Source of the DNA: a virus
Lineage: Duplodnaviria; Caudoviricetes
Strand: one strand, 5' to 3'
Virus record (IMG/VR): IMGVR_UViG_2904399447_000014
Span: 25,007-89,006 of that record
Length of the DNA: 64,000 nucleotides
Translations under genes and position numbers: made by a program
Shown here: positions 1-64,000 of the stretch, piece by piece
How positions within the stretch are numbered: position 1 is the stretch's first letter
Layout: every line of letters starts with the position of its first letter
Notes under the pieces: model-generated
Told to the model about the DNA's origin: nothing
The model's input: only the letters and a program-made list of their open reading frames with translations
Databases searched by the model: none

Positions 1-3000
1 ATCTTCTGAACAGTGACCTCTTCGGTTAAACCAAACGTTTTCACGAAGTCATCCGGCGTGAGAATGCCCATACGCTGCCATTCTTCACTGCTAACGACAT
101 GGGATAGCATATTGAAGGCGTCGATCGGTGAGTTAACCAGCGGAGTTGCCGTCAGGAATACCGGGCCTCGACCACTATTCTTGCTGGTGGTAAAAGCCGT
201 TTTCAACGCCATATCTCGTGCGGTTTTCGCCACGGCACCGGTGGGTAGGTAGGCCAACTGTGCAGCCTCACGGCCAGCAGCATAGCTGTTGCGATAGTTA
301 TGCCCTTCATCAACTATGATGCTGTCAAAGTGCATATCTTCAAAGTACGGAAAGTCCTCTTTTTTGTCCGTACCGGTATCACTGGCACGAGCCAGTATTT
401 TGTTGCGCTTCGCAGCATCGCGGTGCTTTCCACCGATCAGATCAACACGCCCCATTTGCGCTTCGGCAAACAGAACATCTCGAGCGTGCTCGTCTACGGT
501 ATCCTGGCGGAGTGGAATGGCAGCAAACTGCTCTTTGGTCAAAAGTACCGAGCGATAATTGGACATGGGGATCATGTTCATCCGCTCTTTTATTGTTTCT
601 GGCGAGGCGAGTTTTACTGCGTTGCGGTAAACCTGTAGGCCGGTTTTGCTATTAATTACCGGTTCGCCGTTGTCATCAAGCACCGGTACCTGCTTGATAA
701 AACCATCTTCCCCGCGTATCTCATCCAGGCCAACGAACAACATGTTATCGAGTGCAGGTTTACTGTAGAACTCCTGCGCTTCGTGATACCAGTTTTCAAG
801 TACAGCTTTTGGCACAACAAAAGCGGTTCGCTTACTGCGGCCGTTCTCAAAGTTGTACGCTTCCAGGGCTAATCCCACGGTGGATTTACCCAGGCCCGTA
901 CCAAACGCAGTGATCCCTCGACCATCCTCGGATAACCGGCGCACTTCCGAGTTTTGATATCGGAACGGGATACGATCACCTGATATACCGCTCAGGTTTA
1001 GCGATTCCTCGCTATGGCTGTACGGGATAAAGGCATTGAATGAATCATTGTATTGCTGCACCAGTGCTGACAGTGAATCGTGGCGGCGTATCCACTGATT
1101 AAAGTCGTCTTCCAACCCTCGGATCTGCCCCAGATATAGATCTGCATTAACGCCACGAGGTTTCACACCGTTAAGGTAGTTCTCAAACTGGTCAAGAAAA
1201 CCATCGCTGTTGCGTACTCGCTTATAAACCCATTCTTCCTTACCCGTTTCCTTGTTTTTGGTGCGCACGGATTTATACCGGTAACCGGTAAATATACCGT
1301 CGCCGCCGTGGTAGCCATCCTCAGATACCAGGTCGCCATTTTCTATCTGCACATTTTTGACGTATTTAACATCGCTGTACCCGCGTTCCTGTAAAAACTC
1401 CTGGATCACGCTTCGGTCAAACCAGCGGCTGTTGAGCGAGAAATCTATATCATCAGCATTCGTCCATTTCCGACGCGCCTTTATCTCGGCCAGCTGGCGA
1501 TGATAGTTGTCCTTGATCGCTCCATCTGGCGTGCCATCCAGGGCACCTAATAACTGGCTATTCAACAGACCAATATCACCGCTGGTGGCCCTATCCATCG
1601 GCATAAGCGTGCCGTCAGGTTGGACGGCGATCCCGTCTTTAGTTGCCAACAGGTTTAATAGCGCCGTGTCACTCGCCGGTAGGTCGCCAGTGAATGCTTC
1701 TCGGAAGGAGTTTAGCTCGACCGGATCAAGATCAATCTGGTTAAACAAGTGGCGCAACACCTGCTCATGATCCGTGGCGTCGTAGGTTTTCAGATTGCCC
1801 TTGTCCAAATCACCACGCAGCAGCGCGGATAATTCTCCCTCTTTCGTGACGCTGGCCTTGAAGGTAAGCCAGCCTGCGGCACCGTCGCCGGCGACTTTAG
1901 CAGAACGTCCCTGGTGCGGATTTCCGTGGGCAGTGACCTCTTCGCCTACCAGGCGTTGCACATCGGCCAACTCACGATCAAGCGCCTCAGACTGCCAACC
2001 AGTAGCCATTTTTTCTTGCAACGTCTTAATCCGGGCGCCAATCAGCGATCCCCGCAACACCCGTTCCCGCAAGGCTGGTTTTTGCCGCATGGAAAAGGAA
2101 ATGGCGAAGTGAAACTCCTTTGGGATCGCGTCTGGGAAGTTTTGCCAAACAGCCTCCAGCTGCGACGGCGTAAGTGATAACAACCCTTCAGCGTTATTGA
2201 GGCGCGTCACCAAGTCGCTGTAGCTCTTTCCGCCATACTTGCTCATGTCGATAGTGTCGTAGTTGGCCGAATCATCCACCAGCCACCGGCCACCTACAAA
2301 CTCATACCAAACACCGGAAAAGAGTCGTTTTTCGCCTTCGTTTGCAGTAGCCGATTGTGGCTCATCCAGTGAAAGCAGCTCCCAATTAATGCGGCTGTCG
2401 AATTTCTTCGCCAGCGCGATTTTTATGGCCGCGCCGTCAACCATCCCATTAGCCTTAACAACCAGGCGAGAGAACTTATCCTTGCCGACCTTAGACATTT
2501 CGCCGTGAATGTAACGCCGGCCATCAAGATCAAACCATTTCCCTTTAATGAACGTATCCCAAAGAACGTTAGCTTCACGCAGCACGTTCTCTTTTTCCTG
2601 CATTATGCGTTCGGTCATTTCCTGCGAATGCTTTCGTAGCACCCACACATCGACAACCGTCGCCGTTCCACTGTTTTCAAACGTGCCTGACGGTAGGCGG
2701 TGCGCCCCTAAGAATTCGGCTTTCCGGGATACTTTCTCTCTGAGTTTTGCTTCAGAAGTGTTATGCGTAAGGCCGTTCGGAACGATGAGGCAGATAAGCC
2801 CACCGTATCGCACCTTATCGATCGGCCGTAACACAAAGTAGCCGGCTAAGGACTCATCTTTGTAAACCGTATCAAGTTCGGCGAATTTGCCACGGCTCTG
2901 GCCAAACGGCACATTGCCAACGCAGTGATCGAAGGTGTTATCTGGCGTACTACTTGCCAAGGACTCAAAAGCCCCAATATTCACGTTATCTTCAGGGTGA

Positions 3001-3470
3001 AGTAAGCGGTTTATCCGACCTGACGTGTCGCTAATTTCGGCAGACTGCATAATCACACCGGTGGGCTTCGTTTCTTGAAATACACCAGTGCCGGCCGCCG
3101 GTTCAAGCCCAATTCCACCAGCCACACCATATGCAGCCAAGAGATCCCAAATACCCTCGGCTACCGGCTGCGGAGTGTAATATTCGTACTCGCTACCACC
3201 GATCCCGCCCTCGCCGGTGTACCCGGCCAACGTTTTTCGCTGTTCGTCCGTTAACTTGTCTCCGTCTTGAAGGCTGTTTAACAGCATCAGTGCTGCTTTG
3301 TTCGCGCTCTTTCGTTCGCGGTCAATACTCACTCCCTGGCGCTTATCTACGCCAAATGCGACTGGTTTGTACCGCATCCCCAGCGCGCGGATGACACGGA
3401 CAATCTGCCTGATCGTAGTAACAGGCTGGATCGCGGGAATAATTTCAGCGCGATTGTTTTCTGTGCTCAA
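1..3470 (-). CDS. darB: DarB anti-restriction protein (N6-adenine methyltransferase plus SNF2-like helicase), 3' end beyond the window; missed by the ORF track
   Basis: Hand translation of both ends: TTG at 3470 with GGAG 8 nt upstream; N-terminus LAGYTGEGGIGGSEYEYYTP, MTase motif I EPAAGTG, motif IV NVPF; near base 1 helicase motif II IIVDEGH and motif III FLTATP. Confidence 0.93.
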   Translation of the reverse strand, partial: MSTENNRAEIIPAIQPVTTIRQIVRVIRALGMRYKPVAFGVDKRQGVSIDRERKSANKAALMLLNSLQDGDKLTDEQRKTLAGYTGEGGIGGSEYEYYTPQPVAEGIWDLLAAYGVAGGIGLEPAAGTGVFQETKPTGVIMQSAEISDTSGRINRLLHPEDNVNIGAFESLASSTPDNTFDHCVGNVPFGQSRGKFAELDTVYKDESLAGYFVLRPIDKVRYGGLICLIVPNGLTHNTSEAKLREKVSRKAEFLGAHRLPSGTFENSGTATVVDVWVLRKHSQEMTERIMQEKENVLREANVLWDTFIKGKWFDLDGRRYIHGEMSKVGKDKFSRLVVKANGMVDGAAIKIALAKKFDSRINWELLSLDEPQSATANEGEKRLFSGVWYEFVGGRWLVDDSANYDTIDMSKYGGKSYSDLVTRLNNAEGLLSLTPSQLEAVWQNFPDAIPKEFHFAISFSMRQKPALRERVLRGSLIGARIKTLQEKMATGWQSEALDRELADVQRLVGEEVTAHGNPHQGRSAKVAGDGAAGWLTFKASVTKEGELSALLRGDLDKGNLKTYDATDHEQVLRHLFNQIDLDPVELNSFREAFTGDLPASDTALLNLLATKDGIAVQPDGTLMPMDRATSGDIGLLNSQLLGALDGTPDGAIKDNYHRQLAEIKARRKWTNADDIDFSLNSRWFDRSVIQEFLQERGYSDVKYVKNVQIENGDLVSEDGYHGGDGIFTGYRYKSVRTKNKETGKEEWVYKRVRNSDGFLDQFENYLNGVKPRGVNADLYLGQIRGLEDDFNQWIRRHDSLSALVQQYNDSFNAFIPYSHSEESLNLSGISGDRIPFRYQNSEVRRLSEDGRGITAFGTGLGKSTVGLALEAYNFENGRSKRTAFVVPKAVLENWYHEAQEFYSKPALDNMLFVGLDEIRGEDGFIKQVPVLDDNGEPVINSKTGLQVYRNAVKLASPETIKERMNMIPMSNYRSVLLTKEQFAAIPLRQDTVDEHARDVLFAEAQMGRVDLIGGKHRDAAKRNKILARASDTGTDKKEDFPYFEDMHFDSIIVDEGHNYRNSYAAGREAAQLAYLPTGAVAKTARDMALKTAFTTSKNSGRGPVFLTATPLVNSPIDAFNMLSHVVSSEEWQRMGILTPDDFVKTFGLTEEVTVQK

Positions 3471-3484
3471 GCTGGCTCTCCAAA

Positions 3485-3503
3485 AACTCACATCGGTTAG
3501 GGT
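3485..3503 (+). promoter_or_regulatory. Putative late promoter for the portal gene
   Basis: AACTCACAT-CGGT-TAGGGT, one of nine copies of the motif. Confidence 0.75.
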
Positions 3504-3513
3504 GGCGGCACTG

Positions 3514-3532
3514 ACCCTATACCTTGTGAGTT
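3514..3532 (-). promoter_or_regulatory. Putative late promoter for darB
   Basis: AACTCACAA-GGTA-TAGGGT on minus strand; forms an inverted pair with the portal promoter. Confidence 0.75.
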
Positions 3533-3539
3533 TTTATCC

Positions 3540-5198
3540 GTGAAGAAGCCTTCGAAGATGAACCCCGTAAACCTACTGCGCCGTATGATGGGGGGTTATG
3601 ATGCCGGGGATAGCATCTCCAATGTAATCGCCAGCGGCGGCGGCCGAAATATCGTTTCTCGAACACTTCTGCCGACTGTTATCGATGATCGAGAAACGGG
3701 CCTTTCTACGGCAGGAGATACTGTCGTCGCTGGTTCAGTTCTCCCCAGCGATCGCTTATCCCGCTATACCATTTTTGACCAAATGGCTCGCTCACCAACC
3801 CTATCTGCGGCACTTAACATTCATGTGTCCCATGCGCTGGCGCAGGATAAAAAAAGTGGGATGTGTTTCAACCTGGCGCCCATTGAAGCGACCGATAAGG
3901 AAACAGCCGGGCGTTGTAACGAGATCATGAACGACCTGGGAGATATGCTGAACTCAGGCCTTCCATCATGGGCGCTGAATATGGCTATTTATGGCGTAAG
4001 CTACATTAGACCTTACGCTAAAGAGCGCAAAGGGATCACCAGCTTGGAATCCAGCTATTACACGCTGCCTCACTTCACAACAGAGTACGAGCGCGGTGGT
4101 GAGTTAGCCGGCTTCTCCGGGGATTACTTTGTTGACCCACTGACGAACCAACGGGTATTAGCAAAGCCGTGGGAATTGGTTGCAATGAAAGTGCCATACT
4201 GGACGCCGGACATTAACAACCGACCTATGAATACCGGTACGGTAGGATATTCATTGTTGAGTGACCCTTCGCAACGGCAGCTAATTGAGACTCAAAACTA
4301 TGGCACCTCTTTCCTGGAATATAGCTATGAGTCTTTCGTCAACTTATGTGACGCATTGCGAGCGCTAAAAGCCACAAGGAACAACGCCGCAAAAATAGAC
4401 AGGCTGATAGCCTTATCGACAAACCAGCTTGATCCAGTCAATGCAGCAGCACATGCACGTAACGTTGGGCAATCACTGAAACGAAGCTCTGAAGAGATTA
4501 TGCGCGCCTCTCGCAACAGCAATGTAATGCCGACAGTCTATAACCATATCGTTCCTGTTATGGGCGAGGGGAAAGGCGGCATAACAATCGACACACAGTT
4601 CATACCAGCCGATATTACTGGAATAGAAGACGTCATGTTCCACCTACGACAGTTGTGCTCTACTGTCGGTGTCGACGCCACTATGCTTGGATGGGCTGAT
4701 CAAATGGCTGGTGGACTCGGTGATGGGGGCTGGCAGCAGACAGCTATACAGTCCGCGCAAAGGAGTTACTGGCTCAGGCAGGCAGCAGCCTCTTTCCTTT
4801 ACCGAACATTCGACATTCATTGCGCCTACAAATATGGCAAGGTCTACCAGCACAATAATCGCCCCTTCCGTGTTGAATTCAACTCTGTGAACACAGCGCT
4901 TCAGGCAGAAGCCAACCGCGAGCAAGAAAGCAGGGCGAACTACGTGTCGGTTGTCGTCAGTATTCTGGACGCAGTTCAAAACAACGCGCGCCTGGCTAGT
5001 TCGCCGGCGTTGATGAACCTGCTGTTCTCTGAAATGCTCCAGATGAACAATGACACTATCTCGAAAATCTACCAGGAACTATCTAGCACCAAGCAAGATG
5101 ACTCAATGATGGAGAGTGCCGGCTGGGGCAACGTTGGTCTGGATGAGCTTTCTCGGGAAGATCTTTTAAGCATTTTTAAAAGCGCTATGGCGCCATAG
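3540..5198 (+). CDS. prt: Portal protein
   Basis: 552 aa, divergent from darB as P1 prt is; preceded by late-promoter motif. Confidence 0.85.
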   Translation: MKKPSKMNPVNLLRRMMGGYDAGDSISNVIASGGGRNIVSRTLLPTVIDDRETGLSTAGDTVVAGSVLPSDRLSRYTIFDQMARSPTLSAALNIHVSHALAQDKKSGMCFNLAPIEATDKETAGRCNEIMNDLGDMLNSGLPSWALNMAIYGVSYIRPYAKERKGITSLESSYYTLPHFTTEYERGGELAGFSGDYFVDPLTNQRVLAKPWELVAMKVPYWTPDINNRPMNTGTVGYSLLSDPSQRQLIETQNYGTSFLEYSYESFVNLCDALRALKATRNNAAKIDRLIALSTNQLDPVNAAAHARNVGQSLKRSSEEIMRASRNSNVMPTVYNHIVPVMGEGKGGITIDTQFIPADITGIEDVMFHLRQLCSTVGVDATMLGWADQMAGGLGDGGWQQTAIQSAQRSYWLRQAAASFLYRTFDIHCAYKYGKVYQHNNRPFRVEFNSVNTALQAEANREQESRANYVSVVVSILDAVQNNARLASSPALMNLLFSEMLQMNNDTISKIYQELSSTKQDDSMMESAGWGNVGLDELSREDLLSIFKSAMAP

Positions 5199-5244
5199 TC
5201 CAATACTGAGGGCCATAAACGGCCCTTACTCAAAATTTTGGCAT

Positions 5245-5270
5245 AAAAAAACCCGCCGTAGCGGGTTTTA
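5245..5270. terminator. Intrinsic terminator, probably bidirectional, after prt
   Basis: A-run, ACCCGC-CGTA-GCGGGT, T-run between convergent genes. Confidence 0.75.
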
Positions 5271-5282
5271 AGGAAAAACAAA

Positions 5283-5393
5283 ATTAGCCTTCAACGGAAA
5301 CGGTGCGTGTCCGCACGGTACCAGAACGCGTTGCCTGAACGAAGGACGCCTTGAGCTGGCGCATAGCTTCAAGCTTGCGTTCTGCCGCTGTCA
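5283..5393 (-). CDS. Small basic hypothetical protein (36 aa, MTAAERKLEAMRQLKASFVQATRSGTVRTRTVSVEG)
   Basis: Hand-translated ORF starting just after the stop of the 168-aa gene and ending before the terminator; below ORF-track cutoff. Confidence 0.45.
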
Positions 5394-5404
5394 TTTGTTT
5401 CAGA

Positions 5405-5911
5405 TTAGTAATATCGCGTTTTGAATGCATAACCTTTTCCTTCTTCACCTAGATCGGTGGTTACGTCAGATAATACTTCATCAAAAGTCTTTTGTAAAAT
5501 TCGGTCGTAAAATCGTTTTAACTTATCGGTTTCAGCAATAGCAAAGTAGGCCTTAGCGCGGTACACACTGCAATGTAAAGTGATGATCGTTTCCAAAGCG
5601 CCTGCCAATTCGTTCAGATACGCCCGCCCCCCGCCACAATTGCCTTTTGCCGGCGGAGCATAAAAATCGCCACTTTCAAAGTTTTCAATGCGATCAAACT
5701 TTACATCATAGCTATCAACTGGCACCTGGAAACCGACTTCCTCGCACCGATATGCATGGTATTCCGCATCTGTGATATCTACAGGTGCAAAAATTATTAA
5801 GAAGTCATGATTTTTAACCGAAAAATCATACCTATGACAGAGGAATTCGCCGTGCGGGAACTCAATAAACTTTTCCAAATGATAGACAGGCATTTTTATA
5901 GTTTTGGTCAT
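5405..5911 (-). CDS. Hypothetical protein, 168 aa
   Basis: Clean AT-rich ORF inserted between prt and pro; no family recognised. Confidence 0.7.
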   Translation of the reverse strand: MTKTIKMPVYHLEKFIEFPHGEFLCHRYDFSVKNHDFLIIFAPVDITDAEYHAYRCEEVGFQVPVDSYDVKFDRIENFESGDFYAPPAKGNCGGGRAYLNELAGALETIITLHCSVYRAKAYFAIAETDKLKRFYDRILQKTFDEVLSDVTTDLGEEGKGYAFKTRYY

Positions 5912-6037
5912 TGTCGATACGACATCTTAACTCAATACGCGTAACAAAACCTACAAATGAGCCTACTTCATAACGCATAAGTATGAATTATGATTTCATA
6001 CTTGCGCAACATCAACCACTATTCATACATAATATGT

Positions 6038-6457
6038 TTAAGGGCGACACAAGAGCAAAACAGGATCATCACTCTCAACACCGTTCGCTATGGCCATTTC
6101 CCGGTAACTATCAAACAGCTCAACCCCGCCATCCTCAACTTCTGGAATCTCACCCCGGATATAACCCAAACGCACAGCCAAATTGTGGTCAGCCCCGCGC
6201 AGAAGGAATCCCGCACACTTAGCACTATTTTCCACCCCGCTATCGTGACAAGCAAACACGCTGGTCGCCTGGTCATAGCTTGTTCTGGCTGAGTGGCGAA
6301 ATGCCTGTGCCGGAAACTCGCCTACTGCATCCTTTCGCCACGGGCACTTAGGACACGGTTTACGCCGGCAAGATTTCCCGCCCCCTTTGACCGTCACTAC
6401 TTGATGCTCATCGCCGGCAGCTCGAGTTTCAATAATTTCTGGTTTGTTCGGTATCAT
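6038..6457 (-). CDS. Cys/His-rich putative metal-binding protein (resembles DUF6283 family)
   Basis: CPKCPWRKDA...FACH...CAGFLLRG...NLAVRL pattern; preceded by the CTAAT-N5-ATTAG palindrome. Confidence 0.65.
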   Translation of the reverse strand: MIPNKPEIIETRAAGDEHQVVTVKGGGKSCRRKPCPKCPWRKDAVGEFPAQAFRHSARTSYDQATSVFACHDSGVENSAKCAGFLLRGADHNLAVRLGYIRGEIPEVEDGGVELFDSYREMAIANGVESDDPVLLLCRP

Positions 6458-6499
6458 GTTCCCTAGGTTCTCTTTCGTCGATTGAACGGTGATGATGTT

Positions 6500-6520
6500 A
6501 ATCTAATTAACTATTAGATT
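6500..6520. promoter_or_regulatory. Putative repressor operator
   Basis: Perfect palindrome AATCTAAT-TAACT-ATTAGATT. Confidence 0.65.
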
Positions 6521-6539
6521 AAAGTTAATATCCACTCTT

Positions 6540-6558
6540 AACTCACTTCGGATAACGT
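6540..6558 (+). promoter_or_regulatory. Putative late promoter for pro
   Basis: AACTCACTT-CGGA-TAACGT. Confidence 0.75.
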
Positions 6559-6599
6559 TTCCCGTCGCACTGAGCATCACTCATAACCAAGGGGGAACC

Positions 6600-7622
6600 A
6601 TGCCCACACAAGCACTACGAACTGTTACTGACCGATTTTCCCTTGTCGATAACATTCGCAAACATACCGCACACAATGGTCGCAACTACCTAATGAGTGC
6701 AATCCGCGCAACCATTAGCTCACCTGAAGTGCAAGAACGTATCAACTTAGGCGAAATGTATGGGTATTACAGCCATACTAATCGGGCCTTATATCATAAG
6801 GAAACTGGCAATCTCGACCTGCCGGAAGTCTGTTATGTCACCATCGACGGCAAACCCGTCATGTTGAAGAACGTGCCCTCAAACAGAACATTAGCGATCA
6901 GTATTGATGATGAGGGTATCGTAGAACATACCCAGGAAATTTTAGACACAGAGCCAGGTCATATTGTTAACGGCATGGAACGGTCAATGGCAGGTGGCTG
7001 GAGCTGGGCGACTGGTGGCAGCGACACAGCAATTTCACGCGTAACTAGTTTCCACGGTTTTGACTATGTAACTACACCGAACTACATCAGTCTTAATCGA
7101 AAAGCAGCAATGCTGGAGGGCGTGTCCGATATGCACACCTGGCGCCTGGAAGAGCTAATCAAGTCTGGTTACACAGAACAAGGCGCCTCCGATATCCTGA
7201 AGCATTTTGACCAGATGCAGTCCCACGAAATGATGTTCGAATCAGCACAAAGAAACGTTCACCTACAAAGCGACCTTCTTATCATGCAAGGTCAGATGAT
7301 GGAGTTAGAGGATAAAATTCGACAAAGTGGTACGGCATTGGATGAAGCGAATCGCGAACGGAACCGCCGCGACGCCATGTTAGAAACGGCAATCAGAACC
7401 TTGCCGATTTTCCTAAGCGAAGAACAGAAAAAGGCTCTATTACGCTTAGATTCCGATGACGACCTTAAAACTGTAAATGCTATGTTCGAGTCCATCGCAG
7501 CCGGAAACCTTAATTCTCTACCTATTGGTAGCAATACTCCCAGAGAAGCGGCGCCGGCCTCCAAGTCTAAAATTGGCGAAGTGCCACCAATTCTGCCCAA
7601 TGGTTTTAAATCCTTCCTGTAA
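6600..7622 (+). CDS. pro: Prohead (head-processing) protease
   Basis: 340 aa after portal as in P1; GEMYGYYSH, GGWSWATGG, FHGFDYV motifs; coiled-coil C-terminus. Confidence 0.85.
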   Translation: MPTQALRTVTDRFSLVDNIRKHTAHNGRNYLMSAIRATISSPEVQERINLGEMYGYYSHTNRALYHKETGNLDLPEVCYVTIDGKPVMLKNVPSNRTLAISIDDEGIVEHTQEILDTEPGHIVNGMERSMAGGWSWATGGSDTAISRVTSFHGFDYVTTPNYISLNRKAAMLEGVSDMHTWRLEELIKSGYTEQGASDILKHFDQMQSHEMMFESAQRNVHLQSDLLIMQGQMMELEDKIRQSGTALDEANRERNRRDAMLETAIRTLPIFLSEEQKKALLRLDSDDDLKTVNAMFESIAAGNLNSLPIGSNTPREAAPASKSKIGEVPPILPNGFKSFL

Positions 7623-7632
7623 AAAACAATAT

Positions 7633-7657
7633 CCCCTGATCACACGATCAGGGGTTT
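7633..7657 (+). terminator. Hairpin/terminator after pro
   Basis: CCCCTGATC-ACAC-GATCAGGGG-TTT. Confidence 0.6.
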
Positions 7658-7971
7658 CCACCACCACACTGTGTTTCCATACAGCAACCGGACAATAACC
7701 GGCCAAAAGATTGCGTAAAACTAATTAATGGTTTGTGTTTTACGGGGATCACCTCTTATCATCCGAGCCACGGATCGAAAAAGGATCGTTCTGATGCTCT
7801 TCTCAATGAAGGCGATTAACAGTATTTGAGCTTTTAACAGGCGAAAAAAAACGCCAGCTTTTAACTGACGTCCTTTTTCTAAATCATGCTGATAAGTTTT
7901 GACGAACTTCACCAGCTAACTATTTCTTTGTCCTGGCGGTTAAAGAAACAGGTAATCAAGGCAACTAAGCA

Positions 7972-9012
7972 ATGACACCGGATGTAATTTTATCCCAGCA
8001 GATCGCTGGTAGCAACTCTGCACGCCCAAAAAACACTCAGGAACATGCAAAAAAGCCAGTTGTGGCGCGGAATCCCTTCGTGCGTGGTGAAAATGTAACC
8101 GGAATGGCGTTGGAGTTTTTTATTCGCCACCTTAATAACACTCTACTCCCACGCGCTGCCTGCGACTTCTTATCAAAAATTTGCAATGTCGCCGCAGCTT
8201 CGGACGCATACCGTCTCTTCTACAGCAAAAGTACTATGGCCGAGAAATCGGGCGTATCTACCCGCACAGTCCAACGATACATGCGTGTCATCGAGGCCAG
8301 TGGGATCATGACACGTACAGCAGTCAGCGACAGTATCAAAGGCCACCAGCCAAACCTCTACACTTTTACCAGCGAGTTTATTTCTGCCGTCCGTGTATTC
8401 TTCACGGTTCACCTGGGTGAAGAACGCATTAAGAACATCCGCAAAATTGCCCATAGCGATCTACAGAAATTCGTTGAGCTTGCGCTTTCCCCTATCCGTG
8501 GATTAATCCATAAAGTATCGAAATTGAAGGATATTTCCCCTTTAAAAAAGGCCCACCCCATAGGACAAGATGACGTTAGCCCCAAGGGACAAAGTGACCT
8601 ACAAAAAGAAGTACAACCCTTGGGAAAAAAAGAAGATAAAAACCTTGTTCGTGCCTGCGGCCCAAACACGGGAATTTCTTTGCAGAAGCAAAACATAACC
8701 GGGATAGCCCGTCGCGCTATCACTAACGCTGAGCTTGTTTCAACTCGTCTCATACGTGAAGCTGAAGCAGCCGCCATAACCAGGGCAGCACATGCACGCC
8801 GTGAACGCGCTACGTTCTTACAGAACCGGAACAGAAGTCACACCCTGAACTCTCAAACCCAGTACAACCACTCGAGGATCATCGCTGAAGGAAAACGCTT
8901 CGATGAGGCTTTAGCACGTTCAAAAGCGGGGGCGCTCAAAGACAAAACCAAAATAAGCACTCACTTGAACTCGCTGAAAGCGATGCTTGGCAGAAAACCT
9001 GCTTTGGTATAG
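7972..9012 (+). CDS. repL: RepL-like lytic replication initiator (winged HTH)
   Basis: KSTMAEKSGVSTRTVQRYMR HTH followed by PNLYTFTSEF and PIGQDD..KGQSD, resembling P1 RepL (ANLYRFTPSF, PCQND..PCQDD) as recalled; start codon uncertain. Confidence 0.75.
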   Translation: MTPDVILSQQIAGSNSARPKNTQEHAKKPVVARNPFVRGENVTGMALEFFIRHLNNTLLPRAACDFLSKICNVAAASDAYRLFYSKSTMAEKSGVSTRTVQRYMRVIEASGIMTRTAVSDSIKGHQPNLYTFTSEFISAVRVFFTVHLGEERIKNIRKIAHSDLQKFVELALSPIRGLIHKVSKLKDISPLKKAHPIGQDDVSPKGQSDLQKEVQPLGKKEDKNLVRACGPNTGISLQKQNITGIARRAITNAELVSTRLIREAEAAAITRAAHARRERATFLQNRNRSHTLNSQTQYNHSRIIAEGKRFDEALARSKAGALKDKTKISTHLNSLKAMLGRKPALV

Positions 9013-9024
9013 GCACTGTATAAA

Positions 9025-9043
9025 AACACACTTCCATTAGGAT
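9025..9043 (+). promoter_or_regulatory. Putative late promoter for the endolysin
   Basis: AACACACTT-CCAT-TAGGAT. Confidence 0.65.
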
Positions 9044-9084
9044 TCGTGACGGCACTTTGCCTGCACAATAAGTGGGAGTTACCA

Positions 9085-9573
9085 ATGAATCAAAACCGCC
9101 GCGCATTTTTCGACGTAATCGCGTTTTCTGAAGGCACAAGCACTCACGTGCTCACGAAAAATGATGGCTATGATGTAATCGTTACAGGATTAGACTTAAA
9201 ACCAGAGGTGTTCACTGATTATAACGATCACCCATTCGCTAACGGGCGTCCGGCCAAAGTGTTTAACAAAAAAGGCGAGAGATCTTCGGCTTCCGGTCGA
9301 TACCAACTCCTGTATCGCTGGTGGAAGCCATACAAGATACAGCTCAATTTAAAAGACTTTTCGCCGGCCAGCCAAGATGCTGTAGCTCTCCAGCAGATCA
9401 GAGAGCGAGGAGCGCTAGCTGATATAGATGCCGGCCGGATAGCTACAGCCATCCACAAATGCCGAGCAACATGGGCTTCATTTCCTGGCGCCAATTATGA
9501 CGGCCAGAAAATGCATAGCCTTGATACGTTGTTGAATGCCTACGTTCGCTTTGGTGGGACACTAACCGAGTAA
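9085..9573 (+). CDS. Endolysin, lambda R-like lytic transglycosylase
   Basis: AFFDVIAFSEGT, SASGRYQLLYRWW, FSPASQD, IRERGAL, WASFPGA motifs; ATG 9085 with GGAG upstream. Confidence 0.92.
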   Translation: MNQNRRAFFDVIAFSEGTSTHVLTKNDGYDVIVTGLDLKPEVFTDYNDHPFANGRPAKVFNKKGERSSASGRYQLLYRWWKPYKIQLNLKDFSPASQDAVALQQIRERGALADIDAGRIATAIHKCRATWASFPGANYDGQKMHSLDTLLNAYVRFGGTLTE

Positions 9574-9693
9574 CCTGAAGGGGAGTCGCGCCCCCTTATT
9601 AATACATAATATGATTAAGCCCTAAGCTATCACACCAAAAATCTCACCTTCCCTATTGCCTATCCGCGCCCTTACTAATAGTATTGTTTCAAA

Positions 9694-9714
9694 TATCTAA
9701 TAGATAATTAGGTT
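9694..9714. promoter_or_regulatory. Putative repressor operator just downstream of a TTGCCT-17-TAGTAT promoter
   Basis: TATCTAAT-AGATA-ATTAGGTT. Confidence 0.6.
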
Positions 9715-9719
9715 TTAAA

Positions 9720-9944
9720 TTGTCGATTAAAAAGAGTGTATCAACACGCATTTTTGAGATATCGAAAACGAGCGAAATCCACGGCCCTCTACTGCGCCAG
9801 GCATTTGAAGTGATGGAGGTTCAAAAATACCTGCTCACCATAGTGCTCGATATCAGTAAGAAAGCAGGATACAAGGGGAACTCAGTGGCAATGGCTGTTG
9901 AGTTTCTTAGGGAAAAAAATAATGGAGAGGGGCCAAAGGAATGA
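9720..9944 (+). CDS. Hypothetical protein, 74 aa
   Basis: TTG start; 4-nt overlap with next ORF; downstream of promoter/operator. Confidence 0.55.
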   Translation: MSIKKSVSTRIFEISKTSEIHGPLLRQAFEVMEVQKYLLTIVLDISKKAGYKGNSVAMAVEFLREKNNGEGPKE

Positions 9945-10144
9945 CTGTCGCTGATACAGTGGAAATCAATAAATCTCGCAATTACTGGCTGTCAAAAGGC
10001 TTCAAAAAGACAGTTGAGGGTACATTAATACGACCTGACATGCTGATCTCTCGTTCAGGAAAAAGGTGGAAGGCTACTGACCTAATCAAAAACACTACCT
10101 ATCGCCACGCCAGCCTTCTGGTGGTTCTACAAAAGAATTTTTAG
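9941..10144 (+). CDS. Hypothetical protein, 67 aa
   Basis: ATGA-type coupling, AAGGA RBS, followed by hairpin at 10167-10186. Confidence 0.6.
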   Translation: MTVADTVEINKSRNYWLSKGFKKTVEGTLIRPDMLISRSGKRWKATDLIKNTTYRHASLLVVLQKNF

Positions 10145-10166
10145 CCCATCGTATCTACAAATGATG

Positions 10167-10186
10167 ACGGCCCCACCAGGGGCCGT
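10167..10186. terminator. Hairpin between convergent genes
   Basis: ACGGCCCC-ACCA-GGGGCCGT. Confidence 0.6.
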
Positions 10187-10205
10187 TCGTGCAACATTTC
10201 GAAAG

Positions 10206-10520
10206 TTAATATTCAACAAGCTCGTCGGCTAGCTGCTGCTCCCGCTCATGCACATCTTCAAATGAGTTTTTAGTCTCTTCATCCATTTCCACCTCAAAAC
10301 CGATAGCACTCAACGTATTCACCAGCTCATAAAGTGAAGCCCCTTCAGCTGAACGCACAAACCCCAGCACCGGGTTCAGATGAGCAAATTTCACCTCATC
10401 CACCAGCTCTGCTTTGTTGATTGCTCCAAGAACGTCAAAAGGCGCCGGTATTTCGATGCTGTCACCGTCATATTGGATCACCCCTTCCCGGCCATCAAAA
10501 ATGATAGTTACGTTAAGCAT
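10206..10520 (-). CDS. hxr: Hxr-like protein of the dar operon
   Basis: 104 aa acidic ORF overlapping the ddrB stop, same position and size as P1 hxr (synteny-based). Confidence 0.55.
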   Translation of the reverse strand: MLNVTIIFDGREGVIQYDGDSIEIPAPFDVLGAINKAELVDEVKFAHLNPVLGFVRSAEGASLYELVNTLSAIGFEVEMDEETKNSFEDVHEREQQLADELVEY

Positions 10521-13455
10521 TGTGTTCCCCTTTAATCAAACCGATCACAAAATCCAGAATCGCATCGCCATTAAGTATCGAATTACCGGCATAACGCGGC
10601 TCATAGAAGCATTGAAAGGCCATAGAGAATATTTCGGTGGAACGTGTATCTTCGATGGTTTTGGAGCCATACAGGCGCCCCATGTAAGGGTCACTCAGGT
10701 TTAAATTGGCAGCGATTTCGCTCCTGCCAAGATCCAGAAGGCCGGCTTCTCCACCAGAAGCCATAAATGCTTTTGCCTTTGCCAGTCGATCGGGATGGCT
10801 GTACTCGAAGTGATGCCCCACTTCATGCCACAACACCCCAAGGTCAGAACTGGCGCCAAGGATTAGAGATCCATCGTTCACGCAGGCGGCCGCCCTGGTA
10901 CGCTCGAGATACTTAATTTCCTTTAGGGTTGATATCCCGCCTCTACATAAACGGTAAATGTCGTTGAGCGCATTCAAAAATGCACCTTCCCCATGCTTTT
11001 CATCTATCGTCTCAATGGCCTTTTTGTGGATCTTTATTCCCTTAATCCACTCATTAGCATCCGCTTCAGTAACGTCCGATTCGCTGATAATTTCCTGCGC
11101 CAACGCGCGCGCGCGGTCGCATAGATTCACTATCGCTTGTTGGTGATTTTCTGCGGCATCAGCCATTTCATTGATAATCTCACTTACTAACACACTACTT
11201 TTGCCGTATTTTTCAGCAGTATCGCGAATTTCTTCGGGGTCATATCGCTCAAGCCAGTTCGATACAGATTTGCGGCGACCATATGTTTGCCCAAAGTTTA
11301 GTGTTGGCCCGGACAAATCCACAGCATGAAACGCAGGGAAAGCCGCACGCAATGAATACGGCAACTTCTCAACAACCGCCTTATCACTATCCTGAAGTGA
11401 ATCGATTTTCGCCTTAACCCTTGATAAATACCCCGTGTAACGCTTCTTGGTGTCTTCGGCTTCAGCAGTCACATCCCCATACTTCATCAGTTCCCTACCA
11501 CGATCAACGTCATACATGACGGCCACACTGGCTCCGGTAGCGCTTAATGTGCTCTGCCCTTTATCGCTCGATGCAGCGATGATCGCCTTATATACCGCCG
11601 CTGGTCGGTATTCTGGCAACATAATCCCCATAGCGGACATATAGCCCTGTGTCAGAATCCGAGATCGCCCAATAACTTTGCTGATCACAGGGTAAGCAGC
11701 GCGCGCAGCTGCTATCACTTCTGTTCGCTCGGCTTCATCAGCCATCACAAGCTTGATTGCATAATGGAGCTGGAAAATTTGACCGGAGTTAAAGAGAGCA
11801 GACCAATCTGGTTGCTTGAACATGTGGGCATTACGAATTAATGGATGAAGGGTATAGAGGCTTGCCCGGCCATACCGATCAGTAAACGTTTCAATTTTCT
11901 TCCCAAGGATACTTGCAGTTAATACCTGGTATCGCTTCAAAGCAGCTGCATCATTGAGGTTGGTCATCGTCAGTGTTTTTATCGCCGCGTTCACAGCTGC
12001 GGCTAGCGTTGATAAAGAGCCACTACCATCAAACGTCAATGCCTCAATAATGCGCTTCATACCCTGAACACTGCTTGCATTACGCAACACCGGGAGCACG
12101 GCGTCACCGCGCTTTTTTGTCGATTCAAAAAGTGCCCCCGCCAACCCCTTGCCACTTTCGAGCTGCATCTGGTTAGATACCATCTGCAAAACCTCCTGGA
12201 GCGACACGCTGCCGCCGCCGAACATATCCCCCATAGCCTGCTGCTGGTGGATCAACTCATCGTTGATACGTTCCGCCATCAGCTTAAAGGCTTGGCCCAT
12301 ACGTTTAGCTGACCGGTTGTTGTCCACAATGAAAAGGGCCAGAGCTTTAGCTTCATCCGTCGCCTCCTCAAACATACCCACTTGCGCTATAACATCCTGG
12401 ATATGTTGCCCGGACTCCTTAGATCGCCGCACTAGGTCTATTGCATCTTTCAACGCGCCCAGGGCCGTCTTATCAAGGGACGTTACCTCACTGGCCCCTT
12501 CCAACAGAGAGCCGACCGTTTCTTTGTGCACATCACCAGAGAGCATAACCATTTGCGCAAAATCACTGGCGGCAGAATTGAGAGCGGTCAACACATTGCG
12601 CATTTCTGGATCAGGCTCTTCGGACACCATTTTCACCAATCGGCTATCTTTATAGGCCTTGGCGAAAATGCTGTTTTGCATCCTATCGATCAGCTGTCTT
12701 GTTGGCCGGCCATCTTCGGTTAACAAGCCGGCCGCCGCCGTCGCACCGATCTCTTCCATAAACGCCTTCACAAAGGGCGCGTTAGATCGAGATAGCAAAT
12801 CACCGCTATCCGATGGGGCAAAGAGCTGCATCATCGCAGGTGTAATGCTCTCAGCGTCTACAAAGGCCTTTTCGCTGGCAGACATTTCCTGTAGGTCAGA
12901 TAGGTTCGAGTCTTTTGCAAACTTCACCCGGTCGACGTCGGTTAAACGCCGACGGACTAAGATTGGCCTTTCCATCTTTTCGATATCCCTGGGTCGGACA
13001 CCGTAGTCACGTGCATGTTTTATAAGAAACGAGCGGTAATCGTCTGCACGCCCCTCGGCATATGCCCTAATAATCCCCATGCTGCGGCCGTTCCCCGACT
13101 CCACAGCATTATCTTCACCGATGATCGGCGCGCCGTGACTTGATAACCCGGAATCGGTAAGTTGAGCCGGCCTTAATGACCGAGAAATATTATTAACTTG
13201 GAGTTTACTGGAGAAACGGGTGCGATCTCGCGGCTGGAGTTCTTGTGGGTAAGCCTCGTTTATGCGGCCATCAAGATGATTGGACACCAGAAGCATTGAA
13301 GCATCGACTACCTCAAACTGAGTTTTAACCTCTTCACCTTTTGCGGTAACAACATAAGATTTCCGACCATTCCCCAGAGCCTTACGTATTACCTCCACCA
13401 GCGCTTTAATGCTGGCGGTGTTTTGGATTTTTTCTATAACTTTTTGCATTGTCAT
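10513..13455 (-). CDS. ddrB: DdrB (N-terminal ParB-like DdrB domain, C-terminal zincin-like HExxH domain)
   Basis: SYVVTAKG, YPQELQPRDRTR, LTDSGLSSHGAPIIGEDNAVESGNGR match P1 DdrB; WHEVGHHFEY and TEIFS near C-terminus. Confidence 0.92.
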   Translation of the reverse strand: MTMQKVIEKIQNTASIKALVEVIRKALGNGRKSYVVTAKGEEVKTQFEVVDASMLLVSNHLDGRINEAYPQELQPRDRTRFSSKLQVNNISRSLRPAQLTDSGLSSHGAPIIGEDNAVESGNGRSMGIIRAYAEGRADDYRSFLIKHARDYGVRPRDIEKMERPILVRRRLTDVDRVKFAKDSNLSDLQEMSASEKAFVDAESITPAMMQLFAPSDSGDLLSRSNAPFVKAFMEEIGATAAAGLLTEDGRPTRQLIDRMQNSIFAKAYKDSRLVKMVSEEPDPEMRNVLTALNSAASDFAQMVMLSGDVHKETVGSLLEGASEVTSLDKTALGALKDAIDLVRRSKESGQHIQDVIAQVGMFEEATDEAKALALFIVDNNRSAKRMGQAFKLMAERINDELIHQQQAMGDMFGGGSVSLQEVLQMVSNQMQLESGKGLAGALFESTKKRGDAVLPVLRNASSVQGMKRIIEALTFDGSGSLSTLAAAVNAAIKTLTMTNLNDAAALKRYQVLTASILGKKIETFTDRYGRASLYTLHPLIRNAHMFKQPDWSALFNSGQIFQLHYAIKLVMADEAERTEVIAAARAAYPVISKVIGRSRILTQGYMSAMGIMLPEYRPAAVYKAIIAASSDKGQSTLSATGASVAVMYDVDRGRELMKYGDVTAEAEDTKKRYTGYLSRVKAKIDSLQDSDKAVVEKLPYSLRAAFPAFHAVDLSGPTLNFGQTYGRRKSVSNWLERYDPEEIRDTAEKYGKSSVLVSEIINEMADAAENHQQAIVNLCDRARALAQEIISESDVTEADANEWIKGIKIHKKAIETIDEKHGEGAFLNALNDIYRLCRGGISTLKEIKYLERTRAAACVNDGSLILGASSDLGVLWHEVGHHFEYSHPDRLAKAKAFMASGGEAGLLDLGRSEIAANLNLSDPYMGRLYGSKTIEDTRSTEIFSMAFQCFYEPRYAGNSILNGDAILDFVIGLIKGEHNA

Positions 13456-13460
13456 TTCCG

Positions 13461-13488
13461 AAAAAAAAGACCCGCTATCACACGGGCC
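13461..13488 (-). terminator. Intrinsic terminator between ddrA and ddrB
   Basis: GGCCCGT-GTGATA-GCGGGTC followed by T8 on minus strand. Confidence 0.7.
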
Positions 13489-13499
13489 AAGCGCTAGAA

Positions 13500-13871
13500 T
13501 TAAGCCGCTTCAGGGTGATTCAGTCGTACCCAATTTGAGGCGCCGATTTGCACATCCTCAAAGCTCAAGTGCTCACCCACATAAATGGTCAGATCGTCCA
13601 GCACGCTAATGAACTCATCCTTGTCTGACTGATTAAATTTCCCGCTCAAGAAATCGACAACAACTTGGGGTTGGACGTCATGGTCATTAGCTGTAGCGGT
13701 TGGTGCTGGTTCCGGTTGCGGTTGCGCGCCACCATACCCGAGCTTGACCATCACCTCATCGATACGGTCGTCATAATCAAGCTTTTCCAGCCCCTTGGCG
13801 GCGGCTGACTTTCGCATCAGTTCATCCAACTGATCCGCCAGGTCAAGACGCTCTATTGCTGATAAAATCAT
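13500..13871 (-). CDS. ddrA: DdrA
   Basis: MILSAIERLDLADQLDELM...IDEVMVKLGYG...W..EAA closely resembles P1 DdrA; overlaps darA stop. Confidence 0.88.
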   Translation of the reverse strand: MILSAIERLDLADQLDELMRKSAAAKGLEKLDYDDRIDEVMVKLGYGGAQPQPEPAPTATANDHDVQPQVVVDFLSGKFNQSDKDEFISVLDDLTIYVGEHLSFEDVQIGASNWVRLNHPEAA

Positions 13872-15985
13872 GCGGCAGCCCCCTCACGCTGGATGGCGAC
13901 TAACAAATCTGACAAATGCTGTGCTACGTCGTTTACCAAGCTTTCATGCTCGTCATAAATACCGGCATTTGCCAGAGCACCAACGGCCTGACGAGTGTTT
14001 CCTCGAGCCTCTCGGATCTCATCCATATCACTCGTTTGCAGTGATAGAGTCGCCTTCAAAAACTCAACGGCTTTGTTCGCGTTTGTATCAACTTCATTTT
14101 CAGACGGGGTTAAAACTGGTGGGGGTTCTCCTGCCGGCGAAGGCGGAATGTCCAGTTCCGGTGAGGGAATTGGAGCGCCAGGAGTTTTAGTCTCCGGTGG
14201 TGCAAGTGGTGAAGCTGGTGGTACTTCATTGAAAATGGTTTCTAACACTCCCTCAGCACTCTTACGTTGGGCAAGGCCGGCAGTACGCAAGTTCTTCACA
14301 ATCGTTCCCAATGAAAGGCCGTCTGGAAGCTCAGTAGCATTGGCCCCGCTTCGCGTCAGATAGTTGCGTAAAAAGTCCTGACTGGTTGCATGAGGCTCTC
14401 TACCTTTCAACTGACCGATTAGCGGCTTCAGCAGTTCTATATTCGAAAAAGCCTCCTTCTCATCCTGGCTGTATTGCAAATCAACCAGTTCATAATCAGC
14501 CACCTTGTCCGCACTTAGTGGGCTGTTATAGACGGCAACACCATAACGAATGTCATTAGCACCAATGGAGCGCTCAGTTTTAATTCCTGAAGCACTAAAG
14601 CCCTCGGGATCATATGTATTCACTGCCCCACCCGGCCGCCAATTTGGTCGAGCTTTCAACCCATAATAATAAAGCGCGCCGGCTTGAGAGGTGTCGGTAT
14701 CCATATCATCAGCTGCTGCCGCAGTCGTGGTTGCTGGCTGCTCGGTTTCCTCAGCCACCGTAATAGCTTCAAATCCGGCTTTGGTAAGAACTTGTCCATC
14801 CTTCACAAATACGTAAATACCTTGCAGGCCAGAGATACGGAAATAGGTATATTGATATCCCGCCGTTTTGGCAGCTTTGTATTTGTTTTTATAGGCAACG
14901 GCTTCGGGGGAAGGGCCAACACCGTTTACAGTGATCGAACCAGAAAATGAGATATTGTCGCCGTTACTTTGTGAATACCAGATTGGGTTTTCGCCGGATA
15001 CCGCTGCTTTTTTTAAAGTAGGGTTCATCGCACCGGTTTGAATACTTGCCAGTGGCACGGTATAGCTGCCAGAAGTGGCAGCAGTTCCCCCCGTGGAAAC
15101 GCCCAGTTCAGGCATTGGGCTTTGCTTCTGAGTTTTTTTTGCCTTCAGTGACTCGATTGCAGAACTTAAGCGCTCATTTTCTGAGGTCTGCCGGCTAATA
15201 CTGGCACTGTACTCTTCAATTTGAGCATCGATATCCGCCATTTGCGGCGCCATCTCATCAGCTTTGGCCATTTCATCAATTGCAAGGCTTTCAAGCTTTT
15301 CAGCTTCAAATTCCGCAGCTTCAGCATCCAGTTTCAGCTTGTTGTGCTTGTCGCGGCTTTTTGAAAATTTCGAGCTGTTTTTTTCAATCAGATTTGAGAG
15401 CGTCTGTGCAGTTTGGTTTAGAGACATATCGCGCCCACCGATCGGCGCCACAACATGAGTAACATCCCGTTTATTCAGAAGAAACTTAAAGGCGACAAGA
15501 ACGTCTTGAGCTTTCAGCTTAACGTCGGCGGTTGGGCTGTGGAACAAGAGGGAAACGCTCTGACCGTCAGTGAGCGGTATCTTTGCGGCCATAACTGGGA
15601 TGCCGGCGACCTTTCGAACATTCCCTATTTCGGCGCCACCAGCTGTACTGACGCCAGTATCATCGGTTCCTGCCTCATCTGTGCCGGCTTTTATCCCCGT
15701 CCCATTTAAGCCTGAATTGAGCACACGAACAAAGGCGCGCATGGTTTGTGACAAACGGTTCTTCGTGGTGCTAATGGCTTCAAACATCGCCGTTCTGTGC
15801 GGATCAGCCAGGTGATCACCAATAAACGCAGACTCAACCTCTTCGACAGTAACGCTTTCAAGCATTAAATCTTCACCACCGCCCTCATTCAGAGAAGCAA
15901 ATTCCGCATCGGTTACTTGCCGTACATCATAGTCACCGCGATCGACGATCAGTACGCCATTCATTGGATGATATGGATTACTCAT
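13868..15985 (-). CDS. darA: DarA anti-restriction/head morphogenesis protein
   Basis: DarA N-terminal region (LSQTMRAFVR, IPLTDGQSVSLLFHSPT, FLLNKRDVTHVVAP) and DarA_C-like YYYGLKARP...RYGVAVYNSPLS..DYEL. Confidence 0.92.
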   Translation of the reverse strand: MSNPYHPMNGVLIVDRGDYDVRQVTDAEFASLNEGGGEDLMLESVTVEEVESAFIGDHLADPHRTAMFEAISTTKNRLSQTMRAFVRVLNSGLNGTGIKAGTDEAGTDDTGVSTAGGAEIGNVRKVAGIPVMAAKIPLTDGQSVSLLFHSPTADVKLKAQDVLVAFKFLLNKRDVTHVVAPIGGRDMSLNQTAQTLSNLIEKNSSKFSKSRDKHNKLKLDAEAAEFEAEKLESLAIDEMAKADEMAPQMADIDAQIEEYSASISRQTSENERLSSAIESLKAKKTQKQSPMPELGVSTGGTAATSGSYTVPLASIQTGAMNPTLKKAAVSGENPIWYSQSNGDNISFSGSITVNGVGPSPEAVAYKNKYKAAKTAGYQYTYFRISGLQGIYVFVKDGQVLTKAGFEAITVAEETEQPATTTAAAADDMDTDTSQAGALYYYGLKARPNWRPGGAVNTYDPEGFSASGIKTERSIGANDIRYGVAVYNSPLSADKVADYELVDLQYSQDEKEAFSNIELLKPLIGQLKGREPHATSQDFLRNYLTRSGANATELPDGLSLGTIVKNLRTAGLAQRKSAEGVLETIFNEVPPASPLAPPETKTPGAPIPSPELDIPPSPAGEPPPVLTPSENEVDTNANKAVEFLKATLSLQTSDMDEIREARGNTRQAVGALANAGIYDEHESLVNDVAQHLSDLLVAIQREGAAA

Positions 15986-16617
15986 GCCGCTACCTCACGT
16001 TTTAGAGTCTCAAATTCAGTTTTCAGTTTGCGGCCTTGAGCTTGCTCAGCGCGAAGTTGGTTCTTCAAGGCCTCGGCCCTGGCACGCTTAACCTGTAAAT
16101 CATTACCTCGCTTAAGCGTAACTGCCTGCGCAGAAGCAATCTTTTGCTTGGCGGCATCGATACGACCATTTTGTTCAGCGAGTCGCTGCGCATTAGATTT
16201 AAGGCCGCTTTTTTGGCGAGGGGTTTCCACTCGACCTGCTTTAGCCAGCTTTCGGGCAAGTGATTTGGCAAAAGCTTGGGCATTAGAGGAAATGGCGCCG
16301 GCGATGATTTTCGCGAGTGCATCGAGGTCTTTGGCGCCGGTAAATGGAACAGTCTTTTTATTCAGTGAAATGGAGGAGATATCACCCGAATCATTAACCT
16401 GAACGGACACCTCTTGCTCGTCCAAAGCTTTCAGGGCAAAGGTGCGTATACGCACTCCGTCTTTTTTTCGAGCAGTGCCGGCAGGGACAACCTTAACGAT
16501 CTCTGCACCGGCTTTAGTCACGGCCTTTTTTAGTGGTTCCAGGCCTTTCTCATTGAGATTATTGAAGTCTAGGACATGGTATGTCTGCCCGTTCTTCGAA
16601 AACAGATTAGCGGGCAT
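15982..16617 (-). CDS. hdf: Hdf (homolog of DarA fragment)
   Basis: DFNNLNEKGL, VQVNDSGDISSISLN, KSN.QRL motifs; position between lydB and darA. Confidence 0.88.
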   Translation of the reverse strand: MPANLFSKNGQTYHVLDFNNLNEKGLEPLKKAVTKAGAEIVKVVPAGTARKKDGVRIRTFALKALDEQEVSVQVNDSGDISSISLNKKTVPFTGAKDLDALAKIIAGAISSNAQAFAKSLARKLAKAGRVETPRQKSGLKSNAQRLAEQNGRIDAAKQKIASAQAVTLKRGNDLQVKRARAEALKNQLRAEQAQGRKLKTEFETLKREVAA

Positions 16618-17047
16618 ATGGCGCCACCTTATCAGCAGGAATATCGAACACTTTCGTAACCACTGACTGGACTGGGAAAAGACGGTAGAGTGGATTAATC
16701 CGGCTGTCGCCGTGGGTCATTCGCACAACCAGCTCCCAATTGCCTGATTTCAGATAACGACGATTAAAGAACAGGAATTCTCGGGTTAAACCCTTATCAG
16801 AAATGAACAATGACCGGGCTTTGCCGGTAATCACCGTAGTAGGGTCTTTTTTATCTCGAAGGCAGTATTCAACTCGTGCCCCCTTCACATTGCGGCAAGT
16901 AGTAAGGAAACTCACCGGAAAACGGATCACCTCATCAATGTATTCTTCTGATCCGGTATCTTGCACAATTGCCTTTCTACGCTTAAACAGAAAGCGGTCT
17001 GCCAGCGCGGCCGCAACAACCAGCGCCAGGCACGTTTCACTGATCAT
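16607..17047 (-). CDS. lydB: LydB antiholin-like protein
   Basis: N-terminal hydrophobic segment ending ADRFL; THGDSRINPLYRLFPV resembles P1 LydB. Confidence 0.85.
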   Translation of the reverse strand: MISETCLALVVAAALADRFLFKRRKAIVQDTGSEEYIDEVIRFPVSFLTTCRNVKGARVEYCLRDKKDPTTVITGKARSLFISDKGLTREFLFFNRRYLKSGNWELVVRMTHGDSRINPLYRLFPVQSVVTKVFDIPADKVAPYAR

Positions 17048-17356
17048 CTAAATCCCCTTTTTAATAAAAATGCTTTGTAGTGCGGCTAAAAACTTCTCTT
17101 TAGCCACGGTTACGGTTTCTCGTCCGTTATTGCTCGCTACCAGAACTGCCAGGAGCAAGAGAGGTTCTTCCCAGCGAAGGTGCTCAGCTGAGTAGTAAGC
17201 GGTGGCCCCCGATACAAAGCTGATTACCAGCTCAGTAAAAAGATTGAACCAATCCCGCTTAATCCTTTCTTCTCGCACCCCTTGGAGGAAAACAGCCAAC
17301 CCTCCGAGCACTGATAACAGCACAGCAATAACGAGCGTTTGTGTGCTTGTTGGCAC
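17048..17356 (-). CDS. lydA: LydA holin
   Basis: 102 aa with hydrophobic segments; VLLSVLGG, ASNNGRE resemble P1 LydA. Confidence 0.88.
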   Translation of the reverse strand: MPTSTQTLVIAVLLSVLGGLAVFLQGVREERIKRDWFNLFTELVISFVSGATAYYSAEHLRWEEPLLLLAVLVASNNGRETVTVAKEKFLAALQSIFIKKGI

Positions 17357-17387
17357 GTATTCCTCCGGCTCTGTTGATGCGAAAACG

Positions 17388-17406
17388 AGACTAGCAAAAG
17401 TGACTT
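17388..17406 (-). promoter_or_regulatory. Putative late promoter for lydA-lydB-hdf-darA-ddrA
   Basis: AAGTCACTT-TTGC-TAGTCT. Confidence 0.7.
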
Positions 17407-17433
17407 TTCAAACTGCCACGTTGTTTTTTAGGC

Positions 17434-17460
17434 AAAAAAAAAGCGCCCGGAGGCGCTTTA
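17434..17460 (-). terminator. Terminator after tail fibre assembly gene
   Basis: AAAGCGCC-TCCG-GGCGCTTTTTTTTT on minus strand. Confidence 0.8.
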
Positions 17461-17474
17461 ACTGGCAAGGGGAA

Positions 17475-17897
17475 TTACTTAGGATCTTCAGGCCAGGTGA
17501 TATCAGTTTCTTGAGAAGTATCAATGCGATTAAGCATGACACGGTATGTTTTCCATGCGACTAACTTCTCCTTTTCCTTCTCAGTCGCCATCCCTAATTC
17601 AACCGCATCTTGCAAAGGAGCAATTGCATTGCTAGCGCGAGTGATCAGCAAGTATTTTTTGCGAACAGCTTCGACCTCTCGTTCCTTTTGACTCAACGGC
17701 GGGGCGTCAATCCAGCACGGCAGGCCATCGGTATCCGCCCCCCGGATTTTTCCTACAGGGGGTTGCTCGCGATACTTTTCCCAATACTCTTCAGGAACTG
17801 GTTTAACATCATCAGGCCAGTTTTTATTGGTTTCGTAGGCTTCTTGATCTTCCAACACATAGAAAATATTGGTTTTCGCACTGTATCCGTAATTCAT
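17475..17897 (-). CDS. Tail fibre assembly chaperone (Tfa family)
   Basis: GADTDGLPCW, IAPLQDAVELGMATEKE...WKTYRVMLNRID...ITWPEDP; start moved to ATG 17897. Confidence 0.92.
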   Translation of the reverse strand: MNYGYSAKTNIFYVLEDQEAYETNKNWPDDVKPVPEEYWEKYREQPPVGKIRGADTDGLPCWIDAPPLSQKEREVEAVRKKYLLITRASNAIAPLQDAVELGMATEKEKEKLVAWKTYRVMLNRIDTSQETDITWPEDPK

Positions 17898-17899
17898 AA

Positions 17900-20800
17900 T
17901 TAAACCCCAACCGCCCACCAAAATGCGATGCGTTCATTTCCATTCATACCAGAGTCAAATCCTCCCGGCCCCACGTTTAGCGCTTCCATGTTTGCGGATG
18001 AGTCCCCCCAATGACCCGCCAATGTTAATTGAACCCCGAAACAGTCCTGTGTAAACCCGCGAGGAAAATTAACGCGGTTTAGATAGTTATCGCCGCGATT
18101 GATAACACCACCCTGATGGATATACCCGGTTAGCTCGTCCTTGTACCACCAGGCATTTCTATTCCCGGAAATATGGCTGCGGCTATTAAATGATCCCCAA
18201 TCGACACGGCCATTGAGATTATTGTTCAGCCAGTTACTTAGGTAGCCACCCCACAGATTGCTCTCAATGTTTCCGTCTGGATGCCAAGTGGTTCCGAAAC
18301 TATTTTTGACACAAGGAAAGTTACCAGACAAATACAATGAACCATCATTGCGAAACTCAGGCCAGCCATCCGAATTACCGCCGCGCACCCGCCACCGCAA
18401 AGCCGTATATTGCCCTACAGTCTCAAGGAAATAAGATTGTGCATATTGGTCACCAGCCCCTTGAAGAATGTAGCCGTTTGTTTGATTAAATTTTACATCA
18501 CCGCTTTGATAACTATTTATTCCCGATTTTCTAACAAAATCTGGATTATTTAAATTCAATTGGGTGCCTAACGATATGGAACCCGTTTCATTATTGACAG
18601 TTAGCGGCCTTAGGTCGTTAAATCCGCCAAATTGGTCATTAGCCTTTGTGAGCAATAAATATAGGTTATCGCCGTCATTACGCCAGAATGTTCCAAACTT
18701 GCCGCCAACCATACGGAAACTGTCCATGCTGGTAGACTGAATTTCAGCGCTAGTTTTTAACAGGCCAGTAAGTTGCCCGCCACTCTTCATCAAATAGCGC
18801 CCATCAGCCTCGGTCTTACTCCATGCATTAACATCACCAGCCAAGAGATTGACATCGCCGCTTAAAGGTTTACCGTTAACTTTGATAGAGCGAAGAGCAT
18901 ATTTTTGAGCGGCTTGTGCGTCCGTTAATGCTCCTGTTTCTTGCGCAGTAGGCGGCTTGGCTGTGGTATAAATACGTGGATTTGAAGCCTGGTTAGCTTC
19001 TGCCCCCCAATGCAACTCATTATCCAGCGCTAAACCAAGGCGCATTAATGATTTATCAGCAACCTGAAAACCAATGGATAGGTTGGACTGTGATGTAGGA
19101 CGGCTTATCACAATAGGTGTGTGTGCTGCTCCTTCCACACGGAGGGCTTCACTTTCCGATGCCGTACCTCCAGGCTTTATCGCCAACGTCTTTACAGTGC
19201 CCCCCGCCAGCAACAAGAATCTAGCGTCAGACTCCTCTTTACTCCATGCTCCAACATCTTCAGCCGCAGGCTTATTACCAGTGTGATAGTACGTGTTTGC
19301 TATAAAGCGAATACTTGCAACAGGCACCTTTTCCTGTATGGCAAAGGAATATGCCCAATTTGATAGATTTACTGATGCGGTAACGGTTGTGACAATGTTT
19401 TTAGTAAAAGCACCTACCAGTGCGTATATTTCATATTTATTTGCAGATACTTCAACCGCTCTAACTTCGGTTATTGCTGGATTCCCGTAATGGTGACTCG
19501 TCACAAGGGCACGATAAGGGTCATTAACTTTTGCCACCGAGTTATTATTTGTTCTAACCATAATTCGCTGGGTTGCGTTATTTCGCTCTGAAGCGTTATA
19601 ACCAGAGCCACCGATGACATCTATGGTTAAAGTTCCACCATATTGAACCAGGTTAGATATCGTCCCAATAAGAACCCATGCAGGGCTAGTCCCAGTATCA
19701 ATTCTTAATTTCGCGATGGCCCCATAGTTGTCTGTTATCTCGGAAGTGTCCAGAGTGCCGATATCTGCTGGCTTAGGTTTGTCCAGTTCGGTATAGATCT
19801 TTGTCCACCCTTTCTCATACCCAAACCCATCACGCGATGAACGATATGCTATACCGCCATTACCATAGTTAAAGCGGAAATCAGCAGCTCGAGTGCTTCC
19901 GGTACCACCTAAATGGAAGTGGAGAACTGACGTCATACCCGTCGCTTGCGTGCTATAGAAACCCGATGGCGCATTCCAAGCAACATCAGTCGCTGTCCCG
20001 GTCATACCTCGCGCAAAGTATCGCGAGTCAGATTCAGCCTTGTTATAGGCATCCACATCCCCGGCTAACAGGTTTACATCTGATGTCAAAGGTTTTCCGT
20101 TAACCTTAATAGACCTCAAAGCGTATTTTTGCGCCGCTTGGGCATCAGTGAGGGCGCCAACATCTGCGGCTGTAGGCTTGCCGGCAGTTGAGTAGTATTG
20201 CGACCAGCCACTAAACGAGCCATTTACATCTGTTGCGGCAAATAGTTTATTCCCATTGCCATGACCTATAAACAAGTAGTGCAAAAAGTTTTGGTTACCT
20301 GAAGTGGCAGTTAAATCAATCAGGTTAGTTGTAACATATAGAGAACCCCAGGCCAGTGGAGTCCATTTACTATTCTCCACACTCCAAATACCTGGGGATG
20401 TTGGTTTTGCATCGCCAGTCAATACTCTCGACACACCTTTTTTTGCTGCAAAGTTACATCTGGCATCCGCTGCTAATACATCATCAGCGCTAGGCTTATT
20501 TCCTGAATGATAGAGATTAACAAACGGTGAATACTTACCCGCATCAGCAGAACGCAACCAAAAATTATTAGTCCCTTTTTCTGATAACAGTTGTAAGCCT
20601 CTATGCTCTGTAGCACTAAAATTAACCAGTGTAGAATATGCTTGGGTCGGGTAACCCTTGATATTTGGATCATCATATTCAAACGTCGAAACGCTAAGGC
20701 CATGCATCCAAAGAGCTGGGGAATCTGATAAGGGCCGCAATGGTTGTGTAGGCAATACTGTTGCCCCATCGATAACCAACCTATCCTTAATTGTATCGCC

Positions 20801-22420
20801 GGCACGTTTTACATAGCGGCCATCTGACTCGGTTTTATTCCATGCATTAACGTCACTTGCTAATAAATTCACATCCGATGAAAGCGGCTTGCCGTTTATT
20901 TTTATAGACCGCAGTGCATATTTTTGTGCAGCCTGTGCATCCGTCAAAGCTCCAACATCTGCTGCCGATGGCTTGTTTAAAGAGGTATAGATTTGCCCCC
21001 ATTTAACACCATTTTCAGGCTTATTCGAAAAACCTATGTAGCCGATTCCCAACCCTGAAATTGCAAGGTAACCGGAGGACGGAGCTGCATCGCATGGAAG
21101 GCTGATTACCCCGGCTGCAATATTTCCCGTTATAGGCGGCTTATTGGCAGAAGAGGAATTTAAACGATAAATCTGTGCGGTATTGCAATATGCATCATCG
21201 AAATGGCGACCACCAACACCCAGGCCAAACGCACCAACAGCCATCAGCTGACCACCAGAAACACCTACGTTTCGAGTGGCGGCATCTCCCAATTCAAGAT
21301 TGCCGCGTGCTTTAGCTTTATCAGTAAGGTCTGCGAGATTACTGGTCTTCGCAAGATATCGCCCATCCGCTTCAGTCTTGTTATAAGCATTCACATCACC
21401 GGCCAGCAAGTTCACATCGCTACTTAATGGCTTGCCGTTAATTTTGATTGAGCGTAATGCATATTTTTGGGCAGCTTGCGCATCAGTAAGCGCCCCAACA
21501 TCCGCAGCAGTCGGCTTGAACGCTTGTGTGTAGACTCGATCCCATTTTTCCGTTGATGTACCGTTATCTTTTCGCATCGAGCGGAGATAGAAATCGGTAT
21601 TTCCTGAGCCTAAAGCGAACTGAACATTCCGATATTCGTTAACCTTGAAGGTTAACAGCGTTCCTAACCCTCCTTGCACAGGATACCCAGGACTTGTAGC
21701 GGAGAGTGACTCAACAGTAAAGCCGTTAGCCCGGTCAATATCTGTATTAGCCTGTGTCGTGATTTTGTCCGAAAACACCAACCGGGTAACCCCCAGCGGG
21801 CCTGTCATATCCCCTCCGGCAAGTGGAACGAACGATTTTCCTGCCTTAACTGTCAACAGTCGGGTTGTGCGGGCATCGTTGATATCATCTGTCGGCTCAT
21901 ATGACACTTTTAATGAGAACCGCTTATCTACATTAATGCTCTCGGCCGGAACGCTGGTGGCATTTGAAGCCAAGTTGATACGGCAAACTTCGACCATACC
22001 ATCGAGGATACTTTTCTCATCATTCACAACGCGCAGGCTGGCAGCCTTAATTTTGGAATTCGCATCAACTTGGTCAGTAACAATACCTTGCCCGTACTTC
22101 GCCTCCAAAATGACGATGTTCAATTTTCCGGCTACCAAAGCTACAGCTTGCTCGGTTAGAAGCTGCACAGTGATCTGGTAACCATTGATATCAACCGATG
22201 CGACACCAGGCTTAGTGCCGTTTGGCTTAACGATCACATTCAGGCCTTTACCAGGTACAACCGAAAATCCCTGGTATACGCCGGCGCCAAAAATTCCATA
22301 GGCCTTGCGATTTAATGCTGATGACGCATAAGGCTCAAGATACTGAACGTCAGCCAACAGGCCACCGGCTTTTTGCGGGGCAACGATCGTGATGCCGCCA
22401 GAAGTTGTTATTGCCGTCAT
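17900..22420 (-). CDS. S: Long tail fibre protein (P1 gpS-like N-terminus), 1506 aa
   Basis: ADVQYLEPYASSALNRK N-terminus; repeated KP.AADVGA junctions; start at ATG 22420 overlapping the R stop (TAATG). Confidence 0.9.
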   Translation of the reverse strand: MTAITTSGGITIVAPQKAGGLLADVQYLEPYASSALNRKAYGIFGAGVYQGFSVVPGKGLNVIVKPNGTKPGVASVDINGYQITVQLLTEQAVALVAGKLNIVILEAKYGQGIVTDQVDANSKIKAASLRVVNDEKSILDGMVEVCRINLASNATSVPAESINVDKRFSLKVSYEPTDDINDARTTRLLTVKAGKSFVPLAGGDMTGPLGVTRLVFSDKITTQANTDIDRANGFTVESLSATSPGYPVQGGLGTLLTFKVNEYRNVQFALGSGNTDFYLRSMRKDNGTSTEKWDRVYTQAFKPTAADVGALTDAQAAQKYALRSIKINGKPLSSDVNLLAGDVNAYNKTEADGRYLAKTSNLADLTDKAKARGNLELGDAATRNVGVSGGQLMAVGAFGLGVGGRHFDDAYCNTAQIYRLNSSSANKPPITGNIAAGVISLPCDAAPSSGYLAISGLGIGYIGFSNKPENGVKWGQIYTSLNKPSAADVGALTDAQAAQKYALRSIKINGKPLSSDVNLLASDVNAWNKTESDGRYVKRAGDTIKDRLVIDGATVLPTQPLRPLSDSPALWMHGLSVSTFEYDDPNIKGYPTQAYSTLVNFSATEHRGLQLLSEKGTNNFWLRSADAGKYSPFVNLYHSGNKPSADDVLAADARCNFAAKKGVSRVLTGDAKPTSPGIWSVENSKWTPLAWGSLYVTTNLIDLTATSGNQNFLHYLFIGHGNGNKLFAATDVNGSFSGWSQYYSTAGKPTAADVGALTDAQAAQKYALRSIKVNGKPLTSDVNLLAGDVDAYNKAESDSRYFARGMTGTATDVAWNAPSGFYSTQATGMTSVLHFHLGGTGSTRAADFRFNYGNGGIAYRSSRDGFGYEKGWTKIYTELDKPKPADIGTLDTSEITDNYGAIAKLRIDTGTSPAWVLIGTISNLVQYGGTLTIDVIGGSGYNASERNNATQRIMVRTNNNSVAKVNDPYRALVTSHHYGNPAITEVRAVEVSANKYEIYALVGAFTKNIVTTVTASVNLSNWAYSFAIQEKVPVASIRFIANTYYHTGNKPAAEDVGAWSKEESDARFLLLAGGTVKTLAIKPGGTASESEALRVEGAAHTPIVISRPTSQSNLSIGFQVADKSLMRLGLALDNELHWGAEANQASNPRIYTTAKPPTAQETGALTDAQAAQKYALRSIKVNGKPLSGDVNLLAGDVNAWSKTEADGRYLMKSGGQLTGLLKTSAEIQSTSMDSFRMVGGKFGTFWRNDGDNLYLLLTKANDQFGGFNDLRPLTVNNETGSISLGTQLNLNNPDFVRKSGINSYQSGDVKFNQTNGYILQGAGDQYAQSYFLETVGQYTALRWRVRGGNSDGWPEFRNDGSLYLSGNFPCVKNSFGTTWHPDGNIESNLWGGYLSNWLNNNLNGRVDWGSFNSRSHISGNRNAWWYKDELTGYIHQGGVINRGDNYLNRVNFPRGFTQDCFGVQLTLAGHWGDSSANMEALNVGPGGFDSGMNGNERIAFWWAVGV
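18793..21517 (-). repeat. Four copies of a ~54-aa repeat in the tail fibre
   Basis: KP.AADVGALTDAQAAQKYALRSIK[IV]NGKPLS.DVNLLA.DV.A[YW].K.E.DGRY at about 21356-21517, 20813-20974, 20018-20179, 18793-18958. Confidence 0.9.
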
Positions 22421-22869
22421 TATCCAGCCCTCTGGTCGATGGTTAACACAGCGGTGAAGGCTTTCCCACGATACAAAGTATCCTGTTGGCAGCAAAGCAC
22501 AGCGAACGCTTTCCCATCCCCGTCAATCAGCATCATTGTATTGAAGTTGTATGGTGTATCCGCAGGAAGCAAGGAGTCCTGCAACGTAGCATTGATGGTG
22601 ATCAATCCTTCTTTTGCTGTACAAACGAGGTTGCACTCAGCAAATTTGTTCTTCAGATCACTTAGCGAATACGTCGATGGTATGTTCGCAATATTCCAGC
22701 CTCCCGCAGGGTTGGCTGTTACCAGCGCCGACGTGCCAAAATATCCCTTCACCATTACGAACCTTGAACCAGCCCCGATCTCAGACTCCGCGCGCCGGTT
22801 GTAGAAATAATCCAGCAGTGCAGCTCGAAACAGCTTCCCGCCGGTCTGAACGGCCTTAATTTCTGCCAT
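22420..22869 (-). CDS. R: Tail fibre attachment protein, P1 gpR-like
   Basis: LLDYFYNRRAES...GSRF...FGTSALVT...YNFNT resemble P1 gpR. Confidence 0.85.
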   Translation of the reverse strand: MAEIKAVQTGGKLFRAALLDYFYNRRAESEIGAGSRFVMVKGYFGTSALVTANPAGGWNIANIPSTYSLSDLKNKFAECNLVCTAKEGLITINATLQDSLLPADTPYNFNTMMLIDGDGKAFAVLCCQQDTLYRGKAFTAVLTIDQRAG

Positions 22870-22904
22870 AGAAGAACGCCTGTGCAGTGGTTGATTAGCA
22901 GGTG

Positions 22905-22923
22905 AGTTTAAGTAAAGTGAGTT
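22905..22923 (-). promoter_or_regulatory. Putative late promoter for R-S-tfa
   Basis: AACTCACTT-TACT-TAAACT. Confidence 0.75.
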
Positions 22924-22981
22924 TTAGAATTGAACATGCTGGCCCAGTGGGGCTGGGCCTGTCAGTGGAGAGTTCAACCGG

Positions 22982-24040
22982 TTAAAAGGTGTCTAGATAA
23001 ATAATAGAGTTTATCTTTCCTACATCGGCGGCTGAAATCGGCAGTATCGCGCGGTCAATTCCATCAGGGAACTCGTACCCTATGATCCCGCCAGATGTAA
23101 ATTCTACATTGCAACCTCGGAAGCCGAGCGTCTGAATACTGGCTATGCCGTCCGCGACAACAAGTCGTGCGTCTGCTCCCTGCGTCGGGCGTATCATTGG
23201 TACAGGCACCACATCAAGCGCCCAGGCATCGAGCCGCATATCGTCCATCTGGACGAGTACAGTCTCGAGGGGTCGGGGAATATTGCTGAGCGTTTGAGTT
23301 ACCTTCAGATTAGTGGATACCGACTCGGCGGAGATCTCTGTTTGGAGTGATTCGATATACCAGGTACCGCTTTGGATCTTTGCGCTAGCGCCGGCGAGAG
23401 TGAATACGATTTTTCGTTCCACCAGCTCAAAGCGCAAATGATATCCCATGCCGTCAAACACAATGTGAAGCGGTATCAATGGCTCAATGACCATTTTGAA
23501 CTGACGCATGAACTCGTCTAGCACTTTGGACGGGTCAGTATCCGAATATACGTCGTAAACGTCGTTCAGCGCTACGCTGATGCGTCCGCGTGAGGTAAGG
23601 AAGAAATCACCATACTTCCCCTTTGCCGTCTCCAGCTCGTCCCTGGTGACGAAATACGAACCATATGGGAACTTAGCCTGGTCTACCGGTGCATAAAGCG
23701 GTGCCCAGGTGGCAGCAAGGTTTTTGAACTCACGCCATAGCGTTGCCTCGATCGGACGGTTTGTCCCCTTGAAATGGATCTCATCCAGGCGCTGGGAAAG
23801 CAATACTGGCAGTGAGGCGCTATTCTTCCCATCGATATAAAAGAATTTCCCCAGCTCCCCCATACGTTTTCGCAAATCATCTTTATCCATTGAATAAAGA
23901 GACTTTCTGTTGGCGGTGCGCTCTATTAATGGCATCACAATGCTATTCAACATAGACTGCACCACATCTGCAAAGCCCGCCCACAAACCTGAGTTTTGCT
24001 TGGCAGACGTCATTTGCTCCTTGAACCAATTATCTTTCAT
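22982..24040 (-). CDS. 16: Baseplate protein, P1 gp16-like
   Basis: QRLDEIHFKGT.RPI, FLTSRG.IS, PLIPLHIVFDG motifs. Confidence 0.85.
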   Translation of the reverse strand: MKDNWFKEQMTSAKQNSGLWAGFADVVQSMLNSIVMPLIERTANRKSLYSMDKDDLRKRMGELGKFFYIDGKNSASLPVLLSQRLDEIHFKGTNRPIEATLWREFKNLAATWAPLYAPVDQAKFPYGSYFVTRDELETAKGKYGDFFLTSRGRISVALNDVYDVYSDTDPSKVLDEFMRQFKMVIEPLIPLHIVFDGMGYHLRFELVERKIVFTLAGASAKIQSGTWYIESLQTEISAESVSTNLKVTQTLSNIPRPLETVLVQMDDMRLDAWALDVVPVPMIRPTQGADARLVVADGIASIQTLGFRGCNVEFTSGGIIGYEFPDGIDRAILPISAADVGKINSIIYLDTF

Positions 24041-24048
24041 CGCCTGCC

Positions 24049-25461
24049 TCAGTATTTAAGGTCAAATATCGACTTTGTTACATCCAAGAAAATAAAATCG
24101 TTTAGCGCGGCGGCATCACTCATATTCTTGATGTCAAGATTAAATTTTGAAAGCAGCCCTGTTGACTCAATTATTGCCCAGATTTCATTGTGAGAAACTC
24201 GTGCGAACTCCCCTGATTCATCACGTTCGAAGTTGCTAGAGTCTTTTCCTGCTTTAGCCTCTAACGCTTCACGAATTTTTCTCTCAGCTTCTGAAATTAT
24301 TTCACTTTTCTTAACCGTACCGGAAACGGAAATTGTAAATGGTCTTTCATTAGTTTTAACGTAAACAAAATTCTTATTTAATTCGTTTGGAATCCCTTTG
24401 AAAGTGTCTAAAACCATCGTTTCCATTTGTGCCTGCGTCAACCCCTTCTTGTGGCCGCAAAAAAATACAGTGTTGATATTCTTTAGAGATTTAACGCCGG
24501 TTGAACGCTCCTGTTCCTTCTCGCCCCAAGCATTGATCCAGCTAATATTAGGGATCTGTGTGCGAAGATAAAATTTATAGTCCGCCCCCCACACTACCTG
24601 GCCGTCATAAGCGGTAAAATATTGCGCTCTGCTTCTCGTTTCCTCTGTCGTTTCATACCCGGCGCCGTTCGTGATTGGTGTCTCAGTCTTGATCTCTATC
24701 TGGCCTGATAATTCCGACGAATCTGCATACGGTGTCAATGCCTGGCCTTGTACCAGTGTTATGTCGCCATCACTCAGCCAAACATCTAAAATCACCTGTT
24801 CACCGCTGGCCGGCATCTTGCCAATAGAACCATCACCAAAGCGAACACCAATCTGTTCCGTTGGCCGATAGAACTTCACGTAATGAAGGCTATTCTTATT
24901 TGAAAGTCGAAACTGAGGGTTTTCTTCCCATCGGCGGGCAACACCATTATCGGTAACGGAAACATCAATATTCACGCATCTTTTTGTCATAGCCTTAGTT
25001 AGTGTGAAAGACAAAAACTCAGTTTCGTTTTCAACATCAAATATCAGCCTTTCCCGCTCAAGCTGTTTTGTTTGAACACCATGTTTTGTTTCGCCAGGCT
25101 TCAATATAACCGGTTCAACAAGCATGTAACGTTTTTGCTCGTCGGATATCAAATCAGTATAGATAGCTAATGATTGTGGTTTCTGAGTTTTATTAATTAC
25201 CGTGGAAGTCCCGTATGATGGGGTTATCTGTCGAGTCACATAGCCTCTATCCTCAGCAGCAGCAAGAATTGATGAACGTTTTGTCGCTGTACTAATAAAA
25301 CCTTCAGTTAATGCCTTCTCGGCGGCAGTCTGACAGGCATACATGAGTTGACTAACCATAATCGCCAGCATTTTCATAAACTGGCTGTTTACAAATCGAC
25401 TCCACCATACATTTTGCTGAATGAGAGCCGTGAACTTATCCAATATATCTTGCGAGGTCAT
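24049..25461 (-). CDS. bplA: Baseplate wedge protein BplA
   Basis: WWSRFVNSQF, ATKRSSILAAAEDRGY, VRFGDG, VWGADY; synteny. Confidence 0.88.
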   Translation of the reverse strand: MTSQDILDKFTALIQQNVWWSRFVNSQFMKMLAIMVSQLMYACQTAAEKALTEGFISTATKRSSILAAAEDRGYVTRQITPSYGTSTVINKTQKPQSLAIYTDLISDEQKRYMLVEPVILKPGETKHGVQTKQLERERLIFDVENETEFLSFTLTKAMTKRCVNIDVSVTDNGVARRWEENPQFRLSNKNSLHYVKFYRPTEQIGVRFGDGSIGKMPASGEQVILDVWLSDGDITLVQGQALTPYADSSELSGQIEIKTETPITNGAGYETTEETRSRAQYFTAYDGQVVWGADYKFYLRTQIPNISWINAWGEKEQERSTGVKSLKNINTVFFCGHKKGLTQAQMETMVLDTFKGIPNELNKNFVYVKTNERPFTISVSGTVKKSEIISEAERKIREALEAKAGKDSSNFERDESGEFARVSHNEIWAIIESTGLLSKFNLDIKNMSDAAALNDFIFLDVTKSIFDLKY

Positions 25462-25465
25462 TACG

Positions 25466-25813
25466 TTACTCCTTTTTCATTGCCCAGGTAAGTTCCTGGT
25501 TAGGTATCCCAATAGTCAGGACAAACACATCAATCTCAGCTGGTTCTATCCTGATCCCCTCCAACTTCAGATCAGCTATATCGCTCATCATTTTGATGAT
25601 GATCTCATTTTCAATGGCTACCAGCGTGTGCACGCTGTCCAGAGGCTCATGTTTAAAGCGTGCCAGGGGATTTCCGTACTCTGGAAGGCCATAAACACTG
25701 CCCTCCGGTGTGTGTAACCAGTCCTCTATACGCGCTTCCATTGCCTCTACATCACCCAATTTGATGGTCACGCCTTCCCCGGTAACGCGCAGGAGGCTAT
25801 CTATCTCGTTCAT
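25466..25813 (-). CDS. pmgA: PmgA baseplate protein (T4 gp25-like)
   Basis: WLHTPEGSVYGLPEYGN motif; between sit and bplA. Confidence 0.8.
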   Translation of the reverse strand: MNEIDSLLRVTGEGVTIKLGDVEAMEARIEDWLHTPEGSVYGLPEYGNPLARFKHEPLDSVHTLVAIENEIIIKMMSDIADLKLEGIRIEPAEIDVFVLTIGIPNQELTWAMKKE

Positions 25814-25843
25814 TTGAATACCTATGCTGGGAGCAAGGAGGAT

Positions 25844-25862
25844 AATTTAGGCGAAGTGAGTT
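25844..25862 (-). promoter_or_regulatory. Putative late promoter for pmgA-bplA-16
   Basis: AACTCACTT-CGCC-TAAATT. Confidence 0.75.
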
Positions 25863-25893
25863 AATGAGTGCGGCAGGGATGCCGCACTCATCG

Positions 25894-28800
25894 TTAGCCG
25901 AAGAGTTTTTCGAGGGCGCGATCTGATATCGCAGTTGGCACCTCAGTTCGCGGCGCAGGTTGCGGGCTGTGAGTAGTCATGTTGATATTTGCGTCTTTTG
26001 GCTCAGGCTTCACATTGAGTTGTTTCTCAACGGCTTTGGCAATACGTTCAAGCCAAGACAGAGTTTCATCATCGCTGCTGCGGGATTCATTATCTCTTTG
26101 ATAGACTGGCGCCACGCCGCTGGCCGCCAGGTTTGGGATCGGTGGCGGCGGAGACGTTTGAAATGCCGAAACAGCCTGTTGAGTAAGGCTGTTGGATTTT
26201 CCTCCGATAGCGTTAGCAACTGTATCGCTCAGGAATGAAAACGGCGTATCGGCCATCAGGCCAGATATGACTGATGAAACACCTCCGCCAACAGTATCAC
26301 CGGCCGTCACTGCGAATGAGGATAGTGGGTTATCAATATCAACCCCAATCGACTGGAGGGCACTACGTGCAGCATCTTCCATCACCCCTTTCCCCGACTC
26401 CATAGCTACGCTGCCAATACCTGAAGCCATATCTTTTGTCTCATCCCACCAGCTGGTATCCCCATTAGCAGCGTTATCCTGCTGTGACGGACTCGAGCCA
26501 GGTAGAACTTTGCGGGCTTTTTTTACTTCGCTGGCGGGTACAATCTGCATCGGTTGCTCTTGAGCGCCATTAACGGGGGGAGGCATAATTGCGCCAGATT
26601 CAGCACCTTGTTCGACTCCACTCCCGATCCTGCTGGTGGCCCTCCGCTGGAGTGCGGCAATAGCATCCGGTGAATTTGATGCCTGTTGTAAGGCACCCGG
26701 TAACTTGTCGTTTATCGGCACTGTTAGGCCACGATCTGGCGCGGGTACAGTCAGGCCTTCTACATCAAACATTCCAGTCAATGCAGCGTCGCTTTTACCT
26801 CCAAGTTCGCCCAAATACGTCGCGGCAGTGTCATATGCTTCGGTGGCTGCCTCGGTGACGCGCGCGCCCATAGATTGCTTTTCCGGACGAGAGAATTGCG
26901 CGCTGCTGGAAATGGCTTCAAGGCCATCAGCCTGGCGCTGCTGATTAATGATTGACAGCGTTTCTGGGTTAAATTGACCAACCCACTTTTTACCGGAACG
27001 TTCGCCAATTGCTGTTTTTATAAATTGATCAGAAACCTGCGGCGCCCCACCTTCGATAGTAGCTATCTGCCGCATTACTTTTGTCATGACGTCCGCATTG
27101 CGCAGATCAAGCCGATCGCTCTCCCTCACGCCCAAGGACTTCGACAGCTGAGCAATATAGCCCTCGGTATCATTCTCGCCACTTGGGGCATATTTAGAGA
27201 TAATCCCCCTTACGGTGTCTACTTTTTGATATCCAATTGCTTTTGATGTTCCTTCTGCATAACTGCTAAGCTGATTCGCTAGCGCACGAAATCCCTCTTC
27301 AGGAGAGTCAAATTTAGCAAAACGACGTTCACCTTTTGCATTGGCTTTCTCTAACTCAGCACCGGCTTGGCCCGCATACTCCAGGTTGCCAAAGTTGTTA
27401 TTCCTAAACGCCCTGGTATGCGCATTAGCGCCACCTATATTTAATTCATTCGAAACATTATTAAACGCCGGAGCTGATCCATCAGTTGCAGATATGCCAG
27501 ATGCGAGTGATGGGTCGGCCATGCCAGGCATTACGGACTGAAGAGAACTATCCAGGTCTTTAATTGCTTCTGTAGTTTGTTTCGCACCTGCGCGTATTGC
27601 GTCGACCTGGCTATCGCTACCCGAGTCAAAAAACTCTTTTACACTGCTGACGCCATTGTCTAAGGACTGTGCAATATCACTGGTACTAAATGTTAGGCCA
27701 TCCGCCACACCATCCATACCGAGCCAGCGAGCGCCGTCAGCCATGAAGCCGGCACCACCGGACACCAATCCACCCATGTCGATTATATTGGCGGCAGCAT
27801 ATTCGCTTTTATGACGGCCGGAAACATCCTGACCTTCAGCCAATTTAAACGCCCCTCTCTGTGCTTCACTATCACTGAAGCCATCGATCGCATCGATGCC
27901 GGCGCCTATAATCGTCCCTACAATTGGAATCGCCTTCAGAGCACCTTTTGCAGCCAGCTTGCCAGCGGCTTTTTCCGCAACCTTTTCACCTACAGCTTTT
28001 TCTGCTGCATGTTCTGCCGTAGTGACAGAAGCTTTCTCTACCCCCTTTTTACTCGCGTTCTTCCCAGTAGACGCCGTAATGGTTTCTGCGTTCGTTGCTG
28101 GTGGTTTAGCTGAAACTCTATTGCGAGCCATTTTCCGGCCGCGCTTAGACTTGGAGCGAGATTTACGCGATTTTTGCTGTGCTTTGACGTCCTCTGGTTG
28201 TTTTGGTACCTCAACGCCCTTCTTTCCTGCTGGATTTTCGATATTGGCGCCAACAGCCTCAGTAACTTCGCTACTACTGCCAAATACCCCCTTAATAGCT
28301 CCATATGCACCAACAGCTACAGCTCCTGCACCAGCGGCCACTTTCGTCAGCCTGCCTCCTTTCCCCTTTGGCGATCCGGCGGATGGAATATGCTTCCCAT
28401 GCATACCACCAGTAGTAACCGGCCCACGCCCAGGGCGCGGCATGATATCGTTGATATCACCTGCACCAGCCAAGCGTTTAAATAGTTTTACGAGTACCCC
28501 GCCGCCCAACGCTAACGATAGCCCCCCCAGAATTCGAGATCCCAAGGCCTTTCCGATAGCCTTCCCGCCCAGGCCCGCTAAAATCCCGCCAAGGATACCG
28601 CGCCCACCTTTGCTACCCTTGGAGTCCTTGTCTCTGATTTCACCCAGAACGCGGATAATCTCTTCATCGGATTTTGCTAACTGTTCCTGCTGCGATTCCA
28701 TAACGGAGATCACTTTACCGGTGGTGCTCGCACTGTAGGCTTGTTGCGATTTAGTCGGTGCACTGACATCCGGGAATTTTATCGGCGCCTGGGTTGTAGC

Positions 28801-29652
28801 ATTTGGAAGGTCTTTGCGTTTATCCCGCCACTCTTTGAGACTTATCACCTTGTCGTTAATGCCACCGATCAGATCAGCCGCTTCTTTACCTGCGCTAAAC
28901 AGAACGCCTCCAGCTGCCATCCCAGCAACCTCCGCAGCCTCCCCATCACCATTCTTACTGGAGAAAAATGACGCCAAGCGTTTTAGTAGGCTTTTTTCAT
29001 CCTTGTCCTTTTCGTCCTCAATGTCAGACTCAACCGTGTCCTTTGATATAAATCGTCCATTCTCTCCCCGTGCACCGAGTTTTCCCTCACTTCTTTGTAT
29101 TGCTTGTGTTTTTGATGAGTCGCCATCATCTAGCAAATGCAATTTTCTAGCTGTATTACCGATTGCAGAATAAATGTTTTCGCTTGCATTAATTGGGCCG
29201 CCAGCCAGTTCAGAAGGCCGATTACCGTCATGCGCATGCGATAACATGTCAATTGATTGCAATTTACTGCCAGTAGCATGACTTTTATCAATGGCGACGT
29301 TTTTTGGCGGAAAATTACCGATAAAAGATGATTTTTGATTTTTATTATCACCAATTTGAAATCTTTCGCCTGATACAGATAGCTCAACGCGGCCGTTACT
29401 ATTGCGAATATCATGTAACTGATTGCGCCCATGAGTGGGATAGGAGTCATTAGCTGGCTCTTGACGCCGAGTGATCTGGGCAATGATAGAAGCATTAGAC
29501 TTCTGTAACTTAACGTCGTTCGAGCGGCCTGTTGGTGAGCGGCTTACGATTGCTCGGTGTATATCAGTAAGTACATCGAGTTCTTTCGCACTGGCGTTCT
29601 CAATCGCCTCGATGATAGACAGTATTTCTGTTGGCTTAGTTTGTGCCGGCAT
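25894..29652 (-). CDS. sit: Tape measure / structural lytic protein Sit
   Basis: 1252 aa, Ala/Gly/Lys-rich; KAIPIVGTIIGAG; lysozyme-like segment RNNNFGNL...FDSPEEGFRALANQL..Y...KYAP..ENDT. Confidence 0.85.
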   Translation of the reverse strand: MPAQTKPTEILSIIEAIENASAKELDVLTDIHRAIVSRSPTGRSNDVKLQKSNASIIAQITRRQEPANDSYPTHGRNQLHDIRNSNGRVELSVSGERFQIGDNKNQKSSFIGNFPPKNVAIDKSHATGSKLQSIDMLSHAHDGNRPSELAGGPINASENIYSAIGNTARKLHLLDDGDSSKTQAIQRSEGKLGARGENGRFISKDTVESDIEDEKDKDEKSLLKRLASFFSSKNGDGEAAEVAGMAAGGVLFSAGKEAADLIGGINDKVISLKEWRDKRKDLPNATTQAPIKFPDVSAPTKSQQAYSASTTGKVISVMESQQEQLAKSDEEIIRVLGEIRDKDSKGSKGGRGILGGILAGLGGKAIGKALGSRILGGLSLALGGGVLVKLFKRLAGAGDINDIMPRPGRGPVTTGGMHGKHIPSAGSPKGKGGRLTKVAAGAGAVAVGAYGAIKGVFGSSSEVTEAVGANIENPAGKKGVEVPKQPEDVKAQQKSRKSRSKSKRGRKMARNRVSAKPPATNAETITASTGKNASKKGVEKASVTTAEHAAEKAVGEKVAEKAAGKLAAKGALKAIPIVGTIIGAGIDAIDGFSDSEAQRGAFKLAEGQDVSGRHKSEYAAANIIDMGGLVSGGAGFMADGARWLGMDGVADGLTFSTSDIAQSLDNGVSSVKEFFDSGSDSQVDAIRAGAKQTTEAIKDLDSSLQSVMPGMADPSLASGISATDGSAPAFNNVSNELNIGGANAHTRAFRNNNFGNLEYAGQAGAELEKANAKGERRFAKFDSPEEGFRALANQLSSYAEGTSKAIGYQKVDTVRGIISKYAPSGENDTEGYIAQLSKSLGVRESDRLDLRNADVMTKVMRQIATIEGGAPQVSDQFIKTAIGERSGKKWVGQFNPETLSIINQQRQADGLEAISSSAQFSRPEKQSMGARVTEAATEAYDTAATYLGELGGKSDAALTGMFDVEGLTVPAPDRGLTVPINDKLPGALQQASNSPDAIAALQRRATSRIGSGVEQGAESGAIMPPPVNGAQEQPMQIVPASEVKKARKVLPGSSPSQQDNAANGDTSWWDETKDMASGIGSVAMESGKGVMEDAARSALQSIGVDIDNPLSSFAVTAGDTVGGGVSSVISGLMADTPFSFLSDTVANAIGGKSNSLTQQAVSAFQTSPPPPIPNLAASGVAPVYQRDNESRSSDDETLSWLERIAKAVEKQLNVKPEPKDANINMTTHSPQPAPRTEVPTAISDRALEKLFG

Positions 29653-29804
29653 TATCGTTTACCTGACGAGTTTTTAATCATTTGAACCAGGTCATCAACC
29701 ATCTTGAAAGCACGCCACTGGGGCAGGCGCTCTATATCACCGATCGACTGCTTTCCGTATAAGGCAAGGTCATGAATCAGGGTCACCCAGGAATTTAACG
29801 ACAT
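29652..29804 (-). CDS. 50-aa ORF overlapping pmgB 3' end (candidate second tail-assembly-chaperone segment); not in ORF track
   Basis: MSLNSWVTLIHDLALYGKQSIGDIERLPQWRAFKMVDDLVQMIKNSSGKR; stop overlaps sit start (TAATG); fills the gap between pmgB and sit. Confidence 0.7.
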   Translation of the reverse strand: MSLNSWVTLIHDLALYGKQSIGDIERLPQWRAFKMVDDLVQMIKNSSGKR

Positions 29805-30600
29805 GGCCTGGAAGGTAGTTGACACCCCGAAACTGAAAGAAAAGGCGTGTAGAAATCGCCTGTCCCTCCTTAGCCAAAGTTGGGCAGTTATGCGGCTTGA
29901 TATATAGCTGGGCTTTTCCCTTGTGGATCGTAATTGGTAGCCCGTGGCGTAAGGTTTCTTGCATCTTCCTTACGCCGGCTGCCAGCGGCACAAACTCCGA
30001 ATTGACTTCCATGCTACGAATCAGCTCGTATCGCATTTCCGCTGCCTCTTGGAACTCCTGGGGCTGTTCGGCCAAATGAGCCTGCAAGGTGATCTCCACC
30101 AGCCGTAAATTCGCTAATTCCGTTTCATAATTAGGTGCACCTGGAGCCGGTAGGTTCGAATACATCATTTCTAAATGCTCCATACCCAGACCATCGATAG
30201 GTTTCAAGTGCCATTGATGTGGCACACCTTTAACCGGAATGGTTACTTCGACATAGGGGGGGATTGTCAGCAGCTCTAAATCCTCAGCCAAATCGCACAG
30301 GTCAAAGTCATAGTGATGCAGCTCCCCACAATGGCCACATTGATAACTTACGGTCTGTTCTGCACCGTTTGGTTGCGAATGTGTATGAATCCACCACAAC
30401 GCCGTGCGGCGGTCTTGAGCCGTCCATCGAGCACTATCCTGCACATCTCCGATCTGCATTGTATTGAGGTATCGCGTCGTAGCCTGTTCTTCTTGTTCCG
30501 GCGCCGTCCCGCAAAACTCCAGAGCATCATTAACCGCCGGCGCCCGAAACTGGATTTCGTTCTTTGGATTTGAGGGTTGGTAGAGGGTAGGGATAAACAT
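29770..30600 (-). CDS. pmgB: PmgB tail/baseplate hub assembly protein
   Basis: IQFRAPAV.DAL, WTAQDRRTALWWI, YQCGHCG resemble P1 PmgB. Confidence 0.85.
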   Translation of the reverse strand: MFIPTLYQPSNPKNEIQFRAPAVNDALEFCGTAPEQEEQATTRYLNTMQIGDVQDSARWTAQDRRTALWWIHTHSQPNGAEQTVSYQCGHCGELHHYDFDLCDLAEDLELLTIPPYVEVTIPVKGVPHQWHLKPIDGLGMEHLEMMYSNLPAPGAPNYETELANLRLVEITLQAHLAEQPQEFQEAAEMRYELIRSMEVNSEFVPLAAGVRKMQETLRHGLPITIHKGKAQLYIKPHNCPTLAKEGQAISTRLFFQFRGVNYLPGHVVKFLGDPDS

Positions 30601-30608
30601 ATTTCGCC

Positions 30609-31388
30609 TTAAAATTTGATTATGCTGGTGGCCTTGCTTAGTGCATCACCGGCCATGCCGGTTGCCATCGATGACGCAAGCCCAGTTAAACTGGCATCAG
30701 CTGATGTGTGGCATACAAATGTCAGCGGGTATGAAAGGAATTCACCAACCTGGTCATATGAACGCGTCGTGGCGCCACGCTCCGTTGGGATCACGGGATA
30801 TTCAGCATCCAACGTTTTACTGCCGTTAAAACCTACGCGATAAACACGGATGTTCATCACGTAGTAGGGGGAGAGGTTAATAGTGCCATCACGGTTTATC
30901 ACGCGGCGCTTCCTGGCATCGAACCATTTAGCAATACGCCCGGTCTGGTCATCGCGAACGGTGATTGTTACGGTGCCGGGTGTTATATGAGTTGGTTTAT
31001 TAAACTGGATACCGCCAATAATTTTGGCATCTGTTTCAATAGTCCCTTCGCTGTACGAAACATCGCGAACAAACATAAAAAGGTCTTTCATCCCGTCGGC
31101 TTCAACAACCCATTGCCACCCCTGTGCGTACTGGATTCGCATCGCCATTTCTAAAATGCTTTTGGCATAGGCAACTTCACCAGAGTGCCCGGCTTTCCCG
31201 TTAACCATCCCACCGCCGGCAAAACCACTGGATGAACCGCCGCCCAGTGCATAATTCAATGCTTCTTTTACGACATCATTTGTCCCCTGGAGGAAGCGGT
31301 TTGTAGCAGAGTCCATCGCGTCATTAAACATGCCGTTTACAGCATTTTTTAGGCTGGATCTGCTGGATAATCCATCAAAAATACCCAT
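30609..31388 (-). CDS. tub: Tail tube initiator, P1 Tub-like
   Basis: AQGWQW.VE.DG, TITVRD, GEFLSYPLTF resemble P1 Tub; Gly/Ser-rich ends. Confidence 0.75.
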   Translation of the reverse strand: MGIFDGLSSRSSLKNAVNGMFNDAMDSATNRFLQGTNDVVKEALNYALGGGSSSGFAGGGMVNGKAGHSGEVAYAKSILEMAMRIQYAQGWQWVVEADGMKDLFMFVRDVSYSEGTIETDAKIIGGIQFNKPTHITPGTVTITVRDDQTGRIAKWFDARKRRVINRDGTINLSPYYVMNIRVYRVGFNGSKTLDAEYPVIPTERGATTRSYDQVGEFLSYPLTFVCHTSADASLTGLASSMATGMAGDALSKATSIIKF

Positions 31389-31400
31389 GACACCCCCCGT

Positions 31401-31952
31401 TTAAAATAGTGTTGCGCCGGCAATGATTGCCCGGTTTGACGACATCTGGGCTTCCAGGTCTAACTTGCGCTGAGTCAGCGTGTTTTCGTCGGGAAGGGCA
31501 GATGTATCAAGTTTCCCTGCGATTGATACGCGCCGTTGACGCTCGGTATTAGGAATGGCGATTAATACTTCAAGGTAATCTTGAATAAGGCCGACAATCG
31601 TTGGGGGAACCGTCCATTCACTTAATGGGCGGTCGCGCAAGTTGACTAGGTAGGAAAGGGTTAGGGGGTATAGTTCTCTTCCAGTTAGCTCGAGATCTAC
31701 CGACGAGCCATAATCGTCGCTATAAACCAATACTTCGCGCTTATCGACTACATGTACCAGAGCCAGATAATCTTCAGGATAAGGCAGGGAAATCCCTGCC
31801 TCTTTTTCTATCTTGATACGACGCACCAAGCCAGCCCGATCCTGATAAGCCGCCAAAGCCTGAATCAATAGGCTTTCAAGCACTTTTGACTCAACCACCA
31901 GCAGGGGCGTAAACCGAGATTTAACGCCCTCAAGCAGCTCGTTAGGTGTCAT
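31401..31952 (-). CDS. pmgC: PmgC head-tail adaptor-like protein
   Basis: [45 protein letters not shown] motifs. Confidence 0.75.
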
Positions 31953-31956
31953 CGAA

Positions 31957-32448
31957 TTACTCCACCCAGTTGTAGACGATGCGCAGGCTTGGGCGGACGG
32001 CTACAGTGACGTCTTCAGATGAGAGATCCACAGCTTCAGAGTAGACTTTGCAGTGAAGCAATGAGCGGGTCAGCCCTTTGTGATCACCGCCGTTCGACTC
32101 GGCCGCTGCACTAATGGTGATATCGACGTATTTTTTGCCGAACACCATATCTTTCACAGCTGCCAGAACGTCGCCTGTAATGGTTTCGACGCACTGCACC
32201 TGTGTTTCCCCACTATTTCGTAGTGCACCGTGCTGGTTGAACTTCATGCCGCCAGGCGCCACGTCTTCCATGTCCTCACGGGTCATTTCTGGAAGCTGAG
32301 CTGTTCGGATCAAGATCGAGAGGTTTTCATACCCCTTAATTACCATCCAGTATTCCGAGCCAATCAGCTTTTCGCCGGCCGCTAGGTTCTGGTTGAAACG
32401 CTTCTTCATGAAACCAACGTCCGCCTTCGTATTACCAAATCCACTCAT
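31957..32448 (-). CDS. bplB: Tail tube protein BplB
   Basis: PEMTRED.ED..P.G.KFNQHG.LRNSGE.QVQCVET...[12 protein letters not shown]. Confidence 0.88.
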
Positions 32449-32455
32449 AACTACC

Positions 32456-33031
32456 TCAAATGTACATAAGTGGTATTTCCGACTCGTTGTAAGCCGTCAT
32501 ACCTGAGATGTGTAGGGACACTGTGTTGTGGGCATACATACCCGTTATCGTGCGCGGTGCGTCCAACTCGTATTGAACTGACTGAATCACGGCATGCATA
32601 ATTTTTTGCCGGCGCCCAATATCCAGGACAACAGGCTTCGGCCGGCGGCCACCAGGCAGGAAGTTTTTCAAATCAGGTGACGCCATTTGCTGCAACGCCA
32701 TAATTGCGGAGTTGACCTCGATCTGGGCATCCACTTTCGCCATGAAATGCAGCGACAAATTAAACTCAGGTGGCTTTTGACCTTCCCACACCAACATGCT
32801 GTTAATTTTCGCTTTTGACGTCGTGGTCGATGCCGCTTGAGTCGCATTTGAGAGGGTACTCACACCGGCCATAGAGCCAACGGAGTTGTTTTCAAAAGGC
32901 GACGACCACAGGCTTTCGAGCATCGCAACGCTGCCTTCCCCGATGTACCCAACGACCATGTTGGTACCTGATGTGATGTACGCCTTCAGGAAAGGACTCA
33001 CGCCATCAGGCATTATTGCGCCACAAATCAC
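32456..33031 (-). CDS. pmgG: PmgG tail tube/baseplate adaptor
   Basis: DGVSPFLK, MLVWEG, LDIGRR, YELDAPR motifs. Confidence 0.82.
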   Translation of the reverse strand: MICGAIMPDGVSPFLKAYITSGTNMVVGYIGEGSVAMLESLWSSPFENNSVGSMAGVSTLSNATQAASTTTSKAKINSMLVWEGQKPPEFNLSLHFMAKVDAQIEVNSAIMALQQMASPDLKNFLPGGRRPKPVVLDIGRRQKIMHAVIQSVQYELDAPRTITGMYAHNTVSLHISGMTAYNESEIPLMYI

Positions 33032-33074
33032 AGAACCCCCTTAAAGGCCCATCCGACAGGATGGGCGTATTGAT

Positions 33075-33794
33075 TTACAGGCCGCGTTTTTTGCGTACTT
33101 TCAACGATTTCCGACGAGATATGTTCGCCGACGCAGTGTGAGATTTGCGTTGTGCTTTTTTGATTGAGGCACGCTGCAATGCAGTGATGCGTTTAGGGCG
33201 AGGGCGCTTACGGATCAGCTTAACTTCACCGTTGCGAACAACTTTTTTGTTTGCTTCCAACATAGCGTCATCATCGCTATCACCAGACACGCCATAGATT
33301 GCGATTGCTTCGTCATCGTCTTCGTTGGCGGCAGAAATGGCATCCGCTACGATGATTGCGGCATCGTCATCTTCTTCATCGATCATCTGAGTGACAGAGT
33401 CTTGATCTGCGCCCAATGAAACCGCTGCATCAGCCAGAACGGAGAGCACACGGTTGTATTCATCAGTTTGGGCATCGGTGATTTCGTCGTCCTCTTCATC
33501 ATCGCTAATGCCGGCAATGACCATAGCGATACCGTCAATGTCTTCACTAGTCGGACTAGAGGAACGTGCCCAATCAATCAGGAACGATGCAGCTACCGAA
33601 CGTTCATCCTGACGAGAGCGTTTAGATACCGCCTCGAAAATGGCGTCAGACAGTGCCTTCTTGCCTTTTTCTTTCTTAGGCTCGTCCTTACCCTTATTCG
33701 ACTCCAACAACGCGTCAGAGGCCGATACAACCGCAACTGTGCCAAACGCAGCTTCTAGCAAAGGGTTAACTTGGTTTTGTTTGAAAATATCCAC
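33075..33794 (-). CDS. 21: P1 gp21-like morphogenesis protein (acidic core, basic C-terminal tail)
   Basis: IAGISDD, KKVVRNGEVKLIRKR...KKAQRK C-terminus. Confidence 0.82.
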   Translation of the reverse strand: MDIFKQNQVNPLLEAAFGTVAVVSASDALLESNKGKDEPKKEKGKKALSDAIFEAVSKRSRQDERSVAASFLIDWARSSSPTSEDIDGIAMVIAGISDDEEDDEITDAQTDEYNRVLSVLADAAVSLGADQDSVTQMIDEEDDDAAIIVADAISAANEDDDEAIAIYGVSGDSDDDAMLEANKKVVRNGEVKLIRKRPRPKRITALQRASIKKAQRKSHTASANISRRKSLKVRKKRGL

Positions 33795-33805
33795 TTATGG
33801 CTCCA

Positions 33806-35386
33806 TTAACGCATTAGAACAGGAACACCAACAATGCGGCGGGATACTCCCGTCACACACACTTCCCAGCGCACTTCCCAGCTATCGAAACTTGTATTGG
33901 TAACTGTCACGATATAAGGCGCCTCACCCTGGCTGACATCGCGTGGCTTGACCAAGGCCTCAGCTGCTACATAGCGATCGAGAAGGCGGGGAATGCCCTT
34001 TTCAAGCCCTTCACGGGTTAAACCATCAGGTTCATGTTTGAGGGCAGCAGCTAAGGAGTAATAATCGCGCGCGATAGAGTTCATCACTGAAATAACATGC
34101 TGATATTGCTTGTAGTTATTTTCGACACACGTAGTTAGGGCATCATCAATAACGATCGCGCCATTTACACTGGTCACTACGTTTAGATGGGCTTTTGCAA
34201 AGACTTCACGGTCAATGTTGGCAGCAGCAGGCAGAGGCTGAATGTTTTGACGATTAACCACGCCGCGTGACACGCCGGCAGGGGAGTAATGCCATCCGCC
34301 GACATCAGGTACCAGGGCTACACCTTTCGCTTTAGCCGTGAAAGCGTCGCCAGATAAACCGAATACAACATTCGATTGGCTCAATGGATCGCGACAGGAG
34401 AATGGGAAGTAATAGGCGGTGACATTTTCATTACCACCCAAGCCAAGCCCGGTTAGTTGCTCCAGCGCCTTATCAGCGGCTAAACGGGGATCAACATCTG
34501 CGAACATATCAACACGAACAGCCTTTGCCAGTTCGGCAAGTTTGCCGATCGCCGTCGCGTCATAAATTCCCAAAGACAGGATAGCGGTGTACTCCACCAG
34601 CGAACCATCTAACACCGCTATTGATGCTGCATAGTCTTTCGACGTTAGTTTCTTAAAATCGCCGTCAGAGCCACCGACAAATGCTTGACCGGTGATACCT
34701 GTAAATGACGCCGGCAGAGCGAGAGTATCGGAGATCAGCACACGCAACCGTGAATCGTTACGTTCGAGGACATCAGGGATATACGCGGACAGCCCCATAT
34801 CATCCAACACGTCTGAATTAAGCGATACGTCGTAATTTTCCAGCGTGGTTTCTGCACCTAACGAGTCAGTTGCCACCAGTTTCAAAGAGAAGAGGCCAGG
34901 CTTGGTTTTGACAGGCTCAAAACTCAACTTTCGGTTGGTAGACTTATCGCCATCTTCGACAAAGAAAGTGAGAGCGGCCTTAGCAGGCAAAGTGATATCG
35001 GCACCAAATGCGCTTGTGCTGGTGGTTGCCTTAACCGTGGTAACCGCCGGCGTTCCGGCCGTCTCTACCGTCAGGTTGATTGCGGGGATCAACATACCAG
35101 GCAAAGGAATGCGTACTACATAACCGTCACCGCCAGCCAAAGCCTGATTCACATGACGTAGAGGCTCAAAAAACTGGCCTTCTTGTGGTCTTGGAGCTTC
35201 ACCCAGTACAGATTTGACGTTGTTCTGTGTGATTTTCAGGACTTTATTTGGCTTGCCTTTCCGAGCAATTACCAGGCCCGCAAATACTGAGGCACCGCCA
35301 GAAGTAGATCCGGTTGTTGCTGATGCATCGATTGGCGCAACTGCCGTGCCGGCAGCCGTACCAAGAGCAAAAGGGATTTTATTCAT
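33806..35386 (-). CDS. 22: Tail sheath protein
   Basis: 526 aa; VPDVGGWHYSPAGVSRG, IDDALT, KHEPDGLT, RRIVGVP. Confidence 0.9.
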   Translation of the reverse strand: MNKIPFALGTAAGTAVAPIDASATTGSTSGGASVFAGLVIARKGKPNKVLKITQNNVKSVLGEAPRPQEGQFFEPLRHVNQALAGGDGYVVRIPLPGMLIPAINLTVETAGTPAVTTVKATTSTSAFGADITLPAKAALTFFVEDGDKSTNRKLSFEPVKTKPGLFSLKLVATDSLGAETTLENYDVSLNSDVLDDMGLSAYIPDVLERNDSRLRVLISDTLALPASFTGITGQAFVGGSDGDFKKLTSKDYAASIAVLDGSLVEYTAILSLGIYDATAIGKLAELAKAVRVDMFADVDPRLAADKALEQLTGLGLGGNENVTAYYFPFSCRDPLSQSNVVFGLSGDAFTAKAKGVALVPDVGGWHYSPAGVSRGVVNRQNIQPLPAAANIDREVFAKAHLNVVTSVNGAIVIDDALTTCVENNYKQYQHVISVMNSIARDYYSLAAALKHEPDGLTREGLEKGIPRLLDRYVAAEALVKPRDVSQGEAPYIVTVTNTSFDSWEVRWEVCVTGVSRRIVGVPVLMR

Positions 35387-35430
35387 TTTTGTTCCTAACA
35401 GCGCCCCATGAGGGGCGCCTTATCAAAGGA

Positions 35431-37413
35431 TTAGCCGGCGGCCTTCACAGTCACCTTCGCAACTGCGGTTTTTGCACCGTCTTCACTTGTCATTGTGATG
35501 TTGACGACACCTACAGCTTTCGCTTCGCCGTCGCCGTTCTGATCAACAACTGCCAACGATTCATCGCTAGAAGTCAGCGTAAACGTCTTGTTGGTTGAGT
35601 TTTCAGGCAGAACAGCAGGAGTCAGCTTGAATTTTTCACCGACGGAGACGCTCAAAGTTTTCGGCGTCAACGTAACGCTCTCAACACCTACGACTGGTGC
35701 TTCTGTATCTTCGCCGCCGGCTTCAGGCTTTTTTTCGATGAACTTCCCAGTGCCTGGGTCGATAGCACCAACTTTCTCGTTAACCAACGTCAGGCGAGAG
35801 AAATAGTCTTCGCCATTACGTGGGTGGATCTCATTGATTGCAGAACCCCACAGAGTCTGACGGTTCACCAGGGCTGTAGTAGTTGGATGGACAAACGGGA
35901 TAGCAGGAACGGCATCACCAGCGACCATGCCCGCTTCACCCAGGTTTTCACCACGGGAGTAGAAGAGAATGTCGCTAGGAGAGTACGGGTAACCCTCTTT
36001 GTTAAACTGCTCGCATACAGGGTTAGGCACTTCATAAATGCGGATTGAGCCGAACAAGATACCAATGAAGTGAACGTAAGACGTTTGCACGTAGTTCGGC
36101 GCCAACTGGAACATGCTTTCCGGCAGAGATTTGATGTAGCCCGCAGCATCACCACCAGCAAAACCACCACGGATTCCGTATTTTTTAGTACGGTCACGCA
36201 TCTCGGTGGAGATACGGTTTACAACACCACGGAACAAGGCGCACCAAGGCTCCCATTGCTGACCTTCCGGTAAGGCAGTGTCGAATTTGTATTCGTGAAC
36301 AGTATGGAACGCGAGCTTACGCAGACGTTTCATATCTTGCTCATGCGAGCACCATTGAGTGAGGCTGGTAAACTGCATTGATGCCAGGTTAAGGCCGAAC
36401 TCACGTTGCAGATCCATCATAGATTGCACAGTATGTTCTGCGGCCAGGATGTATTGCGATGGCTTCATCGTCCATTTACGCATTGCCTGGTTAATAACGG
36501 GGATCAGGTCTGGAGCATTCTCTACGTCCAGCTCTGCCTGCATTGCGATGTGAGTACCTGCTGGTGGTTCGGCATCGAACTTCAGCTTCACAATACCCTT
36601 GGTGTAATCGATGTTGCCAGTGACTTGGAAGCTGTTGCCTTTGGAGTCTTTTTCGTTGTAGTTGATGTTGCTTTCGCCATCATCGTAATGTTTGCCAAGA
36701 CGGCGGTTCACAATGATACGCACGCGAGAACGACGAACAGGCATGTCGCGACCTTCATCATCCTTGATCGAAATGGTGAATTCTTTCGTTTTGCCGTCGA
36801 CATCGTCTTTCAACATGAAAATGCGGCCCATTTGCGAGAATACGCCAGCGCTGAGGTGATCCATTTGTTCACCACGTTCGAACGAACCCATTTTCACACC
36901 GGCGATGTTGTAAACCTCATAGAAGTCTGACTCATCACGTGTTGCAGGCATGAAAGTACACATGTCGCTCGTAGCGGCGCCGAGGGCGGAAGGTAGGATC
37001 ATTGCCATGAAAATAGCCTGGCGCATAACACCTTCTGACGTGCGCATGTCGCTGGATACTGACTCCAACATTGCTGAGCCATCACCGCTGCGCTTAGCGC
37101 TAGGGGCTGATTCCAAGATCAGGTTTTCACAGGCATTTTGGGCGTTTGCCAGCAAATCGGCTGGTGGGTTACATCCGTTAATACGACGGTAATCGGCAAC
37201 GCTAGCAGCCCAAGCGGTGGCGATTTGGCGCACTGCCTTTGGATCGACACCTTCAAACATCGGATCTTGGGCCGCTGTCTGGAAAATGGTTTCTGCTTGT
37301 TGTTCAACACTCATTGCGGCGTTGATAGGTGCATTACTGGTAAACGCCAGCACTCGGCCAGCGCGACAATTTACGTCTCTTTGACGTTCATGAAATGCTT
37401 TGGTATCAGACAC
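35431..37413 (-). CDS. 23: Major capsid protein with in-frame C-terminal Big_2-type Ig-like domain
   Basis: P1 gp23-like body (AEHTVQSMMDLQREFG, NRQTLWGSAINEIHPRNG) then VESVTLTPKTLSVSVGEKFKLTPAVLPENSTNKT..TSSD..AVVD..G...A.GV..IT.TSEDGAKTA.AKVTV. Confidence 0.92.
   Translation of the reverse strand: MSDTKAFHERQRDVNCRAGRVLAFTSNAPINAAMSVEQQAETIFQTAAQDPMFEGVDPKAVRQIATAWAASVADYRRINGCNPPADLLANAQNACENLILESAPSAKRSGDGSAMLESVSSDMRTSEGVMRQAIFMAMILPSALGAATSDMCTFMPATRDESDFYEVYNIAGVKMGSFERGEQMDHLSAGVFSQMGRIFMLKDDVDGKTKEFTISIKDDEGRDMPVRRSRVRIIVNRRLGKHYDDGESNINYNEKDSKGNSFQVTGNIDYTKGIVKLKFDAEPPAGTHIAMQAELDVENAPDLIPVINQAMRKWTMKPSQYILAAEHTVQSMMDLQREFGLNLASMQFTSLTQWCSHEQDMKRLRKLAFHTVHEYKFDTALPEGQQWEPWCALFRGVVNRISTEMRDRTKKYGIRGGFAGGDAAGYIKSLPESMFQLAPNYVQTSYVHFIGILFGSIRIYEVPNPVCEQFNKEGYPYSPSDILFYSRGENLGEAGMVAGDAVPAIPFVHPTTTALVNRQTLWGSAINEIHPRNGEDYFSRLTLVNEKVGAIDPGTGKFIEKKPEAGGEDTEAPVVGVESVTLTPKTLSVSVGEKFKLTPAVLPENSTNKTFTLTSSDESLAVVDQNGDGEAKAVGVVNITMTSEDGAKTAVAKVTVKAAG
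35723..35735 (-). other. Candidate -1 ribosomal frameshift site A_AAA_AAG with -1-frame stop
   Basis: ATC GAA AAA AAG CCT GAA in frame 0; -1 frame reads AAA AAA GCC TGA. Confidence 0.55.
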
Positions 37414-37465
37414 TTTTTCGTCCTATCTATTTGCACAGACAGGGGTTTGCTTCTCGACAAGCGGG

Positions 37466-37484
37466 ATATTAACGAAAGTGAGTT
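37466..37484 (-). promoter_or_regulatory. Putative late promoter for the capsid-sheath-tail operon
   Basis: AACTCACTT-TCGT-TAATAT. Confidence 0.78.
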
Positions 37485-37544
37485 ATTGAGAGTCACGATA
37501 AAAGTGTGGGGTTGTTAATGGAGGTTTGTTAGACTGGTTCTATT

Positions 37545-37565
37545 AAACTAATACAGGATTAGTAA
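37545..37565. promoter_or_regulatory. Putative repressor operator
   Basis: AAACTAAT-ACAGG-ATTAGTAA abutting the ATG at 37565. Confidence 0.6.
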
Positions 37566-37987
37566 TGCGTTATACAGTTTATGTGGAATATCGGAACGGC
37601 GCGATCAACACGCCAGCCCACTCTGGCGTTAAGGAAGTTGCGTATCGGAATTTTGTTGAGTTAGTCGCAGATAAAGATCTCCTGCTCACGGCAGCCGCCT
37701 GCGTTATCAAATCCTCCACCAGCGAGATACTTCGCTTTGACTTACGCACGGCCCAACCAATACCGGAATTTAAAGATATCCAATGGCCTCGGCGTGGTGC
37801 TCGTCGCCAGGTTAAAAATGGAAAGACGGTATCAGCATTTTTAGCTTCAAATGAAGAGGACTTTTTGAAGTCGTTAGGAGAGGGAAGTCTCACACACGGT
37901 ATCCGTAAAGCGGTTTCGATGTTAAACCTACTCGAACAGGAAAAATTGAAGGCTCTCAAAGAAAGAGCGACCAACGCAACAGCATAA
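37565..37987 (+). CDS. Hypothetical protein with possible C-terminal ribbon-helix-helix-like region
   Basis: PRRGARRQ..KTVSAFL...LGEGSLTHGIRKAV; followed by terminator 38000-38021. Confidence 0.65.
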   Translation: MRYTVYVEYRNGAINTPAHSGVKEVAYRNFVELVADKDLLLTAAACVIKSSTSEILRFDLRTAQPIPEFKDIQWPRRGARRQVKNGKTVSAFLASNEEDFLKSLGEGSLTHGIRKAVSMLNLLEQEKLKALKERATNATA

Positions 37988-37999
37988 CACCCGCTTAAT

Positions 38000-38021
38000 G
38001 CCCCTTATTGGGGCTTTTTTT
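38000..38021 (+). terminator. Intrinsic terminator
   Basis: GCCCC-TTATT-GGGGC-T7. Confidence 0.75.
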
Positions 38022-38286
38022 ATAACTTGGCGTGCTCAGTTCGTTGCAGGTGGAGTTGTAACACTTCTTCAGCAAACTGATCGTCAACGATATAAAAATA
38101 ACACTCAGGGACGTTTAACACTTTAGCGAACAGGCACATTGTCTCGAAGACAGGTCTATATGCTCCAGTCTCATACGATGAGATACGGCCGCGTGCCGTG
38201 CTTTCGTCAATGCCGGCTAAAACGCCGAGTTGCTCTTGTGTAAGCCCGGCGCGGGTTCGCGCAGATTTCAGCCGTTTAGTGATCAT
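38020..38286 (-). CDS. XRE-family HTH transcriptional regulator
   Basis: MITKRLKSARTRAGLTQEQLGVLAGID...RISSYETG...FAKVLNVPECYFY. Confidence 0.9.
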   Translation of the reverse strand: MITKRLKSARTRAGLTQEQLGVLAGIDESTARGRISSYETGAYRPVFETMCLFAKVLNVPECYFYIVDDQFAEEVLQLHLQRTEHAKL

Positions 38287-38340
38287 ATTATTGCCGTCAT
38301 ATTGATTGACGACATGTGTAACATTGCATAACATCAACGT

Positions 38341-38419
38341 TGTTCAGAATTACAGAACATCATAAAGACCACGAAGCAACACCTGGGAAAGGCCGATCAA
38401 TTGATCGGCCATTTTTTTT
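38341..38419 (+). ncRNA. Candidate ~80-nt small RNA divergent from the XRE gene
   Basis: TTGACG-17-TAACAT promoter at 38306-38334; terminator GGCCGATC-AATT-GATCGGCC-A-T8 at 38391-38419; no start codon with usable ORF inside. Confidence 0.45.
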
Positions 38420-38880
38420 AATGGACTATCGGTTATGGGGATTTGGTGTAGGTAAGCCTGTTGTATATGTGGTTAGAAACGGGAAAAAGCTGCATGCATC
38501 AATACTACCAAATGGAGGTTAATATTTTGAATAATAATCAATTATTCGGCTTAGTGATAGTAAAGAGGCCCGTGACGTATCCTACGGATCAGCCGAGAGC
38601 AACCGAAGTGGGTAAAGAGATCTCGAAACAGCTAAGTAACCATGATGTTATATCGGCTATACACAGACATTTCATTAATCCTCGTTCCTGCGATTGCATC
38701 CTGACTTTGTTGCTACTTCTGACGATTGAGCGTCCTGAAATGAAGCTTGCTGAGTTGGGTTCAGCTGTAGAGTTGATTGGAGATGTCGTTAATGAGTTGA
38801 ATTTGTTAGGCGTGAATTGAATGGGTAAAAAAGAGGCAAGTGGTGATAACCGGTCATCAATTCGAGCGAAGAAGTAAAAG

Positions 38881-39116
38881 TTATCCACATATCAACTGAG
38901 TAGATCCAATAAATTAACCATTAGATCCAGAAATAACCTAAAAGATCCCGGAACCCTTTAAGCCAGTCATGACGCGGCCTGTAGCCCTGTTCGTGTGTTT
39001 ATAAACTGGAAAAGTGTGTTTATAAACTGGATATCTGTGTTTGCTTACTGGATAAATGTGTTTGCAAACTGGATTAAGTGTGTTTATAAACTGGAAAAAG
39101 GATCTTTTTGTCCACA
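38881..39116 (+). promoter_or_regulatory. Plasmid replication origin (oriR-like)
   Basis: Perfect DnaA box TTATCCACA at 38881; AGATCC (GATC) repeats at about 38902, 38922, 38943; five iterons; TTGTCCACA near 39108. Confidence 0.85.
38994..39099 (+). repeat. Five ~21-bp origin iterons (incC-like)
   Basis: TGTGTTT(ATAA/GCTT/GCAA)ACTGGA... starting at 38994, 39015, 39036, 39057, 39079. Confidence 0.92.
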
Positions 39117-39144
39117 TAACTCAGGCCATCAAAAGAAACCAATT

Positions 39145-40044
39145 ATGACTATGAAAAACAACGTATTAAGTCTTATTGATGTACTGGCGTCGAAAGGTGA
39201 AAAAAAACTTACCCCCAACTCCAACAGCACTGTTCAGCCCGTTGCGTTAATGCGGCTCGGCCTGTTCGTGCCAAGTCTGAAACGCAAGGGGAAGAACGTT
39301 GAGAGCGTCACCATAGATGCGTCTGAGGAGCTGTCTAAGCTCGAAATAGCACAGGCTGAGGGCTATTCGAACATTACGATAAGCGGCCCTCGGCTGTCTA
39401 TGGAGACGGATTTCAAGGTTTGGGTCGCAGTCATTTTATCTTTTTCAAAGTACGGCCGAGACACCAACACGATCGAATTACCGTTTTCTGAGTTTGCGAG
39501 CTTTGCCGGTTACCCGGACAAGGAAAAAACTCGTGTCCTGCGCGAACGTATCTCCGGTTCACTAACCCGGATTCGTAGCACCACGCTGAGCCTTTCCTCT
39601 AAAAACAAGGATAAGCTTAGTGTTACAGGCCTTCTCCAAAAAGGGAACTGGGATGTGAAGGCTGACGTTATCAAACTAACAGCTGACGAATCATTATGGG
39701 AGCTTTACCAGGTAGATAACCAGGTTCTTCTCCAAATGTTCGTGTTGAGAAAGTTGGCAAATAAAGGGACTGCGCAAGCGCTTTACACTTTCATTGAAAG
39801 CCTTCCACGCAAACCTATCCCATTGTCTTTTGAAAGAATTAAGCAGCGTCTGGTGCTGACATCGCCGCAGAACCAGCAAAACCGAATTATCAAGAAGGCT
39901 GTCGAGGAGTTGATCGAGACAGGCTATCTCGATGCAACCATACAAAAGCGCGATAAGGATTGGCACGTGCTTATCCACGGACGCAATCCAAAATGTCACC
40001 TACCGGTTGGCGCCAGCTTAATTGAAGGTTTGGACGACGATTAA
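39145..40044 (+). CDS. repA: Plasmid replication initiator, P1 RepA/RepFIB family
   Basis: NSNSTVQPVALMRLGLFVP, GPRLSMETDFKVW, TAQALYTFIESLP; the ORF-track N-terminal extension is translated iterons. Confidence 0.93.
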   Translation: MTMKNNVLSLIDVLASKGEKKLTPNSNSTVQPVALMRLGLFVPSLKRKGKNVESVTIDASEELSKLEIAQAEGYSNITISGPRLSMETDFKVWVAVILSFSKYGRDTNTIELPFSEFASFAGYPDKEKTRVLRERISGSLTRIRSTTLSLSSKNKDKLSVTGLLQKGNWDVKADVIKLTADESLWELYQVDNQVLLQMFVLRKLANKGTAQALYTFIESLPRKPIPLSFERIKQRLVLTSPQNQQNRIIKKAVEELIETGYLDATIQKRDKDWHVLIHGRNPKCHLPVGASLIEGLDDD

Positions 40045-40047
40045 ATT

Positions 40048-40303
40048 TGTGTTTGAAAACTGGAAACACAGATAAGCAATCCCAAAAATGTGTTTGCTTA
40101 CTGGATAGCATGAGTCATTTCTGAAGTGCTTGGGGTTAGAACCTGCCTTTTATCCAGTTTACAAACACATTTTGCCCGTTATGGGCGCCATCCGACATAA
40201 TTTATCCAGTTTATAAACACACCGCCTGCTTCTAACGGTTATGTATCCAGTTTGCATACACACTCTTTCTCTGCCCTCGTAATCCATCCCGTTTATAAAC
40301 ACA
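40048..40303. repeat. Downstream copy-control iterons (incA-like), six copies in mixed orientation
   Basis: TGTGTTTGAAAACTGG, TGTGTTTGCTTACTGG, then CCAGTTTACAAACACA, CCAGTTTATAAACACA, CCAGTTTGCATACACA, CCCGTTTATAAACACA. Confidence 0.88.
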
Positions 40304-40368
40304 TTTCCACAAATCCACTATTCATACATGATATGATTAATGCCTCTCCACCAGCATGAGCTGTACAC

Positions 40369-40653
40369 ATGAGATTATCGGCAATTCAAAAAGATACCCT
40401 GTTTCTTCTGCATGCTTTTCGGCTAAAAGGCCGCGCCGGCGGTATCCGTCAAACAGCATTGTTTAACATCGTCAGATCGAACCGTTCGGAAGAGCTTTAC
40501 CCCAATAACTACAGCCTATCGTGTCGAACGATGGCAAAAAATGGGCTAGTAATCCTTGAAAGGGATGAGAGTCTACGTCTGTATCTGACTCTGACTGAGT
40601 TAGGCTCTAAAGTTGCTGAGACTATCTACAACGAAAGGGTTGCATACGGATAA
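40369..40653 (+). CDS. Small winged-helix-like protein (position of P1 upfA)
   Basis: MRLSAIQKDTLFLL...NYSLSCRTMAKNGL...LTLTELG; synteny after rep. Confidence 0.65.
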   Translation: MRLSAIQKDTLFLLHAFRLKGRAGGIRQTALFNIVRSNRSEELYPNNYSLSCRTMAKNGLVILERDESLRLYLTLTELGSKVAETIYNERVAYG

Positions 40654-40722
40654 TAGCCGTACACATTGACGGTTGTGGCGAGGATGTGTACTATTGCATT
40701 GTAGTACGGATGATATCCGTAC
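40645..40722 (+). promoter_or_regulatory. Sigma70 promoter flanked by two palindromic operators
   Basis: TTGACG-17-TACTAT (40666-40694, extended TG) between TACGGATAATAGCCGTA (40645) and GTACGGATGATATCCGTAC (40704). Confidence 0.65.
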
Positions 40723-40893
40723 CAACTAACGCGTATGCGAACATCAATTTAAATAGAAATTTATCCTGGAGAATCCAATTATGTCGCTTAAAAAAATACA
40801 AAATTTAAACAATTTCAAAGGAATACCTTTTACTGGAAAAAGGTAACTTTGCCTAACATAGGAGATTTTAAGGGAAAAAATAGAGAGGTAACT

Positions 40894-41217
40894 ATGACTA
40901 CTGTAACCCAAATGTCTGTGGATGCGGTTAAAGGTTTCAAAAATGCAAGAGTCGAGTTGAAGACTACTGCCAATCTGAAAGATGTACTTCGTGAAGCGGC
41001 GGCTGTCGCTGGTTTAGATTTGACTGCATTTATACTGAATGCGGCTTTAGAGAGAGCTGAAAGCGTACTGGATAACCAGCGTCGCCGTGAGCTATCAGAA
41101 GAGTCGTGGCACCAGTTGAATCAGCTCCTATCTGAACCGGCCGCACCAACGCTTGCCCTGCAAGCCTTGATGAGGAGGAAAAATCATGGGGACTTGGAAC
41201 ACCAGCAATGTAAGTAG
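40894..41217 (+). CDS. DUF1778-family RHH antitoxin (TacA/AtaR-like)
   Basis: ARVELKTT...LREAAAVAGLDLTAFILNAALERAE.VL...LS...W..L..LL..PAAP. Confidence 0.9.
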   Translation: MTTVTQMSVDAVKGFKNARVELKTTANLKDVLREAAAVAGLDLTAFILNAALERAESVLDNQRRRELSEESWHQLNQLLSEPAAPTLALQALMRRKNHGDLEHQQCK

Positions 41218-41731
41218 TTCAGCAGTAATGGCCTGTACTTATCAGGCGGATATCACGTATCCCGGCCAGAAGAAATTTGACTGTGGAAACGACGTTGTGA
41301 ACAGTTTTGTTCGTAATTCCCTAAAGAAAAGCGTTGCTGATGGGAATTGTGCTGCAAAATCTCTAATCGATGCGAAAACTGGCGAACTGATAGGGGTATG
41401 CAGCTTTACTGCATACAGCCTAGCCAAACAGGCATTGAACGGGGTGATCACAGGCTCTCTTCCTCGAGAAGTTGGGGCTGTGAGATTGGTAATGCTTGGG
41501 GTAGCCACTAAGTATCAAAAACAAGGCTACGGTCTGGATCTGTTACGCGACTTCTTCGAGCAGGTAAAGATTATCCACCAGGCGTTGCCTGTCAAAGGTG
41601 TCTATCTTGATGCCGACCCAAGCGTAGTGAGTTTCTATGCTCGCCTTGGGTTTGTTCAACTGAATATGCCACCAAATAGCTTTGGGGCTGTGCCGATGTT
41701 CTTGGCGATTCAGCATATCTTAGCGGCTTAG
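41186..41731 (+). CDS. GNAT acetyltransferase toxin (TacT/AtaT-like)
   Basis: FDCGND.VN.F, VRLVMLGVATKYQKQGYG, GVYLDA, FYARLGF; overlaps antitoxin. Confidence 0.92.
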   Translation: MGTWNTSNVSSSAVMACTYQADITYPGQKKFDCGNDVVNSFVRNSLKKSVADGNCAAKSLIDAKTGELIGVCSFTAYSLAKQALNGVITGSLPREVGAVRLVMLGVATKYQKQGYGLDLLRDFFEQVKIIHQALPVKGVYLDADPSVVSFYARLGFVQLNMPPNSFGAVPMFLAIQHILAA

Positions 41732-41746
41732 CACGCTAAAAATTAG

Positions 41747-41771
41747 AAGCCCTGCCTATAAGGCGGGGCTT
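41747..41771. terminator. Hairpin between convergent toxin and spanin genes
   Basis: AAGCCCTGCC-TATAA-GGCGGGGCTT. Confidence 0.7.
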
Positions 41772-41810
41772 TCGTGTATTTAGTCCCTTGGAATTCAGGT
41801 TGTTACCTTG

Positions 41811-42122
41811 TCACTTTTCACTGGCCCCATTCACTTGGTTAACCGTTAGGTTATGATTATTGGTTTTAGCCAAGCTTGCGAGTACCAAAGGTAGAAACAC
41901 CATCGGGTAATCTCCGTACTTAGTTATAAGTTCCTCTGGCAACAGGCACATTTCCGCTGGAAGTATTGGCTTGCTGTGTTTCTCCTTCAGCACTGTATCT
42001 GGCATTGAAGGACTTGATGCTTTCGCTGTGCAGCCGGATAGCAGCATCAGGGAGAGGCTGAGTAGAGCAAGGATCATTGGCCATTGCTTCAGTGAGTTTG
42101 TGTTGTAGTTCTGCGTTCTCAC
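41811..42122 (-). CDS. Outer-membrane spanin lipoprotein (Rz1-like; P1 mlp position)
   Basis: Lipobox LLSGC after hydrophobic stretch, Pro-rich; overlaps i-spanin in another frame; start may be 42077. Confidence 0.75.
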   Translation of the reverse strand: MRTQNYNTNSLKQWPMILALLSLSLMLLSGCTAKASSPSMPDTVLKEKHSKPILPAEMCLLPEELITKYGDYPMVFLPLVLASLAKTNNHNLTVNQVNGASEK

Positions 42123-42444
42123 GTTTGAATACCTCTAATTCTTTGGCTTCTTGAAGGTGTTTGTTGTTGAGTTGAACCAGACGGCGCTCTGCGTCATCTC
42201 GCTCCTCTGCTGTTTGAGCCAATGACAGACTCAGGTTTTTATTTAGTCCATTGGCTTCCTTTAGCTTTTGACTTGCTGTTTCTATCGCGGATGCCTGGCT
42301 CGTAAATTTCTCCTGTATGACTGTATAAGCAAGCCACCCCCCTCCAATGATAAGTAGCCCCGCACCACCGATTAACGCCGCTTGACGGATATTGGGTATT
42401 TTCAAAAAGCTAAAGGCCTCGAATAACAGGGATAGGGGGAACAT
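41920..42444 (-). CDS. Inner-membrane spanin (Rz-like)
   Basis: N-terminal TM segment, coiled coil, C-terminal PCSTQPLPDAAIRL. Confidence 0.78.
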   Translation of the reverse strand: MFPLSLLFEAFSFLKIPNIRQAALIGGAGLLIIGGGWLAYTVIQEKFTSQASAIETASQKLKEANGLNKNLSLSLAQTAEERDDAERRLVQLNNKHLQEAKELEVFKRENAELQHKLTEAMANDPCSTQPLPDAAIRLHSESIKSFNARYSAEGETQQANTSSGNVPVARGTYN

Positions 42445-43223
42445 TACTTTTCTCCAAATAGGGCATTAATAACGCTGGTGGGCGTGATCGCCGTTATGGC
42501 TCCATGCATAGGTGAACGCATGCCCATTGAGTCCAGAACTGCAATCCCTACGGCGTTTTTGAACGCCTTAGCCGCCAGGGCAACAGAAGTAACGCCATCA
42601 GCTGTTAATTTACTTACTGCCTCATAAGCTCCTGTAAGCCCGCTGGTGGCGTTTTTCATGTCACCGCATGCGGTGATTAATCTTTTAACCAATTCATCGC
42701 TTAGCGTTGGTGCTGGTGGCGCCGTTGGTGCATTTGCCCCACTAGCCGGCGGCGGGATGTTCAGGATTTTGTTAATGTCGTTCATTACTTTGATCACGGG
42801 TTGCGGATTTACTTTCGTCACTGCGTTTGACATCGCCTTGACGATTACCGTGTCGGCAAGTGCTGTTACCAGCGCGGGTGCCGAGCCGGCCGGCTTGCTT
42901 TCTCCCTTTAGGTAACAATCCCAACCAATATTTACGGTGATCAGCTCCGACGGTGATTGGTAGGTGGCGAAGGCGGCTACAAAACCCCGTCCGCTCGATT
43001 CGGCAGACTCCAGCGCCCTGGCTACTTCTTTAATTTGGCCGATCGGTGCTGAGATACTCGCGGGATAAGCGATACCAGGGAGCAGTAAAGCCAGCAGAGA
43101 ATCGGCTTTATCCTTCGACTGATCGCTTACTGCTGTAGCCAGGGTTACTGAGGCGGCCGGTGTGAAGCCTGATTTATTTAGCTCTCGGAAAGCATTGACC
43201 TGTTTCGGGTTATCCAACATCAA
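42444..43223 (-). CDS. Baseplate/spike-associated protein, P1 UpfB position
   Basis: 259 aa Ala-rich late gene coupled to the PAAR gene; synteny only. Confidence 0.55.
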   Translation of the reverse strand: MMLDNPKQVNAFRELNKSGFTPAASVTLATAVSDQSKDKADSLLALLLPGIAYPASISAPIGQIKEVARALESAESSGRGFVAAFATYQSPSELITVNIGWDCYLKGESKPAGSAPALVTALADTVIVKAMSNAVTKVNPQPVIKVMNDINKILNIPPPASGANAPTAPPAPTLSDELVKRLITACGDMKNATSGLTGAYEAVSKLTADGVTSVALAAKAFKNAVGIAVLDSMGMRSPMHGAITAITPTSVINALFGEK

Positions 43224-43504
43224 GCCACCTCCACCAGCGGGTCACCGGATGCTACGACGGAGCCACAAGAAACAGGATCGTCTTTGCAGACGATCCCTTT
43301 ACCATTGACGGTTATCCAAGGCCGGGTTGAAACCGCAGTGCCGCTATGCACTGTGTTACCGTCTGTGTGTTCGCTAAAGGCGCTACCATCGACCATTACC
43401 GGTATACCGTTGATAGTAACCAAAGGGTCACCGTCGACACATGGGCGAGGGGGGAAACCCTCGTGTCCAGAGCAAACAGCCCCTTTGACAGAGATATTTG
43501 CCAT
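43220..43504 (-). CDS. PAAR-domain spike tip protein
   Basis: CSGHEGFPPRP, V.INGIP, H...VNGKGI...DPVSCGS.VASG. Confidence 0.9.
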   Translation of the reverse strand: MANISVKGAVCSGHEGFPPRPCVDGDPLVTINGIPVMVDGSAFSEHTDGNTVHSGTAVSTRPWITVNGKGIVCKDDPVSCGSVVASGDPLVEVA

Positions 43505-44184
43505 TAACGGAACACCCCTTCCAATCTGGCCTGAAAATCCTCTTCTGTTTCTTCAGGCTTGCGCAGTGAGCTGATATTGAAGCGTGACTTCACTAATGAC
43601 GATTTCAACGTTGAGTGGTGCATTACCTGGTACTGCTCGCTGGTGGCTAATTCATAGCACAATGGCTTTTCGCCATTCATTACCAAAGGCTCATCGCAAA
43701 TGAGGATCGTATCAGGGTTAATCGCAGCTGCTGACTGTTGCCAATCCTGGGTTGAGGCGAATGGCGCCAAACCCTCGATGATGATATCGATCGGTAACTC
43801 AGCCCTTAGCGCTACGAAATCTGGAGTGAAAGCGCTATGGTCAACGAATTCGACAAACGTGCGGGCTTCATGGCGCTGATAAATGCGATTACCAGTAATT
43901 ACGAGGGGCTGATCGCGGGGGAGCATTTCGTTAACCGCTGAAATGACGAATGGGGCGTATTTTGCGGCGTTTTGGCTAACTACGAGTGTTGATCGACGCT
44001 TATCGATCAGGTTAGCCACTGCAATGTTCGTGACGTTATTCGTTAAGCCACACACGGGGCCGGCAAGCAGCATTAAGCGCTTATCTTTGCCGGGGGCGAA
44101 GAAGGCATCGACCGTATCCTGCTGTTGAGACGTGAGTTTCACCATGAGGTGAGGATTTGAAAAAATACCGGAGCTAATTGCCAT
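43504..44184 (-). CDS. Hypothetical late protein resembling a degenerate terminase-large-subunit ATPase domain
   Basis: LTSQQQ..., MLLAGPVCGLT (Walker A-like, no Lys), ILICDEP (Walker B-like), C-terminal FQARLEGVF. Confidence 0.5.
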   Translation of the reverse strand: MAISSGIFSNPHLMVKLTSQQQDTVDAFFAPGKDKRLMLLAGPVCGLTNNVTNIAVANLIDKRRSTLVVSQNAAKYAPFVISAVNEMLPRDQPLVITGNRIYQRHEARTFVEFVDHSAFTPDFVALRAELPIDIIIEGLAPFASTQDWQQSAAAINPDTILICDEPLVMNGEKPLCYELATSEQYQVMHHSTLKSSLVKSRFNISSLRKPEETEEDFQARLEGVFR

Positions 44185-44241
44185 TGCTTATACCTCTCAG
44201 CTAAAGCGTGAAATGAGTTTGAATGGATGAAGGGAGGGCTA

Positions 44242-44260
44242 ACCGTATCCGAACTGAGTT
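44242..44260 (-). promoter_or_regulatory. Putative late promoter for the 226-aa gene-PAAR-spanin operon
   Basis: AACTCAGTT-CGGA-TACGGT. Confidence 0.65.
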
Positions 44261-44394
44261 TTCATTCTTTAGCGGAAGATCGGGTGAAGTTTGGGCTAAT
44301 GGCCGTCCTGGCCTTTATGCCTGGCAAATTAGACACGTACAATGGCTTCGCCGGCGGCACGTAGCCGCCATAATCGAAGGAAAAGGGAATTAGT

Positions 44395-44850
44395 TTGAAA
44401 CTTAAAACGTTGCTGTTATCGGCATCGATCGCTCTATTGGCGCCCCAGGCATTTGCACAGGAACCTGCAATGTCATTCAAATGCGATCAGCTGAATATTC
44501 TGGTGTACAAACAGAACGACGCCAAAGGACGCAAAGTGGTGACACTGAACGGCACTAGGCAAGATGATGTAAAGACGTCGCTCTCAACTCGTTCAGGAAA
44601 AAAGGTTAGTACGGTTTCGTTTGTAGAACGCGCCCAAGCTGGTGGCTCTTATGGGCTGTATAATCTGTATATCATTCGGGCTGAAGGCGTGTACTTAACA
44701 AATGATTGGCTGGATGCTGATGATAAGCCTAAGCGGGAAGCCAAGGTGTATCAGTGCGATTACAAAGGTGAGATTGACGCGGCAACGCCAGCACAATTTA
44801 CAGCCTGGGAAGCGCGCAGAAACGCTGAAGCGATGGACGCCCGGAGCTAA
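44395..44850 (+). CDS. Exported protein with Sec signal peptide, 151 aa
   Basis: MKLKTLLLSASIALLAPQAFA signal; AAGGA RBS; two Cys. Confidence 0.75.
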   Translation: MKLKTLLLSASIALLAPQAFAQEPAMSFKCDQLNILVYKQNDAKGRKVVTLNGTRQDDVKTSLSTRSGKKVSTVSFVERAQAGGSYGLYNLYIIRAEGVYLTNDWLDADDKPKREAKVYQCDYKGEIDAATPAQFTAWEARRNAEAMDARS

Positions 44851-44854
44851 GCGC

Positions 44855-46120
44855 TTACCGCACCTTAAACTTAGGCAGATCTGACCACCGTGTTGTATAG
44901 GCAGGTGAAAGCCATTGCCGCTTCATCTGGAAGCCTGTGTCGATGCCTTGGCCTGCTAAAAATAGCGTGCCTCGAGCGTCTTTGTTTAACCTGTCCATAA
45001 CAGCCATTAACTTTTCACTGTTCGGCCGTGGCGGAGCATCGTCAAAGAGTACCAGCTGCGCTTCACGGCCACTAAAATCCGCCAGCATAATGCCCGCTTT
45101 AGCATACCTGATCCCAGGGCGCCAAATTCGAAGAAGCGCCCGCTGGGCCGCCGCCACAATATCCCGCGTATCCTGCGTAGGTGTGATGAGAATTTCGCAA
45201 TGTTGATTGCTGTATTGCACGTCATTTGAGAATGGGCTGGTACGGATAAACACCGATATAGCTTTGCAATACTGTTTTTCCTGCCTCAGCTTGCCGGCTG
45301 CTATTGATGCGTGGCCGCAGATAGCTTGTTGCATATCCACCAGCTCAGTGACTCTCTGACCGAATGATCTGGAACTGATGATCTGTTGTTTTGTTGGCGG
45401 ATGCTCCTCGAGCGATAAGCAGGGTTCACCGCGTAATTCGCGCACGGTTCTCTCCATGACAACACCAAAGTTTTTCCGTATATATTTGGTATCGGCAAGG
45501 GCCAGATCCAGCGCTGTTTTATAACCCATCACAGTTAATTTCTTCGTTAGCTGACGGCCCACCCCCCATACCTCACTGACCGGCAACAAAGACAGTAATT
45601 TATAACGACGTGCGGCGTCATCCAGTACGACCACGCCGCCGGTTTTACGCCATGTTTTCGCTGCGTGATTGGCTATCTTGGCAAGGGTTTTCGAGGGGCC
45701 AAATCCAACTCCTATTGTTAGCCCTGTGGCCCGGTAAACAGTGTCGCGCAGCTGGTGGCCAAACTCTTCGTAGGTCATAGCCTGCCCCATCCCTGCACAC
45801 TCAATGAATAGCTCATCAATACTGTATTGTTCCACTTGAGCTGAGAGAGATTCCACTGTAGCGACAAACCGTGCCGACATGTCCGCGTAGAGGGCATAAT
45901 TAGAAGAAAATACAGCCACTTGATGCCGTTCAATGATGTGCTTCACTTTGAATAATGGATCTCCCATTTTCAGACCGGCCAGCTTTGCGAGTCGATTCCT
46001 GGCAACGATATTCCCATCATTATTGGACGTCACAGCAACTGCGCGGTTATCAAGATCGGGCCTAAAGACCTGCTCACAGGAGGCATACATCGAATTTACG
46101 TCTGCCAGCGCGAACATCAC
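44855..46120 (-). CDS. umuC: Y-family DNA polymerase V catalytic subunit
   Basis: MFALADVNSMYASCEQVFRPDL, SSNYALY, YSIDE, LSPAYTTRW. Confidence 0.97.
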   Translation of the reverse strand: MMFALADVNSMYASCEQVFRPDLDNRAVAVTSNNDGNIVARNRLAKLAGLKMGDPLFKVKHIIERHQVAVFSSNYALYADMSARFVATVESLSAQVEQYSIDELFIECAGMGQAMTYEEFGHQLRDTVYRATGLTIGVGFGPSKTLAKIANHAAKTWRKTGGVVVLDDAARRYKLLSLLPVSEVWGVGRQLTKKLTVMGYKTALDLALADTKYIRKNFGVVMERTVRELRGEPCLSLEEHPPTKQQIISSRSFGQRVTELVDMQQAICGHASIAAGKLRQEKQYCKAISVFIRTSPFSNDVQYSNQHCEILITPTQDTRDIVAAAQRALLRIWRPGIRYAKAGIMLADFSGREAQLVLFDDAPPRPNSEKLMAVMDRLNKDARGTLFLAGQGIDTGFQMKRQWLSPAYTTRWSDLPKFKVR

Positions 46121-46557
46121 TTCTGCGCCTTATGCAACCAGAACGTGACAACCCCCCATACTTCGAAAGTGTCTGGGTCTGGGTAAATTGGACTGTATGC
46201 AGCATTCATTGGCATGAGGCACAGGCGAGGGCGTGTATGGAGCATTTTCACTGTAAATTCGCTGTCGACTTTCGCAATGATGATTGAACCATGCTTTGCT
46301 CGCAGATCGCGATCCACGATTAGCAGATCACCATCATGAATGCCGGCCTCAATCATGGAGTCACCTTCAGCCCAGCCAAAAAACGTTGAGTGCTTCTTGG
46401 CGATGCAATACTCGTTTAGATCCAGGGTCGCATCTTCGTACCCTTGTGCGGGGGATGGGAACCCAGCAGGTATGCGCTCCGCGAAAAGAGGCGTTTGCAT
46501 TTGTGGCGCGCTGGTGTTGGGGCGCAGGAATGGGAAAGGGGCTTCGATTAGTTTCAT
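46117..46557 (-). CDS. umuD: UmuD-like S24 autopeptidase
   Basis: AGFPSPA cleavage site, GDSM, FTVK; ATG at 46557. Confidence 0.95.
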   Translation of the reverse strand: MKLIEAPFPFLRPNTSAPQMQTPLFAERIPAGFPSPAQGYEDATLDLNEYCIAKKHSTFFGWAEGDSMIEAGIHDGDLLIVDRDLRAKHGSIIIAKVDSEFTVKMLHTRPRLCLMPMNAAYSPIYPDPDTFEVWGVVTFWLHKAQK

Positions 46558-46573
46558 GATTGCTTCCGTAATG

Positions 46574-46589
46574 CTGTATGCATATACAG
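46574..46589. promoter_or_regulatory. LexA (SOS) box upstream of umuD
   Basis: CTGTATGCATATACAG (CTG-N10-CAG). Confidence 0.88.
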
Positions 46590-46671
46590 TATATATTGCC
46601 GGGAGCGAATTATACAAATACAGCAGACCACCATAGAAAACGCCCTCACTAAGGAGGGCGTTAGACAAGTC

Positions 46672-47040
46672 TTATCGGAGCATAGCAGGGGTGCAGTTGT
46701 AGATTTCCGCCAGCTTGGCTAGTGTGGCGGCCTGTGGGCGCTTAGAGCTTTCCAATTGAGACACGGAAGCCTGACTTACCCCCAGTTTTGCGGCAACATC
46801 CGCTTGGGATAAGTTGCGATAGATGCGCCATGCAGCCAGCAGGCTCACGTCTTCTCTGACTTTGATCCCAACGACAGCATGAGGAACTACGTCATCGTCA
46901 CTGCTATCTGCTGAGTATGGGACATCTTCAAACGCATCATCATCATTTTCGGCCGCTGCCATAAGGCGCTTATAGTCATCGATCGGTATTACGGCGTAAG
47001 CAACGTTGTCGTTGCTATCTTTCAGAAATTGGACGGACAT
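46672..47040 (-). CDS. HigA-like antitoxin with C-terminal XRE HTH
   Basis: YAVIPIDDY...LAAWRIYRNLSQADVAAKLGVSQASVSQLE. Confidence 0.88.
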   Translation of the reverse strand: MSVQFLKDSNDNVAYAVIPIDDYKRLMAAAENDDDAFEDVPYSADSSDDDVVPHAVVGIKVREDVSLLAAWRIYRNLSQADVAAKLGVSQASVSQLESSKRPQAATLAKLAEIYNCTPAMLR

Positions 47041-47152
47041 ATTTAAATCCTCGACTTCAGGAACAGTTCATAATTCTAACTTAATAAATCATACTTCATA
47101 CTTATTAAGTATTAATTTAACGGTATTGAGGGGGAGAATCCCCCTCACTCGC

Positions 47153-47413
47153 TTAGCTATATGTGTTTGTTGTCCGGCGCTTGACCATCAGTATTTTGAT
47201 GACCGTTGGCACCCCGTCGATAACTTCAAACAACACCCGGTAATCACCAACCCGCATCCTGTATTCGTTATCGCCATCTTTCATCTTTTTGATATCGAGG
47301 TTAACGGTGGGAAACCCTGTCAACTGGTCGACCTTCTCAAAGATTTTTCGCCTATACCGCACATCGATGCTATCCAACTGCTTCTCAGCGCGGCGTGACC
47401 AAACTATCTCCAT
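47153..47413 (-). CDS. RelE/ParE-superfamily toxin (HigB-like, toxin-first order)
   Basis: IVWSRRAEKQL, YRMRVGDYRVLF, RRTTNTY. Confidence 0.9.
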   Translation of the reverse strand: MEIVWSRRAEKQLDSIDVRYRRKIFEKVDQLTGFPTVNLDIKKMKDGDNEYRMRVGDYRVLFEVIDGVPTVIKILMVKRRTTNTYS

Positions 47414-47656
47414 ACGCCTTACCTTTCCCGTTCTTAAAGAGCATCGCCTTGCGATATGCGACCAATATAAGGTTTTGTATAAGGATATACAAGCATTATC
47501 TTATGTTAATGCTTATATTAATCTTATGTTGGTTGTGCGGGGGCAGCAACTGCAAGGGAAGTGATGGTTGGCTTTATAGCTCAGGCGCGCGATAGAGGCT
47601 CAATCTTATGGCTGCGTAGAAAAAGCCCACTTGGTGGGCTTGCATAGCTGGTGGCA

Positions 47657-47905
47657 TCACGCTCTTGGTCGCCGACCGATCTCATGCCAGATGTATGAGG
47701 AACTGCTTACGGTGCCCTGACAATGTTTGCAGCGATACTGCTTACGACCAAGCCCTCCCTTAAGCGAGTCTTCTTGAAACTCATGGTAGGGACAAGACTT
47801 GAGCTTATCGAAATTTGCTTTTACTTGAGCGGCTATTTGCCGCATCTCATCCCCGGAGATGCCAACAGCTTCCCCAATGACGTCCAAACCGTTTTTAGTA
47901 TGCAT
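47657..47905 (-). CDS. Small putative zinc-binding protein, 82 aa
   Basis: CPYH...YRCKHC; AGGA RBS; followed by hairpin 47619-47641. Confidence 0.6.
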   Translation of the reverse strand: MHTKNGLDVIGEAVGISGDEMRQIAAQVKANFDKLKSCPYHEFQEDSLKGGLGRKQYRCKHCQGTVSSSSYIWHEIGRRPRA

Positions 47906-47908
47906 GTT

Positions 47909-48052
47909 CTAATTTCCTATTATTTTCCGTTCGTTAGGAGCCAATGGTAGTGCCCCTCGAACAATCAGATAAATGGCTAAAAGGAAGCCGGGGGCCAGTG
48001 TGCTGCCTGCAATCGAAATACAGATTAAATAGTGTTCCATTTCAATAGTCAC
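47909..48052 (-). CDS. 47-aa hydrophobic peptide; not in ORF track
   Basis: GTG start with GGAGG; MTIEMEHYLICISIAGSTLAPGFLLAIYLIVRGALPLAPNERKIIGN; fills gap between dam and the 82-aa ORF. Confidence 0.55.
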   Translation of the reverse strand: MTIEMEHYLICISIAGSTLAPGFLLAIYLIVRGALPLAPNERKIIGN

Positions 48053-48067
48053 AGTGCCTCCATGCGG

Positions 48068-48940
48068 TTAGAAGGTAGCAATCAGATCGGCGGCATTCTT
48101 CCTGGTATCACCTTTGCAGCTAAGTGAACGTGGGGCATCAAGCTGGTGGATGGTCATTCCATGCTTGACGTACAGCTCAATGACGTTCGGCGCACGGCTA
48201 TTCGTGATAATGACGGCTGCGCCGCGCTGGTGGGCGGCTGCTAGGTGATTCATCAATGCTTCTTGATCTGCGAAGCTAAATCCACCCGATGAGTAAGTGG
48301 TAAACCCTTCCTTTCCGGGCAATGGTTCGTAAGGTGGATCGCAAAAGACCACATCACCGGCGCCAGCTTGGGCTATCGTGCTCTGAAAGTTTTGATGTGA
48401 GAATTTGCAGCGCGTTGAAACTGAATGACACGCCTTTATCTCGTCTACCGGCAGATAAGGGGACTTATACTTGCCGTAGCTTGTGTTAATGGCGCCAGCG
48501 AGGTTGTAACGCATCAGCCCGTTAAAGCAGTGTCGGTTGATAAAGATAAAGTGCGCAGCACGGGCCACCAGCGGCATGCTGAGCTTTTCAATATTGAACT
48601 GCTGGCGTACTGCGGCGAATCCCTCTGCGGTGTTCTTGGTACCAAATAGCTCCATCAACGCCGTAATTAACGCGTCGGGCGAAGACTGGATCACATGGTA
48701 GGCTGTGATTAGGTCATTGTTTATATCGCCGCATAGATATTCAGGGAAATCGAAGTTCATGAACACCGATCCCCCGCCAACAAACGGTTCAATCAGGCGC
48801 TTGCCGGCTGGAAGGAATTGGGCGATGGTTGGTAACACCGAGGATTTGCCCCCGGCCCATTTAAAAACAGAGCGTACAGGCTTTTCCCTGAGTGGGGCGC
48901 GTGCAGGCAACGTAATGGCAGAAGGGTAGGTTACTTCCAT
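48068..48940 (-). CDS. dam: Dam-family N6-adenine DNA methyltransferase
   Basis: KWAGGK, EPFVGGGSV, NRHCFNGL.RYN, DPPY; GATC specificity inferred. Confidence 0.93.
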   Translation of the reverse strand: MEVTYPSAITLPARAPLREKPVRSVFKWAGGKSSVLPTIAQFLPAGKRLIEPFVGGGSVFMNFDFPEYLCGDINNDLITAYHVIQSSPDALITALMELFGTKNTAEGFAAVRQQFNIEKLSMPLVARAAHFIFINRHCFNGLMRYNLAGAINTSYGKYKSPYLPVDEIKACHSVSTRCKFSHQNFQSTIAQAGAGDVVFCDPPYEPLPGKEGFTTYSSGGFSFADQEALMNHLAAAHQRGAAVIITNSRAPNVIELYVKHGMTIHQLDAPRSLSCKGDTRKNAADLIATF

Positions 48941-49860
48941 TCCGATTCCCCCCCAAACGCCGCTAATGTGTCGTTGATTACCTCTGCCACTGTTTCTGCC
49001 ATCAACAGGAAATCGGCGCGTTTACGAACGTCAGAGCCGCTCTCGTCCTCCTCCTGCATTTCATCGTTCATTTCCAAGAACAAGTCGGAGAACTTCAGCC
49101 GCTTGAACGAGCAGTCATCGGTCATCATGAAATTGACGTGGAATTTAGTGGCGTGGAACATGCTGAGGTTTGTGACCAGTTTGCCGCTCGATACTGTGGA
49201 CTCGATGGTGTCGCTACCCAATGGCTCATTTCGGAATGATGTTGTTCCACCTTCAGAGAGAATGCTTACCATGCGGGCATCGCACTCCCCCTGCATGTGT
49301 AGCGGCGCAGGCGCTTCCCCTACCTTCATCCATTCGGTCATTACCAGCTCGATAGGTTCTTTGGTGGTGATTGGCACTACCGGCAAAGAACCCAGCGTTT
49401 TTCGAAGCAATGCCAGCACATCTTCAGCGCGCTTAGCATTAGTGGTATCAACGATGATTCTCCCCTTATCCTGGTCAATCCAGAGCTGTGTCTCTACCTT
49501 TCGGGTGAATGCTCGAGGGAGTAGGTTTTGAAGGACTTCATCTTTAATTGTCGCGCGCTCTGCGTGCTTTAGCCTGCGGTGTTGCTCTTGCTCTAACTGG
49601 TTAACACGTTCGTTAACTTCGGATTTTAGGAAGTCGGGTGGAATGACCTTTTTCTCGGTCAGCATAGTGATCAGGATGTGGTTCTTCATCTGAAGCGAGA
49701 ATTGTTCTTTGCCATCGAGAGCCTTCCACCCGCTCCGGCTCATGTCGTGTGCTCCGCACGGCGTGAATGCCATTGCTTTCAGCTGCTCATTGAGATTTTC
49801 CGGCGCTATTGCCCCGGAGCGATGCAGATACACCACCGCATTTTTGAACAGGGTAAACAA
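48931..49860 (-). CDS. rdgC: RdgC-family recombination-associated protein (P1 hrdC equivalent)
   Basis: FKNAVVY, FTPCGAHDMSRSGW, LLPRAFTR, LLRKTLGSLPVVP, ADFLLM; TTG at 49860 with AGGAG. Confidence 0.93.
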   Translation of the reverse strand: MFTLFKNAVVYLHRSGAIAPENLNEQLKAMAFTPCGAHDMSRSGWKALDGKEQFSLQMKNHILITMLTEKKVIPPDFLKSEVNERVNQLEQEQHRRLKHAERATIKDEVLQNLLPRAFTRKVETQLWIDQDKGRIIVDTTNAKRAEDVLALLRKTLGSLPVVPITTKEPIELVMTEWMKVGEAPAPLHMQGECDARMVSILSEGGTTSFRNEPLGSDTIESTVSSGKLVTNLSMFHATKFHVNFMMTDDCSFKRLKFSDLFLEMNDEMQEEDESGSDVRKRADFLLMAETVAEVINDTLAAFGGESEWK

Positions 49861-49883
49861 AGGTTTCTCCTTGATGTTTTGTA

Positions 49884-49904
49884 AAACTAATTTCAAATTA
49901 GTTT
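49884..49904. promoter_or_regulatory. Putative repressor operator upstream of rdgC-dam
   Basis: Perfect palindrome AAACTAAT-TTCAA-ATTAGTTT. Confidence 0.68.
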
Positions 49905-50118
49905 AACAGAGTTAATGCTCGTTCACGTCAATTTTTATGCGGGTGGCGCTGGTGGATCTGTGAAAAGTCACCAGGTATGCGACGGTCATATTTGGGAGAA
50001 GGGCGCTTGGGGTGAGGCAAAGCAATTTGCCAAAGATAGTAAAGGGACTATCCTATAATGGCTTTTAAAATAGATAGTTAAATGGACAACTGCAATTTTT
50101 AGACTTAAGGAAGGTTTT

Positions 50119-50526
50119 ATGGCTGCGGAACAAAATAACTACATCTCACAGCAAAACGAACCAAGAAACTATACCAGCGAGGAGAAGATGATGATCATCC
50201 AGCTCGCAGCTGCTTTGTACACGCCGGAGCAAATTCAAACTCTTTGGAAAGAAATTTCAGCAATAAACGAGGAAATTGAGCATTTGAAAAGCGTGGAAGA
50301 CAGAGCAAAAAGTGAATATGACGCCGTTGAAAAACCGAGCGATACATATGATTTCGAAAGGAAGCAGATCAAGGGAACGATGCATGCAGCAAGTCGCAAA
50401 CGAGAAATACTTCAAAATGAAAACGATAATATAACTAAAAATCATCATCTTGTTGTAAAACTAAAATCCTTTGAGGAGGAAGTTAAGGCGCCATACGAAC
50501 CTAACGATGGAATGGTTGATTTGTAA
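50119..50526 (+). CDS. Hypothetical coiled-coil protein, 135 aa (stand-alone accessory gene)
   Basis: AAGGAAGG RBS, AT-rich, opposite strand to both neighbours. Confidence 0.7.
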   Translation: MAAEQNNYISQQNEPRNYTSEEKMMIIQLAAALYTPEQIQTLWKEISAINEEIEHLKSVEDRAKSEYDAVEKPSDTYDFERKQIKGTMHAASRKREILQNENDNITKNHHLVVKLKSFEEEVKAPYEPNDGMVDL

Positions 50527-50601
50527 ATCCAGGCACATGACTGAACAGAAGTTATCCACAAATTCTGTTGATAACCGCCGGACGCCGGCGGTTTATCGTA
50601 C

Positions 50602-51237
50602 TCAAGCTTTGTCAAAGGCTATCTGAGCACTTTTGAAGCTAATCTTCCCACCAGCGGTAAAATCCATATTGCCAGCCGCCTTCACGTCCACATCACTGGC
50701 AGCGACCAACGTCACTTTGCCACCCGCACTGATAAACGCATCGCTACTGCTGATCATATAGGATTGACCAGCCTCATTCATTCCAATGGTAGAGCCATCA
50801 TCGATACGAGTAATGGCATAACCACCACCAACAGAGCGCACCTCAAGCAGGCCGTTGCGTTTCAGTACCGCGTCCTTTGTTGAGTTGAGCTTTGGAGCTG
50901 GTGGAGCGCCTTCAACGTCTGGGGGCGTGTACTGGCCGCCCTGGCCCGAAGCCTCGGGAGGAACGTTAGGCACACCACCGGGCCAGTCTTGTGCCGCACC
51001 TATAATCATGGGCCGTCGTGAGTCGCCTTCATACGGAAACTCTACCCATACTAGATCGCCTGCAATGGTAGGGACAAAACCGCCCCCAATGGGTAGTAAG
51101 TATTCAGCCCAAGGCAGCGCCGAATCGGGCATATCATCCCACTCATGCATTAGGCGTATCTGTGCTTTCATCATCCCGCCCTGGTGCACGGTACTGACGA
51201 TTTTAGCTCGGCGTTTTCCAATGATTTTGTTATGCAC
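50602..51237 (-). CDS. 5: Baseplate central spike, P1 gp5-like
   Basis: LPWAEY, GDLVWVEFPY.GDSRRP.I.G OB-fold motif; beta-helix-like C-terminus. Confidence 0.88.
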   Translation of the reverse strand: MHNKIIGKRRAKIVSTVHQGGMMKAQIRLMHEWDDMPDSALPWAEYLLPIGGGFVPTIAGDLVWVEFPYEGDSRRPMIIGAAQDWPGGVPNVPPEASGQGGQYTPPDVEGAPPAPKLNSTKDAVLKRNGLLEVRSVGGGYAITRIDDGSTIGMNEAGQSYMISSSDAFISAGGKVTLVAASDVDVKAAGNMDFTAGGKISFKSAQIAFDKA

Positions 51238-52213
51238 CTTTCACTACTCCCAATATCATCCGACAAACGTAAGAGCGGCGGTCTTCATAGTGTGTCACCC
51301 CCATTATCACCATGCTGCTTTCTACTGACTCATCGAGTGAGCTATCAGTGTCATAGCGCTGAATAAGCACCGTGATCTGTTGGCCTACAGCCAAACTGGC
51401 ATTACCCTCACATTCCACATCGAGCTTCGGGATAATTGTCAGAGATAGGTTCATCAGAACTTCACGGTTGGCATCGGAAATCATCTTGATTGGGAACTCC
51501 TTTTTACCAATCGCGATATACCCCTCTGTCTCACTGTATGCAGAAAATCGATAACGAACCTTACTCAGATAGGCCTCATCCTGAGTTAGATGTCGTGCCT
51601 TGGTGAAAAGGTTCTCCGCAGATGGGTTGTTGGTTTCGTACTTGGCTACTGGCTTCAGTTTTTGCAGTGCCGACAATGTTCTAACACTCAGGGTACCCCG
51701 AGCAATCCAGGCACGGGCGCCGTGGTCGCGGGCTATCTTATCGATTAATGCCGAAGGTTTGGCGCCAGGCACAAGGTGATAGGTGGTCATCCGGTTAAAA
51801 GGATCTGCGACCAACTTCAGTTTTTCACCAGATAGCGCGCTTAACATATCTTTAGGGTTTTGGTCGACAAAGAACCGAGGCGATACCGTTTTCTGATGGA
51901 GCTGATGCAAAGCCTTTGGAATCGCAACAATGCGTACCGTATCGTTCGCGTAAGGGCAGGAAACGATGGTCATTTCATCGCTCCAGCTCATACCACCATC
52001 GCTGTCTCCCATGACGGCCACCAGCAGAGATCCCTCCTTCATTTTTTTCTCATTCATAAGCTGGTTGTTGACGTCACGAACATGCAATTCCAACGCCGGC
52101 GACTGCATATTCATGTGTTCAACATAAGCCGAAGTAGTGACCATTTCCCTGGGAACTTCAGCACCATCGATCACAACGGACTGAAGGAAAAACTGGTTAA
52201 GCTGTCCGGCCAT
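51230..52213 (-). CDS. 6: Baseplate hub, P1 gp6-like
   Basis: 327 aa, FFLQSV, TTYHL; synteny. Confidence 0.8.
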   Translation of the reverse strand: MAGQLNQFFLQSVVIDGAEVPREMVTTSAYVEHMNMQSPALELHVRDVNNQLMNEKKMKEGSLLVAVMGDSDGGMSWSDEMTIVSCPYANDTVRIVAIPKALHQLHQKTVSPRFFVDQNPKDMLSALSGEKLKLVADPFNRMTTYHLVPGAKPSALIDKIARDHGARAWIARGTLSVRTLSALQKLKPVAKYETNNPSAENLFTKARHLTQDEAYLSKVRYRFSAYSETEGYIAIGKKEFPIKMISDANREVLMNLSLTIIPKLDVECEGNASLAVGQQITVLIQRYDTDSSLDESVESSMVIMGVTHYEDRRSYVCRMILGVVKGA

Positions 52214-52214
52214 C

Positions 52215-52985
52215 TCAGTTCTCCTTCACGGCGGCAATTACGTTAGTTAGCGCACGGTGGGGGACAACGGCAAGTGCCCGTATCACGTCGACCGAGGCTG
52301 TTAGTGTCGTCTGTACTGCGAAAATACGGTCGTCACCGATCGGCGCCGAAATATCGGTAAAGGATAAATCGCGGCTATCGATAAGCGTTACATCCAGATC
52401 CAGCTCCACGAGGGCCAGTTTAACCGGCGCCGATAATGAACGGTGTTCAGAGAAGCGCAGCTGTACGCCTATCGTGTTGATCAGAAGGGATAGCGTTTCC
52501 TTTTCCGCCGCCAGCAGAGTAATTGTGTATGTAAGAGAAGCGTTTGTGGTATCGATCGCGGCGTAAGGCTGACCGTCCTTATCCTCAACGATGTTAAAGC
52601 CGTATGAATGCTTGAGATCCCGTTTTTGCTCTATAGGCATAAATGCAGTGTCAAAAGAGCGTGAAACGTTAATCACCGGTAAGGCCTGCTTATTCATAAC
52701 CGGTTTATTTGGCGCATTTTTCCAGCTGTCGGCTTTGCGGAGGGCACGCAAAAATTCGACTATATCGTCAAACTTACCGAGAACGACGCGATCAGCTGGT
52801 GGACTTTCTATGAACCGAACAAAGGCCGCGTTCTCAAGGGTTTCTGTGTTAATCGAGGCGCCGTCAAACATGCGGCTAATGTAGGTAGCGATAGCGTTAT
52901 CAGCTGATTGGAAGCCTGAAATTTCAAATTCGCCCGTTGGCTCCAGTCTCAGTTCGCGAAAGCGGGAGATAAGTTGTTCCATCAT
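52215..52985 (-). CDS. 24: Tail terminator/completion protein, P1 gp24-like
   Basis: TGEFEISGF..ADNA.A, LPVINVSR; synteny. Confidence 0.78.
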   Translation of the reverse strand: MMEQLISRFRELRLEPTGEFEISGFQSADNAIATYISRMFDGASINTETLENAAFVRFIESPPADRVVLGKFDDIVEFLRALRKADSWKNAPNKPVMNKQALPVINVSRSFDTAFMPIEQKRDLKHSYGFNIVEDKDGQPYAAIDTTNASLTYTITLLAAEKETLSLLINTIGVQLRFSEHRSLSAPVKLALVELDLDVTLIDSRDLSFTDISAPIGDDRIFAVQTTLTASVDVIRALAVVPHRALTNVIAAVKEN

Positions 52986-53794
52986 TGGGCCACCTCCGGC
53001 GTTCCCTCAAAGTTGCGGGCAGGGATACAGTAATACAACGAACCGACAGCTGCGGTTCCGTATGTGAATATTCGGTGGACATACCACCAGCAGCGTACTG
53101 TGGTTCCTTCAGACAGCGACTCGTTCCATTCGAGGATAGAACCTACAGGCACAAAGGCGCGGGCCGCAGGGTGGGGTTTACCGTTTTCATCTTCGCCGGT
53201 ATCGATAGCCTCCATTTGTGGCGCTATACGGAGCAGTAGAACGTCATCAACACCGCCGTCTTGCTCGCCGTCGTTATCCATTGCATTCAGGCCTGCACGT
53301 TCATCGGGACAATCCAATACAGCCACGGCTACGGGATCGCCATAGGTCAGCGTCTTCTGGTTGTTATTTAACTCGGTAAAACTCGGCTCTAATGGCTGAC
53401 CTTCATCGTCAAGCTCAACCTCTTCGGCATCACTTGGAACGAACAACAATGCATCAAAAGCGAAAGGGTCGGCCGCAATGGCCCGTTGCCAGTCTCGTCG
53501 CACCATGTCGTTAAACGCAGCGTGGCCGGAGTAGCGACTTTTTAATGCCTGGGCTGGGCGTGTAGAAATGCTATTGGGGATAGTGGCAGCAGATGGCAAA
53601 TCTGCGCCCTCAGCCGCCGCTGTGGGGCCGCTGTCATCAATGCCGCCAGCAGCATCACTGATGTCCGTGTAGGCCTGCTGTTCTGGTTCTGGCGCACTGG
53701 TGGGCGCCTCGGGAATAGGATTTGCCTCGATCGGCAGATTCTCTGGCAATTCTTCTTCATTTTCTGGTTCGAAAAATTCACTAAAGCGGCTCAA
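52982..53794 (-). CDS. 7: P1 gp7-like head-tail connector protein
   Basis: RY.GHA.FN, LDCPDE, VPVGS.LEW, WWYVHRIFTYGTA.VGSLYYC.P.R.FEG. Confidence 0.85.
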   Translation of the reverse strand: MSRFSEFFEPENEEELPENLPIEANPIPEAPTSAPEPEQQAYTDISDAAGGIDDSGPTAAAEGADLPSAATIPNSISTRPAQALKSRYSGHAAFNDMVRRDWQRAIAADPFAFDALLFVPSDAEEVELDDEGQPLEPSFTELNNNQKTLTYGDPVAVAVLDCPDERAGLNAMDNDGEQDGGVDDVLLLRIAPQMEAIDTGEDENGKPHPAARAFVPVGSILEWNESLSEGTTVRCWWYVHRIFTYGTAAVGSLYYCIPARNFEGTPEVAQ

Positions 53795-55008
53795 TGCTTA
53801 TTCCCCAATGTGGTCTTAATGTGGTGCTCGAAGGCTTTGGCGGCTGCCTCTGGTGTTTTGCCTGCCATTACCTGGGCGTCGATAAAAATCTGTCGTTGCA
53901 GCTTTAGTAGGTCAGTTACCTGGCGCTTGTATTGCTCCAATTCGTCCGAGCGCTGCTTCGCCTTGGCTTCGGCTACCTTCCTGCGAGCGCGTTCTTGCGC
54001 AGTTACCTGGCGGGCACGTGCCAGCTTTGTCCGGGCATTGCTGAGGGTGGCTTTGTCTTTGTCGGTGAGCTTGCTTTGCAGTGCGTCAATGCGCTTCTGA
54101 TAACGCTGGTATTCAGCGCGGACAGCGGCTTGGTTGGTTTTACCTTTCCTATTGCGATTGAGTTGCTTAATTTCGCTCTCGCTAAAGTATTCGTGGGTCT
54201 TTTTGCTATCGTCACCGAAGTGGTGGCCCTTTGATGCCTTGATCAGGGATTCGATAATGCGTGTTTGCCAACCAGCACCTTGCATACGGGTGAATGCGTG
54301 AATGATGTGCTTACAAGCTACCCCACGCAGGTTCGGGTTCTTAATTTTGGGGAAGACGTATTCTTTAGGAGGCGCGATAGTGAAGTTGCCGGCCGTGGCA
54401 ATATAGCGATACCAATACATGTAGCGGCCGCAGTCACAGTTAACGGAGGCACGGCCGGCCACCAATTTCCGAACCAGGCGCATTAAGGTGGCCCGATCAT
54501 TGGTTACGTTTTCGAGTGCATCCTCCCATTCTTCAAATCTAAGCTGCACCAGGTGGCTGGAGTCCAAAGAACGATTGGAAGCGGTCACGCGAATTTGGGC
54601 TATGTTATGTTTCAAGCCAATGAAGGAGGCAGACGAAATGCCTGAGCCATCATCAACATTGTTATTTGCCCTCTTAACGTCGATCGCCTGGGAGTGGGCC
54701 ACCAGCTGCCCATATGTGATACCAGGCTGAGTATTGGTGAACTTTTTCTTAGCCTCGCCCCGACTAGCCTCAAATCCTTTCAAATCATCCAGGGTGAAGA
54801 AAGTGCCGTCCTTCTTTTTTCCAAGCCCGATGACGTCCTCTAAGTGTTTGTTCTTCAGTAAGGATGGTGTGAGGTGCTTGCTCCCATTTCTCCGCCGGCG
54901 CGCCTGTGCACGTTCTTTCTGGATCTGGTCAAATAGGCGGGTAAATTGTTTCGGCGATAAGCCATCAGTGATGTATCGCCCGTTGTCGTCTTTCTTGAAA
55001 TCGGCCAC
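53791..55008 (-). CDS. 25: P1 gp25-like protein with SWIM-type zinc motif
   Basis: GKKKDGTFFT, CDCGR..YWYRY.ATAGN, P.L.GVACKH. Confidence 0.88.
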   Translation of the reverse strand: MADFKKDDNGRYITDGLSPKQFTRLFDQIQKERAQARRRRNGSKHLTPSLLKNKHLEDVIGLGKKKDGTFFTLDDLKGFEASRGEAKKKFTNTQPGITYGQLVAHSQAIDVKRANNNVDDGSGISSASFIGLKHNIAQIRVTASNRSLDSSHLVQLRFEEWEDALENVTNDRATLMRLVRKLVAGRASVNCDCGRYMYWYRYIATAGNFTIAPPKEYVFPKIKNPNLRGVACKHIIHAFTRMQGAGWQTRIIESLIKASKGHHFGDDSKKTHEYFSESEIKQLNRNRKGKTNQAAVRAEYQRYQKRIDALQSKLTDKDKATLSNARTKLARARQVTAQERARRKVAEAKAKQRSDELEQYKRQVTDLLKLQRQIFIDAQVMAGKTPEAAAKAFEHHIKTTLGNKH

Positions 55009-55020
55009 CGTTTCCCCCTG

Positions 55021-55359
55021 CTATAACGTTTGGGTTACGGGTAATTCGCCGGAATCCACGTAATGGCGAATCCGGTCACGAAGCCACGCAATTGACGGTA
55101 CGGCCAGTGTGGCGCCGATTGGTAGTGCCTCGTATTCAGCTTCAGTTCCGGCCAATAGTCTTACACACCACCGTAGCTCATGAGTACCCCAAATACGGTG
55201 GGCGATAAGGTCGGGGCGGTATTCTTCATCGGGTTTAATATCGTAACGCTGTAGGTCGATATCCTGGCTGGTGGATTTGCGGATCACTTCATTGTGAAGA
55301 TAAGCCCTGATGATAGGGTCTTCGATGCAGCGATCATCCAATCGGTTGTAAGTGCTCAT
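55021..55359 (-). CDS. 26: P1 gp26-like baseplate protein
   Basis: PDEEYRPDL.AHR.WG..ELRW. Confidence 0.88.
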   Translation of the reverse strand: MSTYNRLDDRCIEDPIIRAYLHNEVIRKSTSQDIDLQRYDIKPDEEYRPDLIAHRIWGTHELRWCVRLLAGTEAEYEALPIGATLAVPSIAWLRDRIRHYVDSGELPVTQTL

Positions 55360-56006
55360 AAGATAATCGTGTCCTTGTCATCCATTCTTTGACCTGCCAA
55401 GGTTTTAGCCGGCTCATGCTTCGCCTGGACTGACTGGGTGATCCAATCTGGGCCGTGTCTTGCTTCACTCCTGTCAGAATGGAGCGCACTCATCATGCGT
55501 TTGAAATAGCCGGCGCTGCCGACCGGTTGGTAGAAAGTGCCGTAACAACAAAGGATCGTCAGGATATGTTCTGGCCGCAGCTCCGCCCATGCGATGTTGT
55601 AGACTGGCTCCCCATTAGAGTTGTAGGACACGTCGACGATGGAGTGAGGGATATCGAACCGACTGGCACCATCTTTCGGTGTGATAATGGCATTGGTGCG
55701 CTTTAGCTCGTTGTACCGGTCGAGAGCGACAGATATTACGGGGTGACCGCCGTTATGCTTATCGCTGAGTCGAACGCGATTGGCGCCGGTGGCTTTCGAT
55801 ACGTCACCGGATACTTCGTCTACGAGCGAAACCATACCTTTGTTGACGTAAGCCGATAGAGAAGGGACAAGTTGACCGTTGATATCGGCTAGGTTAGGGG
55901 AGTATTTCGTCACGTTTCCCATAACCAGGACGTTATCTTTATAAACAGCCCTAAGCATTTGGGCACTTGGGCCTGAGAGAGTGGCGACGCAGATCGGTAA
56001 AACCAT
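55356..56006 (-). CDS. Conserved P1-like hypothetical protein, 216 aa
   Basis: RVRL.D...G.PV, I.W.E...EH.LT.LCC pattern recalled from a P1 pmg-class protein; overlaps gene 26 start. Confidence 0.65.
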   Translation of the reverse strand: MVLPICVATLSGPSAQMLRAVYKDNVLVMGNVTKYSPNLADINGQLVPSLSAYVNKGMVSLVDEVSGDVSKATGANRVRLSDKHNGGHPVISVALDRYNELKRTNAIITPKDGASRFDIPHSIVDVSYNSNGEPVYNIAWAELRPEHILTILCCYGTFYQPVGSAGYFKRMMSALHSDRSEARHGPDWITQSVQAKHEPAKTLAGQRMDDKDTIIL

Positions 56007-56026
56007 AATTCACCTTTTGCAGAAAG

Positions 56027-56048
56027 AAAAAAACCGCCCGGAGGCGGC
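56027..56048 (-). terminator. Intrinsic terminator 20 nt upstream of the 216-aa gene
   Basis: GCCGCC-TCCG-GGCGGT-T-run on minus strand. Confidence 0.75.
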
Positions 56049-56174
56049 TCATTTCTGCATGGGCATTCGGCTGTCGCGCTGAAATTGTGGTTTCGTGTCG
56101 AAAAGCAAAACCCCAAAACCGAACCGCCCTAAGCGAAAATTATATTAGTTTTACGCAACTAAAAAGTAAAGCAC

Positions 56175-56537
56175 TTAAATCACCAACTGGTCGGACTCGA
56201 TTTTGTCCGCCAGCGATATAGCCAACTCTAAGAGAAAGTCCTGTGTGTTGTTGCGCCTTTCAAAATCAGCTTTGCCGCCAACTGTACCGCAGGCATGCAC
56301 CGGAATTAACCAAGGGAAACGCCGGCGGGATTCCAATGGAGCAGCATGCTGGTGGTGCCAAACGCAAAGGGGAAGTATTCGCTTGTGGGCGCCGGGCTTT
56401 ACACGTCCATCTATGTGATGAAGACTGATCTCGTATGATTTTTGTCCGTGAAGTAAGCAGGCGATGCAAGGCAACTTCCCCATTTTGTCCATGAACCGCC
56501 GTTCTTCGGCTGTAGGTGTACGACCGTAGTTTTTCAA
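56175..56537 (-). CDS. ref: Ref RecA-dependent HNH nuclease, lacking the long basic N-terminal tail
   Basis: GRTPTAEERR, LPCIAC, SLHHI.GR, LPLC.WHHQHAAP, PWL.PVHA.G.VGGK match P1 Ref core. Confidence 0.92.
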   Translation of the reverse strand: MKNYGRTPTAEERRFMDKMGKLPCIACLLHGQKSYEISLHHIDGRVKPGAHKRILPLCVWHHQHAAPLESRRRFPWLIPVHACGTVGGKADFERRNNTQDFLLELAISLADKIESDQLVI

Positions 56538-56606
56538 TGTTTACACAATAATTAGTTTATTAGATGGACGATAACAATGTTATTTACCATCGCCCACCAT
56601 TGTGGA

Positions 56607-57392
56607 TTACTCTGCGTTTGCAGCGTTCGGGAGGGCGCTTTCAACACCGTTAGCATCGGCGTTTTCAGCCACTGCTGGGGTTTCCGGTTTTGGTGCGGAG
56701 TCTTCGGTCAATGCTGCCAGGGCGGCTTCAATTTTGGTAGCTGCATCTTCTGGGGAAATGCCGGTCACTGCATATTCATCGAGTTCAGGTACAGGAACAA
56801 CGTCGTCGCCCATGTCGGTATTAGCCAGCATCCAAGCATAGGTATGATCACCCATCCACTGTAGCGACGGCCGCTCCCCTTCAACTTCAGGACGAAGCAG
56901 GTACGCTTTACGGCCGATGCCGGCAACACGTAGAGCAGCAAAGCACACAGCCTGCATAATGGAGTGTGACATTTCGGAAACTGGCTCATTCACACCAACT
57001 TTCAGTCCACTATTCGCCATGTCGTTGGCGCCATAATTGGTGTTTAGTTCTACACGCCATTGGCCTACCAGGTTGCCATTCTCAAAGAGAATAGGTGATA
57101 CAACCAAGCCCAATGAGCGGATTAAACTCTGGCAGAATGCCATATTAGTGAAGGGGTTCAGTTCTGGCATATTTTGGAATGCCGAATAGTCAGGCTCGGT
57201 GCCATCAGCAACCTGCTTGCGAATCCATGCACGTGAACCATCACTTGCAACGAACACATTAGCTGGCCCTTGGCTTGCAACATGGTCGTGTGTCAGTCCG
57301 GCGATCAGTGCCAGCGCGTTTGAGGCTTCCAGATGATTCAACCCTTGTTCGGTAGTGGTCAGTGTGAGGTGTTCATTCAAGCGGTATTTCAT
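56607..57392 (-). CDS. Phage protein, possibly DUF2591/ABA-sandwich-like, with acidic low-complexity tail
   Basis: FNP-like LNPFTN...LIRSLGLVVSP and SIMQAVCFAALR pattern; weak recognition. Confidence 0.45.
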   Translation of the reverse strand: MKYRLNEHLTLTTTEQGLNHLEASNALALIAGLTHDHVASQGPANVFVASDGSRAWIRKQVADGTEPDYSAFQNMPELNPFTNMAFCQSLIRSLGLVVSPILFENGNLVGQWRVELNTNYGANDMANSGLKVGVNEPVSEMSHSIMQAVCFAALRVAGIGRKAYLLRPEVEGERPSLQWMGDHTYAWMLANTDMGDDVVPVPELDEYAVTGISPEDAATKIEAALAALTEDSAPKPETPAVAENADANGVESALPNAANAE

Positions 57393-57721
57393 TGACGTTC
57401 CTTAAATAAATTCAATCGGGAAGGGGCTACGGGGCTGCATTGGTCTTCAAAAGAAGCAGCCACGCTGGAAATGAATGCCCCAAATCTTGCATCACAATCG
57501 GCCATGCCCCGAGCCGCGACCTCTTCAGTTGCCAGCTCGACAAATGCTATGGCACGGTCGATATTTGACATGATGTAATCGATCGCTAGATCACGCAGGG
57601 CCGGGTGATTGGATAGCTCTACGCCTAATACAACCACGGGGGTTCCTGCCTTGACGCCGGCCGTTAATGAGATACGGCGACCGTTCAAATTAAAAACCTT
57701 GCAGGTATGGATTTGAGACAC
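57389..57721 (-). CDS. Hypothetical protein, about 110 aa
   Basis: GTG at 57721 after GGGGG preferred, because the ORF-track ATG at 57757 overlaps a TTAAAC-17-TATAAT promoter. Confidence 0.6.
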   Translation of the reverse strand: MSQIHTCKVFNLNGRRISLTAGVKAGTPVVVLGVELSNHPALRDLAIDYIMSNIDRAIAFVELATEEVAARGMADCDARFGAFISSVAASFEDQCSPVAPSRLNLFKERQ

Positions 57722-57754
57722 AATAACCCCCGATGATTTACGATGATCATTATA

Positions 57755-57775
57755 CATCTAACACTATATTAGTTT
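57755..57775. promoter_or_regulatory. Putative repressor operator inside promoter spacer
   Basis: CATCTAAC-ACTAT-ATTAGTTT lying in the 17-bp spacer of TTAAAC-17-TATAAT (minus strand). Confidence 0.65.
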
Positions 57776-57816
57776 AACAAAACATTTTTTTCTTTACTCC
57801 CCCAATTCAAGCCTGG

Positions 57817-58115
57817 TTACTTTTTCTTCGCGGCTTTTCTCGCAGCATTCAGCTCATCAAACAATGCGCTGTAGTGCTTAACGCGTTCTTCAAGTGCAGA
57901 GATATGGCGTGATTTTTCGGACTCAGGCAAGGAGTTGAAGAGCGATATTAACCTTGATTGCCGATCGTCAAGCTGGAGGGGCAACTCATCTACGGGGATT
58001 GGGCGCTGGGAATCATCACCGTAAAGCAGCCAGGTTGGAGAGCATCGAAGAACTTGGCCGAGAGAAAAGAGGTTCTTTCCCCTTGGCTCGGTTTCACCAT
58101 TTTCCCACTTAAAAA
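57817..58115 (-). pseudogene. DicA-like XRE repressor truncated at its 5' end by IS26
   Basis: KWENGETEPRGKNLFSLGQVLRCSPTWLLYGD...LFNSLPESE...LFDEL..ARK resembles E. coli DicA; the MGSCAAPS... N-terminus in the ORF track is IS26 read backwards. Confidence 0.85.
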
Positions 58116-58935
58116 GGCACTGTTGCAAATAGTCGGTGGTGATAAACTTATCATCCCCTTTTGCTGATGGAGCTGCACATGAACCCATTCAAAGGCCGGC
58201 ATTTTCAGCGTGACATCATTCTGTGGGCCGTACGCTGGTACTGCAAATACGGCATCAGTTACCGTGAGCTGCAGGAGATGCTGGCTGAACGCGGAGTGAA
58301 TGTCGATCACTCCACGATTTACCGCTGGGTTCAGCGTTATGCGCCTGAAATGGAAAAACGGCTGCGCTGGTACTGGCGTAACCCTTCCGATCTTTGCCCG
58401 TGGCACATGGATGAAACCTACGTGAAGGTCAATGGCCGCTGGGCGTATCTGTACCGGGCCGTCGACAGCCGGGGCCGCACTGTCGATTTTTATCTCTCCT
58501 CCCGTCGTAACAGCAAAGCTGCATACCGGTTTCTGGGTAAAATCCTCAACAACGTGAAGAAGTGGCAGATCCCGCGATTCATCAACACGGATAAAGCGCC
58601 CGCCTATGGTCGCGCGCTTGCTCTGCTCAAACGCGAAGGCCGGTGCCCGTCTGACGTTGAACACCGACAGATTAAGTACCGGAACAACGTGATTGAATGC
58701 GATCATGGCAAACTGAAACGGATAATCGGCGCCACGCTGGGATTTAAATCCATGAAGACGGCTTACGCCACCATCAAAGGTATTGAGGTGATGCGTGCAC
58801 TACGCAAAGGCCAGGGCTCAGCATTTTATTATGGTGATCCCCTGGGCGAAATGCGCCTGGTAAGCAGAGTTTTTGAAATGTAAGGCCTTTGAATAAGACA
58901 AAAGGCTGCCTCATCGCTAACTTTGCAACAGTGCC
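58116..58935 (+). mobile_element. IS26 (IS6 family), 820 bp, no target-site duplication
   Basis: 14-bp IRs GGCACTGTTGCAAA at 58116 and TTTGCAACAGTGCC ending 58935; flanks CTTAAAAA and CGCTGATG differ. Confidence 0.98.
58179..58883 (+). CDS. tnpA: IS26 transposase
   Basis: MNPFKGRHFQRDIILWAVRWYCKYGISYRELQEMLAERG...VSRVFEM. Confidence 0.98.
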   Translation: MNPFKGRHFQRDIILWAVRWYCKYGISYRELQEMLAERGVNVDHSTIYRWVQRYAPEMEKRLRWYWRNPSDLCPWHMDETYVKVNGRWAYLYRAVDSRGRTVDFYLSSRRNSKAAYRFLGKILNNVKKWQIPRFINTDKAPAYGRALALLKREGRCPSDVEHRQIKYRNNVIECDHGKLKRIIGATLGFKSMKTAYATIKGIEVMRALRKGQGSAFYYGDPLGEMRLVSRVFEM

Positions 58936-59332
58936 CGCTGATGAGATCCCGCTCAAACTCCGCAATGCCGGAAAGAAACGTCGCCAGCATTCGTCCATAC
59001 GGCGACGAAAGATCGAACGCCATTCCATTCATGGCTATCACGGAAACCTTCCAGTTCTCCAGTTCACGTAGCGTATTGAGCAGATCGAGCGTCGAGCGCC
59101 CCCACCGGGAAAGCTCAGTGACCAGGATTGCATCAATTTGTCTGGACTGGGCAAGCGCCAGGACTTTCTTTCGCTCGGCCCGGTCGAGTTTAGTTCCTGA
59201 ACCTGTTTCCTTAAATATTCCCACCACGTCGTAGCCGGCACGGCCGGCGAAGGCTCGCAGATCAAATTCCTGGCGTTCACAAGACTGATCCGCTGTTGAA
59301 ACCCGGCAGTAAATGGCGGCACGATGTCCCAA
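58936..59332 (-). pseudogene. tnpR: Tn5403-type serine resolvase truncated by IS26
   Basis: AIYCRVSTADQ, VTELSRWGRS, EFERDLIS then IS26 IR; C-terminal HTH lost. Confidence 0.9.
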
Positions 59333-59426
59333 TTGAACCCTCCTGGATTTTTGTATCGGAACGCCCTGATTTATATGGGCTGGCTGTTGTCCAAAACAGA
59401 CTATACTTCAAAAGGGACGAATTTGT

Positions 59427-62324
59427 ATGTCACGACGCCATATTTTCACCGAACGGCAGCGAGCAGCGCTGTTCGATCTGCCCACGGACGAACTGTCGCT
59501 ACTGAAGTTCTACACGCTGGGCGATGATGACCTGGAAAACATTAGGCAGCGCCGCAGACCGGAAAACAGGATTGGCTTTGCCCTGCAACTTTGTGCCTTA
59601 CGATATCCGGGCCGTGCACTGGCTCCTGGTGAGATGATCCCGCGTGAAGTCCTTTCCTTCGTCGGTGCTCAGCTTGGAGTTCCGGCTGATGCGCTTCTCA
59701 CTTATGCCACACGGCGCCAAACCCGTCAGCAGCACATGGACACGCTGCGCGAAATTTACGGCTACAAGACCTTCACGGGCCGTGGTGCCCGTGATCTGCG
59801 GGAGTGGACTTTCGGCCAGGCCGAAGATGCCAGATCAAACGAGGATCTTGCTCATCGTTTTATTGTGCGGTGTCGGGAAACTTCCACCATTCTGCCCGCA
59901 GTATCGACAATCGAGCGCTTGTGCGCGGATGCTCTGGTCGCCGCTGAGCGGCGGATTGAAACGCGGATTGCGGAAAATTTAACAGCGGATGTTCGCGATC
60001 ACCTGGACAAACTTCTGAGTGAAATGCTCGCCGGCAATATCAGTCGTTTCATCTGGCTTCGCAACTTCGAGGTTGGTAACAACTCGGCTGCTGCTAACCG
60101 TTTGCTCGACAGGCTCGAATTTCTGCGTACCCTGAATATCAATCATAGTGCTTTGGCCAGCATACCTGCCCATCGCATTGCCCGGCTGCGTCGGCAGGGT
60201 GAACGCTACTTCACCGACGGTTTGCGTGACATCACTTCGGACCGCCGCTGGGCGATCCTTGCCGTCTGTGTTGTGGAGTGGGAAGCGGCGATTGCTGATG
60301 CCATAGTCGAAACCCATGACAGGATCGTAGGAAAAACCTGGCGGGAAGCGAAGCGCCAGCATGACGAAACAATTTCCGGCTCTAAAGCCACACTCACGGA
60401 TACGATCCGTACCTTCACCGCGCTGGGAGCTTCGTTGCTTGAGGCCCGCAGTGACGGAACCCCGCTGGAGATGGCTGTCGCCAGTTCGGTTGCATGGGAC
60501 CGGCTCGCTCAACTGGTAGCGACAGGGACTCAACTCAGCAACACGCTAGCCGATGAGCCTCTTGCATATGTCGGGCAGGGATACCATCGCTTTCGTCGTT
60601 ATGCGCCCCGCATGTTGCGCTGTCTGAAGCTCGAAGCCGCGCCGGTCGCCGGACCATTGGTAGCAGCAGCTTTGTCGATCGGAGAGATGAAAGGTGTTGC
60701 ATCGCCAGAAAGGCGTTTCCTGCGGCCCAGCTCCAAATGGAACCGTCATTTACGAGCTCAGGAAAAAGGAGATACCCGTCTTTGGGAAGTGGCGGTACTC
60801 TTTCACCTCCGGGATGCTTTTCGTTCCGGAGATGTCTGGCTCGCTCATTCGCGCCGCTATGGTGACCTCAAGCAGGTACTGGTGCCGATGATCGCGGCGC
60901 AGGAAAATGCAAAACTGGCCGTGCCTTCCAACCCACAGGATTGGCTGGCAGACAGAAAGGCGCGACTCACGATCGCTCTTAAGCGGCTGGCCCGGGCTGC
61001 CCGTAACGGCACTATTCCGCACGGTAGCATAGAAGATGGAACGTTGCGGATCGACAGGTTGACAGCAGACGTGCCGGATGGTGCCGAGGCACTCATACTG
61101 GATCTGTATCGCCGAATGCCGTCCGTTCGGATTACCGACATGCTGCTTGAAGTTGATGCAGCCCTTGGTTTCACAGATGCGTTTACCCATCTGAGAACCG
61201 GGGCTCCATGTCGCGACCGGATCGGTCTGCTCAACGTCCTGCTCGCTGAAGGGCTCAATCTGGGCCTGCGTAAGATGGCGGAAGCTACAAACACGCATGA
61301 TTACTGGCAGCTCTCACGCCTTGCCCGCTGGCATGTTGAAAGCGAAGCCATGAACCAGGCATTGGCAATTGTGGTGGCCGCGCAGGGTAAACTGCCGATG
61401 TCACGCGTCTGGGGGATGGGCACGTCAGCATCGAGCGATGGTCAGTTTTTCCCGACAGCGCGGCATGGCGAAGCCATGAACATGGTCAATGCCAAATATG
61501 GTTCTGTTCCCGGCCTCAAAGCGTATACTCACGTAAGCGACCAGTTCGCGCCATTCGCTTGTCAGTCGATCCCGGCGACCGTGAGCGAGGCACCGTATAT
61601 TCTCGATGGACTACTGATGAACGAGGTCGGTCGCCATGTTCGCGAACAGTATGCCGATACAGCAGGATTCACCGACCATTTGTTCGGAGCCAGTAGCCTG
61701 CTCGGCTACAATCTCGTTCTGCGAATCAGGGATCTGCCATTGAAGCGGTTGTACGTATTTAATCCCGATACGACCCCCAGGGAGTTACGCAAGTTGGTAG
61801 GTGGAAAAGCCCGGGAGGATCTTATCGTTGCGAACTGGCCTGATATTTTCCGTTGTGCCGCGACGATGACCGCTGGCAAAATCAGGCCCAGCCAACTCCT
61901 GCGCAAGCTCGCTTCTTACCCACGACAAAACAACCTTGCAGTTGCGCTTCGTGAAGTTGGTCGTATTGAACGGACCCTTTTCATTATTGAGTGGATCCTG
62001 GATACGGACATGCAGCGGCGTGCTCAGATCGGTCTTAACAAGGGAGAGGCCCACCATGCGCTCAAAAATGCGCTCCGTATCGGGAGGCAGGGGGAAATTC
62101 GCGATCGCACGACAGAGGGGCAGCACTACCGAATCGCTGGGCTCAATTTATTGACTGCGGTGATCATTTACTGGAATACCGTCCATCTTGGTCATGCCGT
62201 CACGGAGCGGCGGAACGAAGGGTTGGATGTTCCCCCTGAATGTCTTCCCCACATATCCCCATTGGGCTGGGCGCACATTCTACTGACTGGCGAATATCTT
62301 TGGCCCAAGGAACCGAAAGCTTAG
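59427..62324 (+). CDS. tnpA: Tn3-family transposase (Tn5403-type)
   Basis: MSRRHIFTERQRAALFDLPTDE..., SSDGQ, YADTAG, LNKGEAHH, SPLGWAHI. Confidence 0.95.
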   Translation: MSRRHIFTERQRAALFDLPTDELSLLKFYTLGDDDLENIRQRRRPENRIGFALQLCALRYPGRALAPGEMIPREVLSFVGAQLGVPADALLTYATRRQTRQQHMDTLREIYGYKTFTGRGARDLREWTFGQAEDARSNEDLAHRFIVRCRETSTILPAVSTIERLCADALVAAERRIETRIAENLTADVRDHLDKLLSEMLAGNISRFIWLRNFEVGNNSAAANRLLDRLEFLRTLNINHSALASIPAHRIARLRRQGERYFTDGLRDITSDRRWAILAVCVVEWEAAIADAIVETHDRIVGKTWREAKRQHDETISGSKATLTDTIRTFTALGASLLEARSDGTPLEMAVASSVAWDRLAQLVATGTQLSNTLADEPLAYVGQGYHRFRRYAPRMLRCLKLEAAPVAGPLVAAALSIGEMKGVASPERRFLRPSSKWNRHLRAQEKGDTRLWEVAVLFHLRDAFRSGDVWLAHSRRYGDLKQVLVPMIAAQENAKLAVPSNPQDWLADRKARLTIALKRLARAARNGTIPHGSIEDGTLRIDRLTADVPDGAEALILDLYRRMPSVRITDMLLEVDAALGFTDAFTHLRTGAPCRDRIGLLNVLLAEGLNLGLRKMAEATNTHDYWQLSRLARWHVESEAMNQALAIVVAAQGKLPMSRVWGMGTSASSDGQFFPTARHGEAMNMVNAKYGSVPGLKAYTHVSDQFAPFACQSIPATVSEAPYILDGLLMNEVGRHVREQYADTAGFTDHLFGASSLLGYNLVLRIRDLPLKRLYVFNPDTTPRELRKLVGGKAREDLIVANWPDIFRCAATMTAGKIRPSQLLRKLASYPRQNNLAVALREVGRIERTLFIIEWILDTDMQRRAQIGLNKGEAHHALKNALRIGRQGEIRDRTTEGQHYRIAGLNLLTAVIIYWNTVHLGHAVTERRNEGLDVPPECLPHISPLGWAHILLTGEYLWPKEPKA

Positions 62325-62357
62325 GGTGTCATTTCGCCCTCAGCCGGAACCGACCCC

Positions 62358-63817
62358 ATAAAGGCGTGCAACAGTTGGCGGTCCAGCTAGATGAAACCTG
62401 GAAAACCGTCGCATCCCGCTTTGAAGGAAATGCGGAGGTTCATATTTGCCATGACGGTAAACATCCTTCCCTGACTATCAGCAGCCTGGAGAAACTGGAG
62501 GAGCCAACATCGTTGCATCGTCTCAACAGTCGGGTAAGGCTGCTACTCCCGCCAGTAGATTTGACGGAACTGTTGCTTGAAATAGATGCCAGAACGGGAT
62601 TTACACGTGAGTTTACGCATGTCAGTGAATCCGGGGCCCGGGCACAGGATCTGCACATCAGCCTGTGCGCGGTCCTGATGGCAGAGGCCTGCAATATCGG
62701 GCTGGAACCGCTGATAAAGCACAATATACCGGCGCTGACGCGCCACCGGCTTAGCTGGGTAAAACAGAATTACCTCCGGGCAGAAACGCTGGTCAGCGCC
62801 AATGCCCGCCTGGTTGATTTTCAGTCCACACTGGAGCTTGCTGGCCGCTGGGGTGGTGGCGAAGTGGCTTCAGCTGATGGCATGCGCTTTGTCACGCCGG
62901 TGAAAACCGTCAATTCAGGACCTAACAGAAAATATTTTGGTTCCGGACGTGGCATCACCTGGTACAACTTCGTCTCTGATCAGTACTCTGGATTCCACGG
63001 CATCGTTGTCCCCGGCACATTACGAGATTCCATTTTTGTGCTGGAAGGCCTTCTGGAGCAGCAGACAGGGCTGAATCCGGTTGAGATCATGACAGACACA
63101 GCCGGTACCAGCGACATTATTTTTGGCCTCTTCTGGCTGCTGGGATACCAGTTTTCCCCCCGGCTTGCCGATGCCGGTGAAGCGGTATTCTGGCGAGTGG
63201 ATAAATCGGCAAATTACGGTGCACTGGACGAACTGGCACGTGGTTGTGCCGATCTGTCGAAAGCCGAGGATCAGTGGGATGAGATGATGCGAACCGCCGG
63301 TTCGCTGAAACTGGGCACCATTCATGCTTCAGAACTCATTCGCTCTTTGCTGAAAAGCTCGCGCCCATCAGGGCTGGCACAGGCGATCATGGAAGTGGGG
63401 CGCGTCAACAAGACGCTGTACCTTCTTAATTATATTGATGATGAGGATTATCGTCGGCGGATCCTGACGCAGCTAAACCGGGGGGAAGGCCGCCATGCTG
63501 TGGCGAGGGCGATCTGCTACGGGCAGCGCGGTGAGATCAGAAAGCGCTATCGTGAAGGTCAGGAAGATCAGCTGGGGGCACTGGGCCTGGTCACTAACGC
63601 AGTGGTACTGTGGAACACACTTTATATGCAGGAAGCCCTGAGCTGGATACGCAGTAATGGAGAAGAAATCGGGGTTGAAGATATCGCCCGGTTGTCCCCA
63701 CTGATGCACGGGCATATCAATATGCTGGGGCATTATACGTTTACGCTACCGGAGGATATTTTGAAGGGGGAACTGAGAGAACTAAATTTCAATTTAAACA
63801 ATGAATTAACTTCTTAG
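62358..63817 (+). pseudogene. tnpA: 3' part of a second Tn3-family transposase (Tn1000/Tn3000-like), interrupted by Tn5403
   Basis: SADGMRF, MTDTAG, LNRGEGRH, LSPLMHGHINMLGHY; no native start. Confidence 0.9.
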
Positions 63818-63850
63818 CGTACGTTTTCGTTCCATTGGCTCTCAAACCCC
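63813..63850. repeat. 38-bp terminal IR of the second Tn3-family element
   Basis: Reverse complement GGGGTTTGAGAGCCAATGGAACGAAAACGTACGCTAAG, Tn1000-like. Confidence 0.92.
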
Positions 63851-63976
63851 TGCATCGAGGGTTGACCCTAGTTCGAGATCGACGAGATTGCCGTCCTTGA
63901 CGCGGTATTCGCGGTCATAGCCTTTGGCGATGAATGACTGGACTGCTTCTAGAACGTCGGTCACCTGGGAGGTCAT
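63851..63976 (-). pseudogene. 5' fragment (42 codons) of a gene interrupted by the Tn3-family IR
   Basis: MTSQVTDVLEAVQSFIAKGYDREYRVKDGNLVDLELGSTLDA runs into the IR; GAAGG RBS. Confidence 0.55.
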
Positions 63977-64000
63977 GGAAGCACCTTCATCTTGAACTGG

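What the first reader, a model, noticed from the sequence alone, without database searches (positions are those of the whole stretch)
35431..35760. Major capsid gene with in-frame Ig domain and a dnaX-type -1 frameshift 'off-switch' at the junction
Seen: gp23 continues in frame into a Big_2-like Ig domain. At the linker the codons are ATC GAA AAA AAG CCT GAA, an in-phase A_AAA_AAG heptamer (35734-35728). The -1 frame reads AAA AAA GCC TGA, giving a 563-aa product, about the size I recall for P1 gp23. A GGGAAG SD-like element lies 8 nt upstream. Known: A_AAA_AAG is the E. coli dnaX slippery site, where frameshifting truncates tau to gamma; phage Ig domains are usually added by frameshift (T7 10A/10B style). 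Inference: the logic here is inverted, so frameshifting makes the plain capsomer and in-frame reading makes the Ig-decorated one, setting Ig density on the capsid. I see no strong 3' hairpin at the usual spacing.
Basis: partly seen in the sequence, partly recalled or inferred. Interest (0 to 1): 0.8.

Follow-up and report, generated by a model that had tools for sequence, protein, structure and literature searches.

The report
Slip site that drops capsid Ig domain
A Serratia phage-plasmid fuses an antibody-like domain to its coat protein, and the joint carries a ribosome slip site, conserved in relatives, that most likely makes some coat protein without that domain, although this copy has lost the RNA hairpin that would make slipping efficient.

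Summary
ORF 35431-37413 (-) is a P1 gp23-type major capsid protein fused in frame to a Big_2 Ig domain. An in-phase A_AAA_AAG sits at 35734-35728. A -1 slip reads GCC then TGA and gives a 563-aa product that ends where P1 and D6 capsid proteins naturally end.

In the window alone this is not beyond chance (P about 0.17 given the amino acids; seven such in-phase heptamers in the window's ORFs). The support is comparative:
- 12 of 15 Ig-fused homologues (7 of 8 clusters at 90% identity) carry A_AAA_AAG or G_GGA_AAG at the linker.
- 10 of those 12 have a -1 stop (TGA, TAA or TAG) after one codon.
- Six have a significant hairpin 2-5 nt downstream, with compensatory changes.
- D6-type relatives use the same heptamer with the opposite polarity.
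- 87 capsid core genes almost never contain such heptamers.

In the window's own lineage no local hairpin is found and the SD-like GGGAAG is weak and 8 nt away. Synonymous sites around the heptamer are nevertheless unusually conserved (rank 2 of 619).

Verdict: this is an inherited dnaX-like truncating frameshift site, probably of low efficiency here, and a new variant of a known kind. The scan reached the same reading earlier on another Serratia genome (e1-5358348).

The parts
35431..37413 (-). Major capsid protein gene with an in-frame C-terminal Ig domain (660 aa, GTG start preceded by AGGA)
   Evidence: It is 100% identical to a gene annotated 'Ig-like domain-containing protein' on Serratia marcescens plasmid NZ_OW849140.1.
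35761..37401 (-). P1 gp23-type capsid protein body (aa 5-551), including an N-terminal helical region that is probably removed at E117|S118
   Evidence: phrog_1014 E 1e-162. The profile hits PDB 9ukm, P1 Gp23, E 3e-263. P1 gp23 loses its first 120 residues, leaving the N-terminus SVAAEM (PMC9024508). The window has MLE|SVSSDM with M115, E117 and S118 conserved.
35728..35734 (-). In-phase slippery heptamer A_AAA_AAG (codons E562, K563, K564), followed by CC
   Evidence: It is the only in-phase XXXYYYZ heptamer in the gene. It is homologous to heptamers in 12 of 15 Ig-fused relatives and in the D6 clade.
35723..35725 (-). TGA stop in the -1 frame, one sense codon (GCC, Ala) after the slip
   Evidence: The same layout, with TGA, TAA or TAG, occurs in 10 of the 12 heptamer-bearing relatives.
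35743..35748 (-). SD-like GGGAAG, 8 nt 5' of the heptamer (weak candidate stimulator)
   Evidence: duplex with the anti-SD is -4.3 kcal/mol, and 7-15% of windows within the gene pair as well. It is conserved in the four variants of the window's clade.
35686..35760 (-). Linker between the capsid body and the Ig domain (aa 552-576); aa 561-573 are predicted disordered
   Evidence: AlphaFold2 model: pLDDT is below 50 for residues 561-573, between a folded body and a folded beta-sandwich.
35452..35685 (-). Big_2 Ig-like domain (aa 577-654)
   Evidence: Pfam PF02368, E 2.2e-15. The model shows an all-beta domain over 579-657 with pLDDT of about 85-90.
35714..35721 (-). 5' arm (GCCGGCGG) of a candidate long-range stem that starts 6 nt after the heptamer
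   Evidence: It pairs with 35638-35645 in all three sequences folded. The fold is not better than shuffles (z = -0.57), so this is only a candidate.
35638..35645 (-). 3' arm (CCGTCGGT) of the candidate long-range stem
   Evidence: 8 pairs are kept, with one G-C to G-U change. The arm lies in the codons for the conserved VG of the Ig domain.
35400..35418 (-). Conserved GC-rich hairpin between the capsid gene and the tail sheath gene
   Evidence: A GCGCCC(C/G)...(G/C)GGGCGC hairpin is present in P1, JK004, D6, L093 and L090.
33806..35386 (-). Tail sheath gene directly downstream (context)
   Evidence: phrog_1036, E 3e-140.

Best explanation
The gene encodes the major capsid protein of a P1/D6-like phage-plasmid of Serratia marcescens. 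It carries a Big_2 Ig domain on a disordered C-terminal linker. Standard decoding gives the 660-aa Ig-bearing subunit.

At the first codons of the linker, the tRNA-Lys molecules reading AAA and AAG can re-pair one base back on A_AAA_AAG. The ribosome then reads GCC (Ala) and stops at TGA. This releases a 563-aa subunit that ends ...IEKKA, at the position where D6 and P1 capsid proteins naturally end. The logic is that of E. coli dnaX (tau and gamma).

Shown: the sequence anatomy, and the conservation of the slip site plus -1 stop across the Ig-fused clade.

Inferred: that slipping occurs here, and at what rate. This lineage has no local 3' hairpin and only a weak, slightly misplaced SD-like element. 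I therefore expect a low rate, from a fraction of a percent to a few percent, so virions would be mostly Ig-decorated with a minority of bare subunits. In the Erwinia/Pantoea-type relatives, which have strong hairpins, the bare form may be abundant.
For: Anatomy and placement
- The heptamer phase, the -1 stop and the product length are as described.
- The heptamer lies at the start of a disordered linker, pLDDT below 50 for aa 561-573.
- The short product ends in the same alignment column as the D6 capsid protein (...NEKK*), plus one Ala.

Conservation in the Ig-fused clade
- The Ig-fused capsid genes form one clade (SH-aLRT 100), and the heptamer is present on both sides of its deepest split.
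- 12 of 15 sequences, or 7 of 8 clusters at 90% identity, have A_AAA_AAG or G_GGA_AAG at the linker. It sits in different codon contexts (EKK, AKK, VKK, VGK) and is displaced by about 4 codons in L092.
- The probability of the heptamer plus an immediate -1 stop, given the amino acids and codon usage, is 0.011 (L092), 0.007 (L090), 0.002 (L091) and 0.0003-0.0006 (G type).
- The codon after the heptamer always ends in T before GAN, AGC or AAC (CCT, TCT, ACT, CTT) although its amino acid varies. This yields TGA, TAG or TAA in the -1 frame.

Stimulators in relatives
- Hairpins start 2-5 nt 3' of the heptamer with z = -2.5 to -4.9 in L092, L093, L096, L007, L094 and L090.
- Their consensus is an 8+3 bp stem-loop with two compensatory pairs.

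Opposite polarity in other relatives
- The D6 clade, L064 and two Rosenbergiella prophages have the same kinds of heptamer followed by a 0-frame stop, with conserved -1 extensions.

Avoidance elsewhere in the gene
- 87 distinct capsid core genes (48,642 codons) hold only 3 such in-phase heptamers, about 0.06 per 1000 codons. The window's ORFs hold about 0.36 per 1000.

The window's own clade
- All four variants keep the heptamer.
- The 12-codon window over the heptamer has synonymous identity 0.97 against 0.71 overall, rank 2 of 619.
- The 3' neighbour CC is reported as the most shift-prone context for A_AAA_AAG (PMC5009743).
Against: - There is no significant local hairpin in the window or its close relatives: z = -0.25, -1.0 and +0.6.
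- The only candidate is a long-range stem that is no better than shuffles.
- GGGAAG pairs weakly, and 8 nt lies just outside the 9-14 nt range (PMC5009743).
- Bare heptamers gave only 2-10 times a 0.055% background in an E. coli reporter (PMC4066793).
- The nearest sister lineage (Serratia fonticola, S. silvae and JSRIV002; 82% identity) has GAG AAA ACC or CAA and no heptamer. The short form is therefore dispensable there.
- Two variants in the window's clade (L004, L097) lost the immediate stop; their -1 frame runs 5 sense codons.
- For the window alone P is about 0.17. AAG is in any case the preferred Lys codon before C (PMC5009743).
- No protein data exist.
Confidence: 0.6

Rival explanations
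1. The site is a relic. The ancestor of the Ig-fused clade had a complete cassette of heptamer, -1 stop and hairpin. This Serratia lineage lost the hairpin, and the heptamer persists without selection. It gives only error-level slipping with no role in the virion.
For: The window's clade has no local hairpin, whereas the sister subclade has strong ones. The closest sister lineage lost the heptamer altogether, and L004 and L097 lost the immediate stop. Bare heptamers perform poorly in reporters (PMC4066793). P(heptamer | amino acids) is 0.17 for EKK.
Against: The heptamer is kept in all four variants of the window's clade despite 38% synonymous divergence. The surrounding 12 codons are the second most conserved synonymous window of 619. 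Capsid core genes otherwise purge such heptamers. The D6 clade also lacks a significant hairpin yet keeps a conserved -1 extension, so low-efficiency sites are maintained in this family.
Confidence: 0.3
2. Transcriptional slippage is responsible. RNA polymerase stutters on the A7 run, and a fraction of mRNAs carry one more or one fewer A. Ordinary translation of those mRNAs then gives a truncated capsid protein.
For: There is a run of seven A. Thermus dnaX uses transcriptional slippage to make gamma (PMC5009743).
Against: Four related sequences in one subclade use G_GGA_AAG, which has only three A in a row, at the same place with the same -1 stop. This fits tRNA re-pairing and not polymerase stuttering. 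Seven A is shorter than the runs usually needed (general knowledge). Downstream hairpins at 2-5 nt are ribosomal stimulators.
Confidence: 0.05
3. The feature is chance or artefact. The EKK codons are slippery by accident and unrelated to the heptamers of relatives, or the A-run length is an assembly error.
For: Seven in-phase A_AAA_AAG occur in the window's ORFs.
Against: Independent assemblies all show A7 with an intact frame: the window, L004, L005, L097 and plasmid NZ_OW849140.1. The heptamer occupies the homologous column in distant relatives.
Confidence: 0.03

Closest known systems
E. coli dnaX (tau/gamma) programmed -1 frameshift
   Same: Both use an A_AAA_AAG heptamer. In both, the shifted ribosome reads one codon and stops, so the shifted product lacks C-terminal domains. 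Relatives of the window add a stem-loop a few nt downstream. In dnaX of some bacteria the polarity is reversed, with the stop in the 0 frame and the long product made by frameshifting (PMC5009743). This is the same pair of layouts as the window's clade and the D6 clade.
   Different: dnaX is a cellular replication gene with about 50% efficiency and both an SD-like element (AGGGAG, 10 nt upstream) and a stem-loop. The window has neither in convincing form. Its product is a virion shell subunit, and no homology is implied.
Phage capsid genes that add a C-terminal extension by frameshifting (T3 gene 10, T7 10A/10B, Lactobacillus phage A2, Listeria phages A118, A500 and PSA)
   Same: One capsid gene gives two products that differ by a C-terminal surface module, which is Ig-like in T3 and A2. 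Both products are built into the shell (PMC5009743).
   Different: In those phages the 0 frame stops and the frameshift adds the module, so the decorated form is the minority. Here the module is in frame and the frameshift removes it. I found no report of that arrangement for a capsid gene in the papers searched.
Escherichia phage D6 capsid gene orf51 with orf50, and D6-like phage-plasmids
   Same: The capsid protein is homologous (48% identity). The same A_AAA_AAG sits in the same alignment column, and Ig-related sequence follows it.
   Different: In D6 a 0-frame stop (TGA, TAG or TAA) follows the heptamer directly. The -1 frame adds a 35-aa tail that resembles the first strands of a Big_2 domain, and the rest of the domain is a separate small gene (orf49). 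The D6 record annotates orf50 as a separate ORF, not as a frameshift product.
E. coli copA / CopA(Z)
   Same: A -1 frameshift within a long ORF leads to a nearby stop and yields a short product made of the N-terminal part only (PMC5009743, personal communication cited there; the later publication is known to me from memory).
   Different: The copA site lies early in the gene and the heptamer is different. The gene is a metal transporter and not a structural protein.
Phage P1 gp23 (PDB 9ukm; T=13 capsid of 775 copies)
   Same: The capsid protein family is the same. The N-terminal region is removed on maturation, and a single protein forms both pentons and hexons with no cement protein (PMC12810830, PMC9024508).
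   Different: P1 gp23 ends ...GDSE* with no heptamer, no extension and no Ig domain.

Membership tests
dnaX-type truncating -1 programmed frameshift cassette | X_XXY_YYZ heptamer in phase with the 0 frame, of a type efficient in enterobacteria | tested here: met
   A_AAA_AAG at 35734-35728 is in phase. It is one of the three most efficient motifs in E. coli (PMC4066793).
dnaX-type truncating -1 programmed frameshift cassette | Stop codon in the -1 frame immediately or very soon after the shift, with the 0 frame continuing into further domains | tested here: met
   GCC then TGA in the -1 frame; the 0 frame continues for 96 codons through the Big_2 domain.
dnaX-type truncating -1 programmed frameshift cassette | 3' stem-loop or pseudoknot about 5-9 nt downstream | tested here: not met
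   For the window, z is -0.25 (45 nt) and +1.2 (60 nt). The only candidate is a non-significant long-range stem. The feature is met in relatives L092, L093, L096, L007, L094 and L090.
dnaX-type truncating -1 programmed frameshift cassette | SD-like element 9-14 nt upstream | tested here: inconclusive
   GGGAAG is 8 nt upstream, at -4.3 kcal/mol against -7.3 for dnaX. Between 7% and 15% of windows within the gene pair as well. It is conserved within the window's clade but absent from the hairpin-bearing relatives.
dnaX-type truncating -1 programmed frameshift cassette | Phylogenetic conservation of the site beyond what the protein sequence requires | tested here: met
   7 of 8 Ig-fused clusters carry the site. 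P values are 0.011 down to 0.0003 per lineage. Synonymous conservation ranks 2 of 619 in the window's clade. The heptamer is depleted in 87 capsid core genes.
dnaX-type truncating -1 programmed frameshift cassette | Two protein products observed from one gene | not testable with these tools
   No proteomic or reporter data are available.
Capsid extension by frameshift (T3/T7 gene 10 type) | The 0 frame terminates near the shift site and the shifted frame encodes the extension | tested here: not met
   The window has the inverse layout. The D6 clade, L064 and the Rosenbergiella prophages do meet this feature.
P1 gp23-type (HK97-fold with insertion domain) major capsid protein | Full-length sequence similarity to P1 gp23 and family profiles, with the gene next to the tail sheath gene | tested here: met
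   phrog_1014 E 1e-162. 44% identity to P1 gp23 over aa 1-560. PDB 9ukm E 3e-263 with the family profile. The sheath gene lies downstream.
Big_2 bacterial Ig-like domain (PF02368) | Pfam score above the gathering threshold and an all-beta fold | tested here: met
   56.8 bits against a cut-off of 22.8, over aa 577-654. The model shows a beta-sandwich with pLDDT of about 85-90.

The most novel reading that the evidence does not exclude
[quoted passage not shown] In the D6, Enterobacter-type and Rosenbergiella elements the slip adds a tail or tag to a minority of subunits. In the Serratia/Erwinia/Pantoea Ig-fused clade the same kind of slip removes an in-frame Ig domain. The number of Ig domains on a T=13 shell would then be set by frameshift efficiency, tuned by gain and loss of the 3' hairpin. 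A bare fraction may be structurally required, for example for the 55 penton subunits out of 775, about 7%.
Probability: 0.3. Interest if true: 0.75.

Novelty: new variant of a known kind. Interest (0 to 1): 0.58.

Why it matters
Frameshifting that adds Ig-like modules to phage coat and tail proteins is textbook. Frameshifting that subtracts an in-frame module from a coat protein has, as far as I could find, not been described. If it is real, this family would be a natural series in which a single site works in both directions and with different strengths. That would make it a compact system for studying how recoding efficiency evolves and how many surface domains a capsid tolerates or needs.

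It also matters for annotation. These genes are filed as single 'Ig-like domain-containing proteins', and the D6-type extensions are filed as separate small ORFs. It is relevant to phage display and to engineering of P1-like vectors, where partial decoration of the shell is often wanted.

For this window the practical message is more modest. The site is inherited and probably weak.

Tried and rejected
- Megablast of the region against phage records found nothing; tblastn was needed.
- The D6 genome paper (PMC5800970) is not held, so I could not check whether its authors discussed a frameshift.
- Literature searches for a truncating capsid frameshift found no such report.
- Rfam gave no match in 35300-36000.
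- The metagenome scan with the Ig-domain alignment returned only the already known L004 contig and two unrelated multi-Big_2 proteins.
- The search of representative proteins was swamped by Big_2 repeat proteins and added no new Ig-fused capsid lineage.
A-run heterogeneity in DNA or RNA reads could therefore not be examined, and read laying was not used.
- Promoter and terminator scans across the gene were uninformative.
- Synonymous-site analysis of the hairpin-bearing subclade failed at the linker, because its amino acids vary too much.
- I considered a simple one-indel conversion between the D6 layout and the window's layout and rejected it. One inserted base would bring the -1 extension into frame, but it would put the old stop in the +1 frame and not the -1 frame, so the -1 stop is not a passive leftover.
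- I did not use complex prediction, because no binding claim is made.
Full report
1. WHAT IS THERE

On the - strand, ORF 35431-37413 (GTG start, AGGA 9 nt upstream) encodes 660 aa.
- Residues 5-551 match PHROG 1014, the P1 gp23 family, E 1e-162.
- They are 44% identical to P1 gp23 and 48% identical to the phage D6 capsid protein.
- A family profile hits the solved P1 Gp23 structure 9ukm, E 3e-263.
- Residues 577-654 are a Pfam Big_2 Ig-like domain, E 2e-15.
- The tail sheath gene follows.
- The same gene, 100% identical, lies on the 84-kb Serratia marcescens plasmid NZ_OW849140.1. The element is a P1/D6-like phage-plasmid.
- An AlphaFold2 model (mean pLDDT 74) shows a folded capsid body, a disordered stretch at 561-573 and a confident beta-sandwich at 579-657.

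2. THE OBSERVATION

The codons ATC GAA AAA AAG CCT GAA are in frame, so A_AAA_AAG (35734-35728) is an in-phase slippery heptamer. The -1 frame reads GCC TGA.
- The shifted product is 563 aa and ends ...IEKKA.
- This is the alignment column where the D6 protein ends (...NEKK*), within two residues of the P1 end.
- GGGAAG lies 8 nt upstream.
- There is no local 3' hairpin.

3. IS IT MORE THAN CHANCE?

Taken alone, it is not.
- Synonymous shuffling gives the heptamer in 17% of trials, and the heptamer plus an immediate -1 stop in 7%.
- The window's ORFs of 150 aa or more hold seven in-phase A_AAA_AAG.
The case rests on comparison with relatives.

4. COMPARATIVE EVIDENCE

I collected DNA for 15 Ig-fused capsid genes, covering 8 clusters at 90% identity, and about 75 other P1/D6-family capsid genes. 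The Ig-fused genes form one clade (SH-aLRT 100).

The window's subclade:
- The four Serratia marcescens-type variants (window, L005, L004, L097) all have GA[A AAA AAG].
- The following codons are CCT GAA, TCT GAA or CCG GAA. The -1 tails are A*, V* or AGSRR*.
- The sister group (S. fonticola, S. silvae, JSRIV002; 82% identity) has GAG AAA ACC or CAA CCG GAG. It has no heptamer and no nearby -1 stop.

The other subclade:
| Locus | Shift site and next two codons | -1 frame |
|---|---|---|
| L092 | GT[A AAA AAG] CTT AAC, about four codons further on | TAA |
| L090 | GC[A AAA AAG] ACT GAT | TGA |
| L091, L098 | GT[A AAA AAG] TCT AGC | TAG |
| L093, L096, L007, L094 | GT[G GGA AAG] ACT or CCT GAT | TGA |

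The amino acids, the heptamer type, its position and the stop codon all change. The design does not: an efficient lysine heptamer, one sense codon, then a stop.
- The third-position T that creates the stop is kept while the encoded residue varies among P, S, T and L.
- The chance of the design given the protein sequence is 0.011, 0.007, 0.002 and 0.0003-0.0006 in the different lineages.
- In each Ig-fused gene the junction heptamer is the only in-phase A_AAA_AAG or G_GGA_AAG.
- 87 distinct capsid core genes (48,642 codons) contain just three of them.

5. STIMULATORS

Six relatives have a hairpin that starts 2-5 nt after the heptamer.
- It folds far better than shuffles, z = -2.5 to -4.9.
- Five of them share an 8+3 bp consensus with two compensatory pairs.
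- Spacing and form are those of a classical -1 stimulator (PMC5009743).

The window's clade has none (z = -0.25, -1.0, +0.6).
- The only candidate is an 8-bp long-range stem, 35721-35714 with 35645-35638. It begins 6 nt after the heptamer and is kept in three sequences, but it is not better than shuffles.
- The SD-like GGGAAG is weak and 8 nt away, where 9-14 nt is stimulatory (PMC5009743).
- Bare heptamers gave only 2-10 times a 0.055% background in an E. coli reporter (PMC4066793).

Points in favour of residual function:
- The 3' neighbour CC is reported as the most shift-prone context for A_AAA_AAG (PMC5009743).
- The 12 codons around the heptamer are the second most conserved of 619 synonymous windows within the window's clade, 0.97 against 0.71. 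With effectively two or three lineages this is suggestive and no more.

6. THE FAMILY PICTURE

Outside the Ig-fused clade the same site works the other way round.
- In the D6 clade A_AAA_AAG is followed directly by TGA, TAG or TAA. The -1 frame encodes a 35-aa tail that is conserved as protein through several substitutions.
- In L064 the -1 frame also opens into Ig-like sequence.
- In two Rosenbergiella prophages G_GGA_AAG plus TGA plus an 11-bp hairpin opens a 72-aa low-complexity tail.
- P0048 and P0049 carry the D6-type tail in frame, without a heptamer.
- P1 itself has none of this.

The review by Atkins et al. describes this reversal for dnaX: a small change can swap which product needs the frameshift (PMC5009743). 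The D6 clade also lacks a significant hairpin, which shows that weak sites can still be maintained in this family.

7. MECHANISM AND ITS RIVALS

Best reading (0.6): an inherited dnaX-like truncating -1 ribosomal frameshift. In this lineage it is probably inefficient, giving mostly Ig-bearing subunits and a minority of bare ones.

Main rival (0.3): the heptamer is now only a relic. The lost hairpin, the heptamer-less sister lineage and the relaxed -1 stop in L004 and L097 favour this view.

Transcriptional slippage (0.05) is disfavoured, because G_GGA_AAG replaces the A-run in four sequences of one subclade. Chance or assembly error (0.03) is disfavoured by independent assemblies and by positional homology.

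Why two forms would be useful is not shown. P1 builds 11 pentons and 120 hexons from one protein without cement proteins (T=13, 775 copies; PMC12810830). A need for some unencumbered subunits, for instance at pentons, is a speculation worth testing.

8. COMPARISON WITH WHAT IS KNOWN, AND NOVELTY

The site works like dnaX and, more loosely, like copA. It is the mirror image of the T3, A2 and Listeria-phage capsid extensions. It fails one dnaX-cassette criterion here (the 3' structure), and the SD criterion is inconclusive. It should therefore be called a dnaX-like bare slip site descended from a full cassette, and not a full member.

I found no published description of a capsid frameshift that removes an in-frame Ig domain. 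The D6 paper could not be read.

The scan itself reached the same reading on another Serratia genome (e1-5358348). It has also repeatedly described the D6-type 'split Ig' frameshift (for example e1-381182 and e1-442635). I re-derived both from the sequences here.

This is a new variant of a known kind, of moderate to good interest for the family and modest interest for this copy.

Noticed in passing
L001 3160-3600 (phage D6) and about 25 D6-like loci, e.g. L028, L041, L051: The D6-type capsid genes end A_AAA_AAG followed by a stop. The -1 frame adds 35 aa resembling the first strands of a Big_2 domain. After a hairpin, a separate 92-aa gene (orf49) starts at about the second strand and ends with another first-strand-like segment. 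This looks like a split Ig domain. The scan has described it several times before.
   Followed up: partly
L012 4201-4430 and L056 (Rosenbergiella prophages): The capsid gene ends G_GGA_AAG TGA, with an 11-bp hairpin 4 nt downstream (z about -3.6 to -4.0). The -1 frame encodes a 72-aa Ala/Gln/Asp/Lys-rich tail. This is a third kind of frameshift-added capsid extension in the same family.
   Followed up: partly
L064 4219-4300 (Enterobacter hormaechei-type element): A_AAA_AAG lies two codons before the capsid stop (...EEEKKSE*). The -1 frame opens into a 24-aa Ig-like start (VGVTGVSVSS...).
   Followed up: no
L058, L061 (P0048, P0049): The same short Ig-strand tail as in D6 is fused in frame to the capsid protein, with no heptamer. 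All three states (frameshifted, in frame, absent) therefore exist in the family.
   Followed up: no
window 35400-35418 (-); also P1, JK004, D6, L093, L090: A GC-rich hairpin (GCGCCCC-loop-GGGGCGC) without a T-run is conserved between the capsid gene and the next gene across the whole family. It may be an mRNA stabiliser or partial terminator that sets the capsid-to-sheath ratio.
   Followed up: partly
window 44598-44604 (+) and 12118-12112 (-): Two further in-phase A_AAA_AAG heptamers have a -1 stop after one and two codons. They lie in a 159-aa and a 999-aa stop-to-stop ORF. I did not examine whether they are conserved.
   Followed up: no
window 37060-37065 (-), residues E117|S118: The probable prohead-protease cleavage site MLE|SVSSDM aligns with the experimentally determined mature N-terminus of P1 gp23 (SVAAEM). 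The first 117 residues are predicted helical, like a scaffolding delta domain.
   Followed up: partly
L053 (D6-like viral contig), -1 extension: One D6-like contig has a different end to the -1 tail (...KKQSRSKAKTRP*). This is apparently caused by a length change in a second A-run inside the extension.
   Followed up: no
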